Source of the DNA: Minisyncoccota bacterium
Lineage (GTDB): Bacteria; Patescibacteriota; Minisyncoccia; Phycocordibacterales; UBA9973
NCBI GenBank assembly: GCA_942491275.1
Contig: CALNZI010000006.1
Coordinates: 9,899 to 73,898 of the forward strand
Length of the DNA stretch: 64,000 bases
Direction of reading: 5' to 3'
Shown here: in pieces, positions 1 through 64,000 of the stretch
Position numbering within the stretch: the first letter of the stretch is position 1
Layout of the letters: every line of letters begins with the position of its first letter
Program-made: the position numbers and the translations under genes
Notes under the pieces: generated by a model
Seen by the model: only the letters and a program-made list of their open reading frames with translations
Database searches by the model: none
What the model was told of the DNA's origin: nothing

Positions 1-678
1 GGCTGGATCAAATCCATCTACATCAATTGTTAAATAAAGGTGTTTAGTTTTTATAGAGTCGATAATTTTTTCGATAGGAATTATTTCTTTATTCCATTCA
101 AAAATAGTTATTTTATTCTTTGGATCATTAAAATAGTTATATTCTTCTTCTGAATAGGTTCGAATTCCAACTTGTACTATATTATAACCAAGTTCTGAGG
201 CTCGACGCATAACACAAGAATGAGCTAGTTTTGAAGGTTTTGAGTTTAAGTAATCTCCATCATTATCTCGTAGATCACAATGGGCATCTATTTGAAGAAT
301 AGTCACATCTTTTGGATTTATTTTTTCACTAAGAGCTTTAAAGGCTCCAAGAGATACAGAATGTTCTCCTCCTAGTAAAAAAACAAATTTATCTAATTCT
401 AATATTTTTTTATACTCGGAAATTATTTTATTTAAAGCTTTTTCTGGCGAAAAAAGACTGATATTTTTTAATTTAAGATGAGTTGCCCTTATAAATTTAT
501 TGGGTTCACATTTAAATTTTCTATCAAAAAACTCAAGTTTATTATCTAAACATTTAATTATTTTCTTGGGTCCATTGGCGGTTCCTTTTCGGCTAGAAAC
601 AGTCTTTTCATATGGCACGCTGAGTATTACTAGGTCTGCTCCAGCTGTATTTTTTGTATTAATTACAGTATTTACCAT
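1..678 (-). CDS. Arginase/agmatinase-family ureohydrolase, C-terminus cut by window edge
   Basis: Absent from the ORF track because it runs off the window. Reverse-strand translation from the ATG (complement of 676-678) gives MVNTVINT...FVFLLGGEHSVS...ILQIDAHCDLRD...LYLTIDVDGFDPA. These are the GGxHS, DAHxD and DxDxxDP metal-site motifs of the arginase fold. Confidence 0.8.
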   Translation of the reverse strand, partial: MVNTVINTKNTAGADLVILSVPYEKTVSSRKGTANGPKKIIKCLDNKLEFFDRKFKCEPNKFIRATHLKLKNISLFSPEKALNKIISEYKKILELDKFVFLLGGEHSVSLGAFKALSEKINPKDVTILQIDAHCDLRDNDGDYLNSKPSKLAHSCVMRRASELGYNIVQVGIRTYSEEEYNYFNDPKNKITIFEWNKEIIPIEKIIDSIKTKHLYLTIDVDGFDPA

Positions 679-742
679 GAACATAATAGTACAAGAAATA
701 ATAAAGTAATGCAATGAATTGATTTGTGATATAATTTAATCT

Positions 743-1660
743 ATGAGTTGGTTTTTTATTGCCCTGGGGGCTCCATTTTTATGGGCATTGGTTAATATTT
801 CTGATCAATACCTTGTTAAAAAATATTCAATTGGTGAAAAAGGGTCGGGAGGCCTAGTTCTTTTTTCTAGTCTTATTGGAATCTTTGTCGCGATTTTTAT
901 TGGGATATTTACTATGGGTATTTTTGAAATACCCATTATGGATAAGTTTCTTCTTATTTTAACTGGAGGTTTGGTTATTCTGTGGGTTATTATATATCTG
1001 TATACTATTGAAATTGAAGATATTTCTTTTATAGCTCCTTGGTTTTCTGTTGTTCCGATTTTTGGATATATTTTAGGATATGTTTTTCTAGGAGAAACAT
1101 TAAACAATCAACAGTTAATTGGTTCAGGAATTGTTTTATTGGGAGTATTTTTGATATCCATTGATTTTTCTTTGGAAGAAAAATATAAATTTAAATGGAA
1201 ACCAGCACTTTATATGATAATTACATCTTTTATTATTGCTGTAATTGGGATTATTTTTAAATACGTAACAATAGTTGATAGGTTTTGGATTTCTTCCTTT
1301 TGGGAATATTTTGGGCTTGGGGTGTTTGGTATTTTAATTTACTTTTTTATTCCAAAGTATCGTCGAGAATTTTTAAATATGAACAGACTGGGTGGAATAA
1401 AGATATTTATATTGAATATCTTTAGTGAGTTTCTAACTATAATTGGTAGTCTTTTGACTAATTACGCTGTTTTATTGGCTCCAGTGGCCTTGGTTTATCT
1501 GGTGGGTAGTTTTCAGCCAGCAATTGTTCTTTTGTTTGTTATTTTAGGAACAAAATTTTTCCCAAAAATCATTACAGAAAAAATCCATCATCAAATTATG
1601 ATACCAAAAATTATTGCGATCTTAATTATACTAATTGGTAGTTTTATTTTGTTTATTTAA
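743..1660 (+). CDS. EamA/DMT-family membrane transporter
   Basis: 305 aa, about 10 hydrophobic spans arranged as two similar halves, typical of drug/metabolite transporters. The 3' end overlaps the convergent gene by 8 nt. Confidence 0.6.
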   Translation: MSWFFIALGAPFLWALVNISDQYLVKKYSIGEKGSGGLVLFSSLIGIFVAIFIGIFTMGIFEIPIMDKFLLILTGGLVILWVIIYLYTIEIEDISFIAPWFSVVPIFGYILGYVFLGETLNNQQLIGSGIVLLGVFLISIDFSLEEKYKFKWKPALYMIITSFIIAVIGIIFKYVTIVDRFWISSFWEYFGLGVFGILIYFFIPKYRREFLNMNRLGGIKIFILNIFSEFLTIIGSLLTNYAVLLAPVALVYLVGSFQPAIVLLFVILGTKFFPKIITEKIHHQIMIPKIIAILIILIGSFILFI

Positions 1661-2954
1661 GGTAGCCCCATTTTTTGAGCTTTGAATGATCTTCTTCAAT
1701 AAATTTTCTTCCAATATCATTTCGATAAAGCATTTTAGGTACAATCACTTTTTTAATAAGAGAATAAGTTTTTTCTTGGGCTTCTTTGACGGTTTTTCCC
1801 ATTTGAGTTGCGTAAAGAACATAACCGGCATCATCTGATAAATAGAAATCTTTTGAAGATATTGTTTTCTTTGACAAACCGTCTAATCTTATGTGCTTAA
1901 ATTCCTCTTTACTCATATTGTTAAAAAATACATTTACACCGACAAGATCTTCATTTTTTGTATTATCTCCGAATGGAAAGGGAGGAGTTGCTACTAAAAC
2001 AATAATCCCGTAACCTTTTTTCCATTTTAAGTTGTAATTTTCTCCCTTGGCTACAGAATAAAGAAATTCAGCCCAGGGTGATTCATGGATTTCTGCTTGT
2101 AGGTGTATCGCAGGAGAACCTAATCTAGCTGTTGCTTCTAGGCAAAAAATTCCATTTTTGTTTACTATTGTATTTATTTCAAAATCTCCTCTAAAATTTA
2201 CTTTTTGTAAGAATGGTTTTAGTTTCGCGATAGTTTCTTGGTAGAGTTTATTATTTTCATCACTGTCGTACCACATTAATGTTCCCATTTCAGAAGTTGT
2301 TGGACCGAGATCTCCTGGGAAGAACTTTTTATGTTCAACATTATATTCAATTGGTCCAATCCAATTTTCCCCGTTAAAATATCTACCTATTCCAATTTCA
2401 ATTCCTTCAATTTTTTCATGTAATGTTATTTTTCTATCTTTAAAATTATTTTTTTTAATATAACTTTCAAGAACAGAAATAACATCTTTTCCATTTTTTA
2501 AACAGCCGACATAATTGATTGTTTTATCTGAGTCTTTGTTTTGTTTTACAACCCAAGCTTTTGGATGCTTTTTAACATAGTTAATAGCTTTTTTAATACT
2601 GTCAAAATCTTTTAGTTTTTTTGTTTTAAGTCCGTATTCTTTAAAAATTTCTTGGCCGTATTCTCTATTAGTTTCTAATAATTCTCCTAAACGAGAACCT
2701 CCAAAAACGATATACCCATCTTTTCTTAATTGGTCTTGTTTTTTCCCATGACCAACATCATCAAAAATAATTAGGCCTTTTTTACCAACCCAATTTAATT
2801 CAGCTTCCCAATCTTCAGTTTTATTTACAATATTATCAAAAGTTTTCTTAACTTTTTTATTTCCTATATAAAGTTTAACATCATGACCTTCATTTTTAAG
2901 AATATAAGCAAGGTTTCCTGCAACAAAATCATTTGATACAAATAAAATTTTCAT
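1653..2954 (-). CDS. purD: PurD-like ATP-grasp enzyme (phosphoribosylamine-glycine ligase family, divergent)
   Basis: 433 aa. Blocks are alignable by eye to PurD: FPGDLGPTTSEMG, LEATARLGSP, GYVLYATQMGKTVKEAQEKTY, YRNDIG. No other purine-pathway gene lies nearby. Confidence 0.6.
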   Translation of the reverse strand: MKILFVSNDFVAGNLAYILKNEGHDVKLYIGNKKVKKTFDNIVNKTEDWEAELNWVGKKGLIIFDDVGHGKKQDQLRKDGYIVFGGSRLGELLETNREYGQEIFKEYGLKTKKLKDFDSIKKAINYVKKHPKAWVVKQNKDSDKTINYVGCLKNGKDVISVLESYIKKNNFKDRKITLHEKIEGIEIGIGRYFNGENWIGPIEYNVEHKKFFPGDLGPTTSEMGTLMWYDSDENNKLYQETIAKLKPFLQKVNFRGDFEINTIVNKNGIFCLEATARLGSPAIHLQAEIHESPWAEFLYSVAKGENYNLKWKKGYGIIVLVATPPFPFGDNTKNEDLVGVNVFFNNMSKEEFKHIRLDGLSKKTISSKDFYLSDDAGYVLYATQMGKTVKEAQEKTYSLIKKVIVPKMLYRNDIGRKFIEEDHSKLKKWGYLK

Positions 2955-2959
2955 ATATA

Positions 2960-2990
2960 ATAATAAGACAATAAACTATTGTCTTATTAT
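2960..2990. promoter_or_regulatory. 14-bp perfect inverted repeat in the purD-like / histidine-kinase divergent region (candidate operator overlapping a -10 box)
   Basis: ATAATAAGACAATA-aac-TATTGTCTTATTAT. The left arm contains the minus-strand TATTAT located 5 nt from the purD-like ATG. Confidence 0.4.
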
Positions 2991-3026
2991 CATGTTAATA
3001 CTTTTTGTTACTTTAGTCAAAATATT

Positions 3027-4703
3027 ATGAATAATTTAATTGCAGGAATGTGTGCTGACGGTATTCCAAAAACTTTGGGAATTTTTGATTTTAGTATCGC
3101 TCCTTACTTACTTTATTACGCTTACGTCCCCATTGTTATAGCAGCACTGTTTTTTGGAGTATTAATTTTTACAAAAAACAATAAGTCTTTAATAAATAAA
3201 TTATTTTTTGCGATAACGGTGATGTTTGTTTTATGGGTCCTCAACGTTTTAGTTCAATGGATTGCTGTCCCAAATAGTTTTATATACAACTCATGGAAAA
3301 TAGCTCCTATTTTTGAAATTCCTATCTACTTGTTGTCTATTTATTTTGTTTATGTTTTTGCATATAAAAAAGACTTATCTTCTCTTTATAAATCAATTTT
3401 ATTAGTAATTTACATTATTTTCATTGCATTAAGTTTTACTAAGTTGAATTTAATGGGCTATGATTATGAATATTGTGAAGGGTTATTAGGGCCTCTTCAG
3501 AATTTTATTTCAGGAATCGAAGCCCTCTCTATTGTTGTAATAGCATTAATAGGGAATAAATACATAAGAAAAAATAAATCAAATAAAAAAGACAAGAAAA
3601 TTGTTAAAACTTTGGTTATTGGAATTGTTATTTTTCTTAGTTTGTTTTGGTATTCTGAAGTTTTTGGAATAGTTACCTCTGAATATGGAATAAATCTTAT
3701 TGGTCCAATAGGGATGTTTGTATTTCTTGGATTGGTTACCTTTTTAATGGTTAGATATGAAGCCTTTAATATTAAATTATTGGCAACTCAAGCCCTGGTC
3801 TTTGGATTAGCTATTTTTATTGCTTCTCAGTTCTTCTTTATTCAAGTACCAGTCAACTTTGCCCTTAATGGAGCTACTTTGATAATGGTATTATTCTTTG
3901 GTAATTCATTAATTAAATCAGTTAAAAAAGAAGTTGAGCAAAGAGAAAAATTACAGATACTAACTGAAGAACTTTCGGAAGCCAACGAAAAACTTAAAGG
4001 ACTCGATAAATTAAAAACGGAATTTTTATCCTTGGCCTCACATCAATTAAGGAGCCCGCTGACTGCAATTAAGGGTTATGCCTCCATGGTATTGGAGGGA
4101 GATTATGGAGAAATTAATCCCGAAGCCAAAGATACAGTGGGGCGGATATATAAAGCAAGCCAGAACCTTACAAAAATTGTTGAGGATCTATTAAACGTTT
4201 CTAAGATAGAACAGGGTGGAATGAAATATGAAATGGAATTATTTAGTTTGGTTCCCGTAGTTGGTGATATGGTTAAGGATCTTTCCATCACTGCTGATAA
4301 GAAAAATGTAAAGATCAACTTTGAGTCAGACGAAGAAGAGAAATGTATGGTTAACGGGGATAAAGAAAAGATTCGTCAGGTTGTTCTTAACTTAATTGAT
4401 AATTCTATTAAATATACGAAGGAGGGAAGTATTGATGTTTCTGTTAGAAGAAATGATAATAAAATTCTATTTGCCATCAGGGACACAGGAATGGGTATGA
4501 CAGAAGAGACAAAAGATTCATTGTTTCAAAAATTTGCCAGAGGTGAGGGTTCAAAGATGAATACTTCAGGGACGGGATTAGGACTTTATCTTGCAAAACA
4601 GATTGTGGAAGCTCACAAAGGACGTATATGGGTAGAATCACCAGGATTGGGGAAAGGTTCCACTTTCAATGTGGAATTGGAGGTAGTTGACAAAGGAGTA
4701 TAA
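3027..4703 (+). CDS. Sensor histidine kinase with a large polytopic N-terminal membrane domain
   Basis: HisKA H-box LSLASHQLRSPLTAIKGY. HATPase N/G boxes LIDNSIKYT, DTGMGM, GTGLGLYLAK. No response regulator is adjacent. Start moved to the first ATG; the track start at 2979 is TTG. Confidence 0.85.
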   Translation: MNNLIAGMCADGIPKTLGIFDFSIAPYLLYYAYVPIVIAALFFGVLIFTKNNKSLINKLFFAITVMFVLWVLNVLVQWIAVPNSFIYNSWKIAPIFEIPIYLLSIYFVYVFAYKKDLSSLYKSILLVIYIIFIALSFTKLNLMGYDYEYCEGLLGPLQNFISGIEALSIVVIALIGNKYIRKNKSNKKDKKIVKTLVIGIVIFLSLFWYSEVFGIVTSEYGINLIGPIGMFVFLGLVTFLMVRYEAFNIKLLATQALVFGLAIFIASQFFFIQVPVNFALNGATLIMVLFFGNSLIKSVKKEVEQREKLQILTEELSEANEKLKGLDKLKTEFLSLASHQLRSPLTAIKGYASMVLEGDYGEINPEAKDTVGRIYKASQNLTKIVEDLLNVSKIEQGGMKYEMELFSLVPVVGDMVKDLSITADKKNVKINFESDEEEKCMVNGDKEKIRQVVLNLIDNSIKYTKEGSIDVSVRRNDNKILFAIRDTGMGMTEETKDSLFQKFARGEGSKMNTSGTGLGLYLAKQIVEAHKGRIWVESPGLGKGSTFNVELEVVDKGV

Positions 4704-4843
4704 ATATGCTATATTAAATATAGTAAATTGTTCTTTACTTAAAAATTTAGCCGGTTTTTGTTATTTATTTTAGATGTTTTTTTATAAGACTTTTGGAATA
4801 AATAACAAAAACAATTTTTTTATTAACTAAATTATTTAATAAA

Positions 4844-5062
4844 ATGGCTAAGACGAAAACAAAAAAAGATGATGTTTTACATTCTTGTACAAACAAAAAC
4901 GGACACTGTTCTGTTCCTGGGTGTAAATCAAGGTTGAATGAAATGAAAAGTAAATGCGGAAATGATCATGTTGTAGGAAGAAAATACAAGCGTTTTGACG
5001 CTGAGAAAGAAAAAGAAACTTTTCAACCGATAGAACCCAAAATGCATTTCAATAAAAGTTAA
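4844..5062 (+). CDS. Hypothetical small basic Cys/His-containing protein
   Basis: 72-aa ORF with CTNKNGHCSVPGC...KCGNDH. It lies between a long upstream inverted repeat and two downstream hairpins. No recognisable family. Confidence 0.4.
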   Translation: MAKTKTKKDDVLHSCTNKNGHCSVPGCKSRLNEMKSKCGNDHVVGRKYKRFDAEKEKETFQPIEPKMHFNKS

Positions 5063-5113
5063 TTTATTGAAATGCATAACATATGGCACTTAAGAATTTA
5101 TTCTTGGTGCCAT
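5044..5113. terminator. Two tandem hairpins between convergent genes (bidirectional terminator)
   Basis: GCATTTCAATAAA-agttaa-TTTATTGAAATGC (13 bp, 5044-5075) and ATGGCAC..AAGAA-ttta-TTCTT..GTGCCAT (5083-5113), flanked by T/A runs. Confidence 0.6.
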
Positions 5114-6492
5114 TATTTTTTACAAATTTTTGAGCCAGAATCAGTATCTTTTATTTCGTAGCCTAGATTATTTATTTGATCTCTTAGTTCATCACTTTTA
5201 GTCCAGTCTTTATTTTTTCGAGCAATTTCTCTTTCCTCATTTAATTTTAGAATATTTTCGGGAATGATTTCTTCTTTCAATTTATCCAACCCAAGTCCTA
5301 AAACTTTATCAAAATCTAGAAGAGTGGCTTTTTTATCTGAATTTGAAATTTTTGAATCTTTTATTAAATCCCATAGAACAGTTAATGCTTTTGGAGAATC
5401 TAAGTCTTTATCCATAAATTCTATGAATTTATTTTTATATTTTTCGTCCACCACTCCAACTTCATCACCTAGGCTTAAATAGTGCTTTTGAATACGCTCA
5501 AGAGCTACCTGAGAGCCCCTTACGGTCTCCAGTGTGAAATTAGTCTTCGTTTTATAGTGTGAAGTGTAGAGCCACAATCTAAAGGCAATTGGATCAATAT
5601 CTTTTTCAATTAAATCTCGAAGAGTGTAAAAATTTCCAAGGGATTTAGACATCTTTTTTCCATCAACCAATAGAAATTCATTATGCATAAAGTATTTAGA
5701 GAAAGGCTTATCACTAGCACATTCTGATTGAGCAATTTCATTTTCGTGATGTGGAAACATATTATCGACTCCACCTGTATGTATATCAAAACTTTCACCC
5801 AATTCTTTCATACTCATGGCAGAACATTCTATATGCCAACCGGGGCGTCCTTTACAAACCTCGGTTTCTCTGCCAATAATTTCATTTGGCTCCCAAAATA
5901 CTTCACCATCATTTTTATCCCAAGCTTTCCAGAGAGCAAAGTCCTGAGCATTATCTTTTTCATACTCGTCTGTATTTAATCTACCCAAAGCGTTCTTTTT
6001 TAAGTCAGAAATTTTAAAATGTGATAACTTCCCGTATTCTGGATTTCTATGTATATCAAAATAAATTGAACTATCTTCAGTTTTGTAGGCATATTTCTTT
6101 TCCAGTAATTTCTCTATGAGTTCAATCATTTCTTTAATGTAGTCTGTAGCCTTTGTATATTTTTGAGCGGGAATAATATTTAAAGTTTTTATATCCTCGA
6201 AAAAGTTTTCTGTGTAAAATTCCGTAAATTCTTTGAGAGTTTTGTTTTCAATTTGTGAATTTTTTATTGTCTTATCGTCCACATCTGTAATATTCATTAT
6301 ATGGTTAACTTCATAGTTTCTATAGGTTAAATACCTTTTTAACATGTCTCCAAAAACATAGGCTCTATAGTTACCAATATGGGCATTATTGTAAACAGTT
6401 GGGCCGCAAGTATATAGGCCAACCTGTGGTGGGTTAATTGGTTCAAATAATTCTATTTTTCTCGACAGCGTATTAAATAATCCTAAAGCCAT
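5113..6492 (-). CDS. cysS: Cysteinyl-tRNA synthetase
   Basis: HIGN and KMSKS class-I motifs, CGPTVYNNAHIGN, GWHIECS. Confidence 0.95.
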   Translation of the reverse strand: MALGLFNTLSRKIELFEPINPPQVGLYTCGPTVYNNAHIGNYRAYVFGDMLKRYLTYRNYEVNHIMNITDVDDKTIKNSQIENKTLKEFTEFYTENFFEDIKTLNIIPAQKYTKATDYIKEMIELIEKLLEKKYAYKTEDSSIYFDIHRNPEYGKLSHFKISDLKKNALGRLNTDEYEKDNAQDFALWKAWDKNDGEVFWEPNEIIGRETEVCKGRPGWHIECSAMSMKELGESFDIHTGGVDNMFPHHENEIAQSECASDKPFSKYFMHNEFLLVDGKKMSKSLGNFYTLRDLIEKDIDPIAFRLWLYTSHYKTKTNFTLETVRGSQVALERIQKHYLSLGDEVGVVDEKYKNKFIEFMDKDLDSPKALTVLWDLIKDSKISNSDKKATLLDFDKVLGLGLDKLKEEIIPENILKLNEEREIARKNKDWTKSDELRDQINNLGYEIKDTDSGSKICKK

Positions 6493-6551
6493 ATTGGACT
6501 ATTATACCCTGTGGGTTGCTTTTTTCAAAGATTTTGTGTATTATAGTGCTC

Positions 6552-6878
6552 ATGGAATTAAAGGAATTTGCCGTAATTGAAACAGGAGGAAAGCAATATA
6601 AAGTCGCTGTGGGCGATGTTTTAAAGGTTGAAAAACTGAAAGGTGAATTTTCTACTGGAGATAAAATTATTTTTGATAAGGTTTTATTGGTAGATAATGG
6701 TAAAGACACAACCATTGGTTCTCCTTATATTACTGGAGCCAAGGTGGAATCATTATTTCAGAAAGAAGGGAAAGGTAAAACTGTCAAAGTTGTTAAATAT
6801 AAAGCAAAGAGTCGTTATCTAAAAACAAACGGGCATCGACAACCATTTATGGAAGTAAAAATCTCCGCTATAAAATAA
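6552..6878 (+). CDS. rplU: Ribosomal protein L21
   Basis: FAVIETGGKQYKV signature. Start set at ATG 6552, 7 nt after TATTAT (6539-6544). The track's upstream extension looks spurious. Confidence 0.9.
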   Translation: MELKEFAVIETGGKQYKVAVGDVLKVEKLKGEFSTGDKIIFDKVLLVDNGKDTTIGSPYITGAKVESLFQKEGKGKTVKVVKYKAKSRYLKTNGHRQPFMEVKISAIK

Positions 6879-6880
6879 AA

Positions 6881-6905
6881 AACTCTCTAGTCGAGAGTTT
6901 TTTTA
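6881..6905. terminator. Bidirectional intrinsic terminator (rplU / recR)
   Basis: AAAACTCTC-tagtc-GAGAGTTTTTTT hairpin with A-run and T-run flanks. Confidence 0.7.
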
Positions 6906-7523
6906 TTAGGCCCTATATTGTAAAGCGTTTTTTATTGTTTCAGAATCGGAGTATTCTAATTCTGTTCCAGTGGATAACCCTCTTCCTAGGGAGACAATTT
7001 TAAAATTGTATTTCTTCTGCAGGGGTAGTAAAACTTCTCTTAAATAAATGTCGGTGTGTTCTCCTTGAGGATTTAAAGATAAAGCGATTATTATTTCTTT
7101 TAGTTCTTCTTTTTTTAATCTTTCTTCGGTTATTCTTTTTAATTCTTTAACTCGAACAAAGTTGGGAGTTTCTTTAGTTACGATAGGGACAAGACCTCCG
7201 AGAATAAAGTACATTCCTTTGTAATTTCTACTTTTTTTAATACTTTCAAAATCAGCATCTTTTTCTAAAATTAAAAGGGAAGTGCGGTCTGTTTTAGGAT
7301 CAGAACAGGTCTCACATAAGTCTTGTTTTTTATTATGAAAAAATAAAAAACAAGATTGACATTGAGAAATAGTTTTTTTAATTTCCAATATTGATTCTCC
7401 TAATTCTTTTACATAGTTAGGATTTTTATGTAATAAAAAATAAACAAAACGCTTGGCTTGTCTTTCACCAATGCCTGGAAATTCTTTAAAGTATTGTGCC
7501 AGTTTGTCTATTCTATCTTCCAT
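6906..7523 (-). CDS. recR: Recombination protein RecR
   Basis: HhH FPGIGERQAKRF, Cys4 zinc motif CQSC...CETC, Toprim-like C-terminal half. Confidence 0.9.
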   Translation of the reverse strand: MEDRIDKLAQYFKEFPGIGERQAKRFVYFLLHKNPNYVKELGESILEIKKTISQCQSCFLFFHNKKQDLCETCSDPKTDRTSLLILEKDADFESIKKSRNYKGMYFILGGLVPIVTKETPNFVRVKELKRITEERLKKEELKEIIIALSLNPQGEHTDIYLREVLLPLQKKYNFKIVSLGRGLSTGTELEYSDSETIKNALQYRA

Positions 7524-7528
7524 ATTAC

Positions 7529-8923
7529 TTAAAATTGTTCTAAGTCACTAACATCTCCCGCAAGGGCAGAAAAATCACCCATCCCTCCAGATTTTTCCAA
7601 ACTCATGAAGGTTGTTGTTTTTTCATCAAAGTATAGATCAACTTTTCCAACGGGACCATTTCTATGTTTTTCAATTAAAATTTCAGCAATATTTGTTTTC
7701 TCTGACTCATCTTTTCCTCTATCTTCTCGATGAATAAACATAACCACATCGGCATCTTGCTCGATGGATCCAGAATCACGAAGGTCTGATAGTCTAGGAC
7801 GACCACCACGGGATTCAACGGCACGGGATAATTGAGAAAGGGCAATTACAGGAACATCGAATTCTTTAGCTAAAGCCTTTAGAGATCGGGATATTTCAGT
7901 AACCTGATTGACCATACTATCAAAATTCTTAGAAGTAGACATTAATTGCAGATAGTCAACAATAACAAGACCTAGGCCGTCTGAGGCTTTAATCCGACGA
8001 CAAACAGAACGCATTCGGACGATGGAATTACCAGCTAAATCATCTACAAAAATTGGAGCCCTTGAAAGGAGGTCTAAAGAGTCTCGAATTTTAGAAAATT
8101 CACTTTCTGCTGAAAGATTACCAGTACGGAGCTTCCAAGCGTCTACTCGAGATTGAGCAGCTAACATTCTATCAACCAATTGCTGAGTACTCATTTCAAG
8201 TGAAAAGATAACTGTTGGAATTTTGTTGGTTAGAGCTGTTTGTCGAGCAATATCTAAAGCAAGTGTTGTTTTACCCATGGAAGGTCGAGCCGCCAATATT
8301 ATTAAATCTGATTTTTGGAGACCTGACAAATACTGATCTAAGTCTTTGAAACCAGTTGGAACACCTCGAAGTTCTCCCTTGTTTTCATGTAGGCGTTCTA
8401 AACGATCCCAAGCTTCCGGTAGACTATCTTTAAGAGAATGAAAAGCATGACCACCTGAGTTTGAGTTTATTCCCATCATTCTTTTTTCTGCTTTATCAAG
8501 AACTTCAAAAACATCTTCAATGTCGTCCTTAAAACCAAGTTCAGAAATATCAGTACCAGCTTCTATAATTTTTCGGAGTAAATGTTTTTTGTTTACAATT
8601 TCAGCATAGTGTTTAACATTGGTTGAAGCAGGGACAGAATTAGTTAATTCACTTAAATAACCACTTCCTCCGATTGAGTCTAGAGATCCTTTTTCTGTTA
8701 ATTTATGAGACACAGAAATTAAATCGATAGGATCTCCCTTAGAAGAAAGTTCTAGCATGGTCTTATAAATTTGAGAGTGTTTGCTGGCGTAGAAGGACTC
8801 AGGAGTAATAAGATCACTTATTTCATGAATTGCTCCGGGTCTTAACATAATTGAACCGAGAACTGCTCTTTCGGAATCGGTACTTTGAGGTGGGACACGG
8901 AGATTTGTTTTTTTGTTTACCAT
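7529..8923 (-). CDS. dnaB: Replicative DNA helicase DnaB
   Basis: RVPPQS..ERAVLGSIM N-terminus, Walker A ARPSMGKTT, DYLQLM. Start placed at ATG 8923 (MVNKK), 7 nt downstream of TGCTACAAT. The track start is 8959. Confidence 0.9.
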   Translation of the reverse strand: MVNKKTNLRVPPQSTDSERAVLGSIMLRPGAIHEISDLITPESFYASKHSQIYKTMLELSSKGDPIDLISVSHKLTEKGSLDSIGGSGYLSELTNSVPASTNVKHYAEIVNKKHLLRKIIEAGTDISELGFKDDIEDVFEVLDKAEKRMMGINSNSGGHAFHSLKDSLPEAWDRLERLHENKGELRGVPTGFKDLDQYLSGLQKSDLIILAARPSMGKTTLALDIARQTALTNKIPTVIFSLEMSTQQLVDRMLAAQSRVDAWKLRTGNLSAESEFSKIRDSLDLLSRAPIFVDDLAGNSIVRMRSVCRRIKASDGLGLVIVDYLQLMSTSKNFDSMVNQVTEISRSLKALAKEFDVPVIALSQLSRAVESRGGRPRLSDLRDSGSIEQDADVVMFIHREDRGKDESEKTNIAEILIEKHRNGPVGKVDLYFDEKTTTFMSLEKSGGMGDFSALAGDVSDLEQF

Positions 8924-9026
8924 AGGATTTATTGTAGCATAGCCGTCAAATCCCCACATCTTGCTTTTATTGATAAATATGTGGGTAAAATGTGCAAAAC
9001 TATTGTTATTTTGCTATTATATATGG

Positions 9027-9135
9027 GTACTTGTCCCGTATTAAATTTTTGATTAATTAAAATTATGATAAAAATAATACGAGAAAAGTAGGTCAAAATT
9101 TACATATAAATTATTATTAAAATTTTAGTACTGGG
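9027..9135 (+). promoter_or_regulatory. Structured ~109-nt leader, copy A (upstream of trpS)
   Basis: Begins 7 nt after the extended -10 TGcTATTAT (9012-9020). Shares both ends and an internal ATACGAGA block with 31633-31743. The 5' block 9034-9050 is complementary to 9119-9136, which includes the A of the ATG. Confidence 0.55.
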
Positions 9136-10107
9136 ATGAAAAAACGATTACTTTCGGGAATTCAACCTTCAGGGACTATCCATTTGGGAAATTACTTTGG
9201 AGCAATCAAGCAATTTGTTGATTTACAAGATCAATATGAGTCTTTTATATTTATTGCTGACTTGCATGCAATAACAACAATTCAAAACAAAGATATTCTC
9301 TCAAAGAATATTTTAGATGTTGCTATGGATTACCTAGCTTGCGGTCTTGATCCTGAGAAAGTTTGTCTTTATAAACAATCAGATGTACCTGAAGTTACAG
9401 AATTGACTTGGTACTTTAATTGTTTAACTACAATGCCTTATTTAGAAAGAGCTACTTCCTATAAGGATGCGGGTATGAAAGCCAAGGAAGTCACAGTTGG
9501 ACTGTTTGATTATCCAATATTAATGGCTTCGGATATTTTAATTCAGGATGCTAATATTGTTCCAGTTGGATCAGATCAGAAGCAACACATTGAATATGCT
9601 CGAGATACGGCTCAGAAATTTAATAATACTTTTGGAGAAGCTTTTATTCTTCCAGAGGCATTAATAATGAAAGAAGTTTCTATTGTTCCTGGAATTGATG
9701 GCAGAAAGATGAGCAAAAGCTATAAGAATATAATTCCTTTATTTGGAACAGATCAGGAAATAAAAAAAGCGGTGATGGGCATTGTAACTGACTCTAAAAG
9801 ACCAGAAGAAAAGAAAGACCCAGAATCCTGCAACATCTTTGCATTGCATAAACTTTTCTTAAAAGGAGAAGATTTAGAAAAATTAAAGAAAAGATATTTA
9901 GAAGGAGGTTTAGGTTACAAAGAATCAAAAGATTTGTTATTGGAAGAAATCATTTCTTTAATTGGTCCCATGCGAGAGAAAAGAAAAGTTTATGAAAATA
10001 ATCCTGAGAAAGTGATAGAAGTTTTGAGAAAAGGAGCTATAAAAGCTAAGAAAAATGCTCAAGAGAAAATAAATATTATTCGTAATAAAGTAGGAATAAA
10101 TATATGA
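9136..10107 (+). CDS. trpS: Tryptophanyl-tRNA synthetase
   Basis: SGIQPSGTIHLGNY (HIGH-type), KMSKS, GSDQKQH. Ends in TGA. Confidence 0.95.
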   Translation: MKKRLLSGIQPSGTIHLGNYFGAIKQFVDLQDQYESFIFIADLHAITTIQNKDILSKNILDVAMDYLACGLDPEKVCLYKQSDVPEVTELTWYFNCLTTMPYLERATSYKDAGMKAKEVTVGLFDYPILMASDILIQDANIVPVGSDQKQHIEYARDTAQKFNNTFGEAFILPEALIMKEVSIVPGIDGRKMSKSYKNIIPLFGTDQEIKKAVMGIVTDSKRPEEKKDPESCNIFALHKLFLKGEDLEKLKKRYLEGGLGYKESKDLLLEEIISLIGPMREKRKVYENNPEKVIEVLRKGAIKAKKNAQEKINIIRNKVGINI

Positions 10108-10313
10108 GATTTGTAATTGCAATCATAATGTTAATATTTGGGTTGATTTATTATCCTTTAAATTCTCTTTATTTAATTACTCAGAAATGGTATTTGCCTA
10201 TGTGGAAGAAGGATAAATTTATCTATTTCGCCTTCGCCCCCTTCTATTGGATAATAGTTGGGTTGACTACCATTATTGCAATTCCATACGAAGAACTTTC
10301 TAAGCATATTTAA
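10104..10313 (+). CDS. Small membrane protein (2 TM), hypothetical
   Basis: 69-aa hydrophobic ORF. ATGA start/stop overlap with trpS. Confidence 0.4.
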   Translation: MRFVIAIIMLIFGLIYYPLNSLYLITQKWYLPMWKKDKFIYFAFAPFYWIIVGLTTIIAIPYEELSKHI

Positions 10314-10333
10314 TTAATTAATTATAAAAAAAC

Positions 10334-11752
10334 ATGACAAACCGTACATACATAAAAGATTTAAAAAATTTAATGGATTCAGAAGTTATTATAGCTGGCT
10401 GGATTGATGTTCGTCGAGATCAAGGGAAGATGATTTTTCTTGATATTCGAGATATGTCTGGAGTTGTGCAGGGAGTCATACTTCCAAATTATACTGAAAC
10501 TTTAGAAGTCGGGAAAACACTTCGCAGTGAGTTCGTTGTAGAAATAAAAGGTAAAATAAACAAAAGACCAGAGAGAAATATTAAAGAAAATGTTTTGAAT
10601 GGTGATCTTGAGCTTGAAATACAAGAAATAAAAATTTTAAATGAAGCTAACACTCCTAATTTTGACGTAACTTCTGATGGAAAAGAAATAGGTGAAGAGC
10701 ATCGTTTAAAATATCGATATCTTGATTTGCGTCGTCCTCGAATGCAAAAAAATATTCGCAATAGACATAAAGTTGTTAAATTTATGCGTGACTTTTTGGA
10801 CGAAGAAGGATTTGTGGAAATTGAAACACCTATACTTTCAAAATCAACAGCCGAAGGAGCTAGAGATTTTATTGTACCTTCAAGATTAGATCCGGGTAAA
10901 TTTTACGCATTACCTCAAGCTCCTCAGCAGTATAAGCAGTTATTGATGGCTTCTGGAATAGAAAAATATTTTCAAATGGCAAAGTGTATGAGAGATGAAG
11001 ATTTAAGAGGAGACCGTCAACCAGAATTTACTCAACTGGACCTAGAAATGAGTTTTGTTGAAAGAGAAGATGTAATGGCTTTAAATGAAAAGCTTTTAAT
11101 TAATATTGTTCAAAAGTTATATCCTGGAAAAGAAATACAAGAAATCCCATTTCCGAGAATTACTTATAAAGATGCTATGGAAAAATATGGTAATGATAGG
11201 CCAGACCTAAGAAAAGATAAGGACAATTCTAACTTATTAGCTTTTTGTTGGGTTATTGATTTTCCTTTCTTTGAGAAAGCTAATAATGAAAATAATCCTC
11301 AGGCGGAAGGGGAATGGACCTTTACCCACAACCCTTTTTCAGCAGCTAAACCAGAATTTCATGATGATTTATTAAATAAAAAAAATATTCCTGATATTTT
11401 AACAGATCAATATGACATTATTTTGAATGGGTCTGAAATAGGAGGTGGTTCAATTAGAAATCATGAACCTGAAGCCCTGCTAGCCGTTTACGATATTATG
11501 GGAGTGAAGAAAGAAACTGTGGAAGAAAATCTTTTTTACATGCTTGAAGCCTTTCGATCAGGAACTCCACCTCATGGAGGAATTGCTTGGGGTTTTGATA
11601 GATTAGTTATGATACTTGAAAATGAACCAAACATTAGAGAAGTTATGGCTTTTCCAAAAAATGGAGAAGGAAAGGATTTAATGATGAATTCACCAAATAC
11701 TGTTTCGGAAAAACAATTAAAAGAATCTGGAATAACAGTAAATAAAAAATAG
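10334..11752 (+). CDS. aspS: Aspartyl-tRNA synthetase, bacterial type lacking the GAD insertion domain
   Basis: OB-fold N-terminus and class-II motifs (FYALPQAPQQYKQLLM, QPEFTQLDLEMSF, GGGSIRNH, GIAWGFDRL). RPDLRKDKDNSNLLAFCWVIDFPFFE joins the two core halves directly. Confidence 0.9.
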   Translation: MTNRTYIKDLKNLMDSEVIIAGWIDVRRDQGKMIFLDIRDMSGVVQGVILPNYTETLEVGKTLRSEFVVEIKGKINKRPERNIKENVLNGDLELEIQEIKILNEANTPNFDVTSDGKEIGEEHRLKYRYLDLRRPRMQKNIRNRHKVVKFMRDFLDEEGFVEIETPILSKSTAEGARDFIVPSRLDPGKFYALPQAPQQYKQLLMASGIEKYFQMAKCMRDEDLRGDRQPEFTQLDLEMSFVEREDVMALNEKLLINIVQKLYPGKEIQEIPFPRITYKDAMEKYGNDRPDLRKDKDNSNLLAFCWVIDFPFFEKANNENNPQAEGEWTFTHNPFSAAKPEFHDDLLNKKNIPDILTDQYDIILNGSEIGGGSIRNHEPEALLAVYDIMGVKKETVEENLFYMLEAFRSGTPPHGGIAWGFDRLVMILENEPNIREVMAFPKNGEGKDLMMNSPNTVSEKQLKESGITVNKK

Positions 11753-11753
11753 T

Positions 11754-12521
11754 ATGGAAGAGGTTCTTTCCCCTATTTATAAAGTAAAAACAGGAGAGTT
11801 TGAAGGCCCCTTAGATTTACTATTGTCTCTTATTGAACAAAGAAAGCTTTTTGTGAATGAAATCTCATTGGCCGAAGTGACAAATGACTACGTTTCCTAT
11901 ATTAAATCAATATCAGGGAATACTCCGGGTAAACAAATTGCCGATGTTTCTTACTTTGTTTTAGTGGCTGCCACTTTAATTTTAATTAAATCTAAATCTT
12001 TATTACCAAATTTAGAATTGACAGAAGATGAAACAGAAAAAATTACAGATCTTGAGCATCGTTTAAATTTATACAGAATAATAAAAAATGCCAGTATTGA
12101 TGTAAAAAATAATTTTGGAACGGAGATAATTTTTTGGCCCAATGATCGAATTTGGAGTGATGGACCTATTTTTACACCAAATGAAATAATAAATGTAAGT
12201 AGTATGGAAAAATCTATTTCTAGCGTTTTACTCAATTTACCCAAAATTGAAGAAAAAAATCCTGAAATAGAAATTAAAAAAGTTATTAATATTGATAAGA
12301 TAATAAATAGCTTAACCGACCGCATACAAAACACCATAAATATTTCTTTTAGAGAATTTTCTAAGAGTCATGGAGCCAGTGATGTTCAAGAAGCGAAAGT
12401 TCATGTTATCGTTTCTTTTTTGGCTATGTTAGAATTAGTTAGAGAGGGAATAATAGATGTTATGCAGAGTACTTCATTCGGTGATATTGAGATGAACAAA
12501 CAAACATTATTAGAGAATTAA
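11754..12521 (+). CDS. scpA: Segregation and condensation protein A
   Basis: FEGPLDLLLSLIEQRKL N-terminal kleisin motif. Followed by scpB. Confidence 0.85.
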   Translation: MEEVLSPIYKVKTGEFEGPLDLLLSLIEQRKLFVNEISLAEVTNDYVSYIKSISGNTPGKQIADVSYFVLVAATLILIKSKSLLPNLELTEDETEKITDLEHRLNLYRIIKNASIDVKNNFGTEIIFWPNDRIWSDGPIFTPNEIINVSSMEKSISSVLLNLPKIEEKNPEIEIKKVINIDKIINSLTDRIQNTINISFREFSKSHGASDVQEAKVHVIVSFLAMLELVREGIIDVMQSTSFGDIEMNKQTLLEN

Positions 12522-12532
12522 ATTAGAATTTT

Positions 12533-13078
12533 ATGTCCATTGAATTAGAATCAAAAATAGAAGGTTTATTGTTTTATAGAGGAGAAGAGGTTCAAAAAAA
12601 AGAATTATCTAGTGTTTTTAAGGTGGAAATAGAAGAAGTGGAAGAGGCTTTAGAAAAGCTTGAAGAAAATCTAAACAATAGAGGTATTGTTTTAGTAAGA
12701 AAAGATGATTCTGTCGTTTTGGGTGTCACCAGTGAATTAAGCTCCCTAATTGAATCCATTAGAAAAGAAGAATTAGATAAAGAGCTTTCCAAGGCCTCTT
12801 TAGAGACTTTGTCTATTATTCTTTATAAAAATGGTATCGCTAGAAGTGAGATAGACTATATTAGAGGAGTTAATTCTAGTTTTATTTTACGGAATTTATT
12901 GATTAGAGGATTAATAGAAAAGGTTGTGGACCGCAAAGATAGTCGACGTGCTCTCTATCGTCCGACTTTTGATACTCTTGCTCACATGGGGGTAAAATCC
13001 ATCCAAGAGCTTCCTAACTATGAAGAAATATCCAATAAATTAAAAGAAAGCTTAAATCAAAAAGAAAAAAATGATTAA
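12533..13078 (+). CDS. scpB: Segregation and condensation protein B
   Basis: IEGLLFYRGEEV start and ETLSIILYKNGIARSEIDYIRGV winged-helix block. Confidence 0.85.
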   Translation: MSIELESKIEGLLFYRGEEVQKKELSSVFKVEIEEVEEALEKLEENLNNRGIVLVRKDDSVVLGVTSELSSLIESIRKEELDKELSKASLETLSIILYKNGIARSEIDYIRGVNSSFILRNLLIRGLIEKVVDRKDSRRALYRPTFDTLAHMGVKSIQELPNYEEISNKLKESLNQKEKND

Positions 13079-14117
13079 TGCAATAAAAATTTTATTACCG
13101 GCAACTTTGAGTTTTATTATTGGTATTTTGATTACACCAATAGCCACTCATTATTTTTATAAGTATAAGATGTGGCGTAAGGTATCTCGAAATGACAATG
13201 TTTCAGACGGAAAATTTAAAGAAATTCATAGTGGGAAAAAGGAAATTTTAACCCCTAGAACTGGAGGAATTATTGTCTGGATGTCAGTTGTCTTTACAGT
13301 TCTTGTTGTTTTATTAATAGAATTAATATTTAAAAATGAATTGAGTAGTAAGTTGCATTTTATAAGCAGGGGCCAAACTCTTTTACCATTTTTTACTCTG
13401 ATTGCAGGTTCTCTAGTTGGATTGGGTGATGATTTTATTCAAATTTTTGGAAAGGGAAGGTGGACTACAGATCCAATTATTTTACGTTATATTAAAATTT
13501 CAGTTATTTTAATTTTAGGTTTAATTATTGGTTGGTGGTTTTTTACTAAATTAGGAATAACAGGAATACACGTTCCTTTTTTAGGTTTTGTAAATCTAAA
13601 ATTTATGTTCATTCCATTCTTTGTTTTAGTCTCAACTAGTTTGTGGTCTTCGAGCGTCATAGATGGGATGGATGGTCTTTCAGGAGGAGTTCTCTCTATA
13701 ATTTTTGGATCCTATGCCTTAATAGCTTTTCTTAATAACCAGTTTGATATTGCAGCCTTCTGTGCAGTTATCACAGGAGCTACTCTAGCTTTTCTTTGGT
13801 TTAATATTCCTCCTGCTAGATTTTATATGGGAGAGACTGGGATGATAGGCTTAACCATTACTCTCGCTGTAATCGCCTTTATGACAGATACAGTCCTACT
13901 TTTGCCAATTATAGCTTTTCCTCTTTTTATTACTTCTCTTTCAACTACTATCCAAATTTTAGGAAGAAGGTGGTTTAATAAAAGGGTTTTTCTTCTTGCT
14001 CCACTTCATCATCATTTTGAGGCTAAGGGTTGGTCAAAATATAAAGTAACTATGCGTTATTGGATCGCAGGATTAATGACTGCAACTATAGGAATTATAA
14101 TTTCTCTTATTAGTTAA
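13071..14117 (+). CDS. mraY: Phospho-N-acetylmuramoyl-pentapeptide transferase
   Basis: Polytopic protein with IDGMDGLSGG and PLHHHFE motifs. Confidence 0.9.
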   Translation: MINAIKILLPATLSFIIGILITPIATHYFYKYKMWRKVSRNDNVSDGKFKEIHSGKKEILTPRTGGIIVWMSVVFTVLVVLLIELIFKNELSSKLHFISRGQTLLPFFTLIAGSLVGLGDDFIQIFGKGRWTTDPIILRYIKISVILILGLIIGWWFFTKLGITGIHVPFLGFVNLKFMFIPFFVLVSTSLWSSSVIDGMDGLSGGVLSIIFGSYALIAFLNNQFDIAAFCAVITGATLAFLWFNIPPARFYMGETGMIGLTITLAVIAFMTDTVLLLPIIAFPLFITSLSTTIQILGRRWFNKRVFLLAPLHHHFEAKGWSKYKVTMRYWIAGLMTATIGIIISLIS

Positions 14118-14138
14118 TTATTTAGTTCTAAAAATTAA

Positions 14139-15242
14139 ATGTATAGAAAAAAGGGAATTGACAAAACTTTCTTTGGAATAATTATAGCTTTAGTGGTAAT
14201 TGGATTGATAATGTTCACTTCAGCTTCTTTGGGGATTCTCGCTAAAAATGAAGCCAAGTTTTATGGTGTTATTTTTAATCAATTAATTTTTGGATTGGCT
14301 GGAGGTTTAGTTGCTCTATATTTTGCCCTAAAAATTCCTTACACATTTTGGCGAAGCTATTCAATGGTTTTTTTTATAATTTCTGTACTGCTGACTCTTC
14401 TTGTTTTTGTTCCTGGTTTTGGTTTTTCTCATGGAGGCGCAAATAGGTGGATAAATGTTTTAGGGATTTCTATTCAACCTGTAGAATTTTTGAAAATAGG
14501 ATTTATTTTTTATTTTGCAGCACTGTTGTCTTTGGCTAAAAATAGAATTCATCAATTCAGATATAGTTTTCTACCCTTTATTTTATTATTGGGAATTATT
14601 TCAGTAATTCTCCTTAAGCAACCAGATACAAAAAGTATTATTTTAATAATTGCTACGGCCTTCATAATGTTATTTGTTTCAGGTGTTTCTTGGAAAAAAA
14701 TTTCAGGTTTATTAATTCTTTGTTTAATCGCTTTCGGTGTTCTGGTTTCTTTTAAACCATACCTTATGAATCGTATTAATACTTTCATAAATCCAAATCA
14801 AGATGGCAGAGGTACCTCCTATCAAATTCAACAATCTTTAATTGCTGTGGGCTCTGGTGGAACATTTGGTAGAGGATTGGGTCAAAGCATTCAAAAATTT
14901 AATTATTTGCCGGAGCCTCAAGGGGATTCAATTTTTGCTGTTATTGGGGAGGAATTTGGTTTCGTTGGGGGAGTTTTGTTGATTATTTTATATATAGCTT
15001 TTGTTTTTAGAGGATACAGAATTGCCTATTATGCCCCGGATTCCTTTGGAAAATTATTGGTAATTGGATTTATTACAATTATTGCGGCTCAATCTTTCAT
15101 GAATATTGCTTCAACCATAGGTGTTTTTCCTTTAACCGGTGTTCCGTTAGTTTTCATAAGCCACGGAGGGACTTCTTTATTTCTTTCTTTAGGAATGATG
15201 GGTATCGTTCTAAATATTTCTAAAAATTCGAAAAAAGCATAA
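14139..15242 (+). CDS. ftsW: SEDS-family peptidoglycan polymerase FtsW/RodA
   Basis: QPVEFLKI, SYQIQQSLIAVGSGG, PEPQGDSIFA motifs. Located between mraY and murG. Confidence 0.85.
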   Translation: MYRKKGIDKTFFGIIIALVVIGLIMFTSASLGILAKNEAKFYGVIFNQLIFGLAGGLVALYFALKIPYTFWRSYSMVFFIISVLLTLLVFVPGFGFSHGGANRWINVLGISIQPVEFLKIGFIFYFAALLSLAKNRIHQFRYSFLPFILLLGIISVILLKQPDTKSIILIIATAFIMLFVSGVSWKKISGLLILCLIAFGVLVSFKPYLMNRINTFINPNQDGRGTSYQIQQSLIAVGSGGTFGRGLGQSIQKFNYLPEPQGDSIFAVIGEEFGFVGGVLLIILYIAFVFRGYRIAYYAPDSFGKLLVIGFITIIAAQSFMNIASTIGVFPLTGVPLVFISHGGTSLFLSLGMMGIVLNISKNSKKA

Positions 15243-15286
15243 AAATACCCTGGAAAAATAAACTTAAATACGTTACAATAATAGAT

Positions 15287-16414
15287 ATGAAAATATTACT
15301 TACAGGAGGGGGGACTGGTGGGCATTTTTACCCATTAATTGCCATTGCTGAAAAATTGATTGAGATTTCTGATGAAAAAAAGATTATTGATCTTCAGCTT
15401 TATTATATGTCAAATGCTCCATATGACAAAAGAATGCTTTTTGAAAATGGAATTAAATTTGTACAGATTCCTGCTGGAAAAATGAGAGGTTATTCTTCTA
15501 TAAAAAACTTTTTTGATATTTTTTCTACTGCGACAGGTTTATTTTTTGGATTACTCAGTATGTTTTTCATATTTCCAGATGTTGTAATTTCTAAGGGAGG
15601 ATATGCTGCTTTTCCAGCAGTTTTTGCCGCGAAAGTTCTAGGGATACCCGTCATTGTCCATGAATCAGATTCTTATCCAGGAAGATTAAATGTTTGGACT
15701 GCTAAGTTTGCAAAACGTGTTGCCATCTCCTGGCCAGAAGCTGGAAATTATTTACCTAAAGAAAAAACGGCTCTAACAGGACAGCCCATCCGTAAAAAAA
15801 TATTAAAAAGAAATCCAAACGGAGCTAAGGAATTCTTTAAATTAAATGAAAATTTACCGGTGATTTTAGTTCTAGGGGGATCTCAAGGTGCTGAAAAAAT
15901 AAATGATAGCATAATAGATGTTATGCCTGAACTATTAAAACGCTATCAAATTATTCACCAAACTGGAATAAAAAATTTTGATGAAGTTGTTTCTAGGGCC
16001 AAACTAGTTATGGAAAATGATTCTAATTTTGTTCACTATAAACCCGTTGCTTATTTAAATGATCTAGACAATAGAATGGCATCAGGGGCCGCTAGTTTAA
16101 TTATTTCTCGAGCAGGTTCTGCTATTTTCGAAATTGCATCTTGGGGTCTACCTTCAATTTTAATTCCAATCACAAATTCTAACGGAGATCATCAAAGAAA
16201 GAATGCTTACAATTATGCAAGAACTGGAGCTTGTGAAGTTATTGAAGAGGGAAATCTCAGTCCACATCTTTTGATAGCTGAAGTAGATAAATTATTGAGT
16301 GATCAAAATAAACTTAATGAGATGAGTAAGGGGGCATTAGATTTTGCTTCTCCTGAAGCACCAAACCAAATAGCCAACGAAGCAATTGAAATTGCTCTCT
16401 CACATCTTAAATAA
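15287..16414 (+). CDS. murG: UDP-GlcNAc:lipid I GlcNAc transferase MurG
   Basis: TGGGTGGHFYP N-terminus and LISRAGSAIFEIA C-terminal block. Confidence 0.9.
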   Translation: MKILLTGGGTGGHFYPLIAIAEKLIEISDEKKIIDLQLYYMSNAPYDKRMLFENGIKFVQIPAGKMRGYSSIKNFFDIFSTATGLFFGLLSMFFIFPDVVISKGGYAAFPAVFAAKVLGIPVIVHESDSYPGRLNVWTAKFAKRVAISWPEAGNYLPKEKTALTGQPIRKKILKRNPNGAKEFFKLNENLPVILVLGGSQGAEKINDSIIDVMPELLKRYQIIHQTGIKNFDEVVSRAKLVMENDSNFVHYKPVAYLNDLDNRMASGAASLIISRAGSAIFEIASWGLPSILIPITNSNGDHQRKNAYNYARTGACEVIEEGNLSPHLLIAEVDKLLSDQNKLNEMSKGALDFASPEAPNQIANEAIEIALSHLK

Positions 16415-16421
16415 TATTATT

Positions 16422-17858
16422 ATGAATATAAATAATAAAAAAGTTGTTACTCGTTTTGCTCCTTCGCCTACAGGTTTTATGCATGTGGGTGGTGTTCGAA
16501 CTGCTCTATATGCTTACCTTTGGGCTAAGAAAAATAAAGGTTCTTTTATTCTAAGAATTGAAGATACTGATAAAGAAAGGGAAGTTGAAGGATCCATTGA
16601 TCATATAATTAAATCATTAAAATGGTTAGGAATAGATTGGAATGAAGGTCCCGATGTTGGAGGTCCAAGTTCTCCTTACCTTCAGTCAGAAAGATTAGAT
16701 TATTATAAAAAATATGCTCAAATTCTAATTGAAAAAGGATTTGCCTATCCTGATCCATATACTCAAAAAGAAATTGAAGAATTTAGAAAAAAAGCTGAAG
16801 AAGAAAAAAGACCTTTTCTGTATCGAGAATATCGACCTGAAAAATTTGAAGAGTGGGATGGAAAGAGACCTCTACGTTTTAAAGTTCCAGAAATAAAAAG
16901 TTATGAATGGAATGATTTAGTATATGGAGATCTTTCTGCTGGACCAGAAGCCCTTGATGATTTTATTTTGATCAAGAGTGATGGTTATCCAACGTACAAT
17001 TTTGCACATATTGTAGATGATATAGAAATGAAAGTAACTCACGTTATGCGCGGGCAAGAATTTATATCTTCTACTCCCAAGTTTTTATCTGTTTATGAAG
17101 CTCTGGGAATAAAACCTCCTCTTTACGCAACACTACCTCCAATTATGGGTGAGGGTGGAAAGAAAAAATTAGGCAAAAGAGATGGGGCAAAGGATGTTTT
17201 AGATTATGAAAAAGAAGGATATTTACCTGAAGCCATGGTTAACTTCTTGGCTCTTCTTGGTTGGAATCCTGGAGACGAAAGGGAAGTATTTAGTATGGAG
17301 CAATTAATAGAAACTTTTGATATTTCTCGGGTGGGACATTCTGGAGCTCAATGGAATGATGATAAGCTTGATTGGGTTAACAAAGAACATTTAAAAAAAT
17401 TATCTCTTGAGGATTTAGAAAAAAATATTTTTTATTACTTACCAGAAGAATTAAGAATCAAAAAATTAATACCTATAATAAGTGAAAGAATTTCAAAATT
17501 TAGTGAAATAAAAGACATGGTAGATAATGATGAACTTGCTTTCTTTTATAAAAAACCTCAATACCAAAAAGAAGGTTTAATTTACAAAAATACTAAGATT
17601 GAAAAAATAAAAGAGGGATTGGAAAAGTCTTTAGCGGTTTTTGATAAAATAGAAGAAAAAAATTTTACTAAAGAAGATATAAAAAATAATTTAATGGAAT
17701 TGGCCAATGATTCAGAAAATAGGGGTGAAATACTTCATCCTGTTCGTTTTGCACTTTCTGGATTAGACAAATCTCCGGATCCATTTATTTTAGCTGACAT
17801 TTTAGGAAAAAAAGAATCTATTTTGAGATTAAATGATGCAATTTCTCTATTAAACTAA
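16422..17858 (+). CDS. gltX: Glutamyl-tRNA synthetase
   Basis: RFAPSPTGFMHVGGVRTALY and KLGKRDG. Start moved to ATG 16422; the track extension overlaps the murG 3' end. Confidence 0.92.
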   Translation: MNINNKKVVTRFAPSPTGFMHVGGVRTALYAYLWAKKNKGSFILRIEDTDKEREVEGSIDHIIKSLKWLGIDWNEGPDVGGPSSPYLQSERLDYYKKYAQILIEKGFAYPDPYTQKEIEEFRKKAEEEKRPFLYREYRPEKFEEWDGKRPLRFKVPEIKSYEWNDLVYGDLSAGPEALDDFILIKSDGYPTYNFAHIVDDIEMKVTHVMRGQEFISSTPKFLSVYEALGIKPPLYATLPPIMGEGGKKKLGKRDGAKDVLDYEKEGYLPEAMVNFLALLGWNPGDEREVFSMEQLIETFDISRVGHSGAQWNDDKLDWVNKEHLKKLSLEDLEKNIFYYLPEELRIKKLIPIISERISKFSEIKDMVDNDELAFFYKKPQYQKEGLIYKNTKIEKIKEGLEKSLAVFDKIEEKNFTKEDIKNNLMELANDSENRGEILHPVRFALSGLDKSPDPFILADILGKKESILRLNDAISLLN

Positions 17859-17882
17859 TAGTATAGTATAATAGATTGATAG

Positions 17883-19157
17883 ATGAAGAAAATAATATTT
17901 ATAGCTTTTTTATTAATAGGTTCAATTTTAATTTTACCCTCAAGTAAGATCTCTGCGACTACGGCCAGTGAAGTGCGACAACAAATTGAAAATACTAATA
18001 ATCAAATAGCTGAACTGGATCGGCAGATTGCTCAATATCAACAGCAAATAGCTCAAACAGCTGAAGAAAAAAATACTTTAGCTAAATTGATTAAAGAATT
18101 AAATTTAACTCGAAGTAAGTTGGTTGCTGAGAAAACAAAAACTCAAAAAAAAATAAATGCTACAGGTTTAGTTATAAAAAATCTGGATTCAAATATAAGT
18201 GCCCAAGAACAATCCATTCTTAATTCTAAAGAATCCTTGGCTCGAATGATTGCTGATGTTTACATAAGTGATAATTTTTCTATAGCAGAAAGATTACTTT
18301 CAAAAAGCAGTCTGGCTGAAGCTAGTAATGAATATAACAATATCTTAGCTATAAATAAAAAAGTCAGAGAGCATTTAAAAGAAGTAAGAATTAAAAAAGA
18401 AGGTCTTATTGTCACAAAAACTCAAAAAGAAACTGAAAAAGATAAACTAGAATCTTTGAAGGAAAATTTAAATCTTCAGCAAAAAGCAGTTGAATCAACT
18501 AAAAGCGAAAAAGACAAAGTTTTAGTTGCGACAAAAAATAAAGAAGCTGAATATCAAAGAATACTAGCTGAACAGATAAAAAGAAGGGATTTTTTTCAAA
18601 AAGAAATTGAAGATTATGAAGCTCAGTTACAATTTATTTTAAATCCAAAACTGTTGCCCAAAGAGGGCTCTGCTGTTTTGTCGTGGCCTCTTAAGTATGT
18701 ATTAATAACTTCTCGTTATGGTTCACGTTGGGGTAGATTTCACTCAGGAACAGATTTTCGAGCTGCTGTAGGTACTCCGATTTTTGCTATGGCTTCTGGA
18801 ATAGTTGAAGGAGTTGGAGATACAGACATAGATTGTAAAGGTGCTTCTTTTGGAAAATGGGTATTTATTAAATATAACAACGGTTTGTCGAGTACTTTTG
18901 GGCATTTATCTGTCATTTCTGTAAAAAAAGGGCAACAGGTTAAAGCTGGTAGTGTAGTTGGGCTTTCTGGTAATACTGGATTTTCAACTGCACCTCATTT
19001 GCATGTTTCAGTCTATGCTTCCACTGGAGTTAATGTGGATACGGTTCCAAGTAGAAGTTGTAATGGAAAAATATTTACTCAACCTATATCAGCTCGAAGT
19101 GCCTACTTAGACCCTTTATTATATTTACCTAAAACAACTTCAAAAATGTTCAAGTAG
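17883..19157 (+). CDS. Secreted M23 (LytM-type) peptidoglycan endopeptidase with long N-terminal coiled coil
   Basis: Signal anchor, ~230-aa heptad-rich region, then HSGTDF and GNTGFSTAPHLH metal-site motifs. Confidence 0.85.
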   Translation: MKKIIFIAFLLIGSILILPSSKISATTASEVRQQIENTNNQIAELDRQIAQYQQQIAQTAEEKNTLAKLIKELNLTRSKLVAEKTKTQKKINATGLVIKNLDSNISAQEQSILNSKESLARMIADVYISDNFSIAERLLSKSSLAEASNEYNNILAINKKVREHLKEVRIKKEGLIVTKTQKETEKDKLESLKENLNLQQKAVESTKSEKDKVLVATKNKEAEYQRILAEQIKRRDFFQKEIEDYEAQLQFILNPKLLPKEGSAVLSWPLKYVLITSRYGSRWGRFHSGTDFRAAVGTPIFAMASGIVEGVGDTDIDCKGASFGKWVFIKYNNGLSSTFGHLSVISVKKGQQVKAGSVVGLSGNTGFSTAPHLHVSVYASTGVNVDTVPSRSCNGKIFTQPISARSAYLDPLLYLPKTTSKMFK

Positions 19158-19191
19158 TGACAACTGGACAAATTAATATTATAATATAATT

Positions 19192-19554
19192 ATGAGTGAA
19201 GAAGGGAAAAAATCAGGCTTACATATTCATTTTGGAGGATTAATTGTTATAATAATTATACTTTTGCTTCTATTTCGAGTTGATTTAAAAACAGTTACTA
19301 ACTCTCCTCAATTTCAAAAAAATGTTTCTTTTGTCAAAGAACAAGCAGTTACTGTTTGGGATAAATACTTAAAAGAACCTCTGATAAACGGATGGAACGG
19401 ATTATTTAATAACTTAGTAGATAAGGGTGTTGAAGAATTAAAAGAAGGGTTAAAAAACGGAATAGATGCTAATTTTATGAAGTTAGAACAGCCTGGTATA
19501 AACTTAGGAGCACCCATGTCAAATACTAGTAATAATCAAGATAATATAAACTAA
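19192..19554 (+). CDS. Hypothetical membrane-anchored protein
   Basis: 120-aa ORF with one N-terminal TM (LIVIIIILLLLF). No recognisable family. Confidence 0.4.
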   Translation: MSEEGKKSGLHIHFGGLIVIIIILLLLFRVDLKTVTNSPQFQKNVSFVKEQAVTVWDKYLKEPLINGWNGLFNNLVDKGVEELKEGLKNGIDANFMKLEQPGINLGAPMSNTSNNQDNIN

Positions 19555-19556
19555 TC

Positions 19557-20258
19557 ATGATAAAACAACTATTTAAAAATATTTCGGATCAAGAAAAAAG
19601 CGAGGCCATGAAAAAATTAATAGAAAATAGCGTCCCAAGTAAGGATTTTTTTTTAATGGTTGTTTTGTCTGTCTTAATGGCCACCTTTGGTTTGTTAATA
19701 GATAATTCTGCTGTAGTTGTAGGAAGTATGCTTATTGCTCCAATTCTTTATCCAATATTAGGGTTAGCAATGGGAATAATAATGTCAGATAATCTTTTAA
19801 TAACAAAATCTTTTAAAACTTTTCTAAAAGCTAGTATATTAGGAATAATTGTTTCTGCTGGAGTAACCCTCTTGTTTTCTTCTCAGGCCAGCGGACATAC
19901 AGCCGAGATCCTCTCACGAACAGAGCCCACACTCATCTCGTTTATGATTGGAGCCGTAGCTGGATTTGCTGCAGCATTTGCTATCGTAAAACGTAAATTA
20001 AATAATATGCTTCCAGGAGTAGCTATTTCTGTGGCTTTAATCCCTCCATTGGCCGTTGTTGGAATTGGATTAGCAAGATTTGATTTAAAAATTTTAATAA
20101 ATTCCTTTTTATTATTTTTAGTAAATGCCATTGGAATTGTCTTTACGGCAGTTATAGTTTTTTCTTTAATGAATTTTTACGTTAAAAGAAAAGAAGCTGA
20201 AAATATTGTTGTTAAGGAAGAAAAGAAACTGGAGAAAGAAAATAGAGAGGATGATTAG
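19557..20258 (+). CDS. DUF389-like polytopic membrane protein
   Basis: 233 aa, about 6 TM, with the Gly/Ala-rich helices typical of the DUF389/TIGR00341 family. Tentative. Confidence 0.45.
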   Translation: MIKQLFKNISDQEKSEAMKKLIENSVPSKDFFLMVVLSVLMATFGLLIDNSAVVVGSMLIAPILYPILGLAMGIIMSDNLLITKSFKTFLKASILGIIVSAGVTLLFSSQASGHTAEILSRTEPTLISFMIGAVAGFAAAFAIVKRKLNNMLPGVAISVALIPPLAVVGIGLARFDLKILINSFLLFLVNAIGIVFTAVIVFSLMNFYVKRKEAENIVVKEEKKLEKENREDD

Positions 20259-20310
20259 TGCAATGTTGTAAAAAACATTAAAATATGTAACTATATTAAG
20301 GTGTAAAATT

Positions 20311-20392
20311 GCCCGAGTGGCGGAACTGGTATACGCGCACGACTTAAAATCGTGTCTCGCAAGGGATGTGGGTTCGACCCCCACCTCGGGCA
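20311..20392 (+). tRNA. tRNA-Leu (anticodon UAA), class II, CCA not encoded
   Basis: Manual cloverleaf: acceptor GCCCGAG/CTCGGGC, anticodon arm CACGA-CTTAAAA-TCGTG, long variable arm, T arm GTGGG-TTCGACC-CCCAC. Confidence 0.9.
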
Positions 20393-20402
20393 CAAAATAA
20401 AT

Positions 20403-21815
20403 ATGAAAAAATATTACACAACAATAGGTCTTGAAATTCACGCCGAGCTTAAAACTCAGTCTAAAATGTTCTGCGATTGTGTTAATGATCCTAACGAGAA
20501 AAAAGCCAATTTTAATATTTGCCCTGTTTGTTTGGCTCATCCGGGAACATTGCCAGTAATTAATAAGAAAGCTATTGAAAATGTAATCAAAGTCGGATTA
20601 GCTCTAAAAGCAGAAATTGCTGATTTTACAGAATTTGATCGAAAAAATTATTTTTATCCTGATATACCAAAAGCTTACCAAATTTCTCAGTATAAATTTC
20701 CAATTGTTTCAGGAGGGAGATTAAATGGAATTAAAATTACTCGTGTCCACTTAGAAGAAGACACAGCTACAAGTAAGCACGATCGAGGGAATTATTCTTT
20801 AGTTGATTTTAATCGATCAGGACTTCCTCTAATGGAGTTGGTTACTGAGCCCGTAATTCACACAGCTAAAGATGCTGGGGATTTTGGACGTGAATTGCAA
20901 CTTCTTTTAAGATATTTAGATGTTTCTGAGGCCAACATGGAAAAAGGCCAAATGCGAGTAGAATTAAATATTTCTATTTCTGATGATCCAAACAAGATGG
21001 GGACAAAAGTTGAGGTGAAGAATATTAATTCATTTAGAGCAATGGAGCGTGCTGCTGAATATGAAATAAAAAGAATGACTGAATTACTAGAATCAGGTAA
21101 GGGAGATGAAATTGTCCAAGAGACTAGAGGTTGGGATGAAAACAAACAAACTACTTTTTCACAGCGGATTAAAGAGAACGCTAATGATTACAGATATTTC
21201 CCTGATCCAGATTTACCAAAACTATATTTACATAAAATTTTTGATATTAAAAAAATGGAAAGTGAACTTCCTGAACTTCCAGTAGCTCGTCGAACTCGCT
21301 ATAAAGATGACTACGGGATTAAAGATGAAGATATTGAAAGTTATATTACAGACAAAGAGCTAGGGGATTGGTTTGAAAAAGTGGCTGATATTTTAAAAGA
21401 TAAAACAAAGATTAAAACTGCTTCTAATTACATAACTTCGGATTACCTTGGTTTAAAAAAGAATAATCTGGAAGTCGGACTTCCAGAAATAAAGAATTTT
21501 GTTGAACTAATAAACATGGTAAGCGATGGTAAGATTTCTTCTCGTGCGGCAAAAGATATTTTAGTAATGATTGTTGAAAAAGACGAATCACCAATGAAAA
21601 TTGCTGAAGAAAAAGGATTGCTTCAAAATCACGACGAAGGAGCCCTAAAAGAAATTGTTCAAAAAATAATAGATGCCAATCCAGAAATTGTGGCTATTTA
21701 CAAAGGAGGAAAAGAAAATGCAATTATGTCTTTAGTAGGACAAATCATGAAAGAAACAAAAGGCTCAGCAAATCCAACAATTGTTCAAAAATTATTAAAA
21801 GAATTACTTTCTTAA
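20403..21815 (+). CDS. gatB: Asp/Glu-tRNA amidotransferase subunit B
   Basis: YYTTIGLEIHAEL...CPVCLAHPGTLP and a GatB_Yqey C-terminus. Start set at ATG 20403, 10 nt after the tRNA; the track extension overlaps tRNA-Leu. Confidence 0.92.
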   Translation: MKKYYTTIGLEIHAELKTQSKMFCDCVNDPNEKKANFNICPVCLAHPGTLPVINKKAIENVIKVGLALKAEIADFTEFDRKNYFYPDIPKAYQISQYKFPIVSGGRLNGIKITRVHLEEDTATSKHDRGNYSLVDFNRSGLPLMELVTEPVIHTAKDAGDFGRELQLLLRYLDVSEANMEKGQMRVELNISISDDPNKMGTKVEVKNINSFRAMERAAEYEIKRMTELLESGKGDEIVQETRGWDENKQTTFSQRIKENANDYRYFPDPDLPKLYLHKIFDIKKMESELPELPVARRTRYKDDYGIKDEDIESYITDKELGDWFEKVADILKDKTKIKTASNYITSDYLGLKKNNLEVGLPEIKNFVELINMVSDGKISSRAAKDILVMIVEKDESPMKIAEEKGLLQNHDEGALKEIVQKIIDANPEIVAIYKGGKENAIMSLVGQIMKETKGSANPTIVQKLLKELLS

Positions 21816-21817
21816 AT

Positions 21818-22039
21818 ATGGATATTAAACTTGGAAAATACAAACACTTTAAAGGATTTATTTGTGAGGTTATTGGTGTAGCAAAACACAGTGAAAATTA
21901 CGAAGAAGAATTTGTAGCCTATTATCATCCTGACGAAAAAGGGGATCAGCAACTTTGGATTAGGCCTATTGCAATGTTTTTAGAAAATGTTGAGACAGAT
22001 AATTATAAAGGGCCTAGATTTGAATATCTGGGGGAGTAA
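21818..22039 (+). CDS. DUF1653-like small protein
   Basis: 73 aa with YKHFKG...VAKHSE...VAYY...LWIRPIAMF, the pattern typical of DUF1653. Confidence 0.55.
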   Translation: MDIKLGKYKHFKGFICEVIGVAKHSENYEEEFVAYYHPDEKGDQQLWIRPIAMFLENVETDNYKGPRFEYLGE

Positions 22040-22055
22040 ATGTTACAATATAAAT

Positions 22056-23078
22056 ATGAAAACAACAAAAGTAGCTATTAATGGTTTTGGAAGAATTGGT
22101 CGTGCATTTTTAAAAATTGCTTGGGAAAGACCTGAAATTGAAATCGTGGCCATAAATGATTTAGGCTCAATTGAAAGTCTCTCTTATTTATTAGAATATG
22201 ATACTGTCTACGGAAAATGGAAACATGAAGTTGAGACGACAGATGATAGTTTAAATATTGATGGGAAGAAAATAAAATTTATTTCAGAAAAAGATACAAC
22301 TAAACTTCCTTGGAAAGATTTAGGTGTTGATGTTGTAGTTGAATCAACAGGAGTATTTAATTCCTACGACAAAGCTAGCTTCCATCTAACACAGGGAGCC
22401 AAGAGAATCGTAATTTCTGCTCCAGCTAAGGGTGTGAGTGAAGCCAGAGGAGAAACAATTCTGCTTGGTGTAAATGAAGATAAATTAGGTACCTGTGATA
22501 TTACATCCAATGGATCCTGTACAACCAATGCAGCTAGTCCTTTAATTGCTATTCTTAATGAAACTCTAGGAGTAGAAAAAGCTATTTTAAACACAGTTCA
22601 TGGATACACAGCCACTCAATCACTAGTTGATGGACCAAGTAAGGGTGATTTAAGAAAAGGACGTGCCGCTGCTCAAAACATCATTCCTAGCTCCACAGGA
22701 GCCGCTATCGCCGTCACTAAAGCCTTTCCAGATCTAAAAGGACGTTTTGATGGTGTTGCATTGAGAGTTCCAGTTATATCTGGATCAATTGTAGACATTA
22801 CTTTTATATCTAAGAAAAACACGACAGCAGAGGAAGTTAATGAAATATTAAAGAAAGCATCGAAAGATCCTCATTGGGAAAAATTATTTACCATAACAGA
22901 GGATCCTATTGTTTCTTCTGATATTTTAGGAGAAAGTCATGCTTGTATTGCTGACTTAGAAATGACACGAGTTGTGGATGGGAACCTGGTTAAAGTTCTT
23001 GGATGGTACGATAATGAAATGGGATATACTTATACACTCGTTGACCATGTAATTAAAACAAGGGGAATAATAGTTTAA
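22056..23078 (+). CDS. gap: Glyceraldehyde-3-phosphate dehydrogenase
   Basis: INGFGRIGR, SNGSCTTN (catalytic Cys), WYDNEMGY. Start at ATG 22056, 6 nt after TGtTACAAT (22041-22049). Confidence 0.93.
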   Translation: MKTTKVAINGFGRIGRAFLKIAWERPEIEIVAINDLGSIESLSYLLEYDTVYGKWKHEVETTDDSLNIDGKKIKFISEKDTTKLPWKDLGVDVVVESTGVFNSYDKASFHLTQGAKRIVISAPAKGVSEARGETILLGVNEDKLGTCDITSNGSCTTNAASPLIAILNETLGVEKAILNTVHGYTATQSLVDGPSKGDLRKGRAAAQNIIPSSTGAAIAVTKAFPDLKGRFDGVALRVPVISGSIVDITFISKKNTTAEEVNEILKKASKDPHWEKLFTITEDPIVSSDILGESHACIADLEMTRVVDGNLVKVLGWYDNEMGYTYTLVDHVIKTRGIIV

Positions 23079-23093
23079 AATTTCTTGATTTTT

Positions 23094-23121
23094 AAAAAAC
23101 TCCTAGAAGCGGGAGTTTTTT
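23094..23121 (+). terminator. Intrinsic terminator after gap
   Basis: AAAAAACTCC-tagaagcg-GGAGTTTTTT. Confidence 0.7.
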
Positions 23122-23200
23122 AATTCATTGACAAATATTCAATTTATTATACTATTAATAATAAGTATATGTATTTTGTCAAATCCTAAATTACAGAATC

Positions 23201-23470
23201 ATGAAAAAAATAATTAAGTATTTTTCTGTTTTTTTAAATATAGTTAATTTCATCTTATTAACTATAGTTATCTTCATTGATTCTTTCCAAAAATTTATTC
23301 CTAATTTAGATTATTTAAAGTTATTTTCTTTTTCAGCATGCTTTACGGCTCTATTTTATATAATACGTTTAGCATCCTTAAGAGAATTAGAGAAAACTTA
23401 TATCTTTTTAGGGGCAATCGCTTTTTGGGGAATCTTAGGACTTGTACTAAATAACTTAACTAACATATAA
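23201..23470 (+). CDS. Small membrane protein (3 TM), hypothetical
   Basis: 89-aa hydrophobic ORF, followed by the hairpin ATGACCTCAT-tcttcg-ATGAGGTCATTTTTT. Confidence 0.4.
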   Translation: MKKIIKYFSVFLNIVNFILLTIVIFIDSFQKFIPNLDYLKLFSFSACFTALFYIIRLASLRELEKTYIFLGAIAFWGILGLVLNNLTNI

Positions 23471-23541
23471 TCAAATGACCTCATTCTTCGATGAGGTCAT
23501 TTTTTATAGCACATTAAAAAATAAATGCTATAATTAAAAAT

Positions 23542-23997
23542 ATGAAAATTTACATTGGTTCAGATCATGCTGGATATAAATTAAAAGAAAAATTAAAATT
23601 ATTTCTAAAAGAAATAAATTATGAAGTTACTGACAAAGGGGCTTTTTCTTTGGATGAGAAAGATGATTACCCTGATTTTATAATTCCAGTGGCTCAGAAT
23701 GTTGCTCAAGATAAGAATTCACTTGGAATAGTTCTTGGTGGAAGCGGAGAAGGAGAGCAAATATCTGCTAATAAAATTGATGGAATTAGAGCCATTGAAT
23801 ACTATGGCGGTAATCTTGAAATAGTAAAATTAGGAAGAGAGCACAATAATGCCAATATTTTATCTCTGGGGGCACGATTTGTGGATGAAAATGAAGCTAA
23901 AGAAGCTGTTAAAATATTTATTAAAACAAATTTTTCTGATGAAGAAAGACACAATCGTCGAATAGAAAAAATTAATAAGATTGAAGAAAATAATTAA
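23542..23997 (+). CDS. rpiB: Ribose-5-phosphate isomerase B
   Basis: MKIYIGSDHAGYKLKEKL and GIVLGGSGEGEQISANK. ATG lies 7 nt after TGcTATAAT. Confidence 0.9.
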   Translation: MKIYIGSDHAGYKLKEKLKLFLKEINYEVTDKGAFSLDEKDDYPDFIIPVAQNVAQDKNSLGIVLGGSGEGEQISANKIDGIRAIEYYGGNLEIVKLGREHNNANILSLGARFVDENEAKEAVKIFIKTNFSDEERHNRRIEKINKIEENN

Positions 23998-24000
23998 ACT

Positions 24001-24690
24001 ATGGCAAAAGTAATACCAGCAATCCTTGTAGAAAATTTTCAAGAGTTAAAAGAAAGTCTTTCACAATATATAAATGTTTTTTCTTTGGCTCAAATTGATA
24101 TTTGTGATGGTAATTTTGTAGATTCTGTTTCTTGGCCAATGCATGCCGATGATGAAAAAAGTGTCGCTAGTATTTTAGAAGAGGAAGAGGGCATGCCCTT
24201 TTGGGATAAAATAGATTTTGAATTTGATTTAATGGTCAAAAACGCCCACAAACAATTTGAATTTTTCATAAGACTAGGTGCTAAAAGAATTATTTTTCAT
24301 ATTGAAGCGGAAGAAAATAAAGAGGAATTTAAAGAATTTTTAGAAGGGATTGATGTTTATATACGAGAAAATATTGAAATTGGATTAGCCTTAAATACCA
24401 CAACTTCCATAGAAGAATTAAAGTCATTCATTTCTCATGTGGATTTCATTCAATGTATGGGAATAGAAAAAATAGGCTTCCAAGGACAAGAGTTTGATGA
24501 AAGAGTTTTAAAACAAATTTCTAATTTACGAGAGAAATATCCTGAATTAACTATTAGTGTTGATGGTAGTGTCAATAGAAATACAGCGAAACCTTTAGTT
24601 GAAGCTGGGGCTAATCGTCTTGTTATTGGTTCTGCTTTAAATGAAGGCGATGACATTAAAGAATCTCTTAGTTATTTTGAATCTCTATAG
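24001..24690 (+). CDS. rpe: Ribulose-phosphate 3-epimerase-like TIM-barrel protein (divergent)
   Basis: QIDICDGNFVDS, IFHIEA, FQGQEF, ISVDGSVN..GANRLVIGSAL correspond to Rpe blocks. Pentose-phosphate gene context. Confidence 0.6.
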   Translation: MAKVIPAILVENFQELKESLSQYINVFSLAQIDICDGNFVDSVSWPMHADDEKSVASILEEEEGMPFWDKIDFEFDLMVKNAHKQFEFFIRLGAKRIIFHIEAEENKEEFKEFLEGIDVYIRENIEIGLALNTTTSIEELKSFISHVDFIQCMGIEKIGFQGQEFDERVLKQISNLREKYPELTISVDGSVNRNTAKPLVEAGANRLVIGSALNEGDDIKESLSYFESL

Positions 24691-24722
24691 TTTTCTTTTT
24701 TTTATTTTGTTAAAATACAAAT

Positions 24723-25589
24723 ATGCAATCACTAACTGATGAAAAAATTAAAAAGTTAAAAGTGAAAGCCAATGAAATTCGGAAAAGCATTATTCGAATG
24801 CTTTTTGAAGCAGGATCAGGGCATACAGCTGGATCATTGGGTATGGCTGATGTTTTTACTTTACTTTATTTCCATTCTCTAAAACATGACCCTAAAAATC
24901 CAAAATGGGAAGAAAGAGATCGTTTAGTTCTTTCCAACGGTCATATTTGTCCAGTTCTTTACGCTACGATGGCCCATGCTGGATATTTCCCAATAAATGA
25001 GTTACAAACTCTGAGAAAATTTGAATCACGTCTTCAAGGGCATCCTCATAAAGTATTTTTACCTTTCCTAGAGACATCATCGGGTCCTTTAGGATCAGGA
25101 CTTTCTCAGGCCGCAGGAATGGCTATAGCTGACAAAATGGACAATCAAAAATCAGATTTATCTGTGCAAACAGATAAATTTATTTATTGCCTAATTAGCG
25201 ATGGTGAACTTAATGAAGGACAAAGCTGGGAGGCAATTATGTTGGCCAGTAAAAATAAATTAGAAAATTTAATTGTAATTGTGGATCGAAATAATATTCA
25301 AATCAGTGGATTTACGGAAGATGTTATGCCTTTAAATAATTTAATTCACAAATTTAGTTCCTTTAATTGGGATGTTCATGAAATAGAAGGCGATAATTTT
25401 AAACAAATTAATAATGCCATTGAGAAATCAAAAGAAGTGAAAGATAAACCTAGCGTTATTATCGCAAATACTATTCCTGGTTGTGGAGTAAAAATGTTTG
25501 AAAATAATTATCATTGGCATGGAGTAACTCCAAATAAAGAACAGGCTATTCAAGCTTTATCTGAATTAGAAGAAAATAATTATGCTTAA
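24723..25589 (+). CDS. tkt: Transketolase, N-terminal (PP-binding) subunit
   Basis: GSGHTAGSLGMADV, DRLVLSNGH, GPLGSGLSQAAGMA, SDGELNEGQSWEA. Split-gene form. Confidence 0.92.
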   Translation: MQSLTDEKIKKLKVKANEIRKSIIRMLFEAGSGHTAGSLGMADVFTLLYFHSLKHDPKNPKWEERDRLVLSNGHICPVLYATMAHAGYFPINELQTLRKFESRLQGHPHKVFLPFLETSSGPLGSGLSQAAGMAIADKMDNQKSDLSVQTDKFIYCLISDGELNEGQSWEAIMLASKNKLENLIVIVDRNNIQISGFTEDVMPLNNLIHKFSSFNWDVHEIEGDNFKQINNAIEKSKEVKDKPSVIIANTIPGCGVKMFENNYHWHGVTPNKEQAIQALSELEENNYA

Positions 25590-26598
25590 TCAAAGATTAA
25601 AACTCAATACAAAAATTTTTAATGACCCATCAACTTTAATTGGATCAACTAAAGCAACTCGCTCAGGTTTTGGAGAAGGATTAGTTAAAGCTGCTATTGA
25701 AAACAAAAATATTGTTGGGCTTTGTGCTGATCTTTCAGAATCAACTAGAATGAATTTATTTGCTGAAAAATTTCCAGAAAGATTTGTGGAAGTTGGTGTA
25801 GCAGAGCAAAATTTAGCTAGTGTTGCTTCTGGCATGGCAGCCATGGGGAAAATTCCTTTTATTTCATCTTTTTCAATATTTAGTCCCGGCCGAAACTGGG
25901 AACAGATTAGGACAACTATTTGCTATAACGATCAACCTGTAAAAATAGCTAGTACTCACGCTGGATTATCTACCGGCCCCGACGGAGGAAGTCACCAATC
26001 ATTGGAAGATATTGCTTTAACTCGTGTTCTACCTAATATGGTTGTTATTTCTCCTTGTGATTACATAGAAGCCGAAAAGGCTACCATAGAAATTTCTAAA
26101 ACAAAAAATCCAACCTATCTAAGATTAACTAGAAATAATTCACCTGTAATTACCAGTCGAGAAACCCCCTTTGAAATTGGAAAGTCTCAGATTCTTTTTG
26201 TTCCAGAATCAGGTTTGGCTCAAGTGGGAATTATTGCCACTGGACCGGTCTTATATAATGCTTTACTTGCTGCAAAAAAATTAGAAGAAGAAGGGCTAAA
26301 AGTTAAAGTTATGAATCTTTCCACAATAAAACCTCTCGACAAGGAAAGTATCATCGCCCTAGCCAAAGAAACAAAAGCCATCATAACCATAGAAGATCAC
26401 CAGATTGCAGGAGGAATGGGTAGTGCTGTGGCAGAATGTCTAGCTGAAAACTATCCAACATTAATTGAATTTATGGGTGTTAAAGATCAATTTGGACAAT
26501 CGGGAACAGTTGAGGAGCTTTATAGATGTTATGGTTTAGACACTTCTTCTATAATAGAAAAAGTAAAAAATATAATAAAGAAAAAACCCACTAATTAA
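25582..26598 (+). CDS. tkt: Transketolase, C-terminal (Pyr-binding) subunit
   Basis: FVEVGVAEQNLASVASGMA and GPDGGSHQSLEDIA. Overlaps the N-terminal subunit gene by 8 nt. Confidence 0.92.
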   Translation: MLNQRLKLNTKIFNDPSTLIGSTKATRSGFGEGLVKAAIENKNIVGLCADLSESTRMNLFAEKFPERFVEVGVAEQNLASVASGMAAMGKIPFISSFSIFSPGRNWEQIRTTICYNDQPVKIASTHAGLSTGPDGGSHQSLEDIALTRVLPNMVVISPCDYIEAEKATIEISKTKNPTYLRLTRNNSPVITSRETPFEIGKSQILFVPESGLAQVGIIATGPVLYNALLAAKKLEEEGLKVKVMNLSTIKPLDKESIIALAKETKAIITIEDHQIAGGMGSAVAECLAENYPTLIEFMGVKDQFGQSGTVEELYRCYGLDTSSIIEKVKNIIKKKPTN

Positions 26599-26610
26599 AG
26601 TGGGTTTTTT
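26581..26610. terminator. Bidirectional terminator (tkt / pfkB-family)
   Basis: AAAAAACCCACT-aattaa-AGTGGGTTTTTT, a perfect 12-bp stem. Confidence 0.75.
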
Positions 26611-26611
26611 C

Positions 26612-27607
26612 TTAAACCTTACTAGCTTTATATTCTTCAGGAGACTCAGCTAAAATCTCTTCTAATTTCTCTCGAGAAAGTAAACCTTTTTGTGTTCCAA
26701 CTTTTTGAGCTACAGACATAGCATTAATTCCAGCCATTTCCAGTGCTTCAGGAATTGTCTTTTCTAGGATCAAAGCTGCTATAAAAGTTGAACCAAAGGC
26801 ATCTCCAGCTCCAGTTCTTTCATAGGGTTCTTTTGGGTAGGAAGGAATAAACCAGGTTTCATTTCCATCGGAAGTATAAGCCCCTTTCATCCCATCAGTT
26901 AAAACAACTCTTTGGGGTCCCAATTCTCGAAGCATATCCATTAATTTAATTTCATTTTCTTCTGAAGATTTTAAAACTCTCTGGGCTTCTTCTTTATTAC
27001 AAAGGAAAAGATCAGTTCTTTGATAAATATCTTTTAATTTCTCAGTACCTAATTTTATTTGAAGAGTACCAGGCTGAAAAGCAAGTTTAATATCGGGTGA
27101 TAAATTTAAATATTCAAGAATTTCTTTATGGTAGTCTATTGAATTTTCTGCCAAAGAAGAAAGATAAACCCATTTTGCTTTTGGTAAATCGGTCGGAAAA
27201 GCATAGGGATATTCATTATGATTAACTAAAATTGTTCTCTCTGTGTCATACCATAGAACATAATGATAATTTGATTCCATTCCAGGAACGGTCTCCATAT
27301 AATCAATATTCACTCCATTAGCAACCAGTTCCTCCATATTTTCTTTACCAACAGTATCTTCACCCATGTAGGCAATTAAATAGGAATTTAAACCTAGGCG
27401 AGCAATTGAAACAGCAACATTGGGACTATTTCCAACAGCCTTACAAATTTCTGCTGATTCATAAGGGATCTTGTCTCCAAAACGAAAAGACAACTTACAG
27501 TGTTCTTTATTTAGATCACAAGTAGCTTCTGCATCAGTAATTCTTATAAAGGGTTCACTAACAATATCTCCAATAGCTAAAAAATCAATTTCTTTATTAT
27601 TTTCCAT
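26612..27607 (-). CDS. PfkB/ribokinase-family carbohydrate kinase
   Basis: GAGDAFGSTFIAAL anion-hole motif and N-terminal FLAIGDIV. Start at ATG 27607, 7 nt after TGaTATAAT on the minus strand. Confidence 0.8.
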   Translation of the reverse strand: MENNKEIDFLAIGDIVSEPFIRITDAEATCDLNKEHCKLSFRFGDKIPYESAEICKAVGNSPNVAVSIARLGLNSYLIAYMGEDTVGKENMEELVANGVNIDYMETVPGMESNYHYVLWYDTERTILVNHNEYPYAFPTDLPKAKWVYLSSLAENSIDYHKEILEYLNLSPDIKLAFQPGTLQIKLGTEKLKDIYQRTDLFLCNKEEAQRVLKSSEENEIKLMDMLRELGPQRVVLTDGMKGAYTSDGNETWFIPSYPKEPYERTGAGDAFGSTFIAALILEKTIPEALEMAGINAMSVAQKVGTQKGLLSREKLEEILAESPEEYKASKV

Positions 27608-27644
27608 ATGCATCATTATATCATAGTGTGTTATAATTATGTAC

Positions 27645-28535
27645 ATGAAAACTTTAAGAGAATATATTCAAGAAGCTGATAAAAAGGGTATAGCCATTGG
27701 TCATTTTAATATTTCAAATATCGAAGCACTGCACGGAATTTACATAGCTGCAAAAAATTTATCCAAAGAAGTTGGAAAAAATATTCCAGTTATAATTGGT
27801 GTTTCCGAAGGTGAAGAAAAATTTATAGGACAGGATGAAGTTTTTGTTCTAGTAAAAGAAATTCGAGAAAAAGATAATTATCCAATATTTTTAAATGCCG
27901 ACCATCATTACACTTTTGAATCCGTAAAAGATGTTTTAGATAGGGGATTTAATGCTGCTATTATTGATGCCGTTAAATTGCCTTTGGAAGAAAATACAAC
28001 TCTTACTAAAAAATGTGTGGACTACGCAAAAGAAGTAAGCAAAAAAGAAAAAAGAGATATTCTAATTGAAGCTGAAATTGGATTTATTGGTCAATCTTCA
28101 AAATTACTTGAATCAATCCCCGAAGGTGTTAGTGAAGAAACAATGACTAAACCAGAGGATGCAAAATATTTTGTCGAAAAAACAGGAATAGATTTATTGG
28201 CTCCTTCCGTTGGAAATATTCACGGAATGGTAAAAGGAGGGAATCCTAAATTAGATATAAATAGAATTAAAGAAATTAGAGAAATTTCTGGAGTTCCATT
28301 GGTTCTTCATGGAGGTTCTGGAATTTCCAACGAAGACTTCGCTTCAGCAATTAAAGCTGGAGTTTCAATTGTTCACATAAATACAGAAATTCGTGTAGCC
28401 TATAAAGAAGCCCTTAAAAAATCTCTAGCCGACAACCCTAATGAAATCGCTCCCTATAAATTCCTCCAACCAGCCGTTGAAGCTATTTCTAAAGTTGTAG
28501 AGGAAAGGATGAGGTTGTTTGGTGGAATAAATTAA
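27645..28535 (+). CDS. fba: Class II fructose-bisphosphate aldolase
   Basis: AIGHFNISN, NADHH, LVLHGGSG, HINTE. ATG 27645 lies 7 nt after TGtTATAAT (27629-27637). ATG 27639 is an alternative start. Confidence 0.9.
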   Translation: MKTLREYIQEADKKGIAIGHFNISNIEALHGIYIAAKNLSKEVGKNIPVIIGVSEGEEKFIGQDEVFVLVKEIREKDNYPIFLNADHHYTFESVKDVLDRGFNAAIIDAVKLPLEENTTLTKKCVDYAKEVSKKEKRDILIEAEIGFIGQSSKLLESIPEGVSEETMTKPEDAKYFVEKTGIDLLAPSVGNIHGMVKGGNPKLDINRIKEIREISGVPLVLHGGSGISNEDFASAIKAGVSIVHINTEIRVAYKEALKKSLADNPNEIAPYKFLQPAVEAISKVVEERMRLFGGIN

Positions 28536-28537
28536 TT

Positions 28538-28561
28538 GAGTTCGATTCCCACTCGTGGAGA
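28538..28561 (+). pseudogene. Orphan tRNA 3'-end fragment (T-loop + acceptor 3' strand)
   Basis: GAGTTCGATTCCCACTCGTGGAGA starts 3 nt after the fba stop. It has a canonical TTCGATTCC T-loop but no 5' partner sequence. Confidence 0.5.
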
Positions 28562-28565
28562 TATA

Positions 28566-28594
28566 TTGACAGGTAAACAATATAGTGTTATTAT
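28566..28594 (+). promoter_or_regulatory. Near-consensus sigma70-type promoter
   Basis: TTGACA-17 nt-TATTAT with the TG extension (TGtTATTAT). Confidence 0.6.
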
Positions 28595-28661
28595 ATTAAC
28601 AACAATGATTTTTCAAAATTCCATATAAATAAAAAAAAATAAAAAACCAAAATTCAACAAG

Positions 28662-28853
28662 ATGAAAACAACTTCAAAAGTACGCGGAACAAAAAAAATA
28701 AAGTTGACCCGACGCAGAAATGAATTACAAAAACAATTACTAAATTTAAAAAAACGATGGGGTTCTGATCACCCTAGAGTTATAGAGATGATTGAAACAA
28801 TTAAATCTGTAAAATTAAAACGAAGTAATTTAAAATTAAAAAAAATCTCTTAA
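28662..28853 (+). CDS. Hypothetical very basic small protein
   Basis: 63-aa ORF rich in K/R (KKIKLTRRRNELQKQLLNLKKRW). No family recognised. Confidence 0.35.
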   Translation: MKTTSKVRGTKKIKLTRRRNELQKQLLNLKKRWGSDHPRVIEMIETIKSVKLKRSNLKLKKIS

Positions 28854-28864
28854 ATTTGAAGAAA

Positions 28865-29047
28865 ATGGGAACCAGAGAAAAATTAATTTCCAAAATTATG
28901 AGTTATTCAGCCACTGAATACCATAAAGAAGGTGATCTCTTTGGAATCACAAAAAAAAGTGACAAAGAGGGATATTACTACTGGGACAAAGAGGTCCTAA
29001 CAAGTTTCAACACAACAAAACTTATAGAAGTCTTAGAGGACTTATAA
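28865..29047 (+). CDS. Hypothetical small protein
   Basis: ORF directly following the previous one. The first ATG is 28865; the track start at 28856 is TTG. Confidence 0.35.
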   Translation: MGTREKLISKIMSYSATEYHKEGDLFGITKKSDKEGYYYWDKEVLTSFNTTKLIEVLEDL

Positions 29048-29062
29048 AAGTTACAAATAATA

Positions 29063-29105
29063 AATAACGCTGATGTTTATTAAAACATGGCGTTATTTTT
29101 TTTAT
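29063..29105 (+). terminator. Intrinsic terminator
   Basis: AATAACGC..ATGTTT-atta-AAACAT..GCGTTATTTTTTTT. Confidence 0.7.
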
Positions 29106-29147
29106 TTCCTCTTGCAAATGGGGGATTTTAGTGTTATTATCCCACTC

Positions 29148-29833
29148 ATGAATACATTAACCGCAACAAAGCGAAGTAAGACAGATAATCTTGCCAGCAT
29201 ACGAAATAACGGTATGGTGCCAGGTGTTGTCTATGGCGCTGGAGTGGAAAATACAACTATTTCCGTTTCAAGCATAAACTTCGAAAAAATATTTAGAGTG
29301 GCTGGGAAACCAGTACAATTGTGCTTGAATTAGAGGGTGACGATAAAACAAAAAAGAAATTAGATGTTTTAATACATGAAATTCAAGTGGATCCTGTTAG
29401 AGGATTTCCAGTTCATATAGATTTTCTAGCTGTTGACATGAATAAACCAATTGAAGTTGGTGTACCCATCGAGTTTATTGGAGTTGCTCCAGCAGATAAA
29501 AGTGGTCTTGGAGCTCTTGTTAAGGTTCTCTATGAATTTGAAGTCAGAGCTTTACCGAAAGATATCCCGCAAACAATTAGTGTTGATCTTTCAACTCTTG
29601 TAGAATTAGATTCACAAATTCACACTAAGAACATTATTCTTCCAAAGGAAGTTGAAATGTTAACTGAAGGGGAAGAAGTTGTTGCTCTTATCGCTCCAAT
29701 TAAAGAAGAAGTCATTGAGGAAACTCCTGTTGATCTATCAGAAATTGAAGTAGAAAAGAAAGGTAAGAAAGATGACGAAGAAGGAGGAGAAACAGAAGCT
29801 CCAAAAGAAGAAGTTGCTCCGGCCAAGGAATAA
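29148..29833 (+). pseudogene. rplY: Ribosomal protein L25/Ctc, reading frame broken by a 1-nt shift at GGGAAA (29304-29309)
   Basis: The track gives two ORFs. The first ends ...FEKIFRVAGKPVQLCLN*. The second continues with STIVLELEGDDKTKK...VDPVRGFPVHIDF. One extra G or A would read RVAGETSTIVLELEG as a single L25. ATG 29148 lies 7 nt after TGtTATTAT. Confidence 0.8.
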
Positions 29834-29942
29834 TACAGCAAAAAATATAAAAAGCTCTTTACCTAATGGTGAAGAGTTTTTTGTATGGTATAACCCCGTA
29901 GTAGAACTTTGAAAAAGTTTCACTACCGGGTATAATAAACCC

Positions 29943-31331
29943 ATGAAGAATCGCAACAAATTCTGTTTTTCTTTTTTCATAATTATTTTAATTTTACTTG
30001 GAACTTTTTCTCTAAAAATAGAACCTCTTCAGGCGGGAGTGGCTCTTGAGAATGCTCAAGCCGACAAAGCTAAGCTTGAAGCTGAATTGGTTCAATTGGA
30101 TATAGAAAAAGCCAGATTAGAAAAACAATTAAATAGTCAGAAAGGGCAATCAACTTCTATCTCACGAGATATTGCTATTTTAACTACACAAATTAATAAA
30201 TCTAAACTAGACATAAAAGCAAAAAATTTAATAATTCAAAAATTAGGTGGAGAAATTAGTCAAAAAAATCAACAAATTAAAATACTAAATTCTAAAATAG
30301 AAAATCAAAAAGATTCTCTTTCTCAATTAATAAGAAAAGAAAGAGAAATAGAAAATAAATCTATTGTTGTTTTAATTTTATCTCAAGAAACAATTTCCGA
30401 TGCTTATAAAGACATCGGCTCTTTTGCTTCAATTAAAAATAGTATAAAAAAATCTGTAGGAGAAATAAAAACTACAAAAAACCTAACTGAGGTTCAAAAA
30501 AAAGACTTGGAAATAAAAAAGGACTTGGAGACTGATAATAAGGTTGAATTAGAAAATGCTAAAGCAAAAGTAGAATTAAATGAGGATGAAAAAAAGAAAC
30601 TTCTAAATATTAGTAAACAGAAAGAATCAGAATATCAAAAAGTATTAGCTGAAAAGGCTCGAAGACGATCACAAATTCTTAGTGCTCTATTTAAACTTCG
30701 TGATAATTCAGCAATTCCATTTAGTAAAGCTTTGGAATATGCTAACTTCGCTTCAGAAAAAACAGGCGTTAGAGCAGCTTTTCTTTTAGCAATTTCAACT
30801 CAAGAAAGTGGCGATGACCCAAATGCACCCATTGGTGTTAACTTAGGAAGTTGTTATTTAAAAGACAAAATAACAGGAGAAGGAATTGGAATAAAATCTG
30901 GAAATATAATTCAAAGAGTGATGAAGTCGCCTCGTGATACTGAACCATTTATAGAACTAATGGCTAATCTAGGAAGAGACCCTTATCAAACACCGGTTTC
31001 CTGTCCTTGGAGTACTGGCTACGGAGGAGCTATGGGCCCTCTCCAGTTTATTACTTCCACATGGGATATGGTAAAAGGTAAAACAGCTGATTATTTAGGG
31101 ATAAAAACCGCTGATCCTTGGAATGGGCAGGATGCTTTTATGGCTGCAGCGGTACTACTAAAGGGCAATGGAGCAATTAGTGGAAGCTATACAGCCGAAA
31201 GAGATGCAGCCTGCCGATATTATTCTGGAAGGCCATGTTCTGCTCCTAATGTTAAAAATGCCTTCTATGGAAACGCTGTTATGGCTAAGGCTCAAATAAT
31301 CCAAAATAATATAGATCTATTGCAAAGCTAA
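29943..31331 (+). CDS. Secreted lytic-transglycosylase-like (MltB/SLT-type) protein with long N-terminal coiled coil
   Basis: Signal anchor and ~230-aa coiled coil. The C-terminal domain carries AISTQESG (catalytic Glu-Ser) and GAMGPLQFITSTW. Confidence 0.7.
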   Translation: MKNRNKFCFSFFIIILILLGTFSLKIEPLQAGVALENAQADKAKLEAELVQLDIEKARLEKQLNSQKGQSTSISRDIAILTTQINKSKLDIKAKNLIIQKLGGEISQKNQQIKILNSKIENQKDSLSQLIRKEREIENKSIVVLILSQETISDAYKDIGSFASIKNSIKKSVGEIKTTKNLTEVQKKDLEIKKDLETDNKVELENAKAKVELNEDEKKKLLNISKQKESEYQKVLAEKARRRSQILSALFKLRDNSAIPFSKALEYANFASEKTGVRAAFLLAISTQESGDDPNAPIGVNLGSCYLKDKITGEGIGIKSGNIIQRVMKSPRDTEPFIELMANLGRDPYQTPVSCPWSTGYGGAMGPLQFITSTWDMVKGKTADYLGIKTADPWNGQDAFMAAAVLLKGNGAISGSYTAERDAACRYYSGRPCSAPNVKNAFYGNAVMAKAQIIQNNIDLLQS

Positions 31332-31359
31332 CAATTAAATGCTAATATAACTCCACGTT

Positions 31360-31581
31360 ATGAAAAAAGAAATACACCCAAAATATACAAATGAATCAAA
31401 AGTCACCTGCGCCTGTGGGGCAAAATTTGCCGTTGGTTCAACAATGGAAGAAATTAAAGTTGAAATATGTAGCCAGTGTCATCCTTTCTATACAGGAAAT
31501 GAAAAAGTTCTAGATACAGCTGGACGTGTTGATCGTTTCAAGAAAAGAGCTGCTGCTTCCGCAAAAAAAGCAAAGAAATAA
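31360..31581 (+). CDS. rpmE: Ribosomal protein L31
   Basis: MKKEIHPKY...CACG...[10 protein letters not shown]. Confidence 0.93.
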
Positions 31582-31590
31582 ATATCCTCA

Positions 31591-31618
31591 AAAAACGCAA
31601 AACATTTTGCGTTTTTTT
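31591..31618 (+). terminator. Intrinsic terminator after rpmE
   Basis: AAAACGCAAA-acat-TTTGCGTTTTTTT. Confidence 0.75.
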
Positions 31619-31632
31619 GATATAATAAAATA

Positions 31633-31743
31633 GTACTTGTCCCGTAGTAAATTTTTGATTAAATAGTATTAATTTTAAAAATATACGAGATAAGATAATA
31701 AAATAAAAGAATTATTAATAAATATTAAAATTTTACTACTGGG
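31633..31743 (+). promoter_or_regulatory. Structured ~111-nt leader, copy B (upstream of prfA)
   Basis: Begins 7 nt after TGaTATAAT (31618-31626). Same conserved ends as 9027-9135. 31640-31656 is complementary to 31727-31744. Confidence 0.55.
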
Positions 31744-32712
31744 ATGGAATTAGATTTAGAACAATTAAAAAAAGATCACAAAACAAGTTATTTCGCCGAA
31801 GAATACGAGCGTCTTTCTGCTGAAGAAGGAAAAGTTAATAAAATGGTGGAGCAGGATGAAGATCTTCGAGAATTAGCCAATGAAGAACTTCAAAATTTAA
31901 AAACTCAAAAAGAAGCTATTGAAACTCAATTAGAGAATATAATTAAAAGTGAAAAAGAAGAAGAGTCTTTTCCAAATGAAATAATCTTGGAAGTTAGAGC
32001 CGGAGCTGGAGGAGATGAAGCCTCTCTTTTTGCTTGGGAATTGGCTCATATGTATGAAAAATTTTCTGAAGCTCGTAAATGGGAATGGAAACCCTTAAAT
32101 GAATCTTCCAATGAAGTTGGAGGATATAAAGAAGCTTCTTTTGAAGTTAAGGGCAAAGACATCTACCGTCTTTTTATGCATGAAACTGGGGTTCATCGAG
32201 TTCAGCGTATTCCCGCTACAGAAAAAAATGGAAGAATACATACATCTACGGCTTCCGTTGCAGTTTTACCTTTATACAAAAAAACAAAAATAAATATTAA
32301 ACCATCGGACGTTGATATAGAATATTCAAGATCTGGAGGAGCTGGAGGTCAGAATGTTAATAAGGTGGAAACAGCGGTTAGATTAATTCACAAAGAAACT
32401 GGAATAGATGTTCGCTGCACAACAGAACGAAGTCAATTGGGTAATAGAGAAAAAGCCATGATGATTCTTTCTTCTAAACTACAATTAAAAAAAGATGAGG
32501 AAGAAGCTGCAAAATATTCACAAGATAGAAAAGACCAGATTGGAACTGCTGATCGTTCAGAAAAAATTAGAACCTATAATTTTCCACAAGATAGAGTAAC
32601 TGACCATAGAATTAAACAATCTTGGTCCAACCTTCCTAAAATAATGGAAGGGGATATAGATAAAATGATAGAAGCTTTGGCTTCAGGAGAAATGGGGGAC
32701 GAAGAAGAATAA
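31744..32712 (+). CDS. prfA: Peptide chain release factor 1 (short N-terminus)
   Basis: GGQ motif ([11 protein letters not shown]) and the RF1-type PAT tripeptide (RIPATE). 322 aa. Confidence 0.9.
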
Positions 32713-32777
32713 TTTGACAACATCAATATAAATATATATAATTTATATAAATAAATTATTCATCAACAAAAAAAGAA

Positions 32778-32987
32778 ATGTGGGCAAATGTAAAGTATGT
32801 ATTTGGCTTTATTTTTATTTTTATCTCCATTTATATTAATACAACTGGAATAAGTGAAGAAATGAAGACCTTGGTTGGAGCAAAAGACAATTCTCAGATT
32901 ATTATCTTTGCTGCATTAATAGCAGTAGGAATTATTCTGCTAATATGGGCAATGGCCTCCGAGACCAAAAGAAGACAAACAACCTAA
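32778..32987 (+). CDS. Small membrane protein (2 TM), hypothetical
   Basis: 69-aa hydrophobic ORF followed by a strong terminator. Confidence 0.4.
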   Translation: MWANVKYVFGFIFIFISIYINTTGISEEMKTLVGAKDNSQIIIFAALIAVGIILLIWAMASETKRRQTT

Positions 32988-33006
32988 CCCTTTAACGGGA
33001 CAAACG

Positions 33007-33036
33007 AGCGCTAGATCTTTTACTCTAGCGCTTTTA
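33007..33036 (+). terminator. Intrinsic terminator
   Basis: AGCGCTAGA-tcttttac-TCTAGCGCTTTT. Confidence 0.75.
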
Positions 33037-33284
33037 ATTTGCACATATTTCTATTGTTATTTTTTAATGGCTATGATATATTTGACTCTAGTAGTTTCCT
33101 TATGTTTTGGTATTTGTTTCATCCTTTCGTGTTAAACATCAAAGTATGTAAATGAAAATCGGCTCAGGCGATTACATTTATAAGTATCCGGTCTAGTATC
33201 GGATTCCGAATTCGAATCGGAAAGTTAATTATTGTAAAATTGTATTTATTTAATAGGTAAAATTTTACGAGTATATTGTCATAT

Positions 33285-33545
33285 ATGGCAAAGAAGTTAT
33301 ATGTAGGTGGTCTTCCTTACAAGACAACTAACGAGGAGCTTGAAGCTCATTTCGCGACTGTAGGTACTGTTACCTCAGCAACTATTATTATGGATAAAAT
33401 GACTGGTCGTTCAAAGGGTTTTGGTTTCGTTGAAATGGAAAACGACGCCGACGCTGAAAAAGCTATTGCTGACTTTGATGGAAAAGATTTCGATGGTCGA
33501 AATCTAACTGTTAACGAAGCACGACCAATGGAACCTCGTCAATAA
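33285..33545 (+). CDS. RRM-type RNA-binding protein
   Basis: RNP2 KLYVGGLPY and RNP1 KGFGFVEM. ATG 33285 lies 7 nt after TATATT (33272-33277); the track start at 33276 is TTG. Confidence 0.88.
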   Translation: MAKKLYVGGLPYKTTNEELEAHFATVGTVTSATIIMDKMTGRSKGFGFVEMENDADAEKAIADFDGKDFDGRNLTVNEARPMEPRQ

Positions 33546-33562
33546 AAAGATATGTTTCAATT

Positions 33563-33592
33563 AAAAACCCCACTCGTAAGAGTGGGGTTTTT
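33563..33592 (+). terminator. Intrinsic terminator after the RRM gene
   Basis: AAAAACCCCACTC-gtaa-GAGTGGGGTTTTT. Confidence 0.85.
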
Positions 33593-33596
33593 GTTT

Positions 33597-33637
33597 TGTG
33601 CGTGTACTTGGAATCGAACCAAGGACCTCTGTCTTAT
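33597..33637 (-). repeat. Exact 41-nt duplicate of the 3' half of tRNA-Ile (anticodon loop to discriminator)
   Basis: 33597-33637 is identical to 33680-33720. Identity stops inside the anticodon (…GTCTTAT | aaatgg versus …GTCTTAT | caggac). Confidence 0.9.
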
Positions 33638-33681
33638 AAATGGAAGAGAGTTTCAAAACAAAAACAAGCTAACGTCCTCTG

Positions 33682-33753
33682 TGCGTGTACTTGGAATCGA
33701 ACCAAGGACCTCTGTCTTATCAGGACAGCGTTCTACCACTGAACTACACACGC
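33682..33753 (-). tRNA. tRNA-Ile (anticodon GAU), CCA not encoded
   Basis: Minus strand reads GCGTGTGTAGTTCAGTGGTAGAACGCTGTCCTGATAAGACAGAGGTCCTTGGTTCGATTCCAAGTACACGCA, which folds as a clean cloverleaf by hand. Confidence 0.9.
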
Positions 33754-33814
33754 ACGGAAGAAACTAGCTTGTTTTTATTTTGAACGAACGAACCATTTAT
33801 ATTGTATCCAGTTA

Positions 33815-33850
33815 TATCAGGACAGCGTCCTACCAACAACTACACACAAA
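33815..33850 (-). pseudogene. Decayed copy of the 5' half of tRNA-Ile (5' end to anticodon)
   Basis: Minus strand TTTGTGTGTAGTTGTTGGTAGGACGCTGTCCTGATA versus the tRNA GCGTGTGTAGTTCAGTGGTAGAACGCTGTCCTGATA. There are a few substitutions plus a 1-nt deletion. Similarity ends in the anticodon loop. Confidence 0.7.
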
Positions 33851-33953
33851 ACACTAGTTGAACCTAACCAATATACCAAAAACTTAGAAATATCGCAATT
33901 ATATATTAAACATATATAATTCTTGCTTTTTCGAGATACTTTTTATATACTAG

Positions 33954-34289
33954 GTGTGGTCAATGATCCTCATTGGCCTAGTTATATTTATGGAATTAGA
34001 AAAATTACAAGCACAAAAAGAAAGTGAGATCTCAGGGTTTTTTTGGCTTGGGTTACAAATTGCTTTCATTTTTGGGATACCAGCTGCTGTTGCTGTATTT
34101 ATTGGGAAAAAACTCTCTGCCATATGGGCAGGCAATAGCTGGGTTACAATCTGCTTAGTTATTTCATTTATTTTCTCCTGGATTATTATTATTATTATTT
34201 ACAGAAAAAAATCAAAAAAAATAAACACCATCGAAGCGAGAATAAGAGAAATAAAGAAAGAATCCCTATCTGCACAGGTAGAAAAATAA
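33954..34289 (+). CDS. Small membrane protein preceding atpB (AtpI/AtpZ-like position)
   Basis: 111 aa, 3 TM, first gene of the atp cluster. The start is uncertain: GTG 33954 or ATG 33963. A TTGCTT-17-TATACT promoter lies just upstream. Confidence 0.5.
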   Translation: MWSMILIGLVIFMELEKLQAQKESEISGFFWLGLQIAFIFGIPAAVAVFIGKKLSAIWAGNSWVTICLVISFIFSWIIIIIIYRKKSKKINTIEARIREIKKESLSAQVEK

Positions 34290-34299
34290 TTAAATTAAA

Positions 34300-35100
34300 A
34301 TGAGCATACTCCAAGTACCAAGAGAAATAGTTTCCGTTACGCCTGAGCCAGTGGCTTTAATTGGTAATTTCAAAATAACAAGTTCCACAATTACTTCAGT
34401 TTTTATTTTAATATTATTTTTACTCTATGCTTTCTTTGTAGTCCGTAAATATAAAGCGAGACCAAACAAAGCTCAAACTTTAGTTGAACTATTAATAGAA
34501 TCCATGCTTGATTTCATCGCTCAAATAACAGGGCACATGAAATATGCAAAAGTATTATTTCCTTTAATCGCTTCTATTTTTATTTACGTTGGTTTTTCTA
34601 ACTTGATAACAATTTTAATACCTGGATTAAGTAGTATCACAATTGGAAATATTGCTGTTTTTCGTACACCAACAGCAGATTTTAATACAACCTTCGGACT
34701 AGCAGTGGGATCCGTATTACTTATTCATGTAGTTAGTGTAAAAGACTGGGGTTTCTTTGGACACTTAGGCAAATTTTTTAAATTTAAAGATGTATATCTA
34801 GGTTTTAAAAAAAGTATTAAACACGGTGTTATGGAATTAATTAATTTTGGAATTGGCTTGCTAGATATTGTCGGTGAAATAGCCAAAGTTGTATCATTAT
34901 CTCTTCGTTTATTTGGTAACATGTATGCAGGTGAAATCCTAGCCATGATTATAATGGGTGCATTTGCTTATGCAATCCCATTGATCTGGACTTCGATGAA
35001 CTTGTTAGCAGCAGTTATTCAGGCTCTTGTTTTTGGAGCTCTCGTTACTGCTTATTACATGTTAGCAATTAAAATTAAAGAGGGTGAATCTGGAGAATAA
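34300..35100 (+). CDS. atpB: F-type ATP synthase subunit a
   Basis: LSLRLFGNMYAGE (essential Arg) in a polytopic protein. Confidence 0.92.
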   Translation: MSILQVPREIVSVTPEPVALIGNFKITSSTITSVFILILFLLYAFFVVRKYKARPNKAQTLVELLIESMLDFIAQITGHMKYAKVLFPLIASIFIYVGFSNLITILIPGLSSITIGNIAVFRTPTADFNTTFGLAVGSVLLIHVVSVKDWGFFGHLGKFFKFKDVYLGFKKSIKHGVMELINFGIGLLDIVGEIAKVVSLSLRLFGNMYAGEILAMIIMGAFAYAIPLIWTSMNLLAAVIQALVFGALVTAYYMLAIKIKEGESGE

Positions 35101-35213
35101 TTCAGATTATATAATTTTTAGTTTTAGGGCGAAATTATTATTAGTTTTAATTTATTAATTTAATTAATTAGCAATCTTAACGTTATGTTAAGATTAGCTA
35201 AATAAAAAATATC

Positions 35214-35438
35214 ATGGAAAATATGAGCGTAGAAGCAGCGAGAATGATCGCTAAAGGAATGGCTACATTATCAATGTTCGGAGCAGCTATCGGTGAAGGA
35301 TACTTAATCGGTAAAGCTCTTGAAGCTATCGGGCGAAACCCTGACGCATCAGGATCAATTTTTTCAAAAATGATTATTGGTGTTGCTTTGGCAGAATCCA
35401 CAGCGATTTATGCTTTGGTTGCTTTCTTTATTATCTAG
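35214..35438 (+). CDS. atpE: F-type ATP synthase subunit c
   Basis: Hairpin protein with the GRNPDA loop and a carboxylate in VALAESTAIYALV. Confidence 0.92.
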   Translation: MENMSVEAARMIAKGMATLSMFGAAIGEGYLIGKALEAIGRNPDASGSIFSKMIIGVALAESTAIYALVAFFII

Positions 35439-35452
35439 TATAGACAAAAATT

Positions 35453-35941
35453 ATGGAGATATTAGGAAAAATTGGTTTTGATTGGCAAGTTGCATTAGCG
35501 AATCTGGTAAACTTCGTTATAATCTTTTTCGTGCTGAAAAAGTTTGCCTTTAAGCCTATAAATAAAATAATAGAAGAGCGTCAAAGTAAAATCAATAAGG
35601 GTCTAGAGGATGCTGAAAAAGCAGAAACTGAACTTCTTATGGCTAAAGAAACAGGAGATAAGAAGATTTCTGAAGCTAAAACTGAAGCTAATTCCATTAT
35701 TGGAAAAGCTCAGGAAAAAGGGGACAGTATTATCTCTTTAACAAAGGACGAGGCTTTAGAAATGAAATCATCTATTATTGCAGAAGGTGAAAAGCAAATT
35801 GAAAGAAAAAAAGAAGGAATGAAAACAGAGCTGGAAACGGAAACAGCTAATCTTATTGTTGATGGAATAGAAAAAATCCTAAAGGAAAAGCTAACCAAAG
35901 ACCAACAAGAAAATTATATTAAGAACGTTTTAGCAAATTAA
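35453..35941 (+). CDS. atpF: F-type ATP synthase subunit b
   Basis: One N-terminal TM then a long charged helix. Operon position supports the call. Confidence 0.85.
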   Translation: MEILGKIGFDWQVALANLVNFVIIFFVLKKFAFKPINKIIEERQSKINKGLEDAEKAETELLMAKETGDKKISEAKTEANSIIGKAQEKGDSIISLTKDEALEMKSSIIAEGEKQIERKKEGMKTELETETANLIVDGIEKILKEKLTKDQQENYIKNVLAN

Positions 35942-35947
35942 ATTATT

Positions 35948-36334
35948 ATGATATCTTCAAAAAATTTAGCAGATGCAATATATAAAGTTTCAATAGATTC
36001 AAAAAAAAGTGATGAAGCTATTGTAGAATCTGTATTATCCTATGTTAAGGAATATAAATTAGAGTCCATACTTCCTAAAGCATTAACTAAACTTGAAGAT
36101 AAAATTCAGAAAAAACTAATCTGGAATACTCTATTCATTAAATCAGGATTAGAAATAGATGATTCAATTGTAGCTAAAATAAAAGATAAGCTAAAAGCAG
36201 AAGATGTAATGCAAACAACAAAAGAAACTGACAAAAATTTAATTGGTGGATTTATTGCAACCTACAAAGGGATAATATATGACGCCAGTATTAAAAACAA
36301 ATTACAATTATTAAGAAATACATTAACAAAATAA
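35948..36334 (+). CDS. atpH: F-type ATP synthase subunit delta (short, 128 aa)
   Basis: Operon position between b and alpha. C-terminal LIGGFIATYKGIIYDASIKNKL matches the OSCP/delta C-terminus. Confidence 0.75.
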   Translation: MISSKNLADAIYKVSIDSKKSDEAIVESVLSYVKEYKLESILPKALTKLEDKIQKKLIWNTLFIKSGLEIDDSIVAKIKDKLKAEDVMQTTKETDKNLIGGFIATYKGIIYDASIKNKLQLLRNTLTK

Positions 36335-36337
36335 ACT

Positions 36338-37834
36338 ATGGCAGTAGAAGAAATTATCAAAAGTTTGAAAAATAAAATAGGGGAATTTGAGAATACAATA
36401 GATACCACAGAATTTGGTAACGTTGTTTCCATTGGTGATGGTATCGCCAAAATTTCTGGATTATCCGGTGCCATGTCATCGGAAATGCTTGATTTCCCAA
36501 ATGGAATTAAAGGTCTTGCCTTGAATCTTGGAGAAGATACAGTAGGAGCAGTTATCCTGGGTAATTTCTCCAGTATTAAAGAAGGAGACGTTGTGAAAAG
36601 AACAGGAAAAGTTCTTTCTGTTCCCGTTGGAAATGACATTATGGGTCGTGTAGTTGATCCTTTGATGAATCCAATAGATGGAAAGGGGGCTATTAAAACT
36701 GACCGAGAAATGTACGTTGAACGTATTGCTCCTGGAGTTATGGATAGACAAAGTGTTGACGTATCATTACAAACAGGAATTAAAGTTATCGATATTCTTG
36801 TTCCAATTGGTAGAGGTCAACGTGAGCTTATTATTGGAGACAGACAGACAGGTAAAACAGCTCTAGCGATAGATACAATAATTAATCAAAAAAACACAGG
36901 TGTTAAATGTGTTTATGTTGCTATTGGTCAGAAAAAATCAAAGGTGATGAGAGTGGTAAATGAATTAGAAAAAGCTGGAGCAATGTCCTACACAACAGTG
37001 GTTCTTGCCTCTGCTTCAGATAATGCATCATTGCTTTATCTTGCTCCCTATGCCGGAGTTTCAGTTGCTGAATACTTCATGGATAAAGGAGAAGATGTAT
37101 TAGTTGTCTATGACGACCTTTCAAAACATGCTAACTCATATCGTGAAATCTCACTTCTTTTGCGACGACCACCGGGTCGTGAAGCCTATCCTGGAGATGT
37201 CTTTTATTTACATTCTCGTTTACTGGAAAGAGCTTGCCGAAGAAATAAAGAAGTTGGGGGTGGATCAATTACAGCTCTTCCTATTATTGAAACTCAAGGA
37301 GGGGACATTTCTGCCTATATTCCAACTAACGTCATTTCCATCACCGATGGACAAATCTTTCTAGAAACTGGATTGTTTTATAAAGGAATCAAACCAGCCA
37401 TCAACGTTGGATTCTCTGTTTCTCGTGTGGGAGGAAATGCTCAAATTAAATCAATGAAAAAGAATGCTGGACCAATGAAACTTTCACTTGCTCAGTACCG
37501 AGAATTAGAAAGTTTTGCTCAGTTTGACTCTGATTTAGATGCAGATACAAAGAAAACACTTGATCGAGGAAGTAGAACCGTTGAAATTCTAAAACAAGAT
37601 CAATACAAACCTTTAACTGTTACAAATCAGATTGCTAGTATTTTTGCTGTTAACCAAGGACTATTGGATAACGTGGAAAAAGAAGATATTAAAGAATGGG
37701 AAGCTGGAATGCATAAATTCCTAGAAACTTCCAAGAAAGATTTAATGTCCAAAGTGGAAACTAATTGGGATGACACAGTAAAAGATCAATTAAAAGAAGC
37801 AATCGTTGAATACAAAGAATCAAAAGCAAAATAA
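36338..37834 (+). CDS. atpA: F-type ATP synthase subunit alpha
   Basis: Walker [10 protein letters not shown] and [20 protein letters not shown]. Confidence 0.97.
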
Positions 37835-37841
37835 TTAATCT

Positions 37842-38753
37842 ATGCCCATTCAATCAAAAATAATTAAACAGAAGATGACTTCCATTGGAAGTATCAAGAA
37901 AATCACAAAAACCATGGAAATGGTATCTGTTTCGAAAATGAAAAAGGCTGTTTCAAATTCTCTTGCTTCTCGTGAATATGCTCGATACGCTCTTGAATTA
38001 CTGATAACACTTGCCGAAGAAAGAAATGTCCCAAATCCTTTACTTGAAGAAGGTATAGGAAAGAAGAAACTCTTAGTCATAGTTGCTTCAAACAAAGGAC
38101 TCTGTGGTGGTTATAATATAAATATTTCAAAAGCTGTATCTAAATTCAAAGAAGCAAATGAAGGAATAGAAATAGAATGTATAACAATAGGTAAACAATC
38201 AGAAAAAATTGCTAAAAGAAATAAATTAAAAATAATCGCCAGTATAAATGAATTCAAAGAGAATATTGACTTGGAAGAAATAGATATTCTAAAAAACATA
38301 ATTATTAAAGAATTCATTGAACTCAAAAATTATAAAGATGTTTCTGTAGCCTACACACAATTTGTTAAACAATTAGATTACAGACCAAATATAAAAGAAA
38401 TTATTCCTATTAGCCCTAAAACATCAAAAAATATCATAGAAGAAATGCAAGACGGGAATAGTAAAGATGGGTTAAAAGAAAAATCAATGGCATTATATTT
38501 ATTTGAACCAAGTGAAGAAAGAGTTTTAAATAAAGTGATCCCAGATTTAACTTCTGCAATACTCTTTCAGATAATGCTTGAAGCTCAAGCCTCTGAACAC
38601 AGTTCTAGAATGGTAGCCATGAAAAGTGCTACTGATAATGCCGGGGAATTATTGGATGATTTGAAACTAACTTATAATAGAGCTCGTCAAGCAGGTATTA
38701 CTCAGGAGGTCGCTGAGATTATAGGAGGAGCTGAAGCATTAAATACAAATTAA
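37842..38753 (+). CDS. atpG: F-type ATP synthase subunit gamma
   Basis: IKKITKTMEMVS N-terminus and LTYNRARQAGITQEVAEI C-terminus. Confidence 0.93.
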   Translation: MPIQSKIIKQKMTSIGSIKKITKTMEMVSVSKMKKAVSNSLASREYARYALELLITLAEERNVPNPLLEEGIGKKKLLVIVASNKGLCGGYNINISKAVSKFKEANEGIEIECITIGKQSEKIAKRNKLKIIASINEFKENIDLEEIDILKNIIIKEFIELKNYKDVSVAYTQFVKQLDYRPNIKEIIPISPKTSKNIIEEMQDGNSKDGLKEKSMALYLFEPSEERVLNKVIPDLTSAILFQIMLEAQASEHSSRMVAMKSATDNAGELLDDLKLTYNRARQAGITQEVAEIIGGAEALNTN

Positions 38754-40163
<1,410 letters not shown>

Positions 40164-40246
40164 TAATTTTTCGGGAAAAGGTCTTTCCTTGCGAAGTGAA
40201 GCGGAGGAAGGTGAGTCCTTAAAGAGAAAAATTTACAAAAAAAATT

Positions 40247-40699
40247 ATGCAAAGTAAAAACACAATCTCATTAAAAATTCTAACACCTGAGAAAGTTATC
40301 TACCAAGATGATGTTCTTAAAATAGCCGTACCCACAGAAAGCGGAGAGATCACAGTATTGCCGAATCACTCTCCTTTGGTATCCATCGTAAAACCAGGTG
40401 AAATTCGAATTCAAAAAAGTACCAATGAAGAATCAATCCCTTTAGCTATTAATGGGGGAATAGTAGAAATCCGCCCTGTTTTAGCTGGAAAAGAAATAGG
40501 CTCAGAAGTTATAATTCTAGCTTCCGGATCTGAATTTGCCTCTGATATTGATATAGCAAAAGCTGAAGAATCATATGAAAGGGCAAAACGTGCTATGGAA
40601 GAAAAGGACAACTTGTCTGATATTGATTTCAGTAAGTTCCAAGCTGTTATAGATAGAGAATTAAACAAAATTAAAATTGGTAAAAAGTATAGAAAATAA
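40247..40699 (+). CDS. atpC: F-type ATP synthase subunit epsilon
   Basis: LKILTPEKVIYQD...GEITVLPNHSPL beta-sandwich start. Last gene of the operon. Confidence 0.9.
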   Translation: MQSKNTISLKILTPEKVIYQDDVLKIAVPTESGEITVLPNHSPLVSIVKPGEIRIQKSTNEESIPLAINGGIVEIRPVLAGKEIGSEVIILASGSEFASDIDIAKAEESYERAKRAMEEKDNLSDIDFSKFQAVIDRELNKIKIGKKYRK

Positions 40700-40876
40700 A
40701 TAAATAAATCTGGTACAATTAGATTACTATTATAAATAATACAAATATACAAATATGGCAAAAGGGAAAGGGGCCCGAAAGGAAGTAAAAAAACCTAAGA
40801 AGGCAAAAAAATAATTAAAACAAAAATCTAAGTTAATACTTGGATTTTTGTTTGTTTTAATGTAACATGGGACCCT

Positions 40877-42352
40877 ATGAATAATAATGAAGTAGTAGTA
40901 CGATTTGAAAAAGTTTTTTTTGAATATGGAATCAATAAGCCCATTCTAGATGAGGTTAATTTTTCAATACGACGAGGAATGAAGGTCACAGTCATGGGAC
41001 AAAATGGTGCGGGAAAAAGTACTATTTTTAGCCTTATTACAAAAGACCTTGAGCCAGAAGATGGAGATATACACTTAGCCCAACGTACAACCATTGCTTT
41101 GTCTCGACAAGTTATTCCTCAAGATGAATTAGATCTAACTGTTCGAGAATTCTTTCAAAAATGTTTTAAGAAAAAAGTATATGATATCGATCCCAAAATT
41201 GATACCGTCCTTGAAATTGTTAATCTCATCGATCATAAAAAAGTTCATGACAGAATCATTCGAACCTTCTCCGGGGGACAGCAAGCTCGACTTCTTTTAG
41301 CTTCAGCTCTTATTCAAGAGCCAGATATTCTTCTTTTAGATGAACCCACTAATAATTTAGATAAAGAGGGAATAAAACATCTTACTGATTTTCTGGTTAA
41401 ATATAAAAAAACTGTTGTTGTTATTTCCCATGATGCTCATTTTCTAAATGCATTCACCGATGCAGTTTTATACTTAGATATCTATACAAGAAAAATAGAA
41501 CAATACGTTGGTAACTATACTAATGTTCGAGATCAAATAATGGCAAGAATGGAGCGTGAAAATAGAAAAAATGCGCTTTTGGAGAAAGAAATTAAAGCTA
41601 AAAAGGAACAGGCTAATGCTTTCGCTATGAAAGGAGGAAATCTTCGAGCTGTGGCCAAAAGAATGAGAGATCTGGCTGGAGATTTGGAAGACTCGAAAGT
41701 TGATGTTCGAAAAGAAGATAAAACAATAAAAAAATTCACTATTCCATTTCAGGAAAATTTAATAGGGGATATATTGTTGGTTTCGGCTGTCTCTGTTTTA
41801 AAAAAGCATGAGCCGGTAATTAGAAAAGTAAGTATTAAACTTCGAAAAAATAGACACCTCCTATTAACTGGACCAAATGGTATTGGGAAAAGCACACTTT
41901 TAGAATCACTAGCTAACAACAGAGCTGTGGACGGCATAATAACTAAAGGAGTCCGAGTCGGTTACTATCGTCAAGATTTTTCTACTCTGGATTTCAATCA
42001 AACAATATTTGAATCCCTAGCTGATGTAATGAGAACAATTTCTGCTAAAGTCGAGGAAGAAAAAATTCGTGCTATCGCTGCAGGATTCCTACTAACTGGA
42101 AATATGATTCATACTAGAATAGGGGATTTATCTGAAGGACAAAAAGGTCTAGTAGCCTTTGCTAGATTAGTTATAGAGCAACCAGGACTATTAATTCTAG
42201 ATGAACCAACAAATCATATAAACTTCCGTCATTTGCCTATAATTGCCAAGGCTTTAGATGAATATAAGGGAGCCATGATATTAGTCTCCCACGTCCCTGA
42301 ATTCGTAAAACAAATCCGCATAGATGAAACTCTGGATTTAGGGAAGATTTAG
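40877..42352 (+). CDS. ABC-F family ATPase (two ABC domains, no TM domain)
   Basis: Walker A GQNGAGKST and GPNGIGKST. Signatures FSGGQQARL and LSEGQKGLV. A charged linker separates the two domains. Confidence 0.88.
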   Translation: MNNNEVVVRFEKVFFEYGINKPILDEVNFSIRRGMKVTVMGQNGAGKSTIFSLITKDLEPEDGDIHLAQRTTIALSRQVIPQDELDLTVREFFQKCFKKKVYDIDPKIDTVLEIVNLIDHKKVHDRIIRTFSGGQQARLLLASALIQEPDILLLDEPTNNLDKEGIKHLTDFLVKYKKTVVVISHDAHFLNAFTDAVLYLDIYTRKIEQYVGNYTNVRDQIMARMERENRKNALLEKEIKAKKEQANAFAMKGGNLRAVAKRMRDLAGDLEDSKVDVRKEDKTIKKFTIPFQENLIGDILLVSAVSVLKKHEPVIRKVSIKLRKNRHLLLTGPNGIGKSTLLESLANNRAVDGIITKGVRVGYYRQDFSTLDFNQTIFESLADVMRTISAKVEEEKIRAIAAGFLLTGNMIHTRIGDLSEGQKGLVAFARLVIEQPGLLILDEPTNHINFRHLPIIAKALDEYKGAMILVSHVPEFVKQIRIDETLDLGKI

Positions 42353-42546
42353 TTTTTTATTGTAACTTCGATCTCTATTTGTAGAGCTAATATTGACAAA
42401 GAAGCTCTAATGTGCTATATTATAAAGAGTGGTATAGTTCTTTAATATTTTTGATTATTTGATTTCTGTTTGGTGAATTATCTTTGCTTCTCTTTTGGAG
42501 GTTAAGATAATTCACCAAAAGTTAAACAAATTAAATAATAAAAAAA

Positions 42547-42696
42547 ATGAAGAAAATTAAAACAATGACTTGGGTAAAAATATTGTTGATTGTAGTTTTT
42601 ATTGGAGCAATAATATTTCAATTATGGAAATGGGAGGCATTTACTGACCCATTACCACCTCCACCTTCAGAAACTCATCCACATTTATTCGAGTAA
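42547..42696 (+). CDS. Small membrane peptide with a PPPP tract (49 aa), hypothetical
   Basis: Below the track cutoff. MKKIKTMTWVKILLIVVFIGAIIFQLWKWEAFTDPLPPPPSETHPHLFE. Has its own TTGACA-17-TATATT promoter (42393-42421), a structured leader and a terminator (42714-42740). Confidence 0.4.
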   Translation: MKKIKTMTWVKILLIVVFIGAIIFQLWKWEAFTDPLPPPPSETHPHLFE

Positions 42697-42837
42697 AATA
42701 ACTCGCCAACAGTAAACCTGCTTCGGCGGGTTTTTGTTTACCCCTTTTTTCTTCTCCTAAATAGCTTCCCACTTCGTACCAACCGGAGAAGGAGAAATCC
42801 AAAACATATATAACTTGAGATCTGCTATAATACTTAA

Positions 42838-44529
42838 ATGACACAGGATCAGGCATTCAAAATAATGAAAACTGGCGTGAATATTTACCTAACTGGAAAT
42901 GCCGGAAGTGGGAAAACATACCTATTAAACAAATACATCACATACCTACAGGATCATAGTATTCCTGTGGCTGTTACGGCTTCAACAGGAATTGCGGCAA
43001 CTCACATGAATGGAATGACCATTCATGGATGGTCTGGAATGGGTATCAAAAATAAAATGGATGAAAAAGATCTGGAGCAATTAGAGGAAAAGAAGTATCT
43101 ATGGAAAAGATTTGAAAAAGCTCGTGTCCTTATCATAGACGAAATTTCTATGCTTCATGGATATCAATTGGAAATGATTGAAAAAATTTGTCGTCGTTTC
43201 AAAAGAAACGAAAAACCTTTTGGTGGATTACAGGTTATTCTTTCTGGTGATTTTTTTCAACTTCCACCGGTTCAAAAATCAAATGAACTCAATGATCTAG
43301 AAAGTAATATGGTTTATGCCAATGATGCTTGGACTATCTTAAATCCAGCAATTTGCTATCTTACCGAACAACATCGACAACAGGATGAAATATTAACAGA
43401 TATTTTAAATAATATTAGAAGTAATGATCTGGGAGAAAAACATTACGAACATTTATCATCTAGGATTGGAGCTGAATTAAAAGATAAAAGAAAAGCCACC
43501 AAACTTTATACCCACAATGCCAATGTTGATAATGAAAATTTTAATGAACTATCCCAAATAAAAGACGAAGAAAAAATTTATAAAATGACTTCCAGTGGAT
43601 CCGATATCCTAGTGGAAATTTTAAAGAAAAGTTGTTTGGCCCATGAAGAACTTTCTCTCAAAATTGGAGCTGAAGTTATGTGTATTAAAAACAATTTTGA
43701 AGAAGGCTATGTAAATGGATCCAGAGGTAAAGTCGCTAGCTTCAATGAATCTTCTGGTTATCCAATTGTGGAATTATACAATGGGAAAAGAATAACTATC
43801 TCTCCGATGGTTTGGGTTATTGAAGAAAATAATAAAATAAAAGCTTCTCTAACTCAACTTCCAATTAGACTGGCCTGGGCTATAACTATCCATAAAAGCC
43901 AGGGAATGTCCTTAGATAATGCTGAAATAGACCTAGAAAGTACTTTTGCCTATGGAATGGGATACGTGGCTCTTTCCCGAGTTAGAACTCTTTCTGGTAT
44001 TAAATTAGTTGGATTTAAGCCAGAATCCCTACAAGTGGATCCCATGGTGCTTGAATTTGATCAAGAATTAAAAAATGAAAGCACTCAAAATGAACTTATT
44101 TTTAAAAAATTAACCCCCGAAGAGCAACATCAATTAGAAAAAGACTTTATTGTAAAAATGGGTGGGACTCTAGAGAAACAGAAAGGTAAAAGGAGGGTCA
44201 AAGCACCTAAGACAAAAGTCCCAACAATTATTATTACAAAAGAATTACTGGAAGAAAAAAAGTCCATTAAGGAAATTGCCCAGAGAAGAGGTCTAACTGA
44301 AGGAACTATTGTTCATCACATAGAACAAATATTAGAAGAAAATCCCAAAACAGATATTAGTCATTTGAAGTCCTCAGAAAAAATTGTGAAATTAGTGCAG
44401 AAGGCTAATAAAAAATTAAAAGGGGAAGAAGTAGGGAAACTAAGTCCAATCAAAAGTATTTTAGAAAAAGAAGGCCATAGTTTTTCCTTTGAGGAAATAA
44501 GGTTAGCTAGATTATTTATTAAAAAATAA
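42838..44529 (+). CDS. PIF1/RecD-like SF1B DNA helicase with C-terminal HTH
   Basis: GNAGSGKTY, IIDEISML, LSGDFFQLPPV, ITIHKSQG. ATG lies 6 nt after TGcTATAAT. Confidence 0.85.
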   Translation: MTQDQAFKIMKTGVNIYLTGNAGSGKTYLLNKYITYLQDHSIPVAVTASTGIAATHMNGMTIHGWSGMGIKNKMDEKDLEQLEEKKYLWKRFEKARVLIIDEISMLHGYQLEMIEKICRRFKRNEKPFGGLQVILSGDFFQLPPVQKSNELNDLESNMVYANDAWTILNPAICYLTEQHRQQDEILTDILNNIRSNDLGEKHYEHLSSRIGAELKDKRKATKLYTHNANVDNENFNELSQIKDEEKIYKMTSSGSDILVEILKKSCLAHEELSLKIGAEVMCIKNNFEEGYVNGSRGKVASFNESSGYPIVELYNGKRITISPMVWVIEENNKIKASLTQLPIRLAWAITIHKSQGMSLDNAEIDLESTFAYGMGYVALSRVRTLSGIKLVGFKPESLQVDPMVLEFDQELKNESTQNELIFKKLTPEEQHQLEKDFIVKMGGTLEKQKGKRRVKAPKTKVPTIIITKELLEEKKSIKEIAQRRGLTEGTIVHHIEQILEENPKTDISHLKSSEKIVKLVQKANKKLKGEEVGKLSPIKSILEKEGHSFSFEEIRLARLFIKK

Positions 44530-44539
44530 AATACAAATT

Positions 44540-45262
44540 ATGAATAAAATACAAAAAATTCAGAAAGAATTAGAAAGTAAGTCAAAACCAGCCAAAATAA
44601 AAATAATGATGTATTATTTTAAAACGGGAAAAGGTGAGTACGGAGAAGGGGACGTATTTCTTGGATTAACTTCACAGGAAATAAAAAATGTTGCCCAAAA
44701 ATATTATGATCTATCTTTCACTGAATTAAGTAAATTACTAAATTCTAAAATACACGAAGAAAGAATTTGCGCATTAAGAATTCTTGTTCATAATTATAAA
44801 AAAGATAATTCAAGAAAAGAAATCTATGATTTTTATTTAAAAAATACAAAAAAAATAAATAATTGGGATCTAGTAGACATCTCAGCCCACTATATTGTTG
44901 GAGATTATTTATACCAAAGGACGGTCCTTAAGAGGGCTTCCCCAAGGACCGTCCTTTTCAAATTAGCCAAATCTAAAAATCTTTGGGAGCGTCGAATTGC
45001 CATGATTTCAACTTTTGCTTTCATATATAAAGGTGAGTATAAATGGACCTTTAAAATAGCTAAAATGCTTATAAAAGACCAGGAAGACCTAATTCACAAG
45101 GCTTCCGGTTGGATGCTCAGGGAAGTAGGGAAAAGGGTCTCTGAGACTAAATTAAAGGCATTTTTGGACACATATGGGACAAAGATGCCCCGAACAATGT
45201 TAAGATATACTATTGAAAGGCTTCCTGAAGCCAAAAGAAAATATTACTTAAATAAAAAATAA
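44540..45262 (+). CDS. DNA alkylation repair protein (AlkD/AlkC-like HEAT-repeat glycosylase family)
   Basis: NNWDLVD, LWERRIAMIST, IHKASGWMLREVGK are the characteristic blocks of the DNA_alkylation family. Confidence 0.75.
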   Translation: MNKIQKIQKELESKSKPAKIKIMMYYFKTGKGEYGEGDVFLGLTSQEIKNVAQKYYDLSFTELSKLLNSKIHEERICALRILVHNYKKDNSRKEIYDFYLKNTKKINNWDLVDISAHYIVGDYLYQRTVLKRASPRTVLFKLAKSKNLWERRIAMISTFAFIYKGEYKWTFKIAKMLIKDQEDLIHKASGWMLREVGKRVSETKLKAFLDTYGTKMPRTMLRYTIERLPEAKRKYYLNKK

Positions 45263-45270
45263 TTTAAAAT

Positions 45271-46035
45271 ATGAAAATTTATAATAAGAAAAAAAATAAT
45301 CCAAAATCTTTCATCGTGATAATAATATTAATTATATTTATTATTGGAATAATATGGTTACTTAATTCAAAAAATGATGAAGTAATTATGCAAAACGAAA
45401 ATACAATAAATAAAAAACCAATTTCTCTTTGTTTTTACAGGTCACAAAAAACAGATAGTGGTCTAGAAGACAGAGCTTGGCTTAAGTTAAATATTTTAAA
45501 TAATAAAGTAAGTGGTGAATTTCAAAATCTACCAGCAGAGAAAGATTCAAAAATTGGAACATTCCAAGGAGAACTTGGACCACTTGATCCACAAATAATG
45601 GGACATCGATTTATTGTATGGTGGGAAGCTCAAGCAGAAGGAATGATTGTAAAAGAAGAATTACTAATAGAATATGGTGAAGGAAGTGCCACCGTTGGGT
45701 TTGGAGAAATGGCAGATAGAGGAGATGGAGTTTATGTTTATAAAAACAAAGATAACCTTTTTTATATAAATCAAATGAACGATGTAGACTGTGATTCATT
45801 TAATGAAAAACTTGATGTTGAAAAATATATTCAAGAAAATATAAAAACAATAGCTACAAACGAAGCCATACTTGGTGGAACTTGGTATGTTATTTCAACT
45901 GAAGTAAATTCATCAAACAATAATGGATCAGTAACTTACGAAGATGGACATATGCAGAGTAAAGCTTCCTTTAATTACAAATACGACAAATACACTCAAG
46001 AAGTTGATATTCTAAATTTCAAAATTGTAAATTAA
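45271..46035 (+). CDS. Hypothetical membrane-anchored/secreted protein
   Basis: 254 aa with an N-terminal TM (FIVIIILIIFIIGIIWLL). No recognised domain. Confidence 0.45.
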   Translation: MKIYNKKKNNPKSFIVIIILIIFIIGIIWLLNSKNDEVIMQNENTINKKPISLCFYRSQKTDSGLEDRAWLKLNILNNKVSGEFQNLPAEKDSKIGTFQGELGPLDPQIMGHRFIVWWEAQAEGMIVKEELLIEYGEGSATVGFGEMADRGDGVYVYKNKDNLFYINQMNDVDCDSFNEKLDVEKYIQENIKTIATNEAILGGTWYVISTEVNSSNNNGSVTYEDGHMQSKASFNYKYDKYTQEVDILNFKIVN

Positions 46036-46043
46036 AAAAATAC

Positions 46044-46202
46044 TATCTTTTTCTTTCCCTCCAATCATATTCTTCCTCTTCATCGTCAGTTTTATCTACG
46101 ATAGGTGTTCCGCAATTAAGGCAACTATCCCCATAGGATCGTAAACCACAACGAGGACAAACTGGTTCTTTAACTTCTTCTTGTTCTAATTCATCATCCA
46201 TT
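46044..46202 (-). CDS. Small zinc-ribbon protein (52 aa), acidic termini
   Basis: Below the track cutoff. MDDELEQEEVKEPVCPRCGLRSYGDSCLNCGTPIVDKTDDEEEEYDWRERKR has CxxC...CxxC. ATG lies 6 nt after TGtTATAAT on the minus strand. Confidence 0.55.
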
Positions 46203-46390
46203 TAAGCATTATAACAAAAACATATTATATTTAAAAAGTTAATATTTTATTTTATTCCTCCTTAACCCCATTTTTCGAGATTACCTTCAAAACGGCACGC
46301 CCCCACCCGTCGTCATAAAACAATATATTAACTTTTTATAAATTAATCTATTTGTAAAAAACACCATTTTTAAGGTATAATATTCTGTAT

Positions 46391-47629
46391 ATGATAAATA
46401 AAATAACAGATATCAAGGCTGAGCAAATCCTTGATTCACGCAATAATCCAACACTAAAAGTTTCAGTTTTTACTGAAAACGTGGTTGGAATTTTTGAAGT
46501 TCCCTCAGGTGCTAGTACTGGAAAATACGAAGCCTGTGAACTACGAGATGATGGCAGTGGTAAGGGTGAAGTTCATAAGGCAATTGATCAAATAGAAAAT
46601 TTTATAAAACCCGCTTTAATTGGAATAGACGTATCTGACCAATCTAAAATAGATAAAATAATGATCCAATTAGATGGAACTCCTCAAAAAACAAAATTAG
46701 GAGGCAATAGCACTATTGGAGTTAGTGTGGCCTGCGCCAAGGCTGCAGCTAAAAGTAAAGGAATTGAAACCTACGAACATCTTTCCACCTTAGCTGAAAT
46801 GAAACCATCAAGAAATCAACCCTATTTATATTTTAATTTAATAAATGGAGGAAAGCATACAAAAACTAATTTAGCATTTCAAGAATACCATATAGTTCCA
46901 CAAACCGATGATGCAGACGAATCAATGGAAATTTGTCGTGCAGTTCAAAAAAAACTTGATGAAATTATTTTAAGAGAATTTAAAACCATCCCACCAAAAG
47001 GAGATGAGGGTGGAACAGCTCTTCCTATTGAAGACGTTATGGCTCCTCTTGTTTTACTAAAAGAAGCGGTTGAGGCACTTAATCTTTCAGATAAAATCAA
47101 ATATGCCCTTGATGTCGCCGCCAGCTCTTTCTTTGATCATGACAGAAAGGTTTATAATTTTATGGGTAAAGATTGGACAACTGAAGATATGATTGAACTC
47201 TATAAAAAAATTACCGACGAATATCCAATGATCTCAATTGAAGATCCTTTGGATGAAGAAGACTATGAAGGTTTTGCTTTATTACAGAAAACTATTCCTA
47301 GCGTAAAATTAGTAGGGGATGATTTAACTGTTACTAATAAAACTAGACTTCAAAAAGCAATCGATGAAAAAAGTATAAAAGCAATTATAATCAAACCTAA
47401 CCAAATTGGAACACTTAGCGAAACAATCGAAACAATTAAATTGGCTCGAGAAAATAATGTTGATTGTATAATTAGTCATCGGAGTGGGGAGACCATGGAT
47501 GATTTCATTGGTGATTTAGTCTATGCTTTTAGATGTTTCGGTATTAAATCTGGAGCCCTGGGTCCAAAAGAAAGAGATGTAAAATATGAAAGACTTATTA
47601 ATATAATTAAAAACTCCAAACAGGAGTAA
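46391..47629 (+). CDS. eno: Enolase
   Basis: [34 protein letters not shown]. Confidence 0.95.
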
Positions 47630-47648
47630 GTTTAAAAAAAATAATTTT

Positions 47649-48440
47649 ATGGAATCAAAAACATTACTTATTGCAACCATTGGTCCTTCTTGTAATACCA
47701 AAGAAGTTGTAAGTGAATTAATAAAACGTCGTATGAATGTGGCTCGCTTCAATTTTTCCTGGCAAGATCATTCTGATTACGCAAAATACACAAAAATAAT
47801 TAGAGAGGCAGCCAAAGAACAAAATCTTGTAGTTCCAATTATCCAAGATCTTTCTGGGCCTAGAGTCCAAGAAAATGGAAATCATCATTTTGGTGGAAAT
47901 GATGATATTATCACAGAAAAAGATAAAAAAGATTTAGCTTTCGGAGTAGAACAGGGTTTTGAATATGTAGCCATGTCTTTTGTTGGAAAAGCAGAAGATG
48001 TTATTGAATTAAGAAATTTAATTAAAGAACTAGGTGGAAATCAAAAAATCATAGCTAAAATTGAAAGAAGGGAAGGGGTAGAAAACATTGATTCAATTCT
48101 TAAAGAAACAGATGGAATTATGGTTGCTAGGGGAGACTTGGGAAATGAATTTCCCTTGGAGGAGATTCCTTTCATTCAACACATGATTATCGAAAAGTCA
48201 AGAGAAGCAGGGAAGTTGGTTATTGTAGCAACACAAATGTTTGAATCTATGGTAGATAATCCAACGCCAACTCGAGCTGAAGTATCCGACGTAGCCTATG
48301 CAATTCTAGATGGAGCCGACGGCGTAATGCTTTCAGAAGAATCTGCCATTGGTAAATACCCTCTAGAAGCAATATCCATGATGGAAAAAATAGCTTTGGT
48401 CGCTGAAAAAAATCAAAAAATTATTAAAATAGGAGAATAA
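47649..48440 (+). CDS. pyk: Pyruvate kinase, A-domain-only minimal form (263 aa)
   Basis: [60 protein letters not shown]. The B (lid) domain is replaced by about 13 aa. There is no C domain, and the next gene starts 4 nt later. Confidence 0.85.
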
Positions 48441-48443
48441 AAA

Positions 48444-49415
48444 ATGAGTAAACATATATATATTACAAGAAAGATACCAGAATGTGGATTAAAATTATTA
48501 GAAAAAGCAGGAATCTCATATGACATGGGAACAAATAAATTACCTCTAACTAAAAAAGAATTAATCAAAAAATTAAAAAGTAAGCCTTATGATGGGGTCA
48601 TTTCTTTTTTAACGGATGAACTTGATGCAGAAGTTTTTGATGCTTGTCCAACGGCAAAAGTTTTTTCAAATTATTCAGTTGGATTTAATAATGTTGATCT
48701 AGAAGAAGCAAAAAAGAGAAATATTTGTATTTCCAATACTCCAGGAGTAGCTAATACTGCAGTGGCTGAACATACAGTAGCTCTAATGCTAGCTTTAACC
48801 ACACGTTTAGTTGAAGGAGACGAATTCATCCGTCGTGGAAAATACAAAGGATGGGATCCAAATTTATTTATAGGAACAGATTTAAAAGGAAAAGTTATTG
48901 GATTAATTGGAGCTGGCCAAATTGGAACAGAAGTAGCAAGGATACTTCACTATGGTTTTGGTTCAAACATTATATATAGTGATGTTTGTCAAAATGTTGA
49001 ATTAGATAACATAGACGAAACAATAAGAAAAACCACTGAGGAAGTGCTCCGTGAAGCAGATATTGTATCATTGCATGTTCCATTATTACCAACAACAAAA
49101 CATCTAATAAATAAAGATTCTCTCGCCACTATGAAAAAAGGAGCTTTTCTAATAAATACATCACGAGGTCCAGTTGTTGATGAGAAGGCTCTTGTCCATG
49201 CTCTCAAGAATGATATAATTAGAGGAGCAGCTTTGGATGTTTTTGAATTTGAACCAAAGCTGGTTCGTGGTCTTAATAAATTAAATGATGTTATATTAAC
49301 TCCGCATATTGCTTCTTCCAGGGCAAGTTGTCGAAACATGATGTCAGAAATTGCTGCTAAAAACATAATTTCTGCCATCGAAACTGGAAATGTTATTAAT
49401 AGTGTAATTAAATAA
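48444..49415 (+). CDS. D-isomer-specific 2-hydroxyacid dehydrogenase (glyoxylate/hydroxypyruvate reductase-like)
   Basis: GLIGAGQIG NAD fold, NTSRGPVVDE, LTPHIAS. Confidence 0.85.
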   Translation: MSKHIYITRKIPECGLKLLEKAGISYDMGTNKLPLTKKELIKKLKSKPYDGVISFLTDELDAEVFDACPTAKVFSNYSVGFNNVDLEEAKKRNICISNTPGVANTAVAEHTVALMLALTTRLVEGDEFIRRGKYKGWDPNLFIGTDLKGKVIGLIGAGQIGTEVARILHYGFGSNIIYSDVCQNVELDNIDETIRKTTEEVLREADIVSLHVPLLPTTKHLINKDSLATMKKGAFLINTSRGPVVDEKALVHALKNDIIRGAALDVFEFEPKLVRGLNKLNDVILTPHIASSRASCRNMMSEIAAKNIISAIETGNVINSVIK

Positions 49416-49421
49416 AAAAAT

Positions 49422-50213
49422 ATGAATAAATATATTGTATCAGTTTTAGTTATGGGATCTTTGTTGTTTGGCGGGTTTGTTTATGCTGATGATGAAAGAG
49501 AAGAGCAAGAACCTTTGCCAACTCTATATAGAAACCAACAGCAAGTTAAAAAACTTCCAATGGCCGACAAGCCTATGCTTACAAACGAAGAAAGAGAACA
49601 GAATCGAGAAATGAAAAAGGAAATGGAAGAAAAAAGAGAAGAAGTTCGAGAACAAATAAAAAATACTCGTGAAGAGTTTAAGGTTAATCTTGAAGCCAAA
49701 AGAGAAGAAGTAAAACAAAAAAGAACAGAAAATAGAGAAGCCTTAAAAGAAAAGCTAGGAGAAATAAAAAACGAGCGAAAACAAAAAGCTGTTTTAAATA
49801 TTGCTGATCATTTAGAAAATATTAATTCAAAGGCAGTAACTAGATTTGAAAATCTAGTTGAAAATATTGAAAAGGTCCTTAATAATGTAGAAACTCGAAC
49901 AAATAGAGCTGAAGAAAATGGTTTGGATGTTGTAGAAGTTTATTCATCCATAGACGGAGCTTCTGTTTTAATTAGTGAAGTAAGGAATCTTTTAGTTGAA
50001 CAATCAGCTAAAACCTATGCTCTTGAGATAACAGACGAGGAAGCCCTTAAAGAAGAAGTTAAAGCAGTTCGTGATACTTTCCACTCTGATTTAAAAGTTA
50101 TTCAAGAAAAAGTTAAAAGTGTTCATGAGTCTGTTCGAGAAGCAAATAAAGCTCTATCCGAAGTCATTAGTGTTTCAAAAGACGAAGTTGAAACAGAAAC
50201 CGGGGAAGAATAA
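49422..50213 (+). CDS. Secreted Glu/Lys-rich coiled-coil protein, hypothetical
   Basis: Signal peptide (VLVMGSLLFGGFVYA) followed by a highly charged helical sequence. Confidence 0.5.
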   Translation: MNKYIVSVLVMGSLLFGGFVYADDEREEQEPLPTLYRNQQQVKKLPMADKPMLTNEEREQNREMKKEMEEKREEVREQIKNTREEFKVNLEAKREEVKQKRTENREALKEKLGEIKNERKQKAVLNIADHLENINSKAVTRFENLVENIEKVLNNVETRTNRAEENGLDVVEVYSSIDGASVLISEVRNLLVEQSAKTYALEITDEEALKEEVKAVRDTFHSDLKVIQEKVKSVHESVREANKALSEVISVSKDEVETETGEE

Positions 50214-50272
50214 TTATTAATTTATTATTTAAGTAAAAAATTTTTCGCAAAAGAGAAAAATTTTATAAAATT

Positions 50273-50509
50273 ATGTCTAAACAAAATTGGGTTATAGTAG
50301 TAATAGTGGTTGCTTTAATTGTCGTGTTATTAATATTAAAAGGTGGTAATTCTAATGTAGAAGAAAATATACTACCAGAAAATAATACTCCAGTTCAAAA
50401 TGAAATAGTTGAGCCAGCTCAAATAGAAAATGAATTGGATCAAATAAACACAGATGCTCAAATTGAAGAAGCCATGAAATTAATTGACGCAGAACTAGGT
50501 AATCTTTAA
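50273..50509 (+). CDS. Small membrane-anchored acidic protein, hypothetical
   Basis: 78 aa with an N-terminal TM. Followed by the terminator ATCTCCCTA-aatca-TAGGGAGATTTTTTT. Confidence 0.4.
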   Translation: MSKQNWVIVVIVVALIVVLLILKGGNSNVEENILPENNTPVQNEIVEPAQIENELDQINTDAQIEEAMKLIDAELGNL

Positions 50510-50544
50510 AAATTATCTCAAAAAAATCTCCCTAAATCATAGGG

Positions 50545-50573
50545 AGATTTTTTTATTGACAAAAGAGGGGATT
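50545..50573 (+). repeat. 29-nt repeat carrying a TTGACA promoter, copy 1
   Basis: AGATTTTTTTATTGACAAAAGAGGGGATT is identical to 50812-50840. TTGACA(50556-50561)-17 nt-TAACAT. Confidence 0.8.
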
Positions 50574-50630
50574 GAACGTAACATTAACATAACAATAACT
50601 TAAAGATTTTTAAATTTAAAAAAAACTAAT

Positions 50631-50732
50631 ATGAACTGTTCTTTTGAGATAATTACAAAATGGATTTTAAGAAAAATAAAAAAAGTTAAAAAACCAACTC
50701 AAAAAGTCCAATCTGGACAACGAACTTGGTAA
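50631..50732 (+). CDS. Cationic micro-peptide (33 aa), paralog 1
   Basis: Below the track cutoff. MNCSFEIITKWILRKIKKVKKPTQKVQSGQRTW. Followed by the hairpin AGCCGGTGAGAA..TTCTTACTGGCT. Confidence 0.4.
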   Translation: MNCSFEIITKWILRKIKKVKKPTQKVQSGQRTW

Positions 50733-50811
50733 TAAAATATAATATAAACAAGCCGGTGAGAATATTTTTTCTTACTGGCTTTAACTACACAATAGTGTTG
50801 CCCTAAGGAGA

Positions 50812-50840
50812 AGATTTTTTTATTGACAAAAGAGGGGATT
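50812..50840 (+). repeat. 29-nt repeat carrying a TTGACA promoter, copy 2
   Basis: Identical 29-mer. TTGACA(50823-50828)-17 nt-TAGAAT. Confidence 0.8.
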
Positions 50841-50891
50841 AGATGTAGAATTGTAATTAAGTAATTCTTTGTTTAATTAAAATTTTAGCCC

Positions 50892-51074
50892 ATGCTACTA
50901 ACATCAATAATTAAAATCTTTGCCAAAGACGGAAAAAAAAGAAAGACAAAAAAAGTAAAGAGAAAAACACCTAATGTTTCTAACAGTGCAAGAAAAGGAA
51001 AACCAAGGTGGACAGATTGGGAAAAAAAGAACAGAAAGAAGACTGAAGTAGCGGCCATATTGGCTGTTTGTTAA
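50892..51074 (+). CDS. Cationic small protein (60 aa), paralog 2
   Basis: MLLTSIIKIFAKDGKKRKTKKVKRKTPN...GKPRWTDW aligns with paralog 1 (IITKWILRKIKKVKKPTQ...GQRTW). Followed by the hairpin GAGGTTTAGATTA..TAATCTAAACCTC. Confidence 0.45.
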   Translation: MLLTSIIKIFAKDGKKRKTKKVKRKTPNVSNSARKGKPRWTDWEKKNRKKTEVAAILAVC

Positions 51075-51217
51075 AAAATCGAGGTTTAGATTATTAAATT
51101 AATCTAAACCTCACAATTTTATTATGTAGTGTCGTAAAAGATATATTGTACGACATTCTCATATAAAAAATACCCCTATAAAATAGGGCCTTTATTCACT
51201 ACCCCACTGAGGTAGAT

Positions 51218-52162
51218 TTAATGTGCTGGAGTAGTATATTTAGCTACACAAGCATTAAAATCACGCACTTGCTTATTATAAATATCTATTTGTTTTTTTA
51301 TTTCTATAATTAATTTATTATAGAATAAAACCTGTGTATTATATTTCTCAATTTGCTCCTTTTGGCTTAAATCTTCATAAACTACCCTATTTGCAATCAT
51401 TTCCTTACGAATGGATAATTCCTCCTCTAGATCTTCAATTTGCTGTTTATTAAGCTTTATGACCCCTCCAAGGGCTCCATCTATGGCGATACAGGTATTT
51501 TTAGGCAAACCGAAGTGTTGAACTGCCATCCAAACATCCTTACCTTCATAAGAGCCTTTTCCGACAGCTACACCTATTTCTCTGTAATTTTTATTTAAAA
51601 TATTCTCACGGTGCCCTGGACTATTCATCCAAACATCAACTAAAGCTTTATCATCCCTAAAGCCCCCCAAAGCCAAATTTTCACCAATTGTAATGTATTC
51701 ATAGGATACCTGGTCACCTAAATCAGACACGCCGACACCTTCCGGCGAAACATGCTCAAAATATTGTTTGGTGAACATATCTTGTAATTTCTTTTCTGCA
51801 GAAAAGTTTAATTTATAATTTTCAATAAGATCACTTAAATCTCCATTTTCTTTTCTGTTTTGATTAGTCAGGTTTATTATATTTTTTACGGAAAGCTCTG
51901 TTTTATTGGAAGCAAGCAAACTATCAACTATCTTTAAAGCTCCCGGTGTTTCAATATTTTTTGGTAGTTCAGCAATCTCATCTATAACATCATTGCCGTT
52001 TTTTACTAAATCCAAATCAATATCACCTTTACTTTGATATACATAGATCTGCCCTCCTAAATAGTCGACACTTTGATCATATATTTTAATCAAATCATCT
52101 TTATATAAAGATAGAGCCGCGATAAAAATTAAAAATAAAAAAGTTTGTCTTAATGTTTTCAT
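51218..52162 (-). CDS. Secreted CAP/SCP-domain protein (YkwD-like) with C-terminal coiled coil
   Basis: Signal peptide. SPGHRENILNKNYREIGVAV is the CAP-domain signature. Confidence 0.75.
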   Translation of the reverse strand: MKTLRQTFLFLIFIAALSLYKDDLIKIYDQSVDYLGGQIYVYQSKGDIDLDLVKNGNDVIDEIAELPKNIETPGALKIVDSLLASNKTELSVKNIINLTNQNRKENGDLSDLIENYKLNFSAEKKLQDMFTKQYFEHVSPEGVGVSDLGDQVSYEYITIGENLALGGFRDDKALVDVWMNSPGHRENILNKNYREIGVAVGKGSYEGKDVWMAVQHFGLPKNTCIAIDGALGGVIKLNKQQIEDLEEELSIRKEMIANRVVYEDLSQKEQIEKYNTQVLFYNKLIIEIKKQIDIYNKQVRDFNACVAKYTTPAH

Positions 52163-52238
52163 AATTTATATCTCCACACCTATATTTTCATAGTTTTCAA
52201 AACAGGTTTACCTGTAATAAAAATATAGGTGTGGGGGT

Positions 52239-52462
52239 TTATTTAATACAAGATGAAGAAAAACTAAAACCAGATTTCTCAGCATCAATGGATGTAGCAA
52301 AATAAATTTTATTTTTATCACTAATCCTCTTGGCCCCTGAACAATTTAAAGTATAATACAGTTTACCACTTTTCGAAGCCACATGCCTATGCTTGAAACT
52401 ACTGACAATCGACCAAGACCGAAAGCGGATATCCCCACCCCTACTATCACAAAAAGACACAT
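52239..52462 (-). pseudogene. Small membrane-anchored Ada-type metal-binding-domain-like protein, apparent 1-nt frameshift in an A4 run
   Basis: From ATG 52462 the frame encodes a hydrophobic anchor, MCLFVIVGVGISAFGLGRLSVVSSIGMWLRK. The track frame then carries SGKLYYTLNCSGAKRISDKNKIYFATSIDAEKSGF..SSC. The frames meet at AAAA (complement of 52370-52373). Confidence 0.45.
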
Positions 52463-52602
52463 AATAGTAAAAGTGTCAATATCAAATTTACCCTTGATTT
52501 TATTAGAAAAATCATTTATACTCATACGAGTCTAATTATAAATCATTTATGGGCAGTTTGTATAGACTTAAAAAGAATTTGCCTGTTATAAACTAAAAAT
52601 AT

Positions 52603-52875
52603 ATGGCACATAGGAAAGCTGGCGGTTCCGCCAAAAACTTAAAAGATTCCAATCCGAAGTATCTTGGTACTAAGCTTTATGATGGCGAAAAAGCAAAATC
52701 AGGTTCAATTATCATACGTCAACGTGGAACAAAAATACTACCTGGAACAAATGTTGGTCTTGGTAAAGACCACACCCTTTTTGCTCTTAAAGAAGGAACT
52801 GTAAAATTTACATCTAAAAGAAAGACAAACTTTAATCGAACTACTTCAGTAAAAAAAGTTGTAAATATTATTTAA
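52603..52875 (+). CDS. rpmA: Ribosomal protein L27
   Basis: [22 protein letters not shown]...IIIRQRGTK. Confidence 0.95.
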
Positions 52876-52910
52876 ATAAAAAAAATACTCAAAAAAATCC
52901 TAGGCAGTGC

Positions 52911-53357
52911 CTAGGATTTTTCCATTTCAATATTTATTTCAAAATCCCCTTGAGTCTCCCCTTTTTTTAATATAATTTTGTGGACACCAAGCTCTTTTAT
53001 ATTTTCCATAATTATATTTTTTTCGTCTACATCCAAATTCATCTCTTCTTTTATGGTTTTAACAATATCTCGAGAACCTATTGATTTAAATAAATGGCCC
53101 TTCTCATTAGCTTTGACTTTAATTGAAATCTTTCTATCTTTTAGCGATTTAACTAAATCATTAAAAGTTTCTATTTCTGTGTTTTTTTTCTGGCTCATTT
53201 TGCTTTTTTTATTAGCTAAATCGGCTAGAGCTTTCGGTGTTGCCAAAATAGCCAATCCTCTAGCGATTAAAACATTTTGAGCAAATCCATCTTTTAATTC
53301 TTTTATATCATACCTATTCCCTACTTTAGGTACATCTGTAAGTAATATTACCTTCAT
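52911..53357 (-). CDS. rplI: Ribosomal protein L9
   Basis: MKVILLTDVPKVGNRYDIKELKDGFAQNVLI. Confidence 0.92.
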   Translation of the reverse strand: MKVILLTDVPKVGNRYDIKELKDGFAQNVLIARGLAILATPKALADLANKKSKMSQKKNTEIETFNDLVKSLKDRKISIKVKANEKGHLFKSIGSRDIVKTIKEEMNLDVDEKNIIMENIKELGVHKIILKKGETQGDFEINIEMEKS

Positions 53358-53363
53358 GTTTAA

Positions 53364-54584
53364 TTATTCTTTATCTTTTAATAATATTTCGACAGCTTTG
53401 TTTAATTGTGGATCAATTTCTTTTTCTAAATCTTTTACAGTATATGGAACTTCTATATCTGGATCAAGTCCTTCTAAAGAGATTGAAATTCCATTGGGAG
53501 TTAGCCAGTTTGCCACTGTTATTTTTAAGGAAGTTTCATCTGTAATTTTAACAAGTTCTTGAACAGACCCCTTACCAAAAGTTTTTTCTCCCACCAATCT
53601 TCCTACTCCATGTTCCTTCAGAGCCCCAGCTAAAATCTCAGAAGCAGAAGCAGATCCTCCATCAATTAAAACAACGAGAGAAAAATTATCATTGAACAAT
53701 TTAGGACCACGACTACGGTAATCTTTCGTCTTAGGTTCACCTCCAAAGTCTTCACTAACAACTACTTTCCCTTGATCAAGAAAATAAGATGCTATATCAA
53801 TGGATGCATCCAAATATCCTCCAGGATTTCCACGAAGGTCAACAATCAGTTTATCGGAACCAGAATCCAAAAACTCAAACATGGCTTCTCTAAATAAACG
53901 GGTTGATTGTTCGGAAAAGGTGTAGAAGTTTATAATAAAAATATTATCCTCCCTTAATTCTGTTTCCAGCGCAGGAACTTCTATCTTATCTCTAGTTATA
54001 ACAATATCCCTAGCTTTATTTTCTCCATTTCTAAAGATAGTCAATGTAACATTTGTCCCCTTGGTTCCTCGAATCAAATTAATAGCCTCATCTACACTCA
54101 TCTCATTGGTAGTTTGATCTCCTATTTTTATTATTTTATCCCCAGCTTTCAGGCCAGCATTCCAGGCTGGAGTTTTTTTGAGAGGAGCAATGACTGTCAA
54201 TATCTTGTCTTTCATCCCAATTTCAGCACCAATCCCCTCAAAAGAACCTAGTATCTCTTCCGTAAATAATTTATTTTCTTCAGGTGGTAAAAAAACTGTA
54301 TAGGGATCACCCAAAGAAGAAGCTAATCCTTCGGTTGCTCCCCAAATTTTATCCTGATCACTTAGGTCATTATGAATAGCTTTCTCATTTATAACGTTCC
54401 AAACCTTCCAAAATGGTTCGAAATCAGCGCTAATTGAGTTCATTGGCTCCTTATGAGTAACATTAAAAGCCTTCCCTATTTCAGGTTGGTTTACGTAACC
54501 AATATAATAACCTATGCTAAATATTCCGAATAAAAGAATAAGGGAGGTTAAAATATTTAAAAGTGTTCTTTTGTTTTGTTTCAT
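53364..54584 (-). CDS. S41-family C-terminal processing peptidase
   Basis: N-terminal TM, PDZ region, GGSASASEILAGALK catalytic Ser block. Confidence 0.88.
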   Translation of the reverse strand: MKQNKRTLLNILTSLILLFGIFSIGYYIGYVNQPEIGKAFNVTHKEPMNSISADFEPFWKVWNVINEKAIHNDLSDQDKIWGATEGLASSLGDPYTVFLPPEENKLFTEEILGSFEGIGAEIGMKDKILTVIAPLKKTPAWNAGLKAGDKIIKIGDQTTNEMSVDEAINLIRGTKGTNVTLTIFRNGENKARDIVITRDKIEVPALETELREDNIFIINFYTFSEQSTRLFREAMFEFLDSGSDKLIVDLRGNPGGYLDASIDIASYFLDQGKVVVSEDFGGEPKTKDYRSRGPKLFNDNFSLVVLIDGGSASASEILAGALKEHGVGRLVGEKTFGKGSVQELVKITDETSLKITVANWLTPNGISISLEGLDPDIEVPYTVKDLEKEIDPQLNKAVEILLKDKE

Positions 54585-54599
54585 AACTTAATGAAATTA

Positions 54600-55829
54600 T
54601 TAATTACTTTCAGGTAATAATGCCTCTGGGGTGTATTTATTTCTTGGATCCCACAGCATCCAGGAAGAGATCTCTAAATCATCCAAGGCTTTTATTTGAG
54701 CTCTCACCATTTCTTTAGTATAGGTCGCGCCCAAATCAAAATCCTGTAACCATGGTCTTATTTTATTTATATCTTCATTCATTAATTTTGTTCTATTGAT
54801 GGCACTTGAAATTGATTTATAAATAACTTCATAGGGATAATTACTTGGATTACTATAACCTGCGTAGCCAGCTGGATAATGAGATGGATAAACCATTGGT
54901 GCAATAAAATCAAAATAAGGTAAAGCTTTTTCCCAAACCTGCCCAATACCCATATCATCCATTCCCTCTGTAGTTAAACCAAATAAATCAGCAGAAGTTT
55001 TAATATTATTTTCTTTTTTAATTTCCGTTGAAATATATTTAAAGAAAGTTTCAATATTATCTGCCCGTGTTTTACCTTCGGCTAAGCGATAATTAATATC
55101 ACTTATATTTCCATCAGAAGGATATCTAATATAATCAAAATTAATTTCATCAAATCCTTCATTATATGAATCAATGGCTAGATCTAAAATATATTCATGG
55201 ACTTCTCTTTTGGCTGGATCAAGAAAAGACAAACCTTTTCTGTCTTTCCAAACACTTCCATCACTTTTCTTATTTATAGCCCATTCTGGTATAACTTTTG
55301 TTAAGTATGGATCTTGAAAAACTGAAATTCTTCCTATAATATAAATATTTTTTTGATGTAAAAGATTTGTTAGTTCACGAATATTTGAAATTCTTTTTTC
55401 TATAGCTCCTATTTCTTGAATTTTCTCATTGGGAATTTCAAAAGCAATTCTTCCTGTCGAATCTTTAATATCAATAACCATGGCATTTATTTCTGTTTCA
55501 TCCACAATTTTAATTAAAGAATCACGAAAATTTTTTGAACCAGCAACCCAGCTAGATAAATAGATGGCTTTAACAAACTCGGGGGTCTCTATGTGAGTCA
55601 CCGGAATAATTACTGGAGCTAGAGGAGTTTTTTCATCTTCTCTCTCTTCTTCTACTTCCAAAGTGCTTTCATTAGATAAAATATCATTTTCAATTAAAAA
55701 AGAAGATCCATCATATTCAAAAACAAAACTTTCTTTAGCAAAAAAGCGGACAGCTAAAACTACTCCTCCGCAAACTAAAAGAATTAAAATGATGGAGAAG
55801 AGAGAATTTGTTCTTTTTTTTATTTTCAT
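54600..55829 (-). CDS. Putative extracytoplasmic TIM-barrel glycoside hydrolase (DUF4015/GHL-like)
   Basis: N-terminal TM and blocks VKAIYLS..., FDEINFDYIRYP, WLQDFDLG typical of this family. Tentative. Confidence 0.55.
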   Translation of the reverse strand: MKIKKRTNSLFSIILILLVCGGVVLAVRFFAKESFVFEYDGSSFLIENDILSNESTLEVEEEREDEKTPLAPVIIPVTHIETPEFVKAIYLSSWVAGSKNFRDSLIKIVDETEINAMVIDIKDSTGRIAFEIPNEKIQEIGAIEKRISNIRELTNLLHQKNIYIIGRISVFQDPYLTKVIPEWAINKKSDGSVWKDRKGLSFLDPAKREVHEYILDLAIDSYNEGFDEINFDYIRYPSDGNISDINYRLAEGKTRADNIETFFKYISTEIKKENNIKTSADLFGLTTEGMDDMGIGQVWEKALPYFDFIAPMVYPSHYPAGYAGYSNPSNYPYEVIYKSISSAINRTKLMNEDINKIRPWLQDFDLGATYTKEMVRAQIKALDDLEISSWMLWDPRNKYTPEALLPESN

Positions 55830-56050
55830 ATCTGTTGTTCTTCTAATCCAATATTATCAACAAATGTCTTAGTTTCTTCGCTATTCTTACCTAACCGAGC
55901 CTTAACTTCAATATAAAATAAATAAGCCATATAAATAATAATAAGTCCTGTTATTACAAACAAAACAGCCCTCCAAGAACTTGGAAAACCTAGGAACGGT
56001 AAAATTATAATCCACAAACCAACAATAAATAATGTTTTTTCTTTTCGCAT
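55826..56050 (-). CDS. Small membrane protein (2 TM), hypothetical
   Basis: 74-aa hydrophobic ORF overlapping the downstream gene start by 4 nt. Confidence 0.4.
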   Translation of the reverse strand: MRKEKTLFIVGLWIIILPFLGFPSSWRAVLFVITGLIIIYMAYLFYIEVKARLGKNSEETKTFVDNIGLEEQQI

Positions 56051-56068
56051 ATGATCATTATAACTTAT

Positions 56069-56752
56069 TTATTTGGGCTGAACAATGACTACATATTCCC
56101 CTCTTTGTTTATCAGAGTTTTCGCTATAGTATTCAAGAACTTCTTTGGGTGACCCCTGCATAAATTCTTCAAATTGCTTTGTAATTTCTCTTCCAATCAT
56201 GATATTAAAAGCTGGACAATGCTCATCCAGCGAAGTTAAAGTTTTTAAAATTCGATGAGTTGATTCATAAAAAACAATCACTTTTTTTGATTTAGCTATT
56301 TCTTTAAAAATTGTTTCTCTCCCTTTCTTATGTGGTAAAAATCCTAGAAAAATAAATTCCGCTGAAGAAATTCCACTGGCCGATAAAGCTGAAACAAAAG
56401 CGCTGGCTCCTGGAATTGGAACCACCGAGGCTTCATTTCCAAACTCCTTGCGTACGTTTGATACCAAAAGAACTCCTGGATCAGAAATACAAGGAGTTCC
56501 CGCATCGGAAACAAGAGCTAAATTTTCTCCAGCCTTTAACATATTTATAATTGCCAATTCTTTTGTCTCAGAACTATGAGCATGATAACTTATTGTTTTT
56601 GTTTTTATTTCGTATTTGTCTAAAAGTTTTTTTGTTGTTCGAGTATCTTCACATAAAATATAATCCACTTCTTTCAGTATTCTAAGTGCCCGAAGAGTGA
56701 TATCTTCCAGATTACCTATAGGTGTGGCAACTATATATAATGTTCCTATCAT
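56069..56752 (-). CDS. rsmI: 16S rRNA (cytidine1402-2'-O)-methyltransferase RsmI
   Basis: LYIVATPIGNLEDITLRALRILKEVDYILCEDTR. Start at ATG 56752, 6 nt after TATAAT; the track start is 56770. Confidence 0.88.
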   Translation of the reverse strand: MIGTLYIVATPIGNLEDITLRALRILKEVDYILCEDTRTTKKLLDKYEIKTKTISYHAHSSETKELAIINMLKAGENLALVSDAGTPCISDPGVLLVSNVRKEFGNEASVVPIPGASAFVSALSASGISSAEFIFLGFLPHKKGRETIFKEIAKSKKVIVFYESTHRILKTLTSLDEHCPAFNIMIGREITKQFEEFMQGSPKEVLEYYSENSDKQRGEYVVIVQPK

Positions 56753-56834
56753 GGATAAATTATACCTCAAGGTATCGTATAAAAAAAGCCCAATTATCTA
56801 AAAGACAACTGGACTTTATTGCTTAATGGCATTT

Positions 56835-57050
56835 TTAATGCCCATATTTTTTTTCCCATTTTCTTCCCCATTCGGAAAAAAATAAATAGGAAGCCAAAAT
56901 ACTTACTGAAATAAACCACCATGATCCAATTATGTTCCCGATTTTTTCCAGAGTAGTTCCCTCAATTTGATAAGGGATGGAAATAAAATTTAAAAGAAAA
57001 ATAATGATCACAAATAGACTTATTTTTGCTGTAAAAGAAAAATTTTTCAT
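56835..57050 (-). CDS. Small membrane protein (2 TM), hypothetical
   Basis: 71-aa hydrophobic ORF. The upstream minus-strand TTGACAAAAGGGAT..TATGAT promoter resembles the 50556/50823 promoters. The leader carries a 14-bp hairpin. Confidence 0.4.
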   Translation of the reverse strand: MKNFSFTAKISLFVIIIFLLNFISIPYQIEGTTLEKIGNIIGSWWFISVSILASYLFFSEWGRKWEKKYGH

Positions 57051-57240
57051 TTTTTTAAAATTAGGGGTGAATAAAATAAACGACTAAAGCAACTAATCAT
57101 CTATTTTATTCAACCCTAAAACAAAATGAATTTTCAAACCTTCAGTACAATCATATCACCTTTTATCCCTTTTGTCAAGGCCTAAGATAATATTTATTTC
57201 TATTAATAATAACCCTATACCCTATAAAATACAAGGAGTA

Positions 57241-57750
57241 TTAACAGTTTATACAGTACCCAGGATAATCAATATCCTCTCCTATGTGAGCTCTACAATT
57301 ACCCAAAACACAGTAATATGCTGAGCTATTTACTTGGAAATCATCAGCCCAAGATTCATTTGGAAATTCACAGGCACTTAATGGTCCTCCTATGGGGCAA
57401 AATCTAATACTAATTTGATATATTCTCTCTCCTGGATTATCTGGATCTTCCCAATTATCCCAGTCATAAACACTCCCAGGCCAAGGAGCTGCGGGCCAAA
57501 CATCTTCTGTTTCTCCAGCTAAATAAATTTCTAATCCTGGTGGAATATTTCTATTAGCGTCAGGAGGATAATCTCCATTATCATCTCTGTAGTATTCAAG
57601 AGCTTCAGCCATGGATTTATACTCAGCTTGAGCTCGCATGTAAATAGCCTTGTCTCTCGCCCCTCCAAAAGTAGACATCATAATTGAGGCAAGAACTCCA
57701 ATGATTGAAATTACTATAATTATTTCTATAAGTGAAAATCCTTTTGACAT
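57241..57750 (-). CDS. Type IV pilin/pseudopilin-like protein (prepilin N-terminal methylation motif)
   Basis: MSKGFSLIEIIIVISIIGVLA matches the G/F-x-x-x-E class III signal. The C-terminal globular part contains several Cys. No pilus assembly genes are adjacent. Confidence 0.8.
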   Translation of the reverse strand: MSKGFSLIEIIIVISIIGVLASIMMSTFGGARDKAIYMRAQAEYKSMAEALEYYRDDNGDYPPDANRNIPPGLEIYLAGETEDVWPAAPWPGSVYDWDNWEDPDNPGERIYQISIRFCPIGGPLSACEFPNESWADDFQVNSSAYYCVLGNCRAHIGEDIDYPGYCINC

Positions 57751-57830
57751 AAAGTTATTTTATAATAAAAAAAATAATAAACCAAACGATCTAATAAAGT
57801 CCGATTTTTAAATATGTTATAATGAATATT

Positions 57831-58634
57831 ATGTCATTTAGCATTCTCCATTTAAACATCGAAAGAGACAAACACCTCAAATCATTAACGCAACTATTAA
57901 AAGATAAAAAGCCTGATATTGTTTGTCTTGCTGAAGCAATGGAGAAAGATGTAATCTCTATTGCTTCTAGTCTGGGATATGAATTATCTTTTGCTCCATT
58001 ATTAAAATTAAAAAAAGATGATGATCAAACTGACCAGGAAGGTTCAGCGATTTTATCAAAATACAAAATTATTAAAACACAAAAATCTCGCTACGACGAT
58101 AAAACATCTGAAGACCTTCCTGTTTTAAAAGTGGAAGAACTTAGTCTAAAAAGCAAAGAAAGGCCGGCTGGTAGATTTTTATATCAAAATACATTACTAA
58201 TTTCCACAATTCAACTAAATTCAAAACAAAATATAAATATTTGCACAACCCACTTCCCTGTTACAGACCACTCCACTCCTGGGCACAAAGATCACGAACT
58301 TCTAAGTTTACAAAATATTATTGATATAGAACATTCTTCTCTTTATTTAGAGAGATTGATAAGACTAATCCGATCTCTCAAAAACCCTTTAATTTTTACA
58401 GCAGATCTAAATAATCCCCGTGGAGAATATTTTTATGATTCACTAGCTCATGAATTAATTGATCAAGTTCCGATTTCAGTAAAATCAAGTCTTGATCCTG
58501 TTTTACATAGAGCCAAAGATATTAAATTAATGGTTGATACAATTATGACCAGCCCAGATTTAATAGTTGAGTCCTTTGAAGCAATTGAAGGTGTAAGTGA
58601 CCACAAAGCCTTTCTGGCTTCATTCAGTCTTTGA
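57831..58634 (+). CDS. Endonuclease/exonuclease/phosphatase (EEP) family protein
   Basis: ILHLNIER...PDIVCLAE and a C-terminal VSDHKA. ATG 57831 lies 7 nt after TGtTATAAT (57815-57823); the track start 57822 lies inside the -10 box. Ends in TGA. Confidence 0.7.
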   Translation: MSFSILHLNIERDKHLKSLTQLLKDKKPDIVCLAEAMEKDVISIASSLGYELSFAPLLKLKKDDDQTDQEGSAILSKYKIIKTQKSRYDDKTSEDLPVLKVEELSLKSKERPAGRFLYQNTLLISTIQLNSKQNINICTTHFPVTDHSTPGHKDHELLSLQNIIDIEHSSLYLERLIRLIRSLKNPLIFTADLNNPRGEYFYDSLAHELIDQVPISVKSSLDPVLHRAKDIKLMVDTIMTSPDLIVESFEAIEGVSDHKAFLASFSL

Positions 58635-58674
58635 ACCAAAAAATCTGGAAGTCCAACTTCCAGATTTCTTCCAA

Positions 58675-59241
58675 CTACTCAAAAATTTCCTTAAGAAGAA
58701 TTTCTATCCCTTTTTTCTTTTTGGTCGATACAGGAATAATTAGATGCTCTCCAGCTATTTTTTTAATTTCTCTTATTTGTTTTTGATAATCTGATTGATT
58801 CATCCTATCTATTTTATTGGCAACAATAATAAAATCTTTTTTATTCTCTTCTAATTCATCCAACATAGAAAGATCTGTTTCTGTAAATCCAACGTTGGCA
58901 TCAATAATAAAAACTATTTTCTTTTGACGATAATTAGATTGGAAAAGATAAAAATCAATTAACTCCCAAATCTTTTCTCTTCCCAGGCCGGAAACTCGAG
59001 CAAAACCATAGCCAGGAAGATCAACTAAATAAAAGGAATCATTCATTAAAAAAACGTTAATCTCCTGAGTTCTTCCAGGGAACGAACTAGTTCGAGATAT
59101 TTTACTATTACTTAATGTATTTATTAAACTTGATTTTCCTACATTAGAACGCCCAATAAAGGCGATTTGAGGAATATCACTGGCTAGTATTTCATCGTCC
59201 CCAACGAGACCTTTTATAAATTTTGAGGATGTTATCTTCAT
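58675..59241 (-). CDS. engB: Ribosome biogenesis GTPase EngB/YsxC
   Basis: GRSNVGKSSLIN (G1), DLPGYG (G3), NKID (G4). Confidence 0.9.
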   Translation of the reverse strand: MKITSSKFIKGLVGDDEILASDIPQIAFIGRSNVGKSSLINTLSNSKISRTSSFPGRTQEINVFLMNDSFYLVDLPGYGFARVSGLGREKIWELIDFYLFQSNYRQKKIVFIIDANVGFTETDLSMLDELEENKKDFIIVANKIDRMNQSDYQKQIREIKKIAGEHLIIPVSTKKKKGIEILLKEIFE

Positions 59242-59318
59242 ATATTCTCATATTAGCAAATAAACACAGTTTCAGCGATGTTTTACTCACATTCGGAGGT
59301 TGGAACGTCCGAATACTG

Positions 59319-60284
59319 TTATAAAATCAAGTTGAAAAGAAAACCTGTAAACATAATTCCAATAGCGACAATTCCAATAAAAATAAGGATTAATTTTGTT
59401 TTCATTACTTTCTTTAAAATCATAAACTCCGGAAGAGACAGAGCTGTCACTGACATCATAAATGATAGAGTCGTTCCCATGGCCACCCCCTTCTCAGTTA
59501 AAGCTGAAACAAGTGGAATTACTCCAGCCGCATTTGAATATAAAGGAATTCCAACTAAAACAGCCAGGGGTACAGCATACCATTTGTCACTTCCAGCATA
59601 TTGAGCCAGAAAATCAGCGGGGACATATCCATGAATCCAAGCACCTATTCCAATCCCAATCAAAACATAAATCCAAACTTTATTTAATATATTTAATGTA
59701 TAATTTTTAGCATAATTGAATCTTTCTTTTTTAGACATCTGAGGTAAGATTACATCTCCGTCTATTCTATTATCAAAAACAAAAGATTCCACTAAACTTT
59801 CCATCTTCATTTTTCCAATAATTATCCCAGATAGAACTGAAATAATAATTCCGCTAATGACATAAATAAGAGCAATCTTCCAACCAAACATCCCCAAAAG
59901 TAACACTAGGGCTACTTCATTTATCATAGGTGAAGCAATAAGAAAAGAAAAAGTTGTTCCCAGAGGAACTCCCGCTTGAACAAAACCTAAAAATAAAGGG
60001 ATGGCCGAGCAAGAACAAAATGGGGTAATTATTCCCAAAAGTGAAGCAAATAAATTCCCCACATATTCGTTTTTGCGAGATAATATAATTCGTATTTTTT
60101 CAGGAGGTAAATATGAACGAATAATTGAAACAATAAAAATAATAACAGTTAGTAGTATTAAAATTTTTAAAGTATCATAAATAAAAAAGTTTACAGCTCC
60201 AGCTCTAAGAGAGTCTGGAGTAATTCGAAAAACAGAATATGTTAGCCAGTCGGACAATAATTGTATGGGGTAAAAAAGATTCAT
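59319..60284 (-). CDS. UPF0718/YraQ-type permease
   Basis: Polytopic protein with the PFCSCSAIPLF motif typical of this permease family. Confidence 0.65.
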   Translation of the reverse strand: MNLFYPIQLLSDWLTYSVFRITPDSLRAGAVNFFIYDTLKILILLTVIIFIVSIIRSYLPPEKIRIILSRKNEYVGNLFASLLGIITPFCSCSAIPLFLGFVQAGVPLGTTFSFLIASPMINEVALVLLLGMFGWKIALIYVISGIIISVLSGIIIGKMKMESLVESFVFDNRIDGDVILPQMSKKERFNYAKNYTLNILNKVWIYVLIGIGIGAWIHGYVPADFLAQYAGSDKWYAVPLAVLVGIPLYSNAAGVIPLVSALTEKGVAMGTTLSFMMSVTALSLPEFMILKKVMKTKLILIFIGIVAIGIMFTGFLFNLIL

Positions 60285-60401
60285 TTAGAGATTATACCAC
60301 TTTATTATTAATGGGAAAGGACAAATTTTATCTCATAATTAAAGATTCCCTGCTTGTAAATAGTCTTATATTTTGGTATTTTTAGTGAGTGTTTGTTTTA
60401 A

Positions 60402-60462
60402 GGCCCTATCGTCCCTGCCAGCCCTCGCGTACTCGAGAGCAGGCTGGTAAAGGTTAGGACAT
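60402..60462 (+). pseudogene. 5' fragment of tRNA-Glu (nt 1 to about 27) carrying a 34-nt GC-rich hairpin inserted in the D-loop
   Basis: GGCCCTATCGTC[CCTGCCAGCCCTCGCGTACTCGAGAGCAGGCTGG]TAAAGGTTAGGACAT versus the gene GGCCCTATCGTCTAACGGTTAGGACAT. Similarity ends where the anticodon stem would start. Confidence 0.75.
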
Positions 60463-60486
60463 GTATAATTAAATAGTCTAAGTTTG

Positions 60487-60558
60487 GCCCTATCGTCTAA
60501 CGGTTAGGACATCGCCTTCTCAAGGCGGTAATCCGGGTTCGATTCCCGGTAGGGTCAC
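60487..60558 (+). tRNA. tRNA-Glu (anticodon CUC), CCA not encoded
   Basis: GGCCCTATCGTCTAACGGTTAGGACATCGCCTTCTCAAGGCGGTAATCCGGGTTCGATTCCCGGTAGGGTCA. Manual cloverleaf with anticodon loop TTCTCAA. Confidence 0.9.
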
Positions 60559-60562
60559 AAAT

Positions 60563-60591
60563 TGACACATAAAGTAAACAATGTTATTATT
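60563..60591 (+). promoter_or_regulatory. Near-consensus promoter immediately after tRNA-Glu
   Basis: TTGACA-17 nt-TATTAT with the TG extension. Same layout as 28566-28594, which follows the orphan tRNA fragment. Confidence 0.6.
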
Positions 60592-60633
60592 TATATAATT
60601 AACGTTTATTTATGTACTTAAAAATATTAAATA

Positions 60634-61248
60634 GTGGAAACAAAAAATTATAATTATTTCTATGATGAAGATGGTACAAAGATAGTAATCAATGGATTAA
60701 AAGATTATCGAGAATTACCACAGATGTCTGCTGTATTGATTTTAAAAAACAATCAATACATAAGAGAAATGAAAAGACAAAAGTTGTCTTGTATTTCTAG
60801 CGATGTTATTTCCCCTGATTATAATGCAAGTGGTGCAATGTATATACTTTTTTCATATATACTTCATCGATTTGATTTTTATTTATCAGCTGAGAATTGT
60901 TTGGAAAATGAAGTATCTAAATACTTACAAATTTGTGAGGACTTGATACCTGAACTTTTGTATGAAGCAAAATACTACAATTATTCTCCGCAAGGAAAAC
61001 CGCCAAGGCTTTGTTCATATTTAGAAAATTATAATGAACTTCCAGAAAGAATAAGATTCTTATTTTTTCTATCGTTAAACCATGTTATCGGTTTACATCG
61101 CGGACTAAGTAGTTGTTTCTATTATGTTGAAAAATATTTTCAACTAGCAAAACACGAAGGAAGAGCTTGTAAAAATGAATTCGGAGGATCTGCCAATATT
61201 CTTCATAAATTATTTGATACATTTTCTTTTCCACAACAAAATTCATAA
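60634..61248 (+). CDS. Hypothetical protein (204 aa), Tyr/Cys-rich, cassette 1
   Basis: Long ORF with no family recognised. The start is uncertain (GTG 60634, with no in-frame ATG until codon 31). A terminator lies at 61262-61290. Confidence 0.45.
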   Translation: METKNYNYFYDEDGTKIVINGLKDYRELPQMSAVLILKNNQYIREMKRQKLSCISSDVISPDYNASGAMYILFSYILHRFDFYLSAENCLENEVSKYLQICEDLIPELLYEAKYYNYSPQGKPPRLCSYLENYNELPERIRFLFFLSLNHVIGLHRGLSSCFYYVEKYFQLAKHEGRACKNEFGGSANILHKLFDTFSFPQQNS

Positions 61249-61300
61249 GAATTATTAAGGCCTGCTTATTTAAGTGGGCTTTTTTATGCAACAAATTCCT

Positions 61301-61355
61301 TAAATCCCCTTATATTCTCTATAATCGAGTTCCAATAAATTACCCGTAGGGTCAC
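61301..61355 (+). repeat. R1: decayed copy of the tRNA-Glu 3' portion
   Basis: taaatccccttatattctctataatcgagttccaataaattaCCCGTAGGGTCAC. The end matches the tRNA 3' end CCCGGTAGGGTCAC. There are 4 mismatches to R2 over 55 nt. Confidence 0.75.
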
Positions 61356-61465
61356 AGCTTATTCTCATCCTTAACTAATAAGGGTTTTTTGTTAATTTTA
61401 ATATAAAATCTAATATGATATACTTAATTTAGAAATAATTTTTTTAAATAAATAATTTAATTATT

Positions 61466-61738
61466 ATGGAAACTAACGACAAATCTTTCAGAGTTTCTAG
61501 AGTTCTTTTATTTTATTGGGTAATTAGAGACTGGTGGTCTTCTAAAAAAATGTTTGTTCGTAGCCGTTTAAGATTAATTTGGGCACGTATCTATATACGT
61601 AAGGATGAATTCCATAAATCCTTAGATATGGATTTTGAGGCTCTTATGACTATGAAGGGAAAACAAAAAGAAAAATATCTTAAAGACCTATGCGACAGAA
61701 GAGAAATTGCTCACAGAAAAGAAATGGGTGATATGTAA
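61466..61738 (+). CDS. Hypothetical basic protein (90 aa), cassette 2
   Basis: ORF with the terminator AATAGCCAATAA..TTATTGGCTATT downstream. No family recognised. Confidence 0.4.
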   Translation: METNDKSFRVSRVLLFYWVIRDWWSSKKMFVRSRLRLIWARIYIRKDEFHKSLDMDFEALMTMKGKQKEKYLKDLCDRREIAHRKEMGDM

Positions 61739-61807
61739 GTATCATTTAAATAGAAACAAAAAATAGCCAATAATAATTTTATTGGCTATTTTCTTTACAT
61801 AGAATAC

Positions 61808-61862
61808 TAAATCCCCTTATACTATCTACAATAGAGTTCCAATAAATTACCCGTAGGGTCAC
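61808..61862 (+). repeat. R2: second copy of the R repeat
   Basis: Same 55-mer as R1, here followed by CCA-TG. Confidence 0.75.
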
Positions 61863-61943
61863 CATGTCGTGCTAGCACGAGAAGGTTATAAAATCAGTGT
61901 TTTAAAAGATTGAAATTTCGCACCCTTCTAGGAATCGAACTAT
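61863..61943 (+). repeat. S1: 81-nt direct repeat, left flank of the purM-like gene
   Basis: Starts with the palindrome TCGTGCTAGCACGA. Ends with GCACCCTTCTAGGAATCGAAC, which on the minus strand reads GTTCGATTCCTAGAAGGGTGC, a tRNA T-loop/acceptor-like end. There are 5 mismatches to S2. Confidence 0.8.
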
Positions 61944-62024
61944 TTTATATATAGACAGACTATGGATTTTGTGTTAATATTTATACAAAATTCGTAATAC
62001 TATTCACAAACAAATAATCTTAAA

Positions 62025-63236
62025 ATGGAAAAAGGTGATACTAACTATCAAAAAAGAGGCGTATCTTCTGGTAAAGAAGATGTACATAATGCCATTCAAA
62101 ATTTGAGTAAAGGAATATTTTCCAATTCATTTTGTAAAATTTTACCAGATTTTTTAAGTAACGACCCAGAATATTGTATTATTATGCACGCAGACGGTGC
62201 TGGAACCAAAGGCTCATTGGCCTATCTCTACTGGAAAGAAACTGGTGATATTTCAGTTTTCAAAGGAATATCGCAAGATTCAATAGTAATGAACATTGAC
62301 GACATCATGTGTATTGGTGCAACAAATGGAACAATTTTAATTTCTTCAACAATCGGAAGAAACAAACATCTCATTACTGGTAAAGTAATTGCTGAATTAG
62401 TAAACGGAGCTGAAGAATTTTACAAAATGCTTAGAAAATTTGATATTAGCATTGAAAGCTCTGGTGGTGAAACTGCTGATGTGGGTGATATTGTGAGAAC
62501 CTTAGTTGTAGACAATACAATTGTTTGTCGAGCTAAGAGATCCGATATTATTAATATCGACATTCAACCTGGTGATTATGTTGTAGGTCTATCCTCTTTT
62601 GGAAAAGCTTCCTACGAAGACACCTATAATTCAGGTATGGGAAGTAACGGACTTACCTCAAGCAGACACGATATTTTTGGTGGAGATTATATATTTAAAT
62701 ATCCTGAAACTTTTGATCCAATTCTACTAGAAAAATGCCATGAACTTGTTTATCGAGGAAAAAGAAAAGTTACAGATATTGTCGATGTTAATTCTAAGGA
62801 TAAATCATTTAATAACTTAGACTTCGGTAAATTTGTTCTTTCTCCTACGAGAACTTATGCTCCTATAGTGAAACAAATTCTCGAAAAAATTCCAAGAAAA
62901 AAAATTCATGGAATTATTCACAATTCAGGAGGAGGTCAGACAAAAGTTCTAAATTTTATTGATGGACTTCATGTCACAAAAGATTTAACAGGATTAGTTC
63001 CTCCCCTATTTAAGATTATTCAGAAAGAAACAAACACTAAATCCAATGAAATGTATCAAACATTTAATATGGGTTACAGGATGGAGTTTTATTGTGATAA
63101 AGAAACCGCAAATGAAATAATCGAAATAGCTAAGAGTTTTAATGTAAAAGGTGAATTAATGGGAAAAGTTATCCGTTCATCAAAAACAAAAGTCACCATA
63201 AAAAACGGCGACAACACTGAAACTTATGAAAAATAA
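62025..63236 (+). CDS. purM: PurM-like protein (AIR synthase family), cassette 3
   Basis: YQKRGVSSGKEDV, ADGAGTKGSLA, MNIDDIMCIGA, SSGGETADVG, LSPTRTYAPIV, HNSGGGQTK, MYQTFNMGYRM align block by block with PurM. A terminator lies at 63237-63275. Confidence 0.8.
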   Translation: MEKGDTNYQKRGVSSGKEDVHNAIQNLSKGIFSNSFCKILPDFLSNDPEYCIIMHADGAGTKGSLAYLYWKETGDISVFKGISQDSIVMNIDDIMCIGATNGTILISSTIGRNKHLITGKVIAELVNGAEEFYKMLRKFDISIESSGGETADVGDIVRTLVVDNTIVCRAKRSDIINIDIQPGDYVVGLSSFGKASYEDTYNSGMGSNGLTSSRHDIFGGDYIFKYPETFDPILLEKCHELVYRGKRKVTDIVDVNSKDKSFNNLDFGKFVLSPTRTYAPIVKQILEKIPRKKIHGIIHNSGGGQTKVLNFIDGLHVTKDLTGLVPPLFKIIQKETNTKSNEMYQTFNMGYRMEFYCDKETANEIIEIAKSFNVKGELMGKVIRSSKTKVTIKNGDNTETYEK

Positions 63237-63295
63237 CCTGCTTAACAGATCAACCTGTTTAGGCAGGTTTTTCTTTTTTATTAACCACCTTTCTA

Positions 63296-63335
63296 GTGCT
63301 AGCACGAGAAGTATTGGATTCCCGGAGAGGTCAAC
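63296..63335 (+). repeat. R3: extra half-palindrome plus tRNA 3'-end-like fragment
   Basis: GTGCTAGCACGAGAAG followed by TATTGGATTCCCGGAGAGGTCAAC, then CCA-TG and S2. Confidence 0.6.
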
Positions 63336-63416
63336 CATGTCGTGCTAGCACGAGAAGCTGATAAAATCAGTGTTTTAAAAAATTAAAATTTTGCACCCTT
63401 CTAGGAATCGAACTAT
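63336..63416 (+). repeat. S2: 81-nt direct repeat, right flank of the purM-like gene
   Basis: Aligns full-length with S1. The first 22 nt and last 24 nt are identical. Confidence 0.8.
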
Positions 63417-63525
63417 AAAAATTATTAGAAATACCATTAAGATGTATTATTACAAAAAAAATAATGCATACAAATTTAATCTGTATGCATTATATTATTG
63501 AGTAATTTACTTTTTACTTTTTACT

Positions 63526-64000
63526 TTAATTAAAATAAATTTTACTAATCTTCTCCAGAATTTTTTCTCCTGGGTCTCCTGGAATAAAAATACTCTCATC
63601 TACTTTATAGATAAATGATAAATTCTTTATCATTTTTTCATGATCATATTTCTCTCCTTGATTTCGAAAAAATGTCAAGAAAGCAGAACTAATAGCTCGG
63701 TCTCTAGGAATATATCTCCGAATATCAACAAGATATTCTATATACCGAGAGCTCCTTTCTTTATCTCTTATTTCAAATTTCCCACTCTGAAAGGCTTTAG
63801 CTGCGCTAGTTCTTGAAAGACCTGTAAAAATTTCAAACAACAATGTAATTGGAAATTTTGTTTTCTCAAGAGCTTTCTTTAGAAGAGTATAGTCTTCTAT
63901 CTCAAGAGAATGCCATGCATTCAAAAAATTCTTTGTTACCCACCTTCTTGAAGTTTTATTCAAATCAGCGATTAGTCTGACAATTTCCGTCTTACTACTG
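63526..64000 (-). CDS. Hypothetical protein, N-terminus beyond window edge
   Basis: The frame stays open to position 64000 (…SSKTEIVRLIADLNKTSRRW…), and the track TTG start at 63963 is internal. No integrase or other known motif is recognised in the visible 158 aa. Confidence 0.45.
   Translation of the reverse strand, partial: SSKTEIVRLIADLNKTSRRWVTKNFLNAWHSLEIEDYTLLKKALEKTKFPITLLFEIFTGLSRTSAAKAFQSGKFEIRDKERSSRYIEYLVDIRRYIPRDRAISSAFLTFFRNQGEKYDHEKMIKNLSFIYKVDESIFIPGDPGEKILEKISKIYFN

Follow-up and report, generated by a model that had tools for sequence, protein, structure and literature searches.

We examined a tRNA-Ile(GAU) locus on the minus strand of a 64,000-nucleotide stretch of a Patescibacteria genome (hereafter the window; 32% GC), which carries small ribosomal, ATP-synthase and RF1 genes. 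Reading the minus strand 5' to 3', the locus consists of a promoter-like site, a damaged 5' half of a tRNA-Ile gene, a 61-nt leader (33814-33754), an intact tRNA-Ile(GAU), a 44-nt trailer (33680-33638), a perfect 3' half of the same gene and a terminator. The features are as follows.

33870-33898, minus strand: promoter-like site TTGCGA-17-TATATT with an extended -10 TG, about 20 nt upstream of the outer 5' half
33815-33850, minus strand: outer 5' half, reading TTTGTGTGTAGTTGTTGGTAGGACGCTGTCCTGATA and ending ...CCTGATA at A37, with acceptor positions 1-2 and the D-arm damaged
33802-33814, minus strand: 5' extra segment X (TAACTGGATACAA), between the duplicated TA and the closing helix; in other lineages this position holds a small variable hairpin
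33793-33801, minus strand: J, the 5' strand of the closing helix, TATAAATGG, pairing with 33643-33635
33785-33792, minus strand: 5' strand of the conserved internal loop, TTCGTTCG (family consensus TTCGCTCG)
33754-33784, minus strand: L, the leader strand of the long helix, containing an 18-nt arm (33782-33765), its last bases GT pairing with A73 and C74
33681-33753, minus strand: intact inner tRNA-Ile(GAU), with C74 encoded but not the rest of CCA
33651-33680, minus strand: T, the trailer strand of the long helix, containing an 18-nt arm (33671-33654)
33644-33650, minus strand: 3' strand of the conserved internal loop, CTCTCTT (family consensus CTCGCTG)
33635-33643, minus strand: J', the 3' strand of the closing helix, CCATTTATA, whose last TA is the duplicated T36-A37
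33597-33637, minus strand: outer 3' half, 41/41 identical to the inner gene
33563-33592, no strand assigned: hairpin terminator shared with the convergent RRM-protein gene (33285-33545, plus strand); its A/T tract is also complementary to 12 nt of the trailer

A first-pass annotation had described an intact tRNA-Ile between the two halves of an older copy, clamped by an 18-bp inverted repeat, and we found every one of these elements where it had been placed. The intact tRNA was identified by ARAGORN at 33681-33753 and scored 71.9 bits against the Rfam tRNA model. The 3' half at 33597-33637 is 41/41 identical to 33680-33720, and a 30-mer taken from it occurs twice in the window against 0 expected by chance. 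The 5' half matches the gene over about 34 of 37 aligned positions with one indel. The two 18-nt arms differ at one position, which is a U.G pair on the tRNA strand. However, the inverted repeat is much longer than 18 nt. It spans 37 nt at 84% complementarity and runs straight out of the acceptor stem, and beyond an 8x7 internal loop (TTCGTTCG / CTCTCTT) lies a further 9-bp helix, TATAAATGG/CCATTTATA, which ends exactly at the outer 3' half. The whole 271-nt region folds as a tRNA within a hairpin within a tRNA at -101 kcal/mol, with z = -8.4 against shuffles.

To determine if this layout occurs elsewhere, we scanned a genome collection with the 3' half of the tRNA. The window's own genome is not in this collection, as exact-protein look-ups with its RRM protein and AtpB found nothing. 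The scan returned 18 loci (these and the metagenome loci below are given L numbers), all from Patescibacteria MAGs. Nine of the 18 have partial copies of their own tRNA-Ile within about 200 nt, and each copy matches that genome's own acceptor stem. We then scanned metagenomes for the junction at the outer 5' half (...GCTGTCCTGATA followed by T instead of A), which returned 45 loci. Eleven of these are unrelated coding hits, and the rest, about 33 loci, show the same order of 5' half, leader, intact tRNA-Ile, trailer and 3' half wherever the contig is long enough. The layout is therefore not an assembly artefact, because it appears in dozens of independent assemblies.

Across lineages the parts follow a fixed order. 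After ...GATA comes a variable 6-18-nt segment, often a small hairpin, followed by TA and the 5' strand of the closing helix, the loop strand (T/G)TCG(C/T)TC(G/A), and a leader strand that ends in GT before G1. After A73-C74 come the complementary trailer strand, the loop strand CTC(G/A)CT(N), the 3' strand of the closing helix and TA-AGACAG. To test if the structure is conserved we aligned 22 distinct modules and found that 90.2% of cells form a standard pair, against 70.7% in shuffles. Forty-seven cells changed on both sides, against 12.1 in shuffles, and 0 of 500 shuffles reached that value. Pairing with partners slid by 1-3 columns was 31-50%. Some modules were first located by a script that required flank pairing, which inflates the percentage paired but not the variety of pair types. 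Within the internal loop, alignment columns 11, 12, 15 and 16 are invariant and two pairs also hold, one of which covaries C-G with U-A while the other is an almost invariant G-C. RNAalifold on 14 leader plus trailer constructs recovered the same helices, including the closing helix, with compensatory change in 23 of 30 pairs. The long helix is present in every lineage with a different sequence. Positions -2/-1 are GT, opposite A73-C74, in 16 of 23 distinct loci, and -3:75 and -4:76 covary. A weak test of strand asymmetry gave sense and antisense folding energies that do not differ (Wilcoxon p = 0.69) and 46 against 26 G.U pairs, thus the hairpin could be maintained at the DNA level rather than as RNA. 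The 5' loop strand resembles a T-loop (GGTTCG) and the 3' loop strand resembles AACGCTG of the 5' half, but neither resemblance could be shown to exceed chance and we did not use them.

We next examined the junctions. The 5' half ends at A37, and the 3' half begins at T36 in 13 of 20 distinct loci, AA in 6 loci (four of these are one family) and GA in 1 locus. TA is therefore present on both sides of the cassette in most loci. Where two elements lie side by side the pattern is TA-E1-TA-E2-TA (L023, L045 and L036). Hairpins with the same module but lacking a tRNA, which we call empty, lie between the full cassette and the 3' half in L006, L023/L059, L045 and L036, and stand-alone modules lie in intergenic DNA of L045 and L053, the only two stand-alone copies in about 260 kb of related loci. 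A covariance model built from the modules recovered three empty hairpins that were not in its training set, at E = 5e-5 to 2e-3, and found no further copy in the 64-kb window.

Several loci show more elaborate arrangements. L026 is nested three levels deep, with decay increasing outward and each level's leader pairing with its own trailer. L036 lies downstream of a 16S rRNA gene and has a canonical-type tRNA-Ile nested in a shell of its own type, the whole sitting inside a shell of the window's type. In L053 the acceptor strands of the shell pair with each other (GGGTGTG/CACACCC) but differ from the core (GGGCACA/TGTGCCC), and in L037 the T-stem of the shell differs from the core by compensated changes. 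Ten near-identical contigs of the L012 family differ in having 1-2 five-prime units, 0-2 three-prime units and 1-2 extra T-arm hairpins, which suggests that unequal recombination is ongoing and acts on the two sides independently. About half of the shells carry extra hairpins in the D-loop, variable loop or T-arm, or are truncated. Conversely, the unbiased first 17 nt of the 5' half are identical to the core in 13 of 26 listed loci and several 3' halves match 37/37. This is more than simple decay predicts and leaves room for a shell function.

To place the layout in time we compared the neighborhoods of these loci. Fifteen to seventeen loci, nested and plain, share the context prfA, RRM protein, tRNA-Ile and atp operon, while RF1 identity to the window ranges from 80% down to 62%. 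On a rough RF1 tree plain loci are scattered among nested ones, and L001 and L007, which carry a plain tRNA, are sister to the window inside a clade of nested loci. The promoter block (GATATTT..AAGTTTTTG.TATATT) and the end of the RRM gene align between the window and these two syntenic relatives, and their tRNA occupies the position of the window's shell, directly after the promoter and directly before the terminator and RRM gene. The outermost shell abuts unrelated flanks in most loci. We suspected that the long leader of L007 is an eroded outer half, but 183 of 500 shuffles scored at least as well as the alignment and the idea was dropped. L019, the closest cassette relative, shares the damaged variant of the 5' half, AGTTGTTGGTAG, so that damage predates their split. 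Clustering of neighboring ORFs found conserved housekeeping synteny but no nuclease, integrase or transposase as a conserved neighbor.

The first-pass interpretation, that a tRNA-bearing segment flanked by inverted repeats was inserted into the anticodon loop of a resident tRNA-Ile, is only partly supported by these data. The reading of such a segment lying within the anticodon loop holds up. In contrast, the recent origin suggested from the perfect 3' half is not supported, since the same arrangement occupies the same context in lineages with RF1 proteins only 62-80% identical to that of the window. The simplest reading is an old nest with several losses, and the identity of the 3' half therefore cannot reflect recent origin but must be maintained by selection or concerted evolution, by gene conversion or unequal exchange with the core 42 nt away. 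The alternative that two att duplications had collapsed is also not supported. The proposal that leader and trailer form a processing stem is plausible but is inferred from sequence alone. The recurrence as a conserved family, the internal-loop module, the TA at both junctions and the multi-level nests had not been recognized.

Our data suggest that the locus belongs to a conserved family of nested tRNA-Ile(GAU) genes in Patescibacteria, in which a hairpin-shaped intervening cassette lies in the anticodon loop of an earlier tRNA-Ile gene. From outside to inside the cassette has a 9-bp closing helix, a pyrimidine-rich, two-fold-symmetric internal loop (TTCGCTCG / CTCGCTG) with two central G-C pairs, a helix of about 30 bp and an intact tRNA-Ile at the tip, while the two halves of the earlier gene remain as a shell next to the original promoter and terminator. 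We hold this explanation with moderate confidence. The anatomy, its recurrence and conservation, the covariation, the TA junctions, the position of the shell, the behavior of the cassette as a unit and the recombinational dynamics rest directly on the sequence comparisons, whereas function, processing, history and origin are inferences. In this view only the inner tRNA is the working gene and the unit would be transcribed as one precursor from the conserved promoter to the terminator. Because the leader-trailer duplex runs without a break into the acceptor stem (U-1:A73, G-2:C74), a double-strand-specific nuclease, most likely RNase III, would have to cut or open it before RNase P, 3' trimming and CCA addition could finish the tRNA. 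RNase III is a plausible candidate as rnc is retained across CPR (PMC12641178), and short non-intron insertions consistent with RNase III-cleaved IVS are common in CPR rRNA genes (PMC11270868). The precursor extent, cleavage sites and fate of the shell are all inferred. We further infer that the layout is old and vertically inherited, with occasional loss by recombination between the direct repeats, and that unequal recombination or gene conversion between shell and core adds and removes units and keeps shell halves, such as the window's 3' half, identical to the core. The weakest step is the origin, for which we suggest a palindromic element of the IVS or MITE type, carrying or capturing a tRNA-Ile, that inserted at the TA of the anticodon loop. 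Mobility lacks a mechanism, since no transposase or endonuclease is a conserved neighbor and the module is not dispersed in the window, and because 5' and 3' units vary independently in the L012 family, multi-level nests need not come from repeated insertion of whole cassettes.

Other explanations were considered. Nothing may ever have been inserted: an ancestral tRNA-Ile could already have sat in a long leader-trailer processing hairpin, and partial tandem duplications with breakpoints at ATA/TA microhomology could have placed copies of the halves outside it. This would fit the L012 family, where the leftmost 5' half is itself preceded by a leader strand, the rightmost 3' half is followed by a trailer strand and unit numbers vary independently. 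The TA overlap could simply be microhomology, and 7 of 16 other tRNAs in the related loci have nearby partial copies, as does the tRNA-Glu of the window, whose partial copy holds a 12/13 hairpin. However, in the window, L027, L029, L046, L051 and L062 the outermost 5' half abuts the promoter or unrelated DNA with no leader strand upstream, and the plain syntenic genes of L001 and L007 have no leader-trailer helix. Empty modules flanked by TA next to the 3' half and stand-alone modules are not produced by this route, and L036 has a different tRNA-Ile type inside this type. We therefore consider this explanation unlikely. A simple tandem duplication or triplication with decay is excluded, as leader and trailer are reverse complements rather than direct repeats in every lineage.

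Somewhat less likely still is that the cassette is a true intron, removed at position 37/38 by an unknown endonuclease and ligase, so that one transcript would yield two tRNA-Ile molecules. The insertion point coincides with the canonical archaeal and eukaryal tRNA intron site, the covarying closing helix brings the junctions together, the symmetric loop would suit a dimeric nuclease, many shells are undamaged, and the shells of L053 and L037 keep their own acceptor and T-stem pairing while differing from the core. Against this, the window's 5' half is damaged, as noted about half of the shells carry extra hairpins or are truncated, and symmetric cuts would leave the variable segment X in the anticodon loop. 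By inspection we saw no bulge-helix-bulge motif (two 3-nt bulges separated by a 4-bp helix), as the 3' junction lies at the base of a continuous 9-bp helix and the 5' junction is followed by the variable segment. No Intron_gpI hit was found in the window region at the gathering threshold or at E<=10, nor at E<=1 in L006, L026, L036 and L045, and Rfam searches at gathering and permissive thresholds gave only tRNA and noise in the window region and in eight related loci. The base before the 3' exon is U or A in the window and in most loci, not the terminal G of group I introns. No locus has an empty module as the only interruption, and plain relatives exist, so the cassette is dispensable. Very unlikely is that the half-copies are att-site duplications left by mobile elements, although partial tRNA copies next to full genes are the normal footprint of integrating elements (PMC9897764) and the anticodon loop is reportedly an integrase sublocation (Williams 2002). 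The spacers are 61 and 44 nt with no ORF, both a 5' and a 3' half are present, the spacers are mutually complementary and conserved across lineages, and no integrase is a conserved neighbor. In viral contigs the 3' half and the outer-half junction pattern gave no true match, and the module motif gave 49 chance-level hits, none with a partner strand.

Among known systems, the cassette resembles the intervening sequences of bacterial 23S/16S rRNA genes and the short non-intron insertions of CPR rRNA genes (PMC11270868) in being a helical, ORF-less insertion of under 200 nt at a loop of a structural RNA gene, sporadically distributed with gains and losses, whose expected route of removal is RNase III cutting of the extended stem without re-ligation. 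It differs in sitting in a tRNA anticodon loop, where fragmentation would destroy function, in carrying an intact copy of the interrupted gene at its tip, and in being nested repeatedly. MITE-like palindromic repeats that duplicate TA, such as Neisseria Correia elements, have long terminal inverted repeats that form a hairpin when transcribed. Long inverted repeats are present here, but the left end carries the unmatched segment X and the conserved loop motif is the same on both arms of one strand, so it is a direct repeat and not an inverted repeat in duplex DNA. TA at both junctions in most copies, empty copies and rare stand-alone copies are found here as well. However, the window holds one copy in 64 kb and no transposase was found nearby. 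Group I introns also occur in tRNA anticodon loops of bacteria including Patescibacteria (PMC13011429), but only about 104 nt of non-tRNA sequence is present here, and 37/38 is the one anticodon-loop position where that survey of 4,934 genomes found no group I intron. Archaeal tRNA introns at 37/38, the multi-intron tRNAs of Thermoproteales and split or permuted tRNA genes share the position, an extended helix joining the halves and, in some shells, additional hairpin insertions in the D-arm, variable loop and T-arm. Here the host is a bacterium, and the interrupted copies are accompanied by an intact copy and are often visibly broken. The tRNA fragments left by mobile elements are also direct repeats of part of a tRNA next to the complete gene, but they lie kilobases away across an integrase-bearing element and on one side only (PMC9897764). 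Leader-trailer stems of rRNA operons are likewise long-range duplexes flanking a stable RNA and presumed RNase III substrates, and in L036 the nest lies in the spacer downstream of 16S rRNA. Here the stem encloses a single tRNA, runs without a break into the acceptor stem and in turn lies inside a split tRNA.

A further possibility, which we regard as doubtful, is that the cassette is a new kind of genetic element, a self-complementing intervening sequence that can occupy the anticodon loop of an essential single-copy tRNA gene because it carries a spare intact copy of that gene. Each new round would turn the previous core into a shell, which would produce the Russian-doll layout. The symmetric loop and unbroken acceptor-stem extension may also define a new maturation route, and as a guess only, a staggered double-strand cut between -1/+1 and 74/75 would yield 5'-P-G1 and a two-base AC 3' overhang ready for CCA addition.

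Literature searches found no description of nested tRNA genes, and the module, a conserved RNA or single-strand DNA, is absent from Rfam 15. Half-tRNA pseudogenes in CPR genomes can thus be parts of an organized structure, of which annotators should be aware. The differences in unit number between near-identical organisms offer a natural system for measuring recombination between very short repeats, and the locus gives a concrete substrate for studying tRNA processing in Patescibacteria, where RNase III, RNase J and PNPase are among the few ribonucleases retained. This would be the first case known to us in which a tRNA gene is interrupted in its anticodon loop by an element that carries a working copy of the same tRNA, and it shows how an essential gene in a tiny genome can tolerate, and even accumulate, insertions.

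We next found that 12 nucleotides of the trailer of the tRNA-Ile(GAU) cassette (33654-33665, GTTTTTGTTTTG on the minus strand) are perfectly complementary to the A-tract just after the outer 3' half (33587-33598), which is the T-tract of the terminator of the RRM gene. The trailer could therefore pair alternatively with the 3' end of the transcript. The surrounding gene order in the window (31744-35100), prfA, small ORF, RRM RNA-binding protein, tRNA-Ile and atp operon, is conserved in 15-17 loci. AtpB (subunit a) is only about 33% identical between the window and the syntenic loci L001/L027, whereas RF1 is 73-79% identical.

Stand-alone copies of the internal-loop hairpin module (TCGCTCG ... 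CTCGCTC) were observed in intergenic DNA, away from any tRNA, in two of the related Patescibacteria loci, L045 and L053. The module is therefore an independent structural unit. The copies lie at the following positions:
L045, 5504-5569, plus strand, stand-alone hairpin module
L053, 1304-1367, minus strand, stand-alone hairpin module

We also found extra GC-rich hairpins of about 20-35 nt in the outer 3' halves of the L012 family (a group of near-identical contigs) and of the related loci L014, L023, L020, L045 and L049. These hairpins are inserted only in shell copies, that is, the split outer copies of the gene, and they contrast sharply with the AT-rich surroundings. The sites of insertion are T-stem 52/53 (one or two tandem copies), T-loop 56/57, position 53/54 and the variable loop.

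Upstream of the tRNA-Glu(CUC) gene of the window, a 5' partial copy of tRNA-Glu sits 23 nt from the intact gene, and it consists of positions 1-12, a GC-rich hairpin inserted between positions 12 and 13, and then positions 13-27. The 23-nt spacer repeats part of the promoter region (TAAATAGTCT), and no 3' partial copy lies downstream. The outer 5' halves of tRNA-Ile in the related loci L010 and L018 carry a GC-rich hairpin (TCCGCCAGCGGGCGGATCCTCCCGCTGGAGGA) at the same 12/13 position. In L010, a tandem 110-nt array of 5'-truncated tRNA copies, each with this hairpin, runs to the contig end. The positions are as follows:
Window, 60402-60462, plus strand, 5' partial copy of tRNA-Glu
Window, 60414-60447, 34-nt GC-rich hairpin within that copy
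Window, 60486-60558, intact tRNA-Glu(CUC)
L010, 2110-2683, outer 5' halves with the 12/13 hairpin and tandem array of truncated copies
L018, about 1950-2030, minus strand, outer 5' halves with the 12/13 hairpin

A different arrangement was found in two other related loci, L003 and L060, where a conserved element of about 130 nt lies 3' of four different tRNAs (Ile, Leu-UAA, Leu-GAG, Val-GAC). In order, the element contains an inverted T-arm piece, a GGGGTCGGGG hairpin, GTGTAGGAGA, a TTCAGAACCGAGGGTTCTGAA hairpin, ...GCGYGTGAG, and a direct copy of the tRNA from A58 to its 3' end. The element has no Rfam match and is not present in the window. It was observed at:
L003, about 4730-4880, plus strand
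L003, about 1580-1760, minus strand
L060, about 2880-3050, plus strand
L060, about 7100-7290, minus strand

To determine if partial copies accompany other tRNA genes, we considered the tRNA genes other than tRNA-Ile(GAU) in the Patescibacteria loci retrieved for comparison (L001-L063). We found that seven of these 16 genes have a partial direct copy of themselves within 400 nt. Partial tRNA duplication therefore seems generally common in these genomes.

What the first reader, a model, noticed from the sequence alone, without database searches (positions are those of the whole stretch)
60402..63416. tRNA-Glu-anchored array of three promoter-ORF-terminator cassettes, each bounded by a decayed copy of the tRNA 3' portion, with no recombinase in view
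Seen in sequence: the intact tRNA-Glu(CUC) is at 60487-60558. Its 3' end (…CCCGGTAGGGTCA) recurs three times downstream in the same orientation. R1 (61301-61355) and R2 (61808-61862) are 55-mers ending CCCGTAGGGTCAC. Their upstream part still aligns to the tRNA from about nt 24 (aaATCcCCTT…TAATC). R3 (63312-63335) reads GGATTCCCGGAGAGGTCAAC. Each interval holds one self-contained unit: a 204-aa Tyr/Cys-rich ORF, a 90-aa basic ORF, and a purM-like gene. Established knowledge: direct repeats of a tRNA 3' segment are the attL/attR signature of site-specific integration into tRNA genes, and tandem accretion gives nested attR relics. Oddities argue against a plain fossil island. First, R1 and R2 share derived changes (the ccaataaatta replacement of the T-loop), so they were copied from each other rather than decaying independently. 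Second, R2 and R3 are followed by CCA (GGGTCA-CCA, GGTCAA-CCA), whereas the chromosomal tRNA-Glu gene does not encode CCA (GGGTCA-CAA). Third, the cassettes are far smaller than usual integrative elements and none encodes a recombinase. Inference: this is either a miniature cassette-capture locus served in trans, or the proximal end of a larger element extending past 64000.
Basis: partly seen in the sequence, partly recalled or inferred. Interest (0 to 1): 0.7.

Follow-up and report, generated by a model that had tools for sequence, protein, structure and literature searches.

The report
Serine-recombinase cassette island at tRNA-Glu
Downstream of a tRNA-Glu gene in a tiny-genome (CPR/Patescibacteria) bacterium lies a string of small gene cassettes, each ending in a conserved 55-base docking site left by small circular elements that insert there with a large serine recombinase. 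It is a real and widespread gene-exchange hotspot of a known general kind, built with an unusual enzyme.

Summary
tRNA-Glu(CUC) lies at 60486-60558. R1 and R2 are 55-nt direct repeats, 51/55 identical. R3 is a weaker but non-random copy. No recombinase is found anywhere in the 64-kb window.

R is not a decaying tRNA relic and not a dispersed repeat. It is a sharply bounded site: about 80% identity among copies, against about 35% in the flanks. In at least 20 other Patescibacteria loci it occurs in same-orientation arrays of up to 6 copies. Whenever a tRNA-Glu is in view, the array lies downstream of it. Each interval holds one or two unrelated genes.

A clade of about 510-aa large serine recombinases (LSRs) abuts tRNA-Glu in relatives. 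Their free 4-5 kb circular forms carry an R-type arm next to the LSR gene, which is attP. R differs from the tRNA end by exactly the 5-bp motif shift that separates serine-integrase attP from attB half-sites.

So R1 and R2 are attR-type sites (P arms). R3 has tRNA (B-type) spacing. The window holds the recombinase-less residue of serial integration and cassette turnover. The "CCA" belongs to the att core or flank.

This is a new variant of tRNA-anchored accretion islands (tycheposon-like, SCC-like). How single-gene units are cut out remains inferred.

The parts
60403..60466 (+). Partial duplicate of the tRNA-Glu 5' part (nt 1-12 and 17-27), interrupted by a 37-nt GC-rich hairpin
   Evidence: Read directly from the sequence and repeat D16. 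Absent upstream of tRNA-Glu in six related loci. Origin unexplained.
60486..60558 (+). tRNA-Glu(CUC). Its last ~21 nt (60538-60558, GTTCGATTCCCGGTAGGGTCAC) are the B-type half-site (attB side).
   Evidence: Motif-to-end distance is 22 nt in 6/7 tRNA-Glu genes. LSR genes abut this end in L104, L026, L118 and L120.
60559..61300 (+). Cassette 1: promoter-like site 60562-60590, 204-aa ORF 60634-61248, hairpin plus T-run around 61258-61290
   Evidence: A 70%-identical homologue sits in another array (L081), again followed by an R. No Pfam, NCBIfam, PHROG, PDB or fold match.
61301..61355 (+). R1: attR-type site (P arm of the LSR attP plus a conserved 5' extension)
   Evidence: Nearest relative is the R in L099, 53/55.
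61356..61807 (+). Cassette 2: 90-aa orphan ORF 61466-61738 and a palindromic bidirectional terminator 61758-61794
   Evidence: No homologue other than itself.
61808..61862 (+). R2: attR-type site (P arm)
   Evidence: Nearest relative is the single R in L116, 54/55.
61861..61943 (+). S1: hairpin (TCGTGCTAGCACGA), an AT-rich spacer/terminator region, then GCACCCTTCTAGGAATCGAAC, a diverged inverted copy of the tRNA-Glu 3' end
   Evidence: The same element follows R upstream of the purM-like gene in L107 and L112 and follows tRNA-Glu directly in L115. No Rfam match. Fold not significant.
62025..63236 (+). Divergent PurM-family (AIR-synthase-related) gene, with terminator at 63252-63269
   Evidence: Pfam AIRS and AIRS_C. 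TIGR00878 scores 102 bits against a cutoff of 236. 79-82% aa identity to the gene after the last R in L107 and L112.
63290..63311 (+). Extra copy of the S hairpin (GTGCTAGCACGAGAAG) on the left of R3
   Evidence: Together with S2 it gives a strong fold around R3 (z = -3.3).
63312..63335 (+). R3: degenerate copy of the tRNA-Glu 3' end with tRNA (B-type) spacing, lacking the 5-bp insert and the R 5' half
   Evidence: 16/20 identity, 0.01 expected by chance. Alignment. Not present after the purM-like gene in L107.
63334..63416 (+). S2: second copy of S, 94% identical to S1
63526..63963 (-). 145-aa ORF of unknown function, convergent, with terminator at 63461-63493. The last feature before the window ends.
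   Evidence: No family match. No homologue in the fetched loci.

Best explanation
The locus is a tRNA-Glu-anchored accretion island built by small integrative elements that use a large serine recombinase (LSR).

Shown in relatives:
- These elements are 4-9 kb circles carrying an LSR, often a rolling-circle Rep, and a few cargo genes.
- Their attP consists of a P arm of R type (GGTTCCAATT-N10-TAGGGTCAC) joined to the 3' end of the LSR gene (P').
- They integrate at the extreme 3' end of tRNA-Glu, with the crossover within GGG-TC-AC.
- This places the LSR gene against the tRNA and the P arm at the far end as attR (R).
- New elements enter at the tRNA and push older material distally.
- Cassette content differs between genomes that share identical flanks, and the break falls at the 3' end of R.

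Inferred:
- The window's R1 and R2 are such attR sites.
- The two small cassettes are cargo left behind after the recombinase/replication module was lost or excised. Possible routes are excision with alternative R sites, deletion, or homologous exchange between R copies.
- S and the purM-like gene are the older flank.
- R3-S2 is a decayed attB-like (tRNA-end plus S) copy.
- Any recombination now needs an LSR supplied from outside the window.
For: (1) R is a conserved, sharply bounded site. Among 34 distinct copies, mean pairwise identity is 0.79-0.80 inside R and 0.30-0.39 in the flanks.

(2) R forms same-strand arrays of up to 6 copies in L099-L117, found by one metagenome scan. Wherever a tRNA-Glu is in view, it lies on the 5' side of the R array on the same strand: window, L101-L104, L115, L116, L120 and L026.

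(3) LSR genes abut tRNA-Glu convergently, with an R at the far end of the element, in L104, L026 and the closed genome RAAC4_OD1_1 (L120).

(4) Of 120 representatives of this LSR clade, 64 end in a peptide encoded by the complement of a tRNA T-loop. 34 of these have the VTx tail that corresponds to TAGGGTCAC.

(5) Free circular forms exist. L124 is 4154 bp with a 141-bp terminal repeat, and L125/L126 are circular permutations of it. L122/L123 are about 5.05 kb and carry LSR plus Rep. In both, the LSR 3' end abuts a P-type arm...GGTTCCAATTCGCACTAATGTGGGTCAC|CAAATTAGA.

(6) Geometry. The GTTC.A.T motif starts 27 nt from the end of GGGTCAC in 34/38 R copies and 22 nt in 6/7 tRNA-Glu genes. With the centre at TC this places the motif at bp 16-24 in R and bp 11-19 in the tRNA. 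These are the positions reported for the zinc-ribbon-domain motif in serine-integrase attP and attB (PMC3783163).

(7) Crossover position. The L081 and L026 elements lose homology exactly at GGG|TCAC.

(8) Tandem accretion is seen directly in L118: tRNA-Glu | LSR2 element | R-like | LSR1 element.

(9) Cassette turnover at R. L104 and L110 are 100% identical over 1277 bp up to the end of R and unrelated beyond. L107 behaves likewise, as do L106/L115 and window/L081.

(10) 52 cassette ORFs fall into 46 clusters: HAD, MBL, HD, Maf, serine hydrolases and unknowns.
Against: - No LSR, LSR fragment or Rep is present in the window. The link to the enzyme therefore rests on relatives.
- No R lies between the LSR module and the cargo in the elements examined. 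The route that yields single-gene [cargo-R] units with a precise left junction is not demonstrated.
- The right half-sites (P', B') show no clear symmetry with the left ones, and what follows the tRNA or R is very variable.
- The 5' half of R is as conserved as the P arm, yet it lies outside a normal LSR half-site and is missing from the circular attP of L122 and L124.
- L081's LSR is not next to a tRNA.
- L108/L113 have a lone R more than 11 kb from any tRNA-Glu.
Confidence: 0.78

Rival explanations
1. An integron-like platform. Each [gene-R] unit is an independently mobile cassette, excised as a small circle and re-inserted at the tRNA-Glu end or at another R by a recombinase acting in trans. 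R plays the part of attC and the tRNA end the part of attI. The enzyme could still be the LSR.
For: - One or two genes per unit, constant R orientation and very diverse cargo.
- Breakpoints fall at the 3' end of R.
- The same left-end classes follow both the tRNA and R.
- 13/52 junctions carry a terminator palindrome whose far arm is an inverted copy of the R/tRNA end, against 3.7% by chance. This is reminiscent of a foldable site.
- L118 shows that a site with a foreign right arm can still be targeted.
Against: - No tyrosine recombinase or IntI is present in the window or among the cassette ORFs scanned in related arrays.
- R alone has no significant fold (z = -0.26) and no attC-type symmetry.
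- Cassettes lie on either strand, and at least some have their own promoters.
- No circular single-cassette contig was found. The circles recovered all carry the LSR.
Confidence: 0.3
2. A plain fossil. R1-R3 are dead scars of old integrations that now do nothing. Cassette differences between genomes arise only by ordinary deletion and by homologous recombination or transformation, using the conserved tRNA and R copies as portable homology.
For: - No recombinase in 64 kb.
- R copies of 55 nt at 80-98% identity, together with a highly conserved tRNA, are adequate substrates for homologous exchange.
- Breakpoints at the edges of R fit this equally well.
- High R conservation could simply reflect fast island turnover, with young scars deposited by active elements whose attP is under selection.
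Against: - R1 and R2 are 53-54/55 identical to copies in unrelated samples, so at least these are not old decayed scars.
- The 5-bp spacing is retained in 34/38 copies.
- Active circular elements and tandem insertions exist in the same clade.
Confidence: 0.35
3. R is a dispersed miniature repeat (MITE/REP-like), or an RNA-level signal such as a tRNA-like processing or termination element, unrelated to integration.
For: - R is short, conserved and intergenic.
- Many copies are followed by terminator hairpins.
- The S and G elements nearby do carry structure.
Against: - R is not dispersed. The window holds only two copies, both here.
- Where a tRNA-Glu is in view, R lies downstream of it on the same strand.
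- R orientation does not follow that of the adjacent ORFs.
- R has no significant fold and no Rfam match.
- R is physically joined to the LSR gene in the circular elements.
Confidence: 0.04

Closest known systems
Tycheposon-type tRNA-anchored genomic islands of Prochlorococcus (Hackl et al., bioRxiv 10.1101/2020.12.28.424599; read)
   Same: - Small elements with an integrase module, a replication module and cargo integrate at the 3' side of a specific tRNA.
- New arrivals push older ones distally.
- Degenerate remains and att repeats accumulate, building a hypervariable island in a streamlined genome.
- Most islands hold no intact element.
   Different: - There, 910 of 937 elements use tyrosine recombinases and the repeats are partial tRNA copies.
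- Here the enzyme is an LSR of a Patescibacteria clade, and the repeat is the element's P arm: tRNA-like but with a 5-bp insert and its own consensus.
- The target is tRNA-Glu.
- Units are as small as 0.5 kb with a single gene.
Serine-integrase attP/attB systems (A118/LI, Bxb1, phiC31; Rutherford et al. 2013, PMC3783163)
   Same: - The protein has Resolvase, Recombinase and Zn-ribbon domains.
- Sites are short.
- attP and attB half-sites share motifs, but the outer motif sits 5 bp further from the centre in attP (bp 16-24 against 11-19).
- attL and attR are formed on integration.
   Different: - Known phage LSRs mostly target protein-coding genes (my own knowledge).
- This clade targets tRNA 3' ends, and its ORF runs into the complement of the tRNA.
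- The right-hand arm of the target appears very permissive.
- No RDF has been identified.
SCC composite islands at rlmH/orfX in staphylococci, driven by CcrAB/CcrC LSRs (my own knowledge, not tested here)
   Same: - LSR-driven insertion at the 3' end of one conserved gene.
- Direct-repeat integration site sequences at every boundary.
- Recombinase-less pseudo-SCC units sit in tandem and can be moved in trans, or together with a neighbour, by using alternative repeats.
   Different: - Different target, host and LSR clade.
- SCC units are 3-60 kb, not single genes.
- SCC repeats are about 15-18 bp copies of the target rather than a distinct P arm.
Integrons and CALINs (clusters of attC sites lacking an integrase) (my own knowledge)
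   Same: - The overall look: an array of mostly single-gene cassettes, each ending in a same-orientation site.
- Diverse cargo.
- Arrays often occur without a recombinase nearby.
   Different: - No IntI tyrosine recombinase.
- R is not an attC-type imperfect palindrome.
- Cassettes lie on both strands with their own promoters.
- The entry point is a tRNA gene, not attI.
ICE/CIME accretion-mobilisation at tRNA or gene 3' ends, e.g. Streptococcus thermophilus ICESt1/CIME (my own knowledge)
   Same: Decayed att-flanked units lacking recombination genes persist next to the target site. They can be co-excised with an incoming element through alternative att sites.
   Different: - Those systems use tyrosine integrases.
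- They are conjugative elements.
- Their units are much larger.

Membership tests
Large-serine-recombinase (serine integrase) attachment-site system | An LSR gene (Resolvase + Recombinase + Zn-ribbon domains) belonging to the element and lying at one att junction | tested here: not met
   In the window itself there is none. In relatives it is met: L104, L026, L081, L118 and L120.
Large-serine-recombinase (serine integrase) attachment-site system | attP and attB half-sites share motifs, with the outer (zinc-ribbon-domain) motif 5 bp further from the centre in attP | tested here: met
   27 nt in 34/38 R copies against 22 nt in 6/7 tRNA-Glu genes. These match the published positions, bp 16-24 against 11-19. 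That this motif is the ZD motif is an inference.
Large-serine-recombinase (serine integrase) attachment-site system | A free circular form carrying attP, i.e. the P arm joined to P' next to the integrase gene | tested here: met
   L124 (141-bp terminal repeat, with permuted L125/L126) and L122/L123. An R-type arm abuts the LSR 3' end. These are relatives, not the window's own element.
Large-serine-recombinase (serine integrase) attachment-site system | Crossover at a 2-bp centre shared by both partner sites | tested here: inconclusive
   Mapped only to within GGG|TCAC, from the L081/L026 homology break and the cassette breakpoints.
Large-serine-recombinase (serine integrase) attachment-site system | A recombination directionality factor controlling excision | not tested
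   Small Resolvase-domain ORFs of 120-130 aa lie next to the LSR in L104, L118 and L120. Their role is unknown.
Integron | IntI-type tyrosine recombinase next to attI and a common promoter | tested here: not met
   No tyrosine recombinase in the window or among the cassette ORFs scanned in related arrays.
Integron | attC sites: imperfect palindromes that fold as single strands (R''/L''-L'/R') | tested here: not met
   R alone has no significant fold (z = -0.26). Only some junctions have a palindrome, and it spans R and the next cassette.
Integron | Mostly promoterless, co-oriented cassettes | tested here: not met
   ORFs lie on either strand. 10/52 junctions start with a TTGACA promoter.
Tycheposon-type tRNA island | Island adjacent to a full-length tRNA, with att repeats related to the tRNA 3' part scattered distally | tested here: met
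Tycheposon-type tRNA island | Elements made of an integration module, a replication module and cargo | tested here: met
   LSR plus REP_ORF2-G2P Rep plus cargo in L081, L026, L118 and L122/L123. None is in the window.
Tycheposon-type tRNA island | Integrase of the tycheposon tyrosine-recombinase clade | tested here: not met
   The enzyme is an LSR. The paper reports that the 27 of 937 elements without a tyrosine recombinase carry an LSR.
SCC-like composite island | Ccr-clade LSR and attB in rlmH | tested here: not met
   The target is tRNA-Glu. The relation of this LSR clade to Ccr was not tested.
Dispersed MITE/REP repeat | Many copies scattered through the genome, in both orientations | tested here: not met
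   Two copies in 64 kb, both here. All copies within a locus lie on one strand.

The most novel reading that the evidence does not exclude
The arrays could be a working cassette-exchange platform rather than a graveyard. In this reading a clade of tRNA-3'-end-targeting LSRs, carried on 4-9 kb circular Rep plasmids, needs only the tRNA-side (B) and R-side (P) arms. It could therefore use any R as an alternative excision point and any tRNA-proximal junction as a target. Single-gene cassettes would then be picked up, dropped and shuffled between Patescibacteria genomes, making a serine-recombinase analogue of the integron.

The covarying G RNA might be part of the system. It mimics the acceptor/T-stem end of tRNA-Glu and sits at many junctions, so it could act as a decoy or secondary site, or as a regulator.
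Probability: 0.3. Interest if true: 0.8.

Novelty: new variant of a known kind. Interest (0 to 1): 0.6.

Why it matters
Patescibacteria (CPR) have tiny genomes, and little is known about how they exchange genes. This locus type points to a common, regular route: small circular LSR/Rep elements docking at tRNA-Glu and leaving behind single-gene units. The cargo includes many nucleotide house-cleaning enzymes, hydrolases, an ars-type permease module and restriction-modification systems.

It also defines a large LSR clade with natural tRNA-end targets and an apparently permissive second arm. That may interest people who engineer serine integrases.

R gives a simple sequence marker (an HMM or pattern) for finding these flexible regions in metagenome-assembled genomes.

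The G element is an uncatalogued structured RNA with clear covariation.

Tried and rejected
- **Source contig beyond 64000.** Exact look-ups of the purM-like and 204-aa proteins found no record. The cluster look-up gave only the contig length, 156,027 bp.
- **Synteny through the adjacent ArsP_1 permease.** The one genome-contig scan returned 80 loci at 71-82% identity from many CPR classes, but no sibling genome. Only L026, L034 and L006 held a tRNA-Glu match.
- **Viral contigs.** The R pattern and two LSR queries found nothing.
- **Rfam.** Nothing for R, S or G.
- **Folding of R, S and R+S.** Not significant, except for the region around R3 flanked by two hairpin copies.
- **R as minus-strand coding sequence.** I considered this because the frame is open in several copies. 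I rejected it because the resemblance follows from DNA identity with the tRNA.
- **Minus-strand tRNA as a second anchor.** I considered whether the inverted tRNA-like end of S marks such a tRNA. No tRNA with that T-arm exists in any fetched sequence.
- **Weak LSR N-terminus-like hits at 63787-63849 (+).** These turned out to be a short stop-interrupted frame antisense to the 145-aa ORF.
- **The 204-aa protein.** The AlphaFold model is a helical bundle (pLDDT 81) with no PDB fold match at E <= 0.001.
- **Literature.** Searches combining Patescibacteria/CPR with cassettes, islands or serine recombinases found nothing specific.

Full report
**What is in the window.** The window is about 32% GC. 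Its neighbours identify it as a Patescibacteria (Paceibacteria/Nomurabacteria-like) genome.

- ARAGORN and Rfam place tRNA-Glu(CUC) at 60486-60558.
- Downstream on the same strand lie R1 (61301-61355) and R2 (61808-61862). They are 55-mers, 51/55 identical, and their 29-nt 3' part is unique to these two places in 64 kb.
- R3 (63314-63333) matches the last 20 nt of the tRNA at 16/20. A match that good is expected 0.01 times per window.
- R2 and R3 are each followed by an 83-nt repeat, S (61861-61943 and 63334-63416).
- The intervals hold a 204-aa ORF with a strong promoter-like site, a 90-aa ORF that has no homologue anywhere, and a divergent PurM-family gene.
- I scanned 54 of the 57 ORFs of at least 100 aa in the window. 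All are housekeeping or unknown, and none is a recombinase or transposase.

**R is a family, and it is tied to tRNA-Glu.** A 70%-identical homologue of the 204-aa protein led to locus L081. There it sits in an array of four R-like repeats, each separating one small ORF. A pattern built from six copies then found 19 metagenome contigs. A profile search showed R in arrays of up to six copies, all on one strand within a locus, 0.5-1.3 kb apart, with one or two ORFs per interval on either strand.

Wherever a tRNA-Glu is in view, it lies at the 5' side of the R array on the same strand. This holds for the window, L101-L104, L115 and L116, and later also for L026 and L120.

Among 34 distinct copies, mean pairwise identity is 0.79-0.80 inside R and 0.30-0.39 in the 60 nt on either side. 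R ends exactly at ...TAGGGTCAC, the last nine bases of the tRNA.

R1 and R2 are each closer to a copy in another sample than to each other (53/55 to L099, 54/55 to L116, 51/55 to each other). So R is neither a dispersed repeat nor a set of independently decaying tRNA scars. R1 and R2 were also not copied from one another in place.

**The enzyme.** In L104 and L026 a ~510-aa protein with Resolvase, Recombinase and Zn-ribbon domains lies convergently against the 3' end of tRNA-Glu. The far end of that 6-9 kb element is the first R.

The closed genome RAAC4_OD1_1 shows the full layout:
- tRNA-Glu
- an 8-kb element with the LSR and a restriction-modification system
- R
- a structured element G
- an ArsR-thioredoxin-ArsP_1 cassette
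- R
- core genes

A profile of three such LSRs finds 317 relatives at E < 1e-30. Of the 120 representatives listed, 64 end in a peptide encoded by the complement of a tRNA T-loop (G[IVLF]EP). 34 of these carry the VTx tail that corresponds to TAGGGTCAC. Abutting a tRNA end is thus a property of the clade. A minority end instead in ...NWN..., which is the complement of R.

**The free form, tandem accretion and the crossover.** Following the ...NWN... group gave circular contigs.
- L124 is 4154 bp with a 141-bp terminal repeat. L125 and L126 are circular permutations of it.
- L122 and L123 are permutations of a circle of about 5.05 kb carrying the LSR and a rolling-circle Rep.
- In both circles the LSR 3' end abuts an R-type arm...GGTTCCAATTCGCACTAATGTGGGTCAC|CAAATTAGA....

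That junction is attP, and R is its P arm.

L118 shows two LSR elements in tandem behind one tRNA-Glu, with a P-P' junction between them. This is direct evidence for accretion. It also shows that a target whose right arm is foreign is tolerated.

The L081 and L026 elements lose homology exactly at GGG|TCAC. This places the crossover at the very end of the tRNA.

**Site geometry.** Serine-integrase attP and attB half-sites share motifs, but the zinc-ribbon-domain motif lies 5 bp closer to the centre in attB: bp 11-19 against 16-24 (Rutherford et al. 2013, PMC3783163).

Here the block GTTC.A.T starts 27 nt from the end of GGGTCAC in 34/38 R copies and 22 nt in 6/7 tRNA-Glu genes. With the centre at the TC of GGG-TC-AC, it occupies bp 16-24 in R and bp 11-19 in the tRNA. 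The circular attP arms have the R spacing.

R is therefore a P-type arm and the tRNA end a B-type arm. R3, which has the tRNA spacing and lacks the R 5' half, is a B-type copy. That this block is the ZD motif is my inference.

**Turnover.**
- L104 and L110 are 100% identical over 1277 bp up to the end of an R and unrelated after it. L107 shares the same left side at 94% and continues differently again.
- L106 and L115 share one cassette but have different neighbours.
- The 204-aa cassette follows the tRNA in the window. In L081 it follows the tRNA-like 3' end of G.
- 52 cassette ORFs fall into 46 clusters. The annotated ones are HAD, metallo-beta-lactamase-fold, HD, Maf, serine hydrolases, a methyltransferase and membrane proteins.

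**Reading of the window.** R1 and R2 are attR-type sites. The two small cassettes are cargo left at the tRNA-proximal end.

R-S-purM is conserved in L107 and L112 (79-82% aa identity), and S follows tRNA-Glu directly in L115. S and the purM-like gene are therefore best read as the older flank rather than a captured cassette.

The CCA after R2 and R3 is the start of S. GGGTCAC|CA also occurs in circular attP and in several tRNA-Glu genes, so it says nothing about an RNA intermediate.

R3-S2, flanked by two copies of GTGCTAGCACGAGAAG, is absent after the purM-like gene in L107 and remains unexplained.

**What is not shown.**
- The window has no LSR, LSR fragment or Rep.
- I could not obtain the rest of the 156-kb contig.
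- The step that produces single-gene [cargo-R] units with a precise left junction is inferred. Three routes remain open: excision with alternative R sites, plain deletion, and homologous exchange between R copies or the tRNA.
- The right half-sites are poorly defined.
- The conserved 5' half of R lies outside a normal half-site and is absent from the circular attP of L122 and L124.

**Comparison and verdict.** In mechanism and outcome the closest described system is the tycheposon-type tRNA island of Prochlorococcus. SCC composite islands are the closest LSR-driven analogue (my own knowledge). It looks like an integron or CALIN but fails every integron membership test.

The differences from known cases are:
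- the LSR clade and its tRNA-end target
- a repeat that is the element's P arm rather than a copy of the target
- the very small unit size
- the host lineage

I file it as a new variant of a known kind, with interest 0.6. There is a 0.3 chance that it is an actively used serine-recombinase cassette platform.

Noticed in passing
L081 8810-8945. Also L103, L109, L104 (two copies), L100, L101, L110, L111, L120, L046 5638-5769 and L011 11135-11234. Not in the window.: G element, a structured motif of about 136 nt (short form) or 165 nt (long form). It lies just after R or tRNA-Glu plus a terminator hairpin. 17 of 32 predicted pairs show compensatory changes, and G.U pairs occur only on the + strand. 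Its 5' end is an inverted copy of the tRNA-Glu 3' end and its 3' end a direct copy. L011 has a covarying closing stem. No Rfam family matches.
   Followed up: partly
window 60403-60466: Copy of tRNA-Glu nt 1-12 and 17-27, split by a 37-nt GC-rich hairpin, lying 20 nt upstream of the intact gene. Absent from six related loci. Origin unknown.
   Followed up: partly
window 59319-60284 (-); L120 1744-2712: The ArsP_1 permease just upstream of the tRNA is about 71-82% identical across many CPR classes. In RAAC4_OD1_1 it sits with ArsR and thioredoxin as a cassette between two R repeats. It therefore looks like travelling cargo.
   Followed up: partly
LSR proteins P0008-P0127; L104, L026, L124: LSR ORFs of this clade seem to lack a stop codon of their own. 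They read into the complement of the tRNA (...VTLPGIEPGLPA) when integrated, and into the complement of R (...NWNQ...) in the circular form. The C-terminal tail therefore changes with integration state.
   Followed up: partly
window 61920-61940 and 63393-63413; L107, L112, L115: The right end of S, GCACCCTTCTAGGAATCGAAC, is an inverted, diverged copy of the tRNA-Glu 3' end. It is identical in the window, L107 and L112 and differs by one inserted base in L115, while the middle of S diverges.
   Followed up: partly
52 R/tRNA junctions in the window and related loci: 13/52 junctions have a terminator whose stem is extended by an inverted copy of GGGTCAC 34-50 nt downstream, against 3.7% by chance. 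10/52 start with a TTGACA promoter within 6 nt. Another class carries an inverted 'mini-R' (GACCCAAGGGGAT).
   Followed up: partly
window 61466-61738: The 90-aa ORF of cassette 2 has no homologue other than itself among 5.8 billion clustered proteins. It may not be a gene.
   Followed up: yes
L104 3434-3796; L118 7169-7561; L120 9527-9898: Small ORFs of 120-130 aa with a Resolvase domain lie next to the LSR in three elements. They are candidate regulators or directionality factors.
   Followed up: no
L081 5992-7240: A 297-aa reverse transcriptase (RVT_1) with a GC-rich, apparently structured upstream region (retron-like) lies next to the first R of that array. NOV_C and OGFr_N proteins lie beside it.
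   Followed up: no
window 1653-2954 and 62025-63236: The window holds a GARS (purD-like) gene and a divergent PurM-family gene that scores below the NCBIfam cutoff. These are partial purine-pathway genes in a CPR genome.
   Followed up: no

Follow-up and report, generated by a model that had tools for sequence, protein, structure and literature searches.

Direct repeats around a purM gene in a CPR bacterium may mark module edges in a plastic region anchored at tRNA-Glu

Introduction

Tandem genomic islands bounded by direct repeats are known from the ssrA gene of Dehalococcoides, and 15 of these islands are without integration modules (PMC3146451). CIMEs and their site-specific accretion were described by Pavlovic 2004 and Bellanger 2011, as reviewed in PMC5704250. 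Integron arrays are recognized by attC sites of the type R''(RYYYAAC)...R'(GTTRRRY), together with intI and attI.

In the present work, a locus with direct repeats around a purM gene was studied in a CPR bacterium. The window, that is, the whole stretch of DNA analysed, is 64,000 nucleotides (64 kb) long. The first-pass annotation of this DNA had taken the repeats for the fossil of a tail-to-tail pair of tRNA genes and had considered purM as mobile cargo. Related loci are designated below by L numbers.

tRNA-Glu and Its Partial Copies

The order of the locus is tRNA-Glu, ORF204, R1, ORF90, R2-S1, purM, P'-R3-S2 and an orphan ORF. Its features are as follows.

~60404..60465, plus strand: 5' pseudo-fragment of tRNA-Glu (GGCCCTATCGTC...TAAAGGTTAGGACAT), broken by a GC-rich hairpin at ~60416-60449
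60486..60558, plus strand: intact tRNA-Glu(CUC), anchor of the variable region
60559..61300, plus strand: module 1, with a promoter-like TTGACA-17-TATTAT (60562-60590), orphan ORF204 (60634-61248) and a terminator-like hairpin
61301..61355, plus strand: R1 ('R55'), a diverged copy, 55 nt long, of the 3' part of tRNA-Glu, ending in GTAGGGTCAC, 93% identical to R2
61356..61807, plus strand: module 2, with orphan ORF90 (61466-61738) and a palindromic terminator (61758-61794)
61808..61862, plus strand: R2, the second R55 copy, ending in GTAGGGTCAC and then CA
61861..61943, plus strand: S1, with the b-box/palindrome (61867-61884), an AT-rich spacer and an inverted tRNA-Glu-like 3' end (61920-61940)
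61952..61980, plus strand: purM promoter-like site, TAGACA-17-TAATAT with TG, 9 nt past S1
62025..63236, plus strand: purM, 403 aa, Bacteroidota-type long form ('AIR synthase related' PurM), Pfam AIRS and AIRS_C
63252..63279, plus strand: purM intrinsic terminator, a hairpin (63252-63269) followed by a T-run
63283..63335, plus strand: P'+R3, an a-box CCACCTTTCTAG, a b-box TGCTAGCACGAGAAG and a diverged copy of tRNA-Glu from the T-loop to the 3' end
63334..63416, plus strand: S2, the second, lineage-specific S copy, whose homology to S1 stops at ...GAATCGAACTAT
63461..64000, minus strand: next module, with a terminator (63461-63493) and an orphan ORF of at least 157 aa, open to the window end

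The intact tRNA-Glu(CUC) gene, located 1.3 kb upstream of the repeats, was called by ARAGORN and scored 62.2 bits against the Rfam tRNA family. Over the locus, Rfam matched this gene alone, whether gathering thresholds or a limit of E = 10 was applied. Orthologous tRNA-Glu genes are present upstream of purM in L001, L005, L088, L092 and L096. This gene, R1 and the pseudo-fragment at 60404-60465 were overlooked in the first-pass annotation; the pseudo-fragment shows a 15-nt match to the D-arm region of tRNA-Glu and is kept upstream of tRNA-Glu in L092.

The similarity of R1 to tRNA-Glu was reached in 0 of 500 shuffles. R1, R2, R3 and the reverse complement of the S end are each significantly similar to tRNA-Glu, with the observed score reached by 0-1 of 500 shuffles. 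The 3' end of R2 reads ...GTAGGGTCACCA and that of R3 ...GAGAGGTCAACCA, and the earlier statement that each S is preceded by a tRNA-Glu-like 3' end is borne out by significant similarity of R2 and R3 to the real gene at 60486-60558. The a-box and b-box of P' together form an imperfect 22-nt palindrome.

A comparison of R55 and P'R with viral contigs gave no matches. For the P box, two matches only were obtained there, and both were rejected as chance occurrences in coding DNA. Another tRNA gene of the window, tRNA-Ile, also has an exact 41-nt duplicate of its 3' half.

The S Repeats

S1 (61861-61943) and S2 (63334-63416) were found by repeat search as an 83-nt direct repeat with 94% identity and 5 mismatches, the identity blocks being 24, 1, 20, 3, 6 and 24 nt long. 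The pair had previously been given as 81 nt (61863-61943 and 63336-63416; 5 mismatches), and its true left end lies 2 nt further out. The invariant tail of S, the 21-mer GCACCCTTCTAGGAATCGAAC, occurs at two sites in the 64-kb window, in S1 and S2, while shuffles expect 0. The palindrome of the S units (TCGTGCTAGCACGA, perfect over 14 bp) and the invariant tail are as described before. The 16-mer GTGCTAGCACGAGAAG has three sites on the plus strand of the window, at 61869, 63296 and 63342; the site at 63296 confirms the extra half-copy of the palindrome block reported before R3. S, the palindrome box P and the S tail are present in the window at this locus alone, and their copies in related loci were found solely in tRNA-Glu, purM or pilin-flank settings.

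Single-copy orthologues of S1 lie upstream of purM in L005, L089, L098 and, in degenerate form, L102. Since in five relatives a single R+S unit precedes the purM promoter, S1 is taken to be the ancestral 5' flank of purM.

Of 19 positions in the reverse complement of the S end, 16 agree with the 3' end of tRNA-Glu in the window itself, and the S tail is most readily explained as this end copied in inverted orientation and since diverged. In L001, L005, L088, L092 and L096, tRNA-Glu is followed by a terminator and then by its own 3' end, repeated exactly in inverted orientation. The direct-plus-inverted geometry is a genuine recurrent trait of the tRNA-Glu locus. Thus, from the idea of a fossil tail-to-tail tRNA pair, the inverted T-loop/acceptor strand at the S end and the geometry recurring in relatives have survived; the partner is not a different tRNA.

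Using RNAalifold, 0 consensus pairs were obtained from an alignment of seven S sequences, and the idea that S is a structured RNA of conserved fold was rejected. When folded as a single sequence, P'-R3-S2 is stable (z = -4.6 as DNA and -3.3 as RNA), an effect of its palindromic boxes pairing with each other.

A separate observation concerns element X, a conserved structure that mimics tRNA-Glu and follows tRNA-Glu in relatives and is absent from the window. It is supported by covariation and matches no Rfam family.

The purM Gene

The product of purM exceeds the cutoffs of Pfam AIRS and AIRS_C. Its score with TIGR00878, 101.9 bits, is below the equivalog cutoff of 236 bits, as is expected of a long divergent PurM subtype. 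In Bacteroidota there are thousands of homologues (~59% identity) whose annotation is PurM or 'AIR synthase related'. By domains and orthology, the gene is predicted to encode PurM, phosphoribosylformylglycinamidine cyclo-ligase. A scan of metagenomes for PurM gave distant Bacteroidota-type loci only (at most 57%), none with S or P. The promoter block is kept in all relatives, even where islands have replaced S, and the terminator, which lies at 63252-63269 plus T-run and was reported earlier as enclosed by the repeats, is kept in L005, L089, L098 and L102.

Composition and codon usage, suggested earlier as a check, do not set purM apart from the rest of the window (z = -0.17 for GC, -0.09 for GC3 and +0.09 for codon likelihood), and the atypical composition that is a sign of recent transfer of island cargo was not found for purM. 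The orphan ORFs deviate only mildly. PurM identity across relatives is 70-81%, and that of the core protein AtpA is about 75-89%; this parallel divergence is compatible with vertical descent.

A conserved syntenic position had been named as a finding that would speak against mobility of purM, and the tRNA-Glu-purM synteny does hold in relatives. Given this synteny, the ancestral flank S1 and the host-like composition, the status of mobile cargo is not evident, and purM looks like a long-resident, host-adapted gene rather than a currently mobile cassette. The combination of a CPR host with a Bacteroidota-type PurM makes an old acquisition through the hotspot plausible, and the gene was probably obtained anciently from Bacteroidota through the tRNA-Glu hotspot. 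As to the suggested excision or loss of purM via the repeats, no circular junction was found, and the repeats could still cause rare RecA-dependent loss, since their longest identical blocks are 24 nt.

Gene Order in Related Loci

Relatives whose PurM is 70-81% identical retain the order from tRNA-Glu to purM, with different islands between the two genes: type I R-M plus AAA_15 in L001, Mrr-nSTAND in L088, small ORFs plus TerC in L092 and no island in L005; the relatives compared are different species, and the insert boundaries coincide with a promoter under selection. In L001, L088, L092, L096 and L101, purM has the conserved promoter block and lacks S. L102 has a degenerate S upstream of purM, where the upstream neighbour is a NUDIX gene and not tRNA-Glu. 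No repeat follows purM in L001, L005, L088, L089, L092, L101 and L102.

Positions 24-1506 of L098 are collinear with 61850-63333 of the window, P'+R included, and R+S and P'+R enclose purM there in exactly the arrangement of the window. The P'+R orthologue directly follows purM in L098 and another gene in L006, where R+S and P'+R bracket this different gene. The right flanks of L098 and L006 are the same and contain T4SS-pilin, SBP and methyltransferase genes. In L006, an orphan gene on the minus strand also comes after an S unit. R55 bounds different cargo in L089 and L096; the order in L096 is tRNA-Glu, X, R55, purN purL purM, R55, Trx3 ArsP, R55.

ORF204 and ORF90 have no family match. The orphan ORF after S2 has no Pfam/NCBIfam match and no homologue among 5.8 billion proteins. 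The cassette ORFs 204, 90 and 145 are without homologues in any related locus.

Origin of the Locus

In our opinion, S1 and S2 are, with a probability of about 0.55, two copies of a composite junction that arose from the tRNA-Glu 3' end and marks the edges of modules in a plastic region that is anchored at this gene in a Paceibacteria (CPR) chromosome, the region having grown by accretion and purM being its long-term resident. Repeated site-specific insertion at the tRNA-Glu 3' end would have pushed a partial tRNA copy downstream each time, and later decay to integrase-less modules would have given an accretion of CIME-like elements. P'+R3 plus S2 resembles an attP-like or tandem-junction arrangement and may be a hybrid attR/attL (attP-like) junction between two tandem modules. 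The inverted tRNA copy probably originated when the terminator hairpin of the tRNA was extended palindromically (by template switching), and would then have been copied along with the att region.

As in islands and CIMEs, direct repeats of a tRNA 3' end bound the inserted DNA, with the intact tRNA at one end. Recombinase domains were found neither in the window ORFs at 56-64 kb nor in the called genes of L001, L005, L088, L089, L092, L096, L098 and L101, and in all, the last 4 kb of the window and ~10 related loci showed no gene for an integrase or another recombinase, so that the integrase expected of an island or CIME array is missing from these gene sets. Apart from this, the unusually small size of the modules (0.5-1.5 kb, one gene each) speaks against accretion, and neither an empty site nor a circular junction was found. 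Moreover, the recurrent junction after S may reflect selection on the purM promoter 9 nt further on and not a recombinase cut site, and homology-driven replacement after DNA uptake could give an identical pattern.

Alternative Explanations

Such replacement is a part of the first alternative, which we regard as rather unlikely. It implies no site-specific system, only homologous recombination or unequal crossing-over between the tRNA-Glu-derived repeats and replacement of cargo between conserved flanks following natural transformation; an unequal R2 x R3 exchange would have left S2 as a by-product, with the duplicated segment replaced afterwards. S1/S2 homology starts inside the R 3' end (ACCATG), as this exchange predicts, and a spacer variant common to S1 and S2 and absent from relatives in the S alignment points to an intragenomic origin. 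In addition, tRNA-Glu and the purM promoter are the island boundaries in L001 and L088, and an integrase was nowhere seen. However, RecA exchange is inefficient over identical stretches of at most 24 nt, and the right flank of S2 has no significant similarity to the purM promoter region, although simple tandem duplication predicts a trace of it. The recurrence of R55 and P'+R with unrelated cargo in several genomes and the clean duplicate of the tRNA-Ile 3' half are also typical of integrase-mediated events.

It is unlikely, too, that purM is a cis-mobilizable cassette in which R+S...P'+R (or S1...S2) serve as a functional att pair, so that a recombinase acting in trans excises a circle and reinserts it at tRNA-Glu-type sites, a view near that of the first-pass annotation. 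In favour of it are the identical bracket around purM in the window and L098 and around another gene in L006, together with the agreeing right flanks of L098 and L006; the P'-R3-S2 joint is built in an attP-like manner, purN, purL and purM of L096 lie between tRNA-Glu and R55 copies, and a Bacteroidota-type PurM resides in a CPR host. Nevertheless, in none of the loci was a recombinase found, most relatives (the seven listed above) have no repeat after purM, codon usage of purM is host-like and its divergence parallels that of AtpA, and neither a purM-less allele from the same species nor a circular junction was observed.

A bolder proposal, which seems doubtful to us, is that tRNA-Glu in this Paceibacteria clade anchors an integron-like but unrelated gene-capture array with a trans-encoded recombinase, element X being a part of the system. 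Single-gene modules (orphan, defence and Bacteroidota purine genes) would then be inserted and exchanged at composite tRNA-Glu-derived sites of ~55-135 nt (R55, P'-R-P-S), and the role of element X might be, for instance, that of a guide/scaffold RNA or of a folded att site.

It is very unlikely that S is a functional cis-element, a terminator or insulator for tRNA-type transcripts from upstream and an operator or promoter-upstream site of purM, that was duplicated as useful at gene boundaries. In favour of it, the S end is 9 nt from the purM -35 box, the spacer in relatives is a small hairpin with a T-run (in S2, CTGAT-AAA-ATCAG is followed by TGTTTT), the degenerate S persists upstream of purM in L102 even behind a NUDIX gene, and the 14-bp palindrome is a putative site for a dimeric protein. 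Against this, the seven-sequence alignment showed no conserved pairs, only the b-box half of the palindrome is present in L089 and L098, so that it is not conserved, five relatives keep the purM promoter block without S, and no plus-strand gene follows S2.

An assembly artefact, with S2 as a chimeric join across a repeat common to two strains or loci, is highly improbable. In favour of it, the DNA belongs to a MAG contig, a 100%-identical protein coming from one 156-kb NCBI contig, what follows S2 is an orphan without homologues, and five differing sites between the repeats could be strain variants. At the same time, the P'+R unit in front of S2 has its orthologue in L098 and adjoins purM without a break, a diverged 83-nt repeat is shorter than the read or k-mer spans that typically cause mis-joins, and an S unit with a minus-strand orphan gene behind it occurs independently in L006.

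Least credible and largely refuted is the literal first-pass reading of S as a fossil convergent pair of tRNA-Glu and a different minus-strand tRNA: the minus-strand GTTCGATTCCTAGAAGGGTGC does have the T-loop, T-stem and acceptor-strand form, and its 17-mer core ends assorted real phage tRNAs (Thr, Met, Asn, Gln and Arg among them), but among 185,579 reference genomes no tRNA has the full 21-mer, S gives neither a tRNA call (ARAGORN) nor an Rfam match (up to E = 10), the implied acceptor stem would begin with C1, the best match is tRNA-Glu itself, and exact inverted tRNA-Glu copies occupy the equivalent place in relatives. The scan of these species genomes, with Y allowed at two sites of the 21-mer, gave one true match, which is another S unit, and one chance match in coding DNA. 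Matches of the S-end 17-mer in viral contigs are generic T-arms of assorted phage tRNAs and hence uninformative.

Significance

The repeats are seen here as the ordinary footprint of a tRNA-linked insertion hotspot, and the claim of a mobile purM from a fossil tRNA pair shrinks accordingly. The locus records a tRNA-anchored region of high plasticity in CPR/Patescibacteria, where the biology of mobile elements is poorly known, and in which the interval from a tRNA gene to a conserved metabolic gene shows turnover of defence islands and orphan genes. De novo nucleotide synthesis was reported to be missing in most members of the phylum (bioRxiv 10.64898/2026.06.21.733656), and higher frequencies of it in the phylum were reported by PMC11608272. 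Bacteroidota-type purine-synthesis genes within a plastic zone suggest a testable route for biosynthetic gain in a lineage with reduced genomes. Element X near tRNA-Glu in relatives represents an unclassified structured element.

Comparison with Known Systems

With integron attC arrays, the locus shares single-gene modules in a row and structured sites of ~55-135 nt with imperfect inverted repeats. Unlike integrons, it has no IntI gene, attI site or R''/R' core motifs, the GTT.../...AAC box order is reversed (GTTCGATTC first and GAATCGAAC last), and the modules have their own promoters and terminators, one of them lying on the opposite strand. The missing integrase, the reversed boxes and the promoters and terminators of the modules rule out an integron array.

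The inverted copies of tRNA-Glu are presumably comparable to hairpin quasipalindrome (template-switch) extension. Perfect long palindromes are centred on the tRNA-Glu terminator in L001, L005, L088, L092 and L096, and their arms vary between genomes yet remain perfectly complementary, as in such extension. The S-end copy differs in being diverged and no longer tracking the tRNA.

CIMEs retain attL and attR and have lost integrase and transfer genes (PMC5704250), which the locus would resemble, and CIME accretion gives tandem arrays with hybrid att junctions between neighbours, of the kind suggested by P'-R3-S2. The locus differs in that a partner ICE/IME with a matching integrase was not found and in that the host is a CPR bacterium, from a group where such elements are hardly described.

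The Dehalococcoides ssrA islands correspond to the locus in several respects: downstream of an intact RNA gene lie several modules, and each of them closes with a direct, partial repeat of the 3' end of that gene (PMC3146451), an additional conserved sequence adjoins the repeat, gene content is strain-specific while outer synteny is conserved, and many modules are without integration genes. The differences are that the modules at purM are tiny (0.5-1.5 kb, one gene each), that no integrase was seen in the ~10 loci considered here, that the junction also contains the tRNA end in inverted orientation and a palindromic box, and that one of the bracketed genes is purM, a gene of core metabolism conserved across the clade.

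Repeats flanking purM

The purM gene is enclosed by two direct repeats, S1 and S2, and lies downstream of a tRNA-Glu gene.

Features around purM (window coordinates)
about 60404-60465: 5' pseudo-fragment of tRNA-Glu, broken by a GC-rich hairpin
60486-60558: intact tRNA-Glu(CUC) gene
61301-61355: R1, partial copy of the tRNA-Glu 3' end, 93% identical to R2
61808-61862: R2, partial copy of the tRNA-Glu 3' end
61861-61943: S1
62025-63236: purM (Pfam AIRS and AIRS_C)
63252-63269: intrinsic terminator of purM
63283-63335: P'+R3, boxes and a diverged tRNA-Glu copy, directly before S2
63334-63416: S2
63526-64000, minus strand: orphan ORF after S2, at least 157 aa, open to the window end

A repeat search of the window aligned S1 and S2 over 83 nt with 94% identity, the five mismatches separating identical blocks of 24, 1, 20, 3, 6 and 24 nt. 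In the window, GCACCCTTCTAGGAATCGAAC, the invariant tail of S, occurs at these two sites only, where chance would give none. The first-pass annotation had reported direct repeats with five mismatches around purM, a 14-bp palindrome opening them and an extra half-copy of the palindrome block before R3. All three were found: TCGTGCTAGCACGA is a perfect palindrome, and the box GTGCTAGCACGAGAAG lies at 61869 and 63342 and also at 63296. The intact tRNA-Glu gene, R1, the 5' pseudo-fragment and the open end of the ORF after S2 had gone unnoticed in that annotation. Its observation was sound, and its interpretation is partly supported. S is unlikely to act as a structured RNA, as it shows no conserved secondary structure (0 consensus pairs) and no match in Rfam.

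Origin of the repeats from tRNA-Glu

The repeat units were locally aligned to the real tRNA-Glu against shuffled controls (n = 500). R1 and R2 match its final 17-18 nt (ATTaCCcGTAGGGTCAC), R3 matches it from the T-loop through the acceptor strand, and the reverse complement of the S tail is identical to it at 16/19 positions (GTTCGATTCCtaGaAGGGT); each of these scores was reached by 0-1 of the 500 shuffles. The likeness of the R copies before S to the tRNA-Glu 3' end, noticed earlier, therefore withstands randomization. The inverted S tail had been ascribed to a different tRNA; it is tRNA-like, but it resembles tRNA-Glu itself. In 185,579 species-representative genomes, GCAYCCTTCYAGGAATCGAAC was matched twice, by another R+S unit of an uncultured bacterium (L006) and by chance in GC-rich coding DNA; no tRNA with this 3' end was among the matches, and S as a relic of a second tRNA species was rejected. 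A shorter 17-mer of the tail does end various phage tRNAs on their 3' side, so this motif is tRNA-like only generically. From the alignments, and because the scan gave no tRNA with GCAYCCTTCYAGGAATCGAAC, R+S is best taken as a direct copy of the tRNA-Glu 3' part (R) with a box and a spacer behind it, and then the same 3' part again, inverted and diverged.

GC-rich hairpins of about 35-65 nt are inserted within tRNA-Glu-derived fragments of the window (60416-60449) and of the related locus L096 (490-530 and 6772-6838), in genomes that otherwise have 32% GC. The window insert is kept in another relative, L092, at 612-674. These hairpins may be a small mobile element.

purM and its host

AtpA of the window shares 87% identity with a protein from 'Candidatus Pacebacteria', its named matches being all from Patescibacteria, and for the rest the window contains housekeeping genes (cysS, dnaB, gltX, atpA). 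PurM belongs to a tight group of relatives with 70-81% identity, below which identity falls to about 58-61% and all the named matches are from Bacteroidota ('AIR synthase related protein'). It is a long Bacteroidota subtype in a Paceibacteria-like CPR host, and this subtype suggests an ancient acquisition from Bacteroidota by the CPR clade. The atypical composition sought as a sign of recent transfer is absent: GC, GC3 and synonymous-codon likelihood have z of about 0 against 49 window ORFs, so purM is fully host-adapted.

Purine genes are located at 62025-63236 (purM) and 1653-2954 in the window and at 650-6674 in L096, where purN, purL and purM are clustered beside tRNA-Glu. De novo nucleotide synthesis is reported absent in most Patescibacteria (bioRxiv 10.64898/2026.06.21.733656) and present in a sizeable minority of them (PMC11608272). 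This suggests that purine-synthesis genes were acquired anciently by a lineage usually lacking them.

Related loci and mobility of purM

The loci encoding the closest PurM proteins were compared. The order from tRNA-Glu to purM is kept in the five relatives listed below, and the inserts vary.

Content of the tRNA-Glu-purM interval
window: two orphan ORFs
L005: about 340 nt, non-coding
L001: 6.5-kb block with AAA_15 and type I R-M genes
L088: Mrr-nSTAND and AIG2 genes
L092: small ORFs and TerC
L096: purN and purL

Those of L001 and L088 include defence-type islands (L001:3861-8603, AAA_15 with type I R-M HsdS/HsdM; L088:607-5364, Mrr_cat-nSTAND NTPase with AIG2), neither of which contains an integrase gene. 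For the orphan ORF after S2 in the window, neither Pfam nor NCBIfam gave a match, and a search of 5.8 billion proteins gave no homologue.

By alignment, one R+S unit stands just 5' of purM in L005, L089 and L098, and a degenerate one in L102. In all R+S-bearing purM loci the end of S is separated by about 9 nt from a conserved block that resembles a promoter, TAGACA-17-TAATAT; the block is kept in L001 and L088, where an island takes the place of S. S1 is therefore the ancestral 5' flank of purM. The spacer variant common to S1 and S2 was found in none of the relatives, so S2 would be a copy made within the window lineage.

Concerning mobile cargo, as which purM had been described, the loci give evidence of both kinds. 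L098 has an orthologous P'+R behind its purM terminator (ACCTTCTAGAGCTAGCACGAGAAGGTTCGATTCCCGGTAAGGTCACCA), and window 61850-63333 is collinear with L098 24-1506; the bracket around purM is common to both. In L006 the same R+S ... P'+R bracket holds a different, minus-strand orphan gene, and the genes after it, for pilin, SBP and methyltransferase, are those found after P'+R in L098. R55-type copies (the 55-nt type of R1 and R2) flank other cargo in L089 and L096; the latter has the order tRNA-Glu / element X (see below) / R55 / purN purL purM / R55 / Trx3 ArsP / R55 / pilins, which places its pur genes between tRNA-Glu and R55 copies. These brackets, together with a Bacteroidota-type sequence in a CPR host, speak for some cassette-like history. 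Against current mobility stand the conserved synteny, the host-like composition, the single ancestral S of relatives, the lack of a repeat 3' of purM in most of them and a PurM divergence that parallels that of a core gene. In our reading, purM was acquired long ago through the tRNA-Glu hotspot and is now fixed; its loss by recombination between the 83-nt repeats is possible but inefficient.

In the window the gene for the ArsP_1 permease (59319-60284) precedes tRNA-Glu, but it is found downstream of purM in L001 (14880-15842), L088 and L096 (7128-8090), in the last case inverted relative to the window and flanked by two R55 copies. Such differences in position and orientation indicate, at the level of gene order, rearrangements around the hotspot.

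Inverted tRNA-Glu copies and element X

In five relatives a terminator comes after the true tRNA-Glu, and beyond it an inverted copy of the tRNA's own 3' end; between this copy and R lies a conserved multi-helix element of about 140 nt (X).

Positions of the tRNA-Glu 3'-end palindromes and of X
L001: palindrome 3406-3462; X 3451-3624
L005: palindrome 9653-9711; X 9700-9842
L088: palindrome 265-327; X 316-456
L092: palindrome 1001-1059; X 1048-1200
L096: palindrome 143-199; X 190-330

The palindrome arms differ in sequence between genomes yet stay perfect in most (one arm mismatch in L092), and since they vary and remain complementary, the inverted copies possibly originated from template-switch (quasipalindrome) extension of the terminator hairpin. 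The inverted copy also contains an inserted covarying hairpin of 25 nt. The S spacer hairpin (CCTTAA..TTAAGG with a T-run) is similar to the tRNA-Glu terminator of the relatives, so R+S resembles an older and diverged paralogue of this whole arrangement of tRNA 3' end, terminator and inverted copy.

For X, RNAalifold predicted 49 pairs, 14 of them with compensatory double changes, from only four sequences; 95% of cells were paired versus about 40% with the partners slid, and the covariation score was reached by 0 of 500 shuffles. When these four sequences were made into a covariance model, it detected one further, independent copy (L001, 63.7 bits) and some that are truncated (L098-L100), and none in the window, L006, L089, L101 or L102. 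In each genome the closing helices of X imitate the acceptor and T stems of the resident tRNA-Glu, and the 3' end of X is CACCA in L005 and L088, with a different tail in L092 and L096. No Rfam family matched it.

Proposed mechanism of the array

An intact tRNA gene is followed by modules, each closing with a partial direct copy of the tRNA 3' end; the cargo is strain-specific and the outer synteny is conserved. For these reasons it may be concluded that the pattern is what elements classically leave behind when they insert serially and site-specifically at a tRNA gene, and that the S repeats are att-type relics of a tRNA-anchored insertion hotspot, a known kind of feature. Elements would have inserted serially at the tRNA-Glu 3' end, R2-S1 being attL-like, P'-R3 attR-like and P'-R3-S2 the hybrid, attP-like joint expected where two tandem elements meet; the next module would include the orphan gene after S2.

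A serious rival is homology-driven exchange between the short repeats, or the uptake of DNA that then replaces what lies between conserved flanks. The very small size of the modules is a weak point of the insertion model; no recombinase gene was present in any locus examined, and neither an empty site nor a circular junction was found. Selection to keep the purM promoter can explain the recurrent junction just 3' of S.

Elsewhere in the window, on the minus strand (33597-33753), the 3' half of tRNA-Ile(GAU), which starts in the anticodon loop (33720-33680), recurs as an exact 41-nt duplicate at 33637-33597, some 45 nt downstream, and a terminator comes next. This is a classical att-type integration scar, so tRNA-Glu is not the only tRNA of this genome with a partial duplicate.

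The interest of the repeats comes mainly from the CPR host, the Bacteroidota-type purine genes in a plastic zone and the unclassified element X of the relatives. The closest described analogue of the array is the tandem ssrA islands of Dehalococcoides, whose borders are direct repeats of the ssrA 3' end plus an extra conserved flank; for the 15 islands that have no integration module, cis-mobilization was proposed (PMC3146451).
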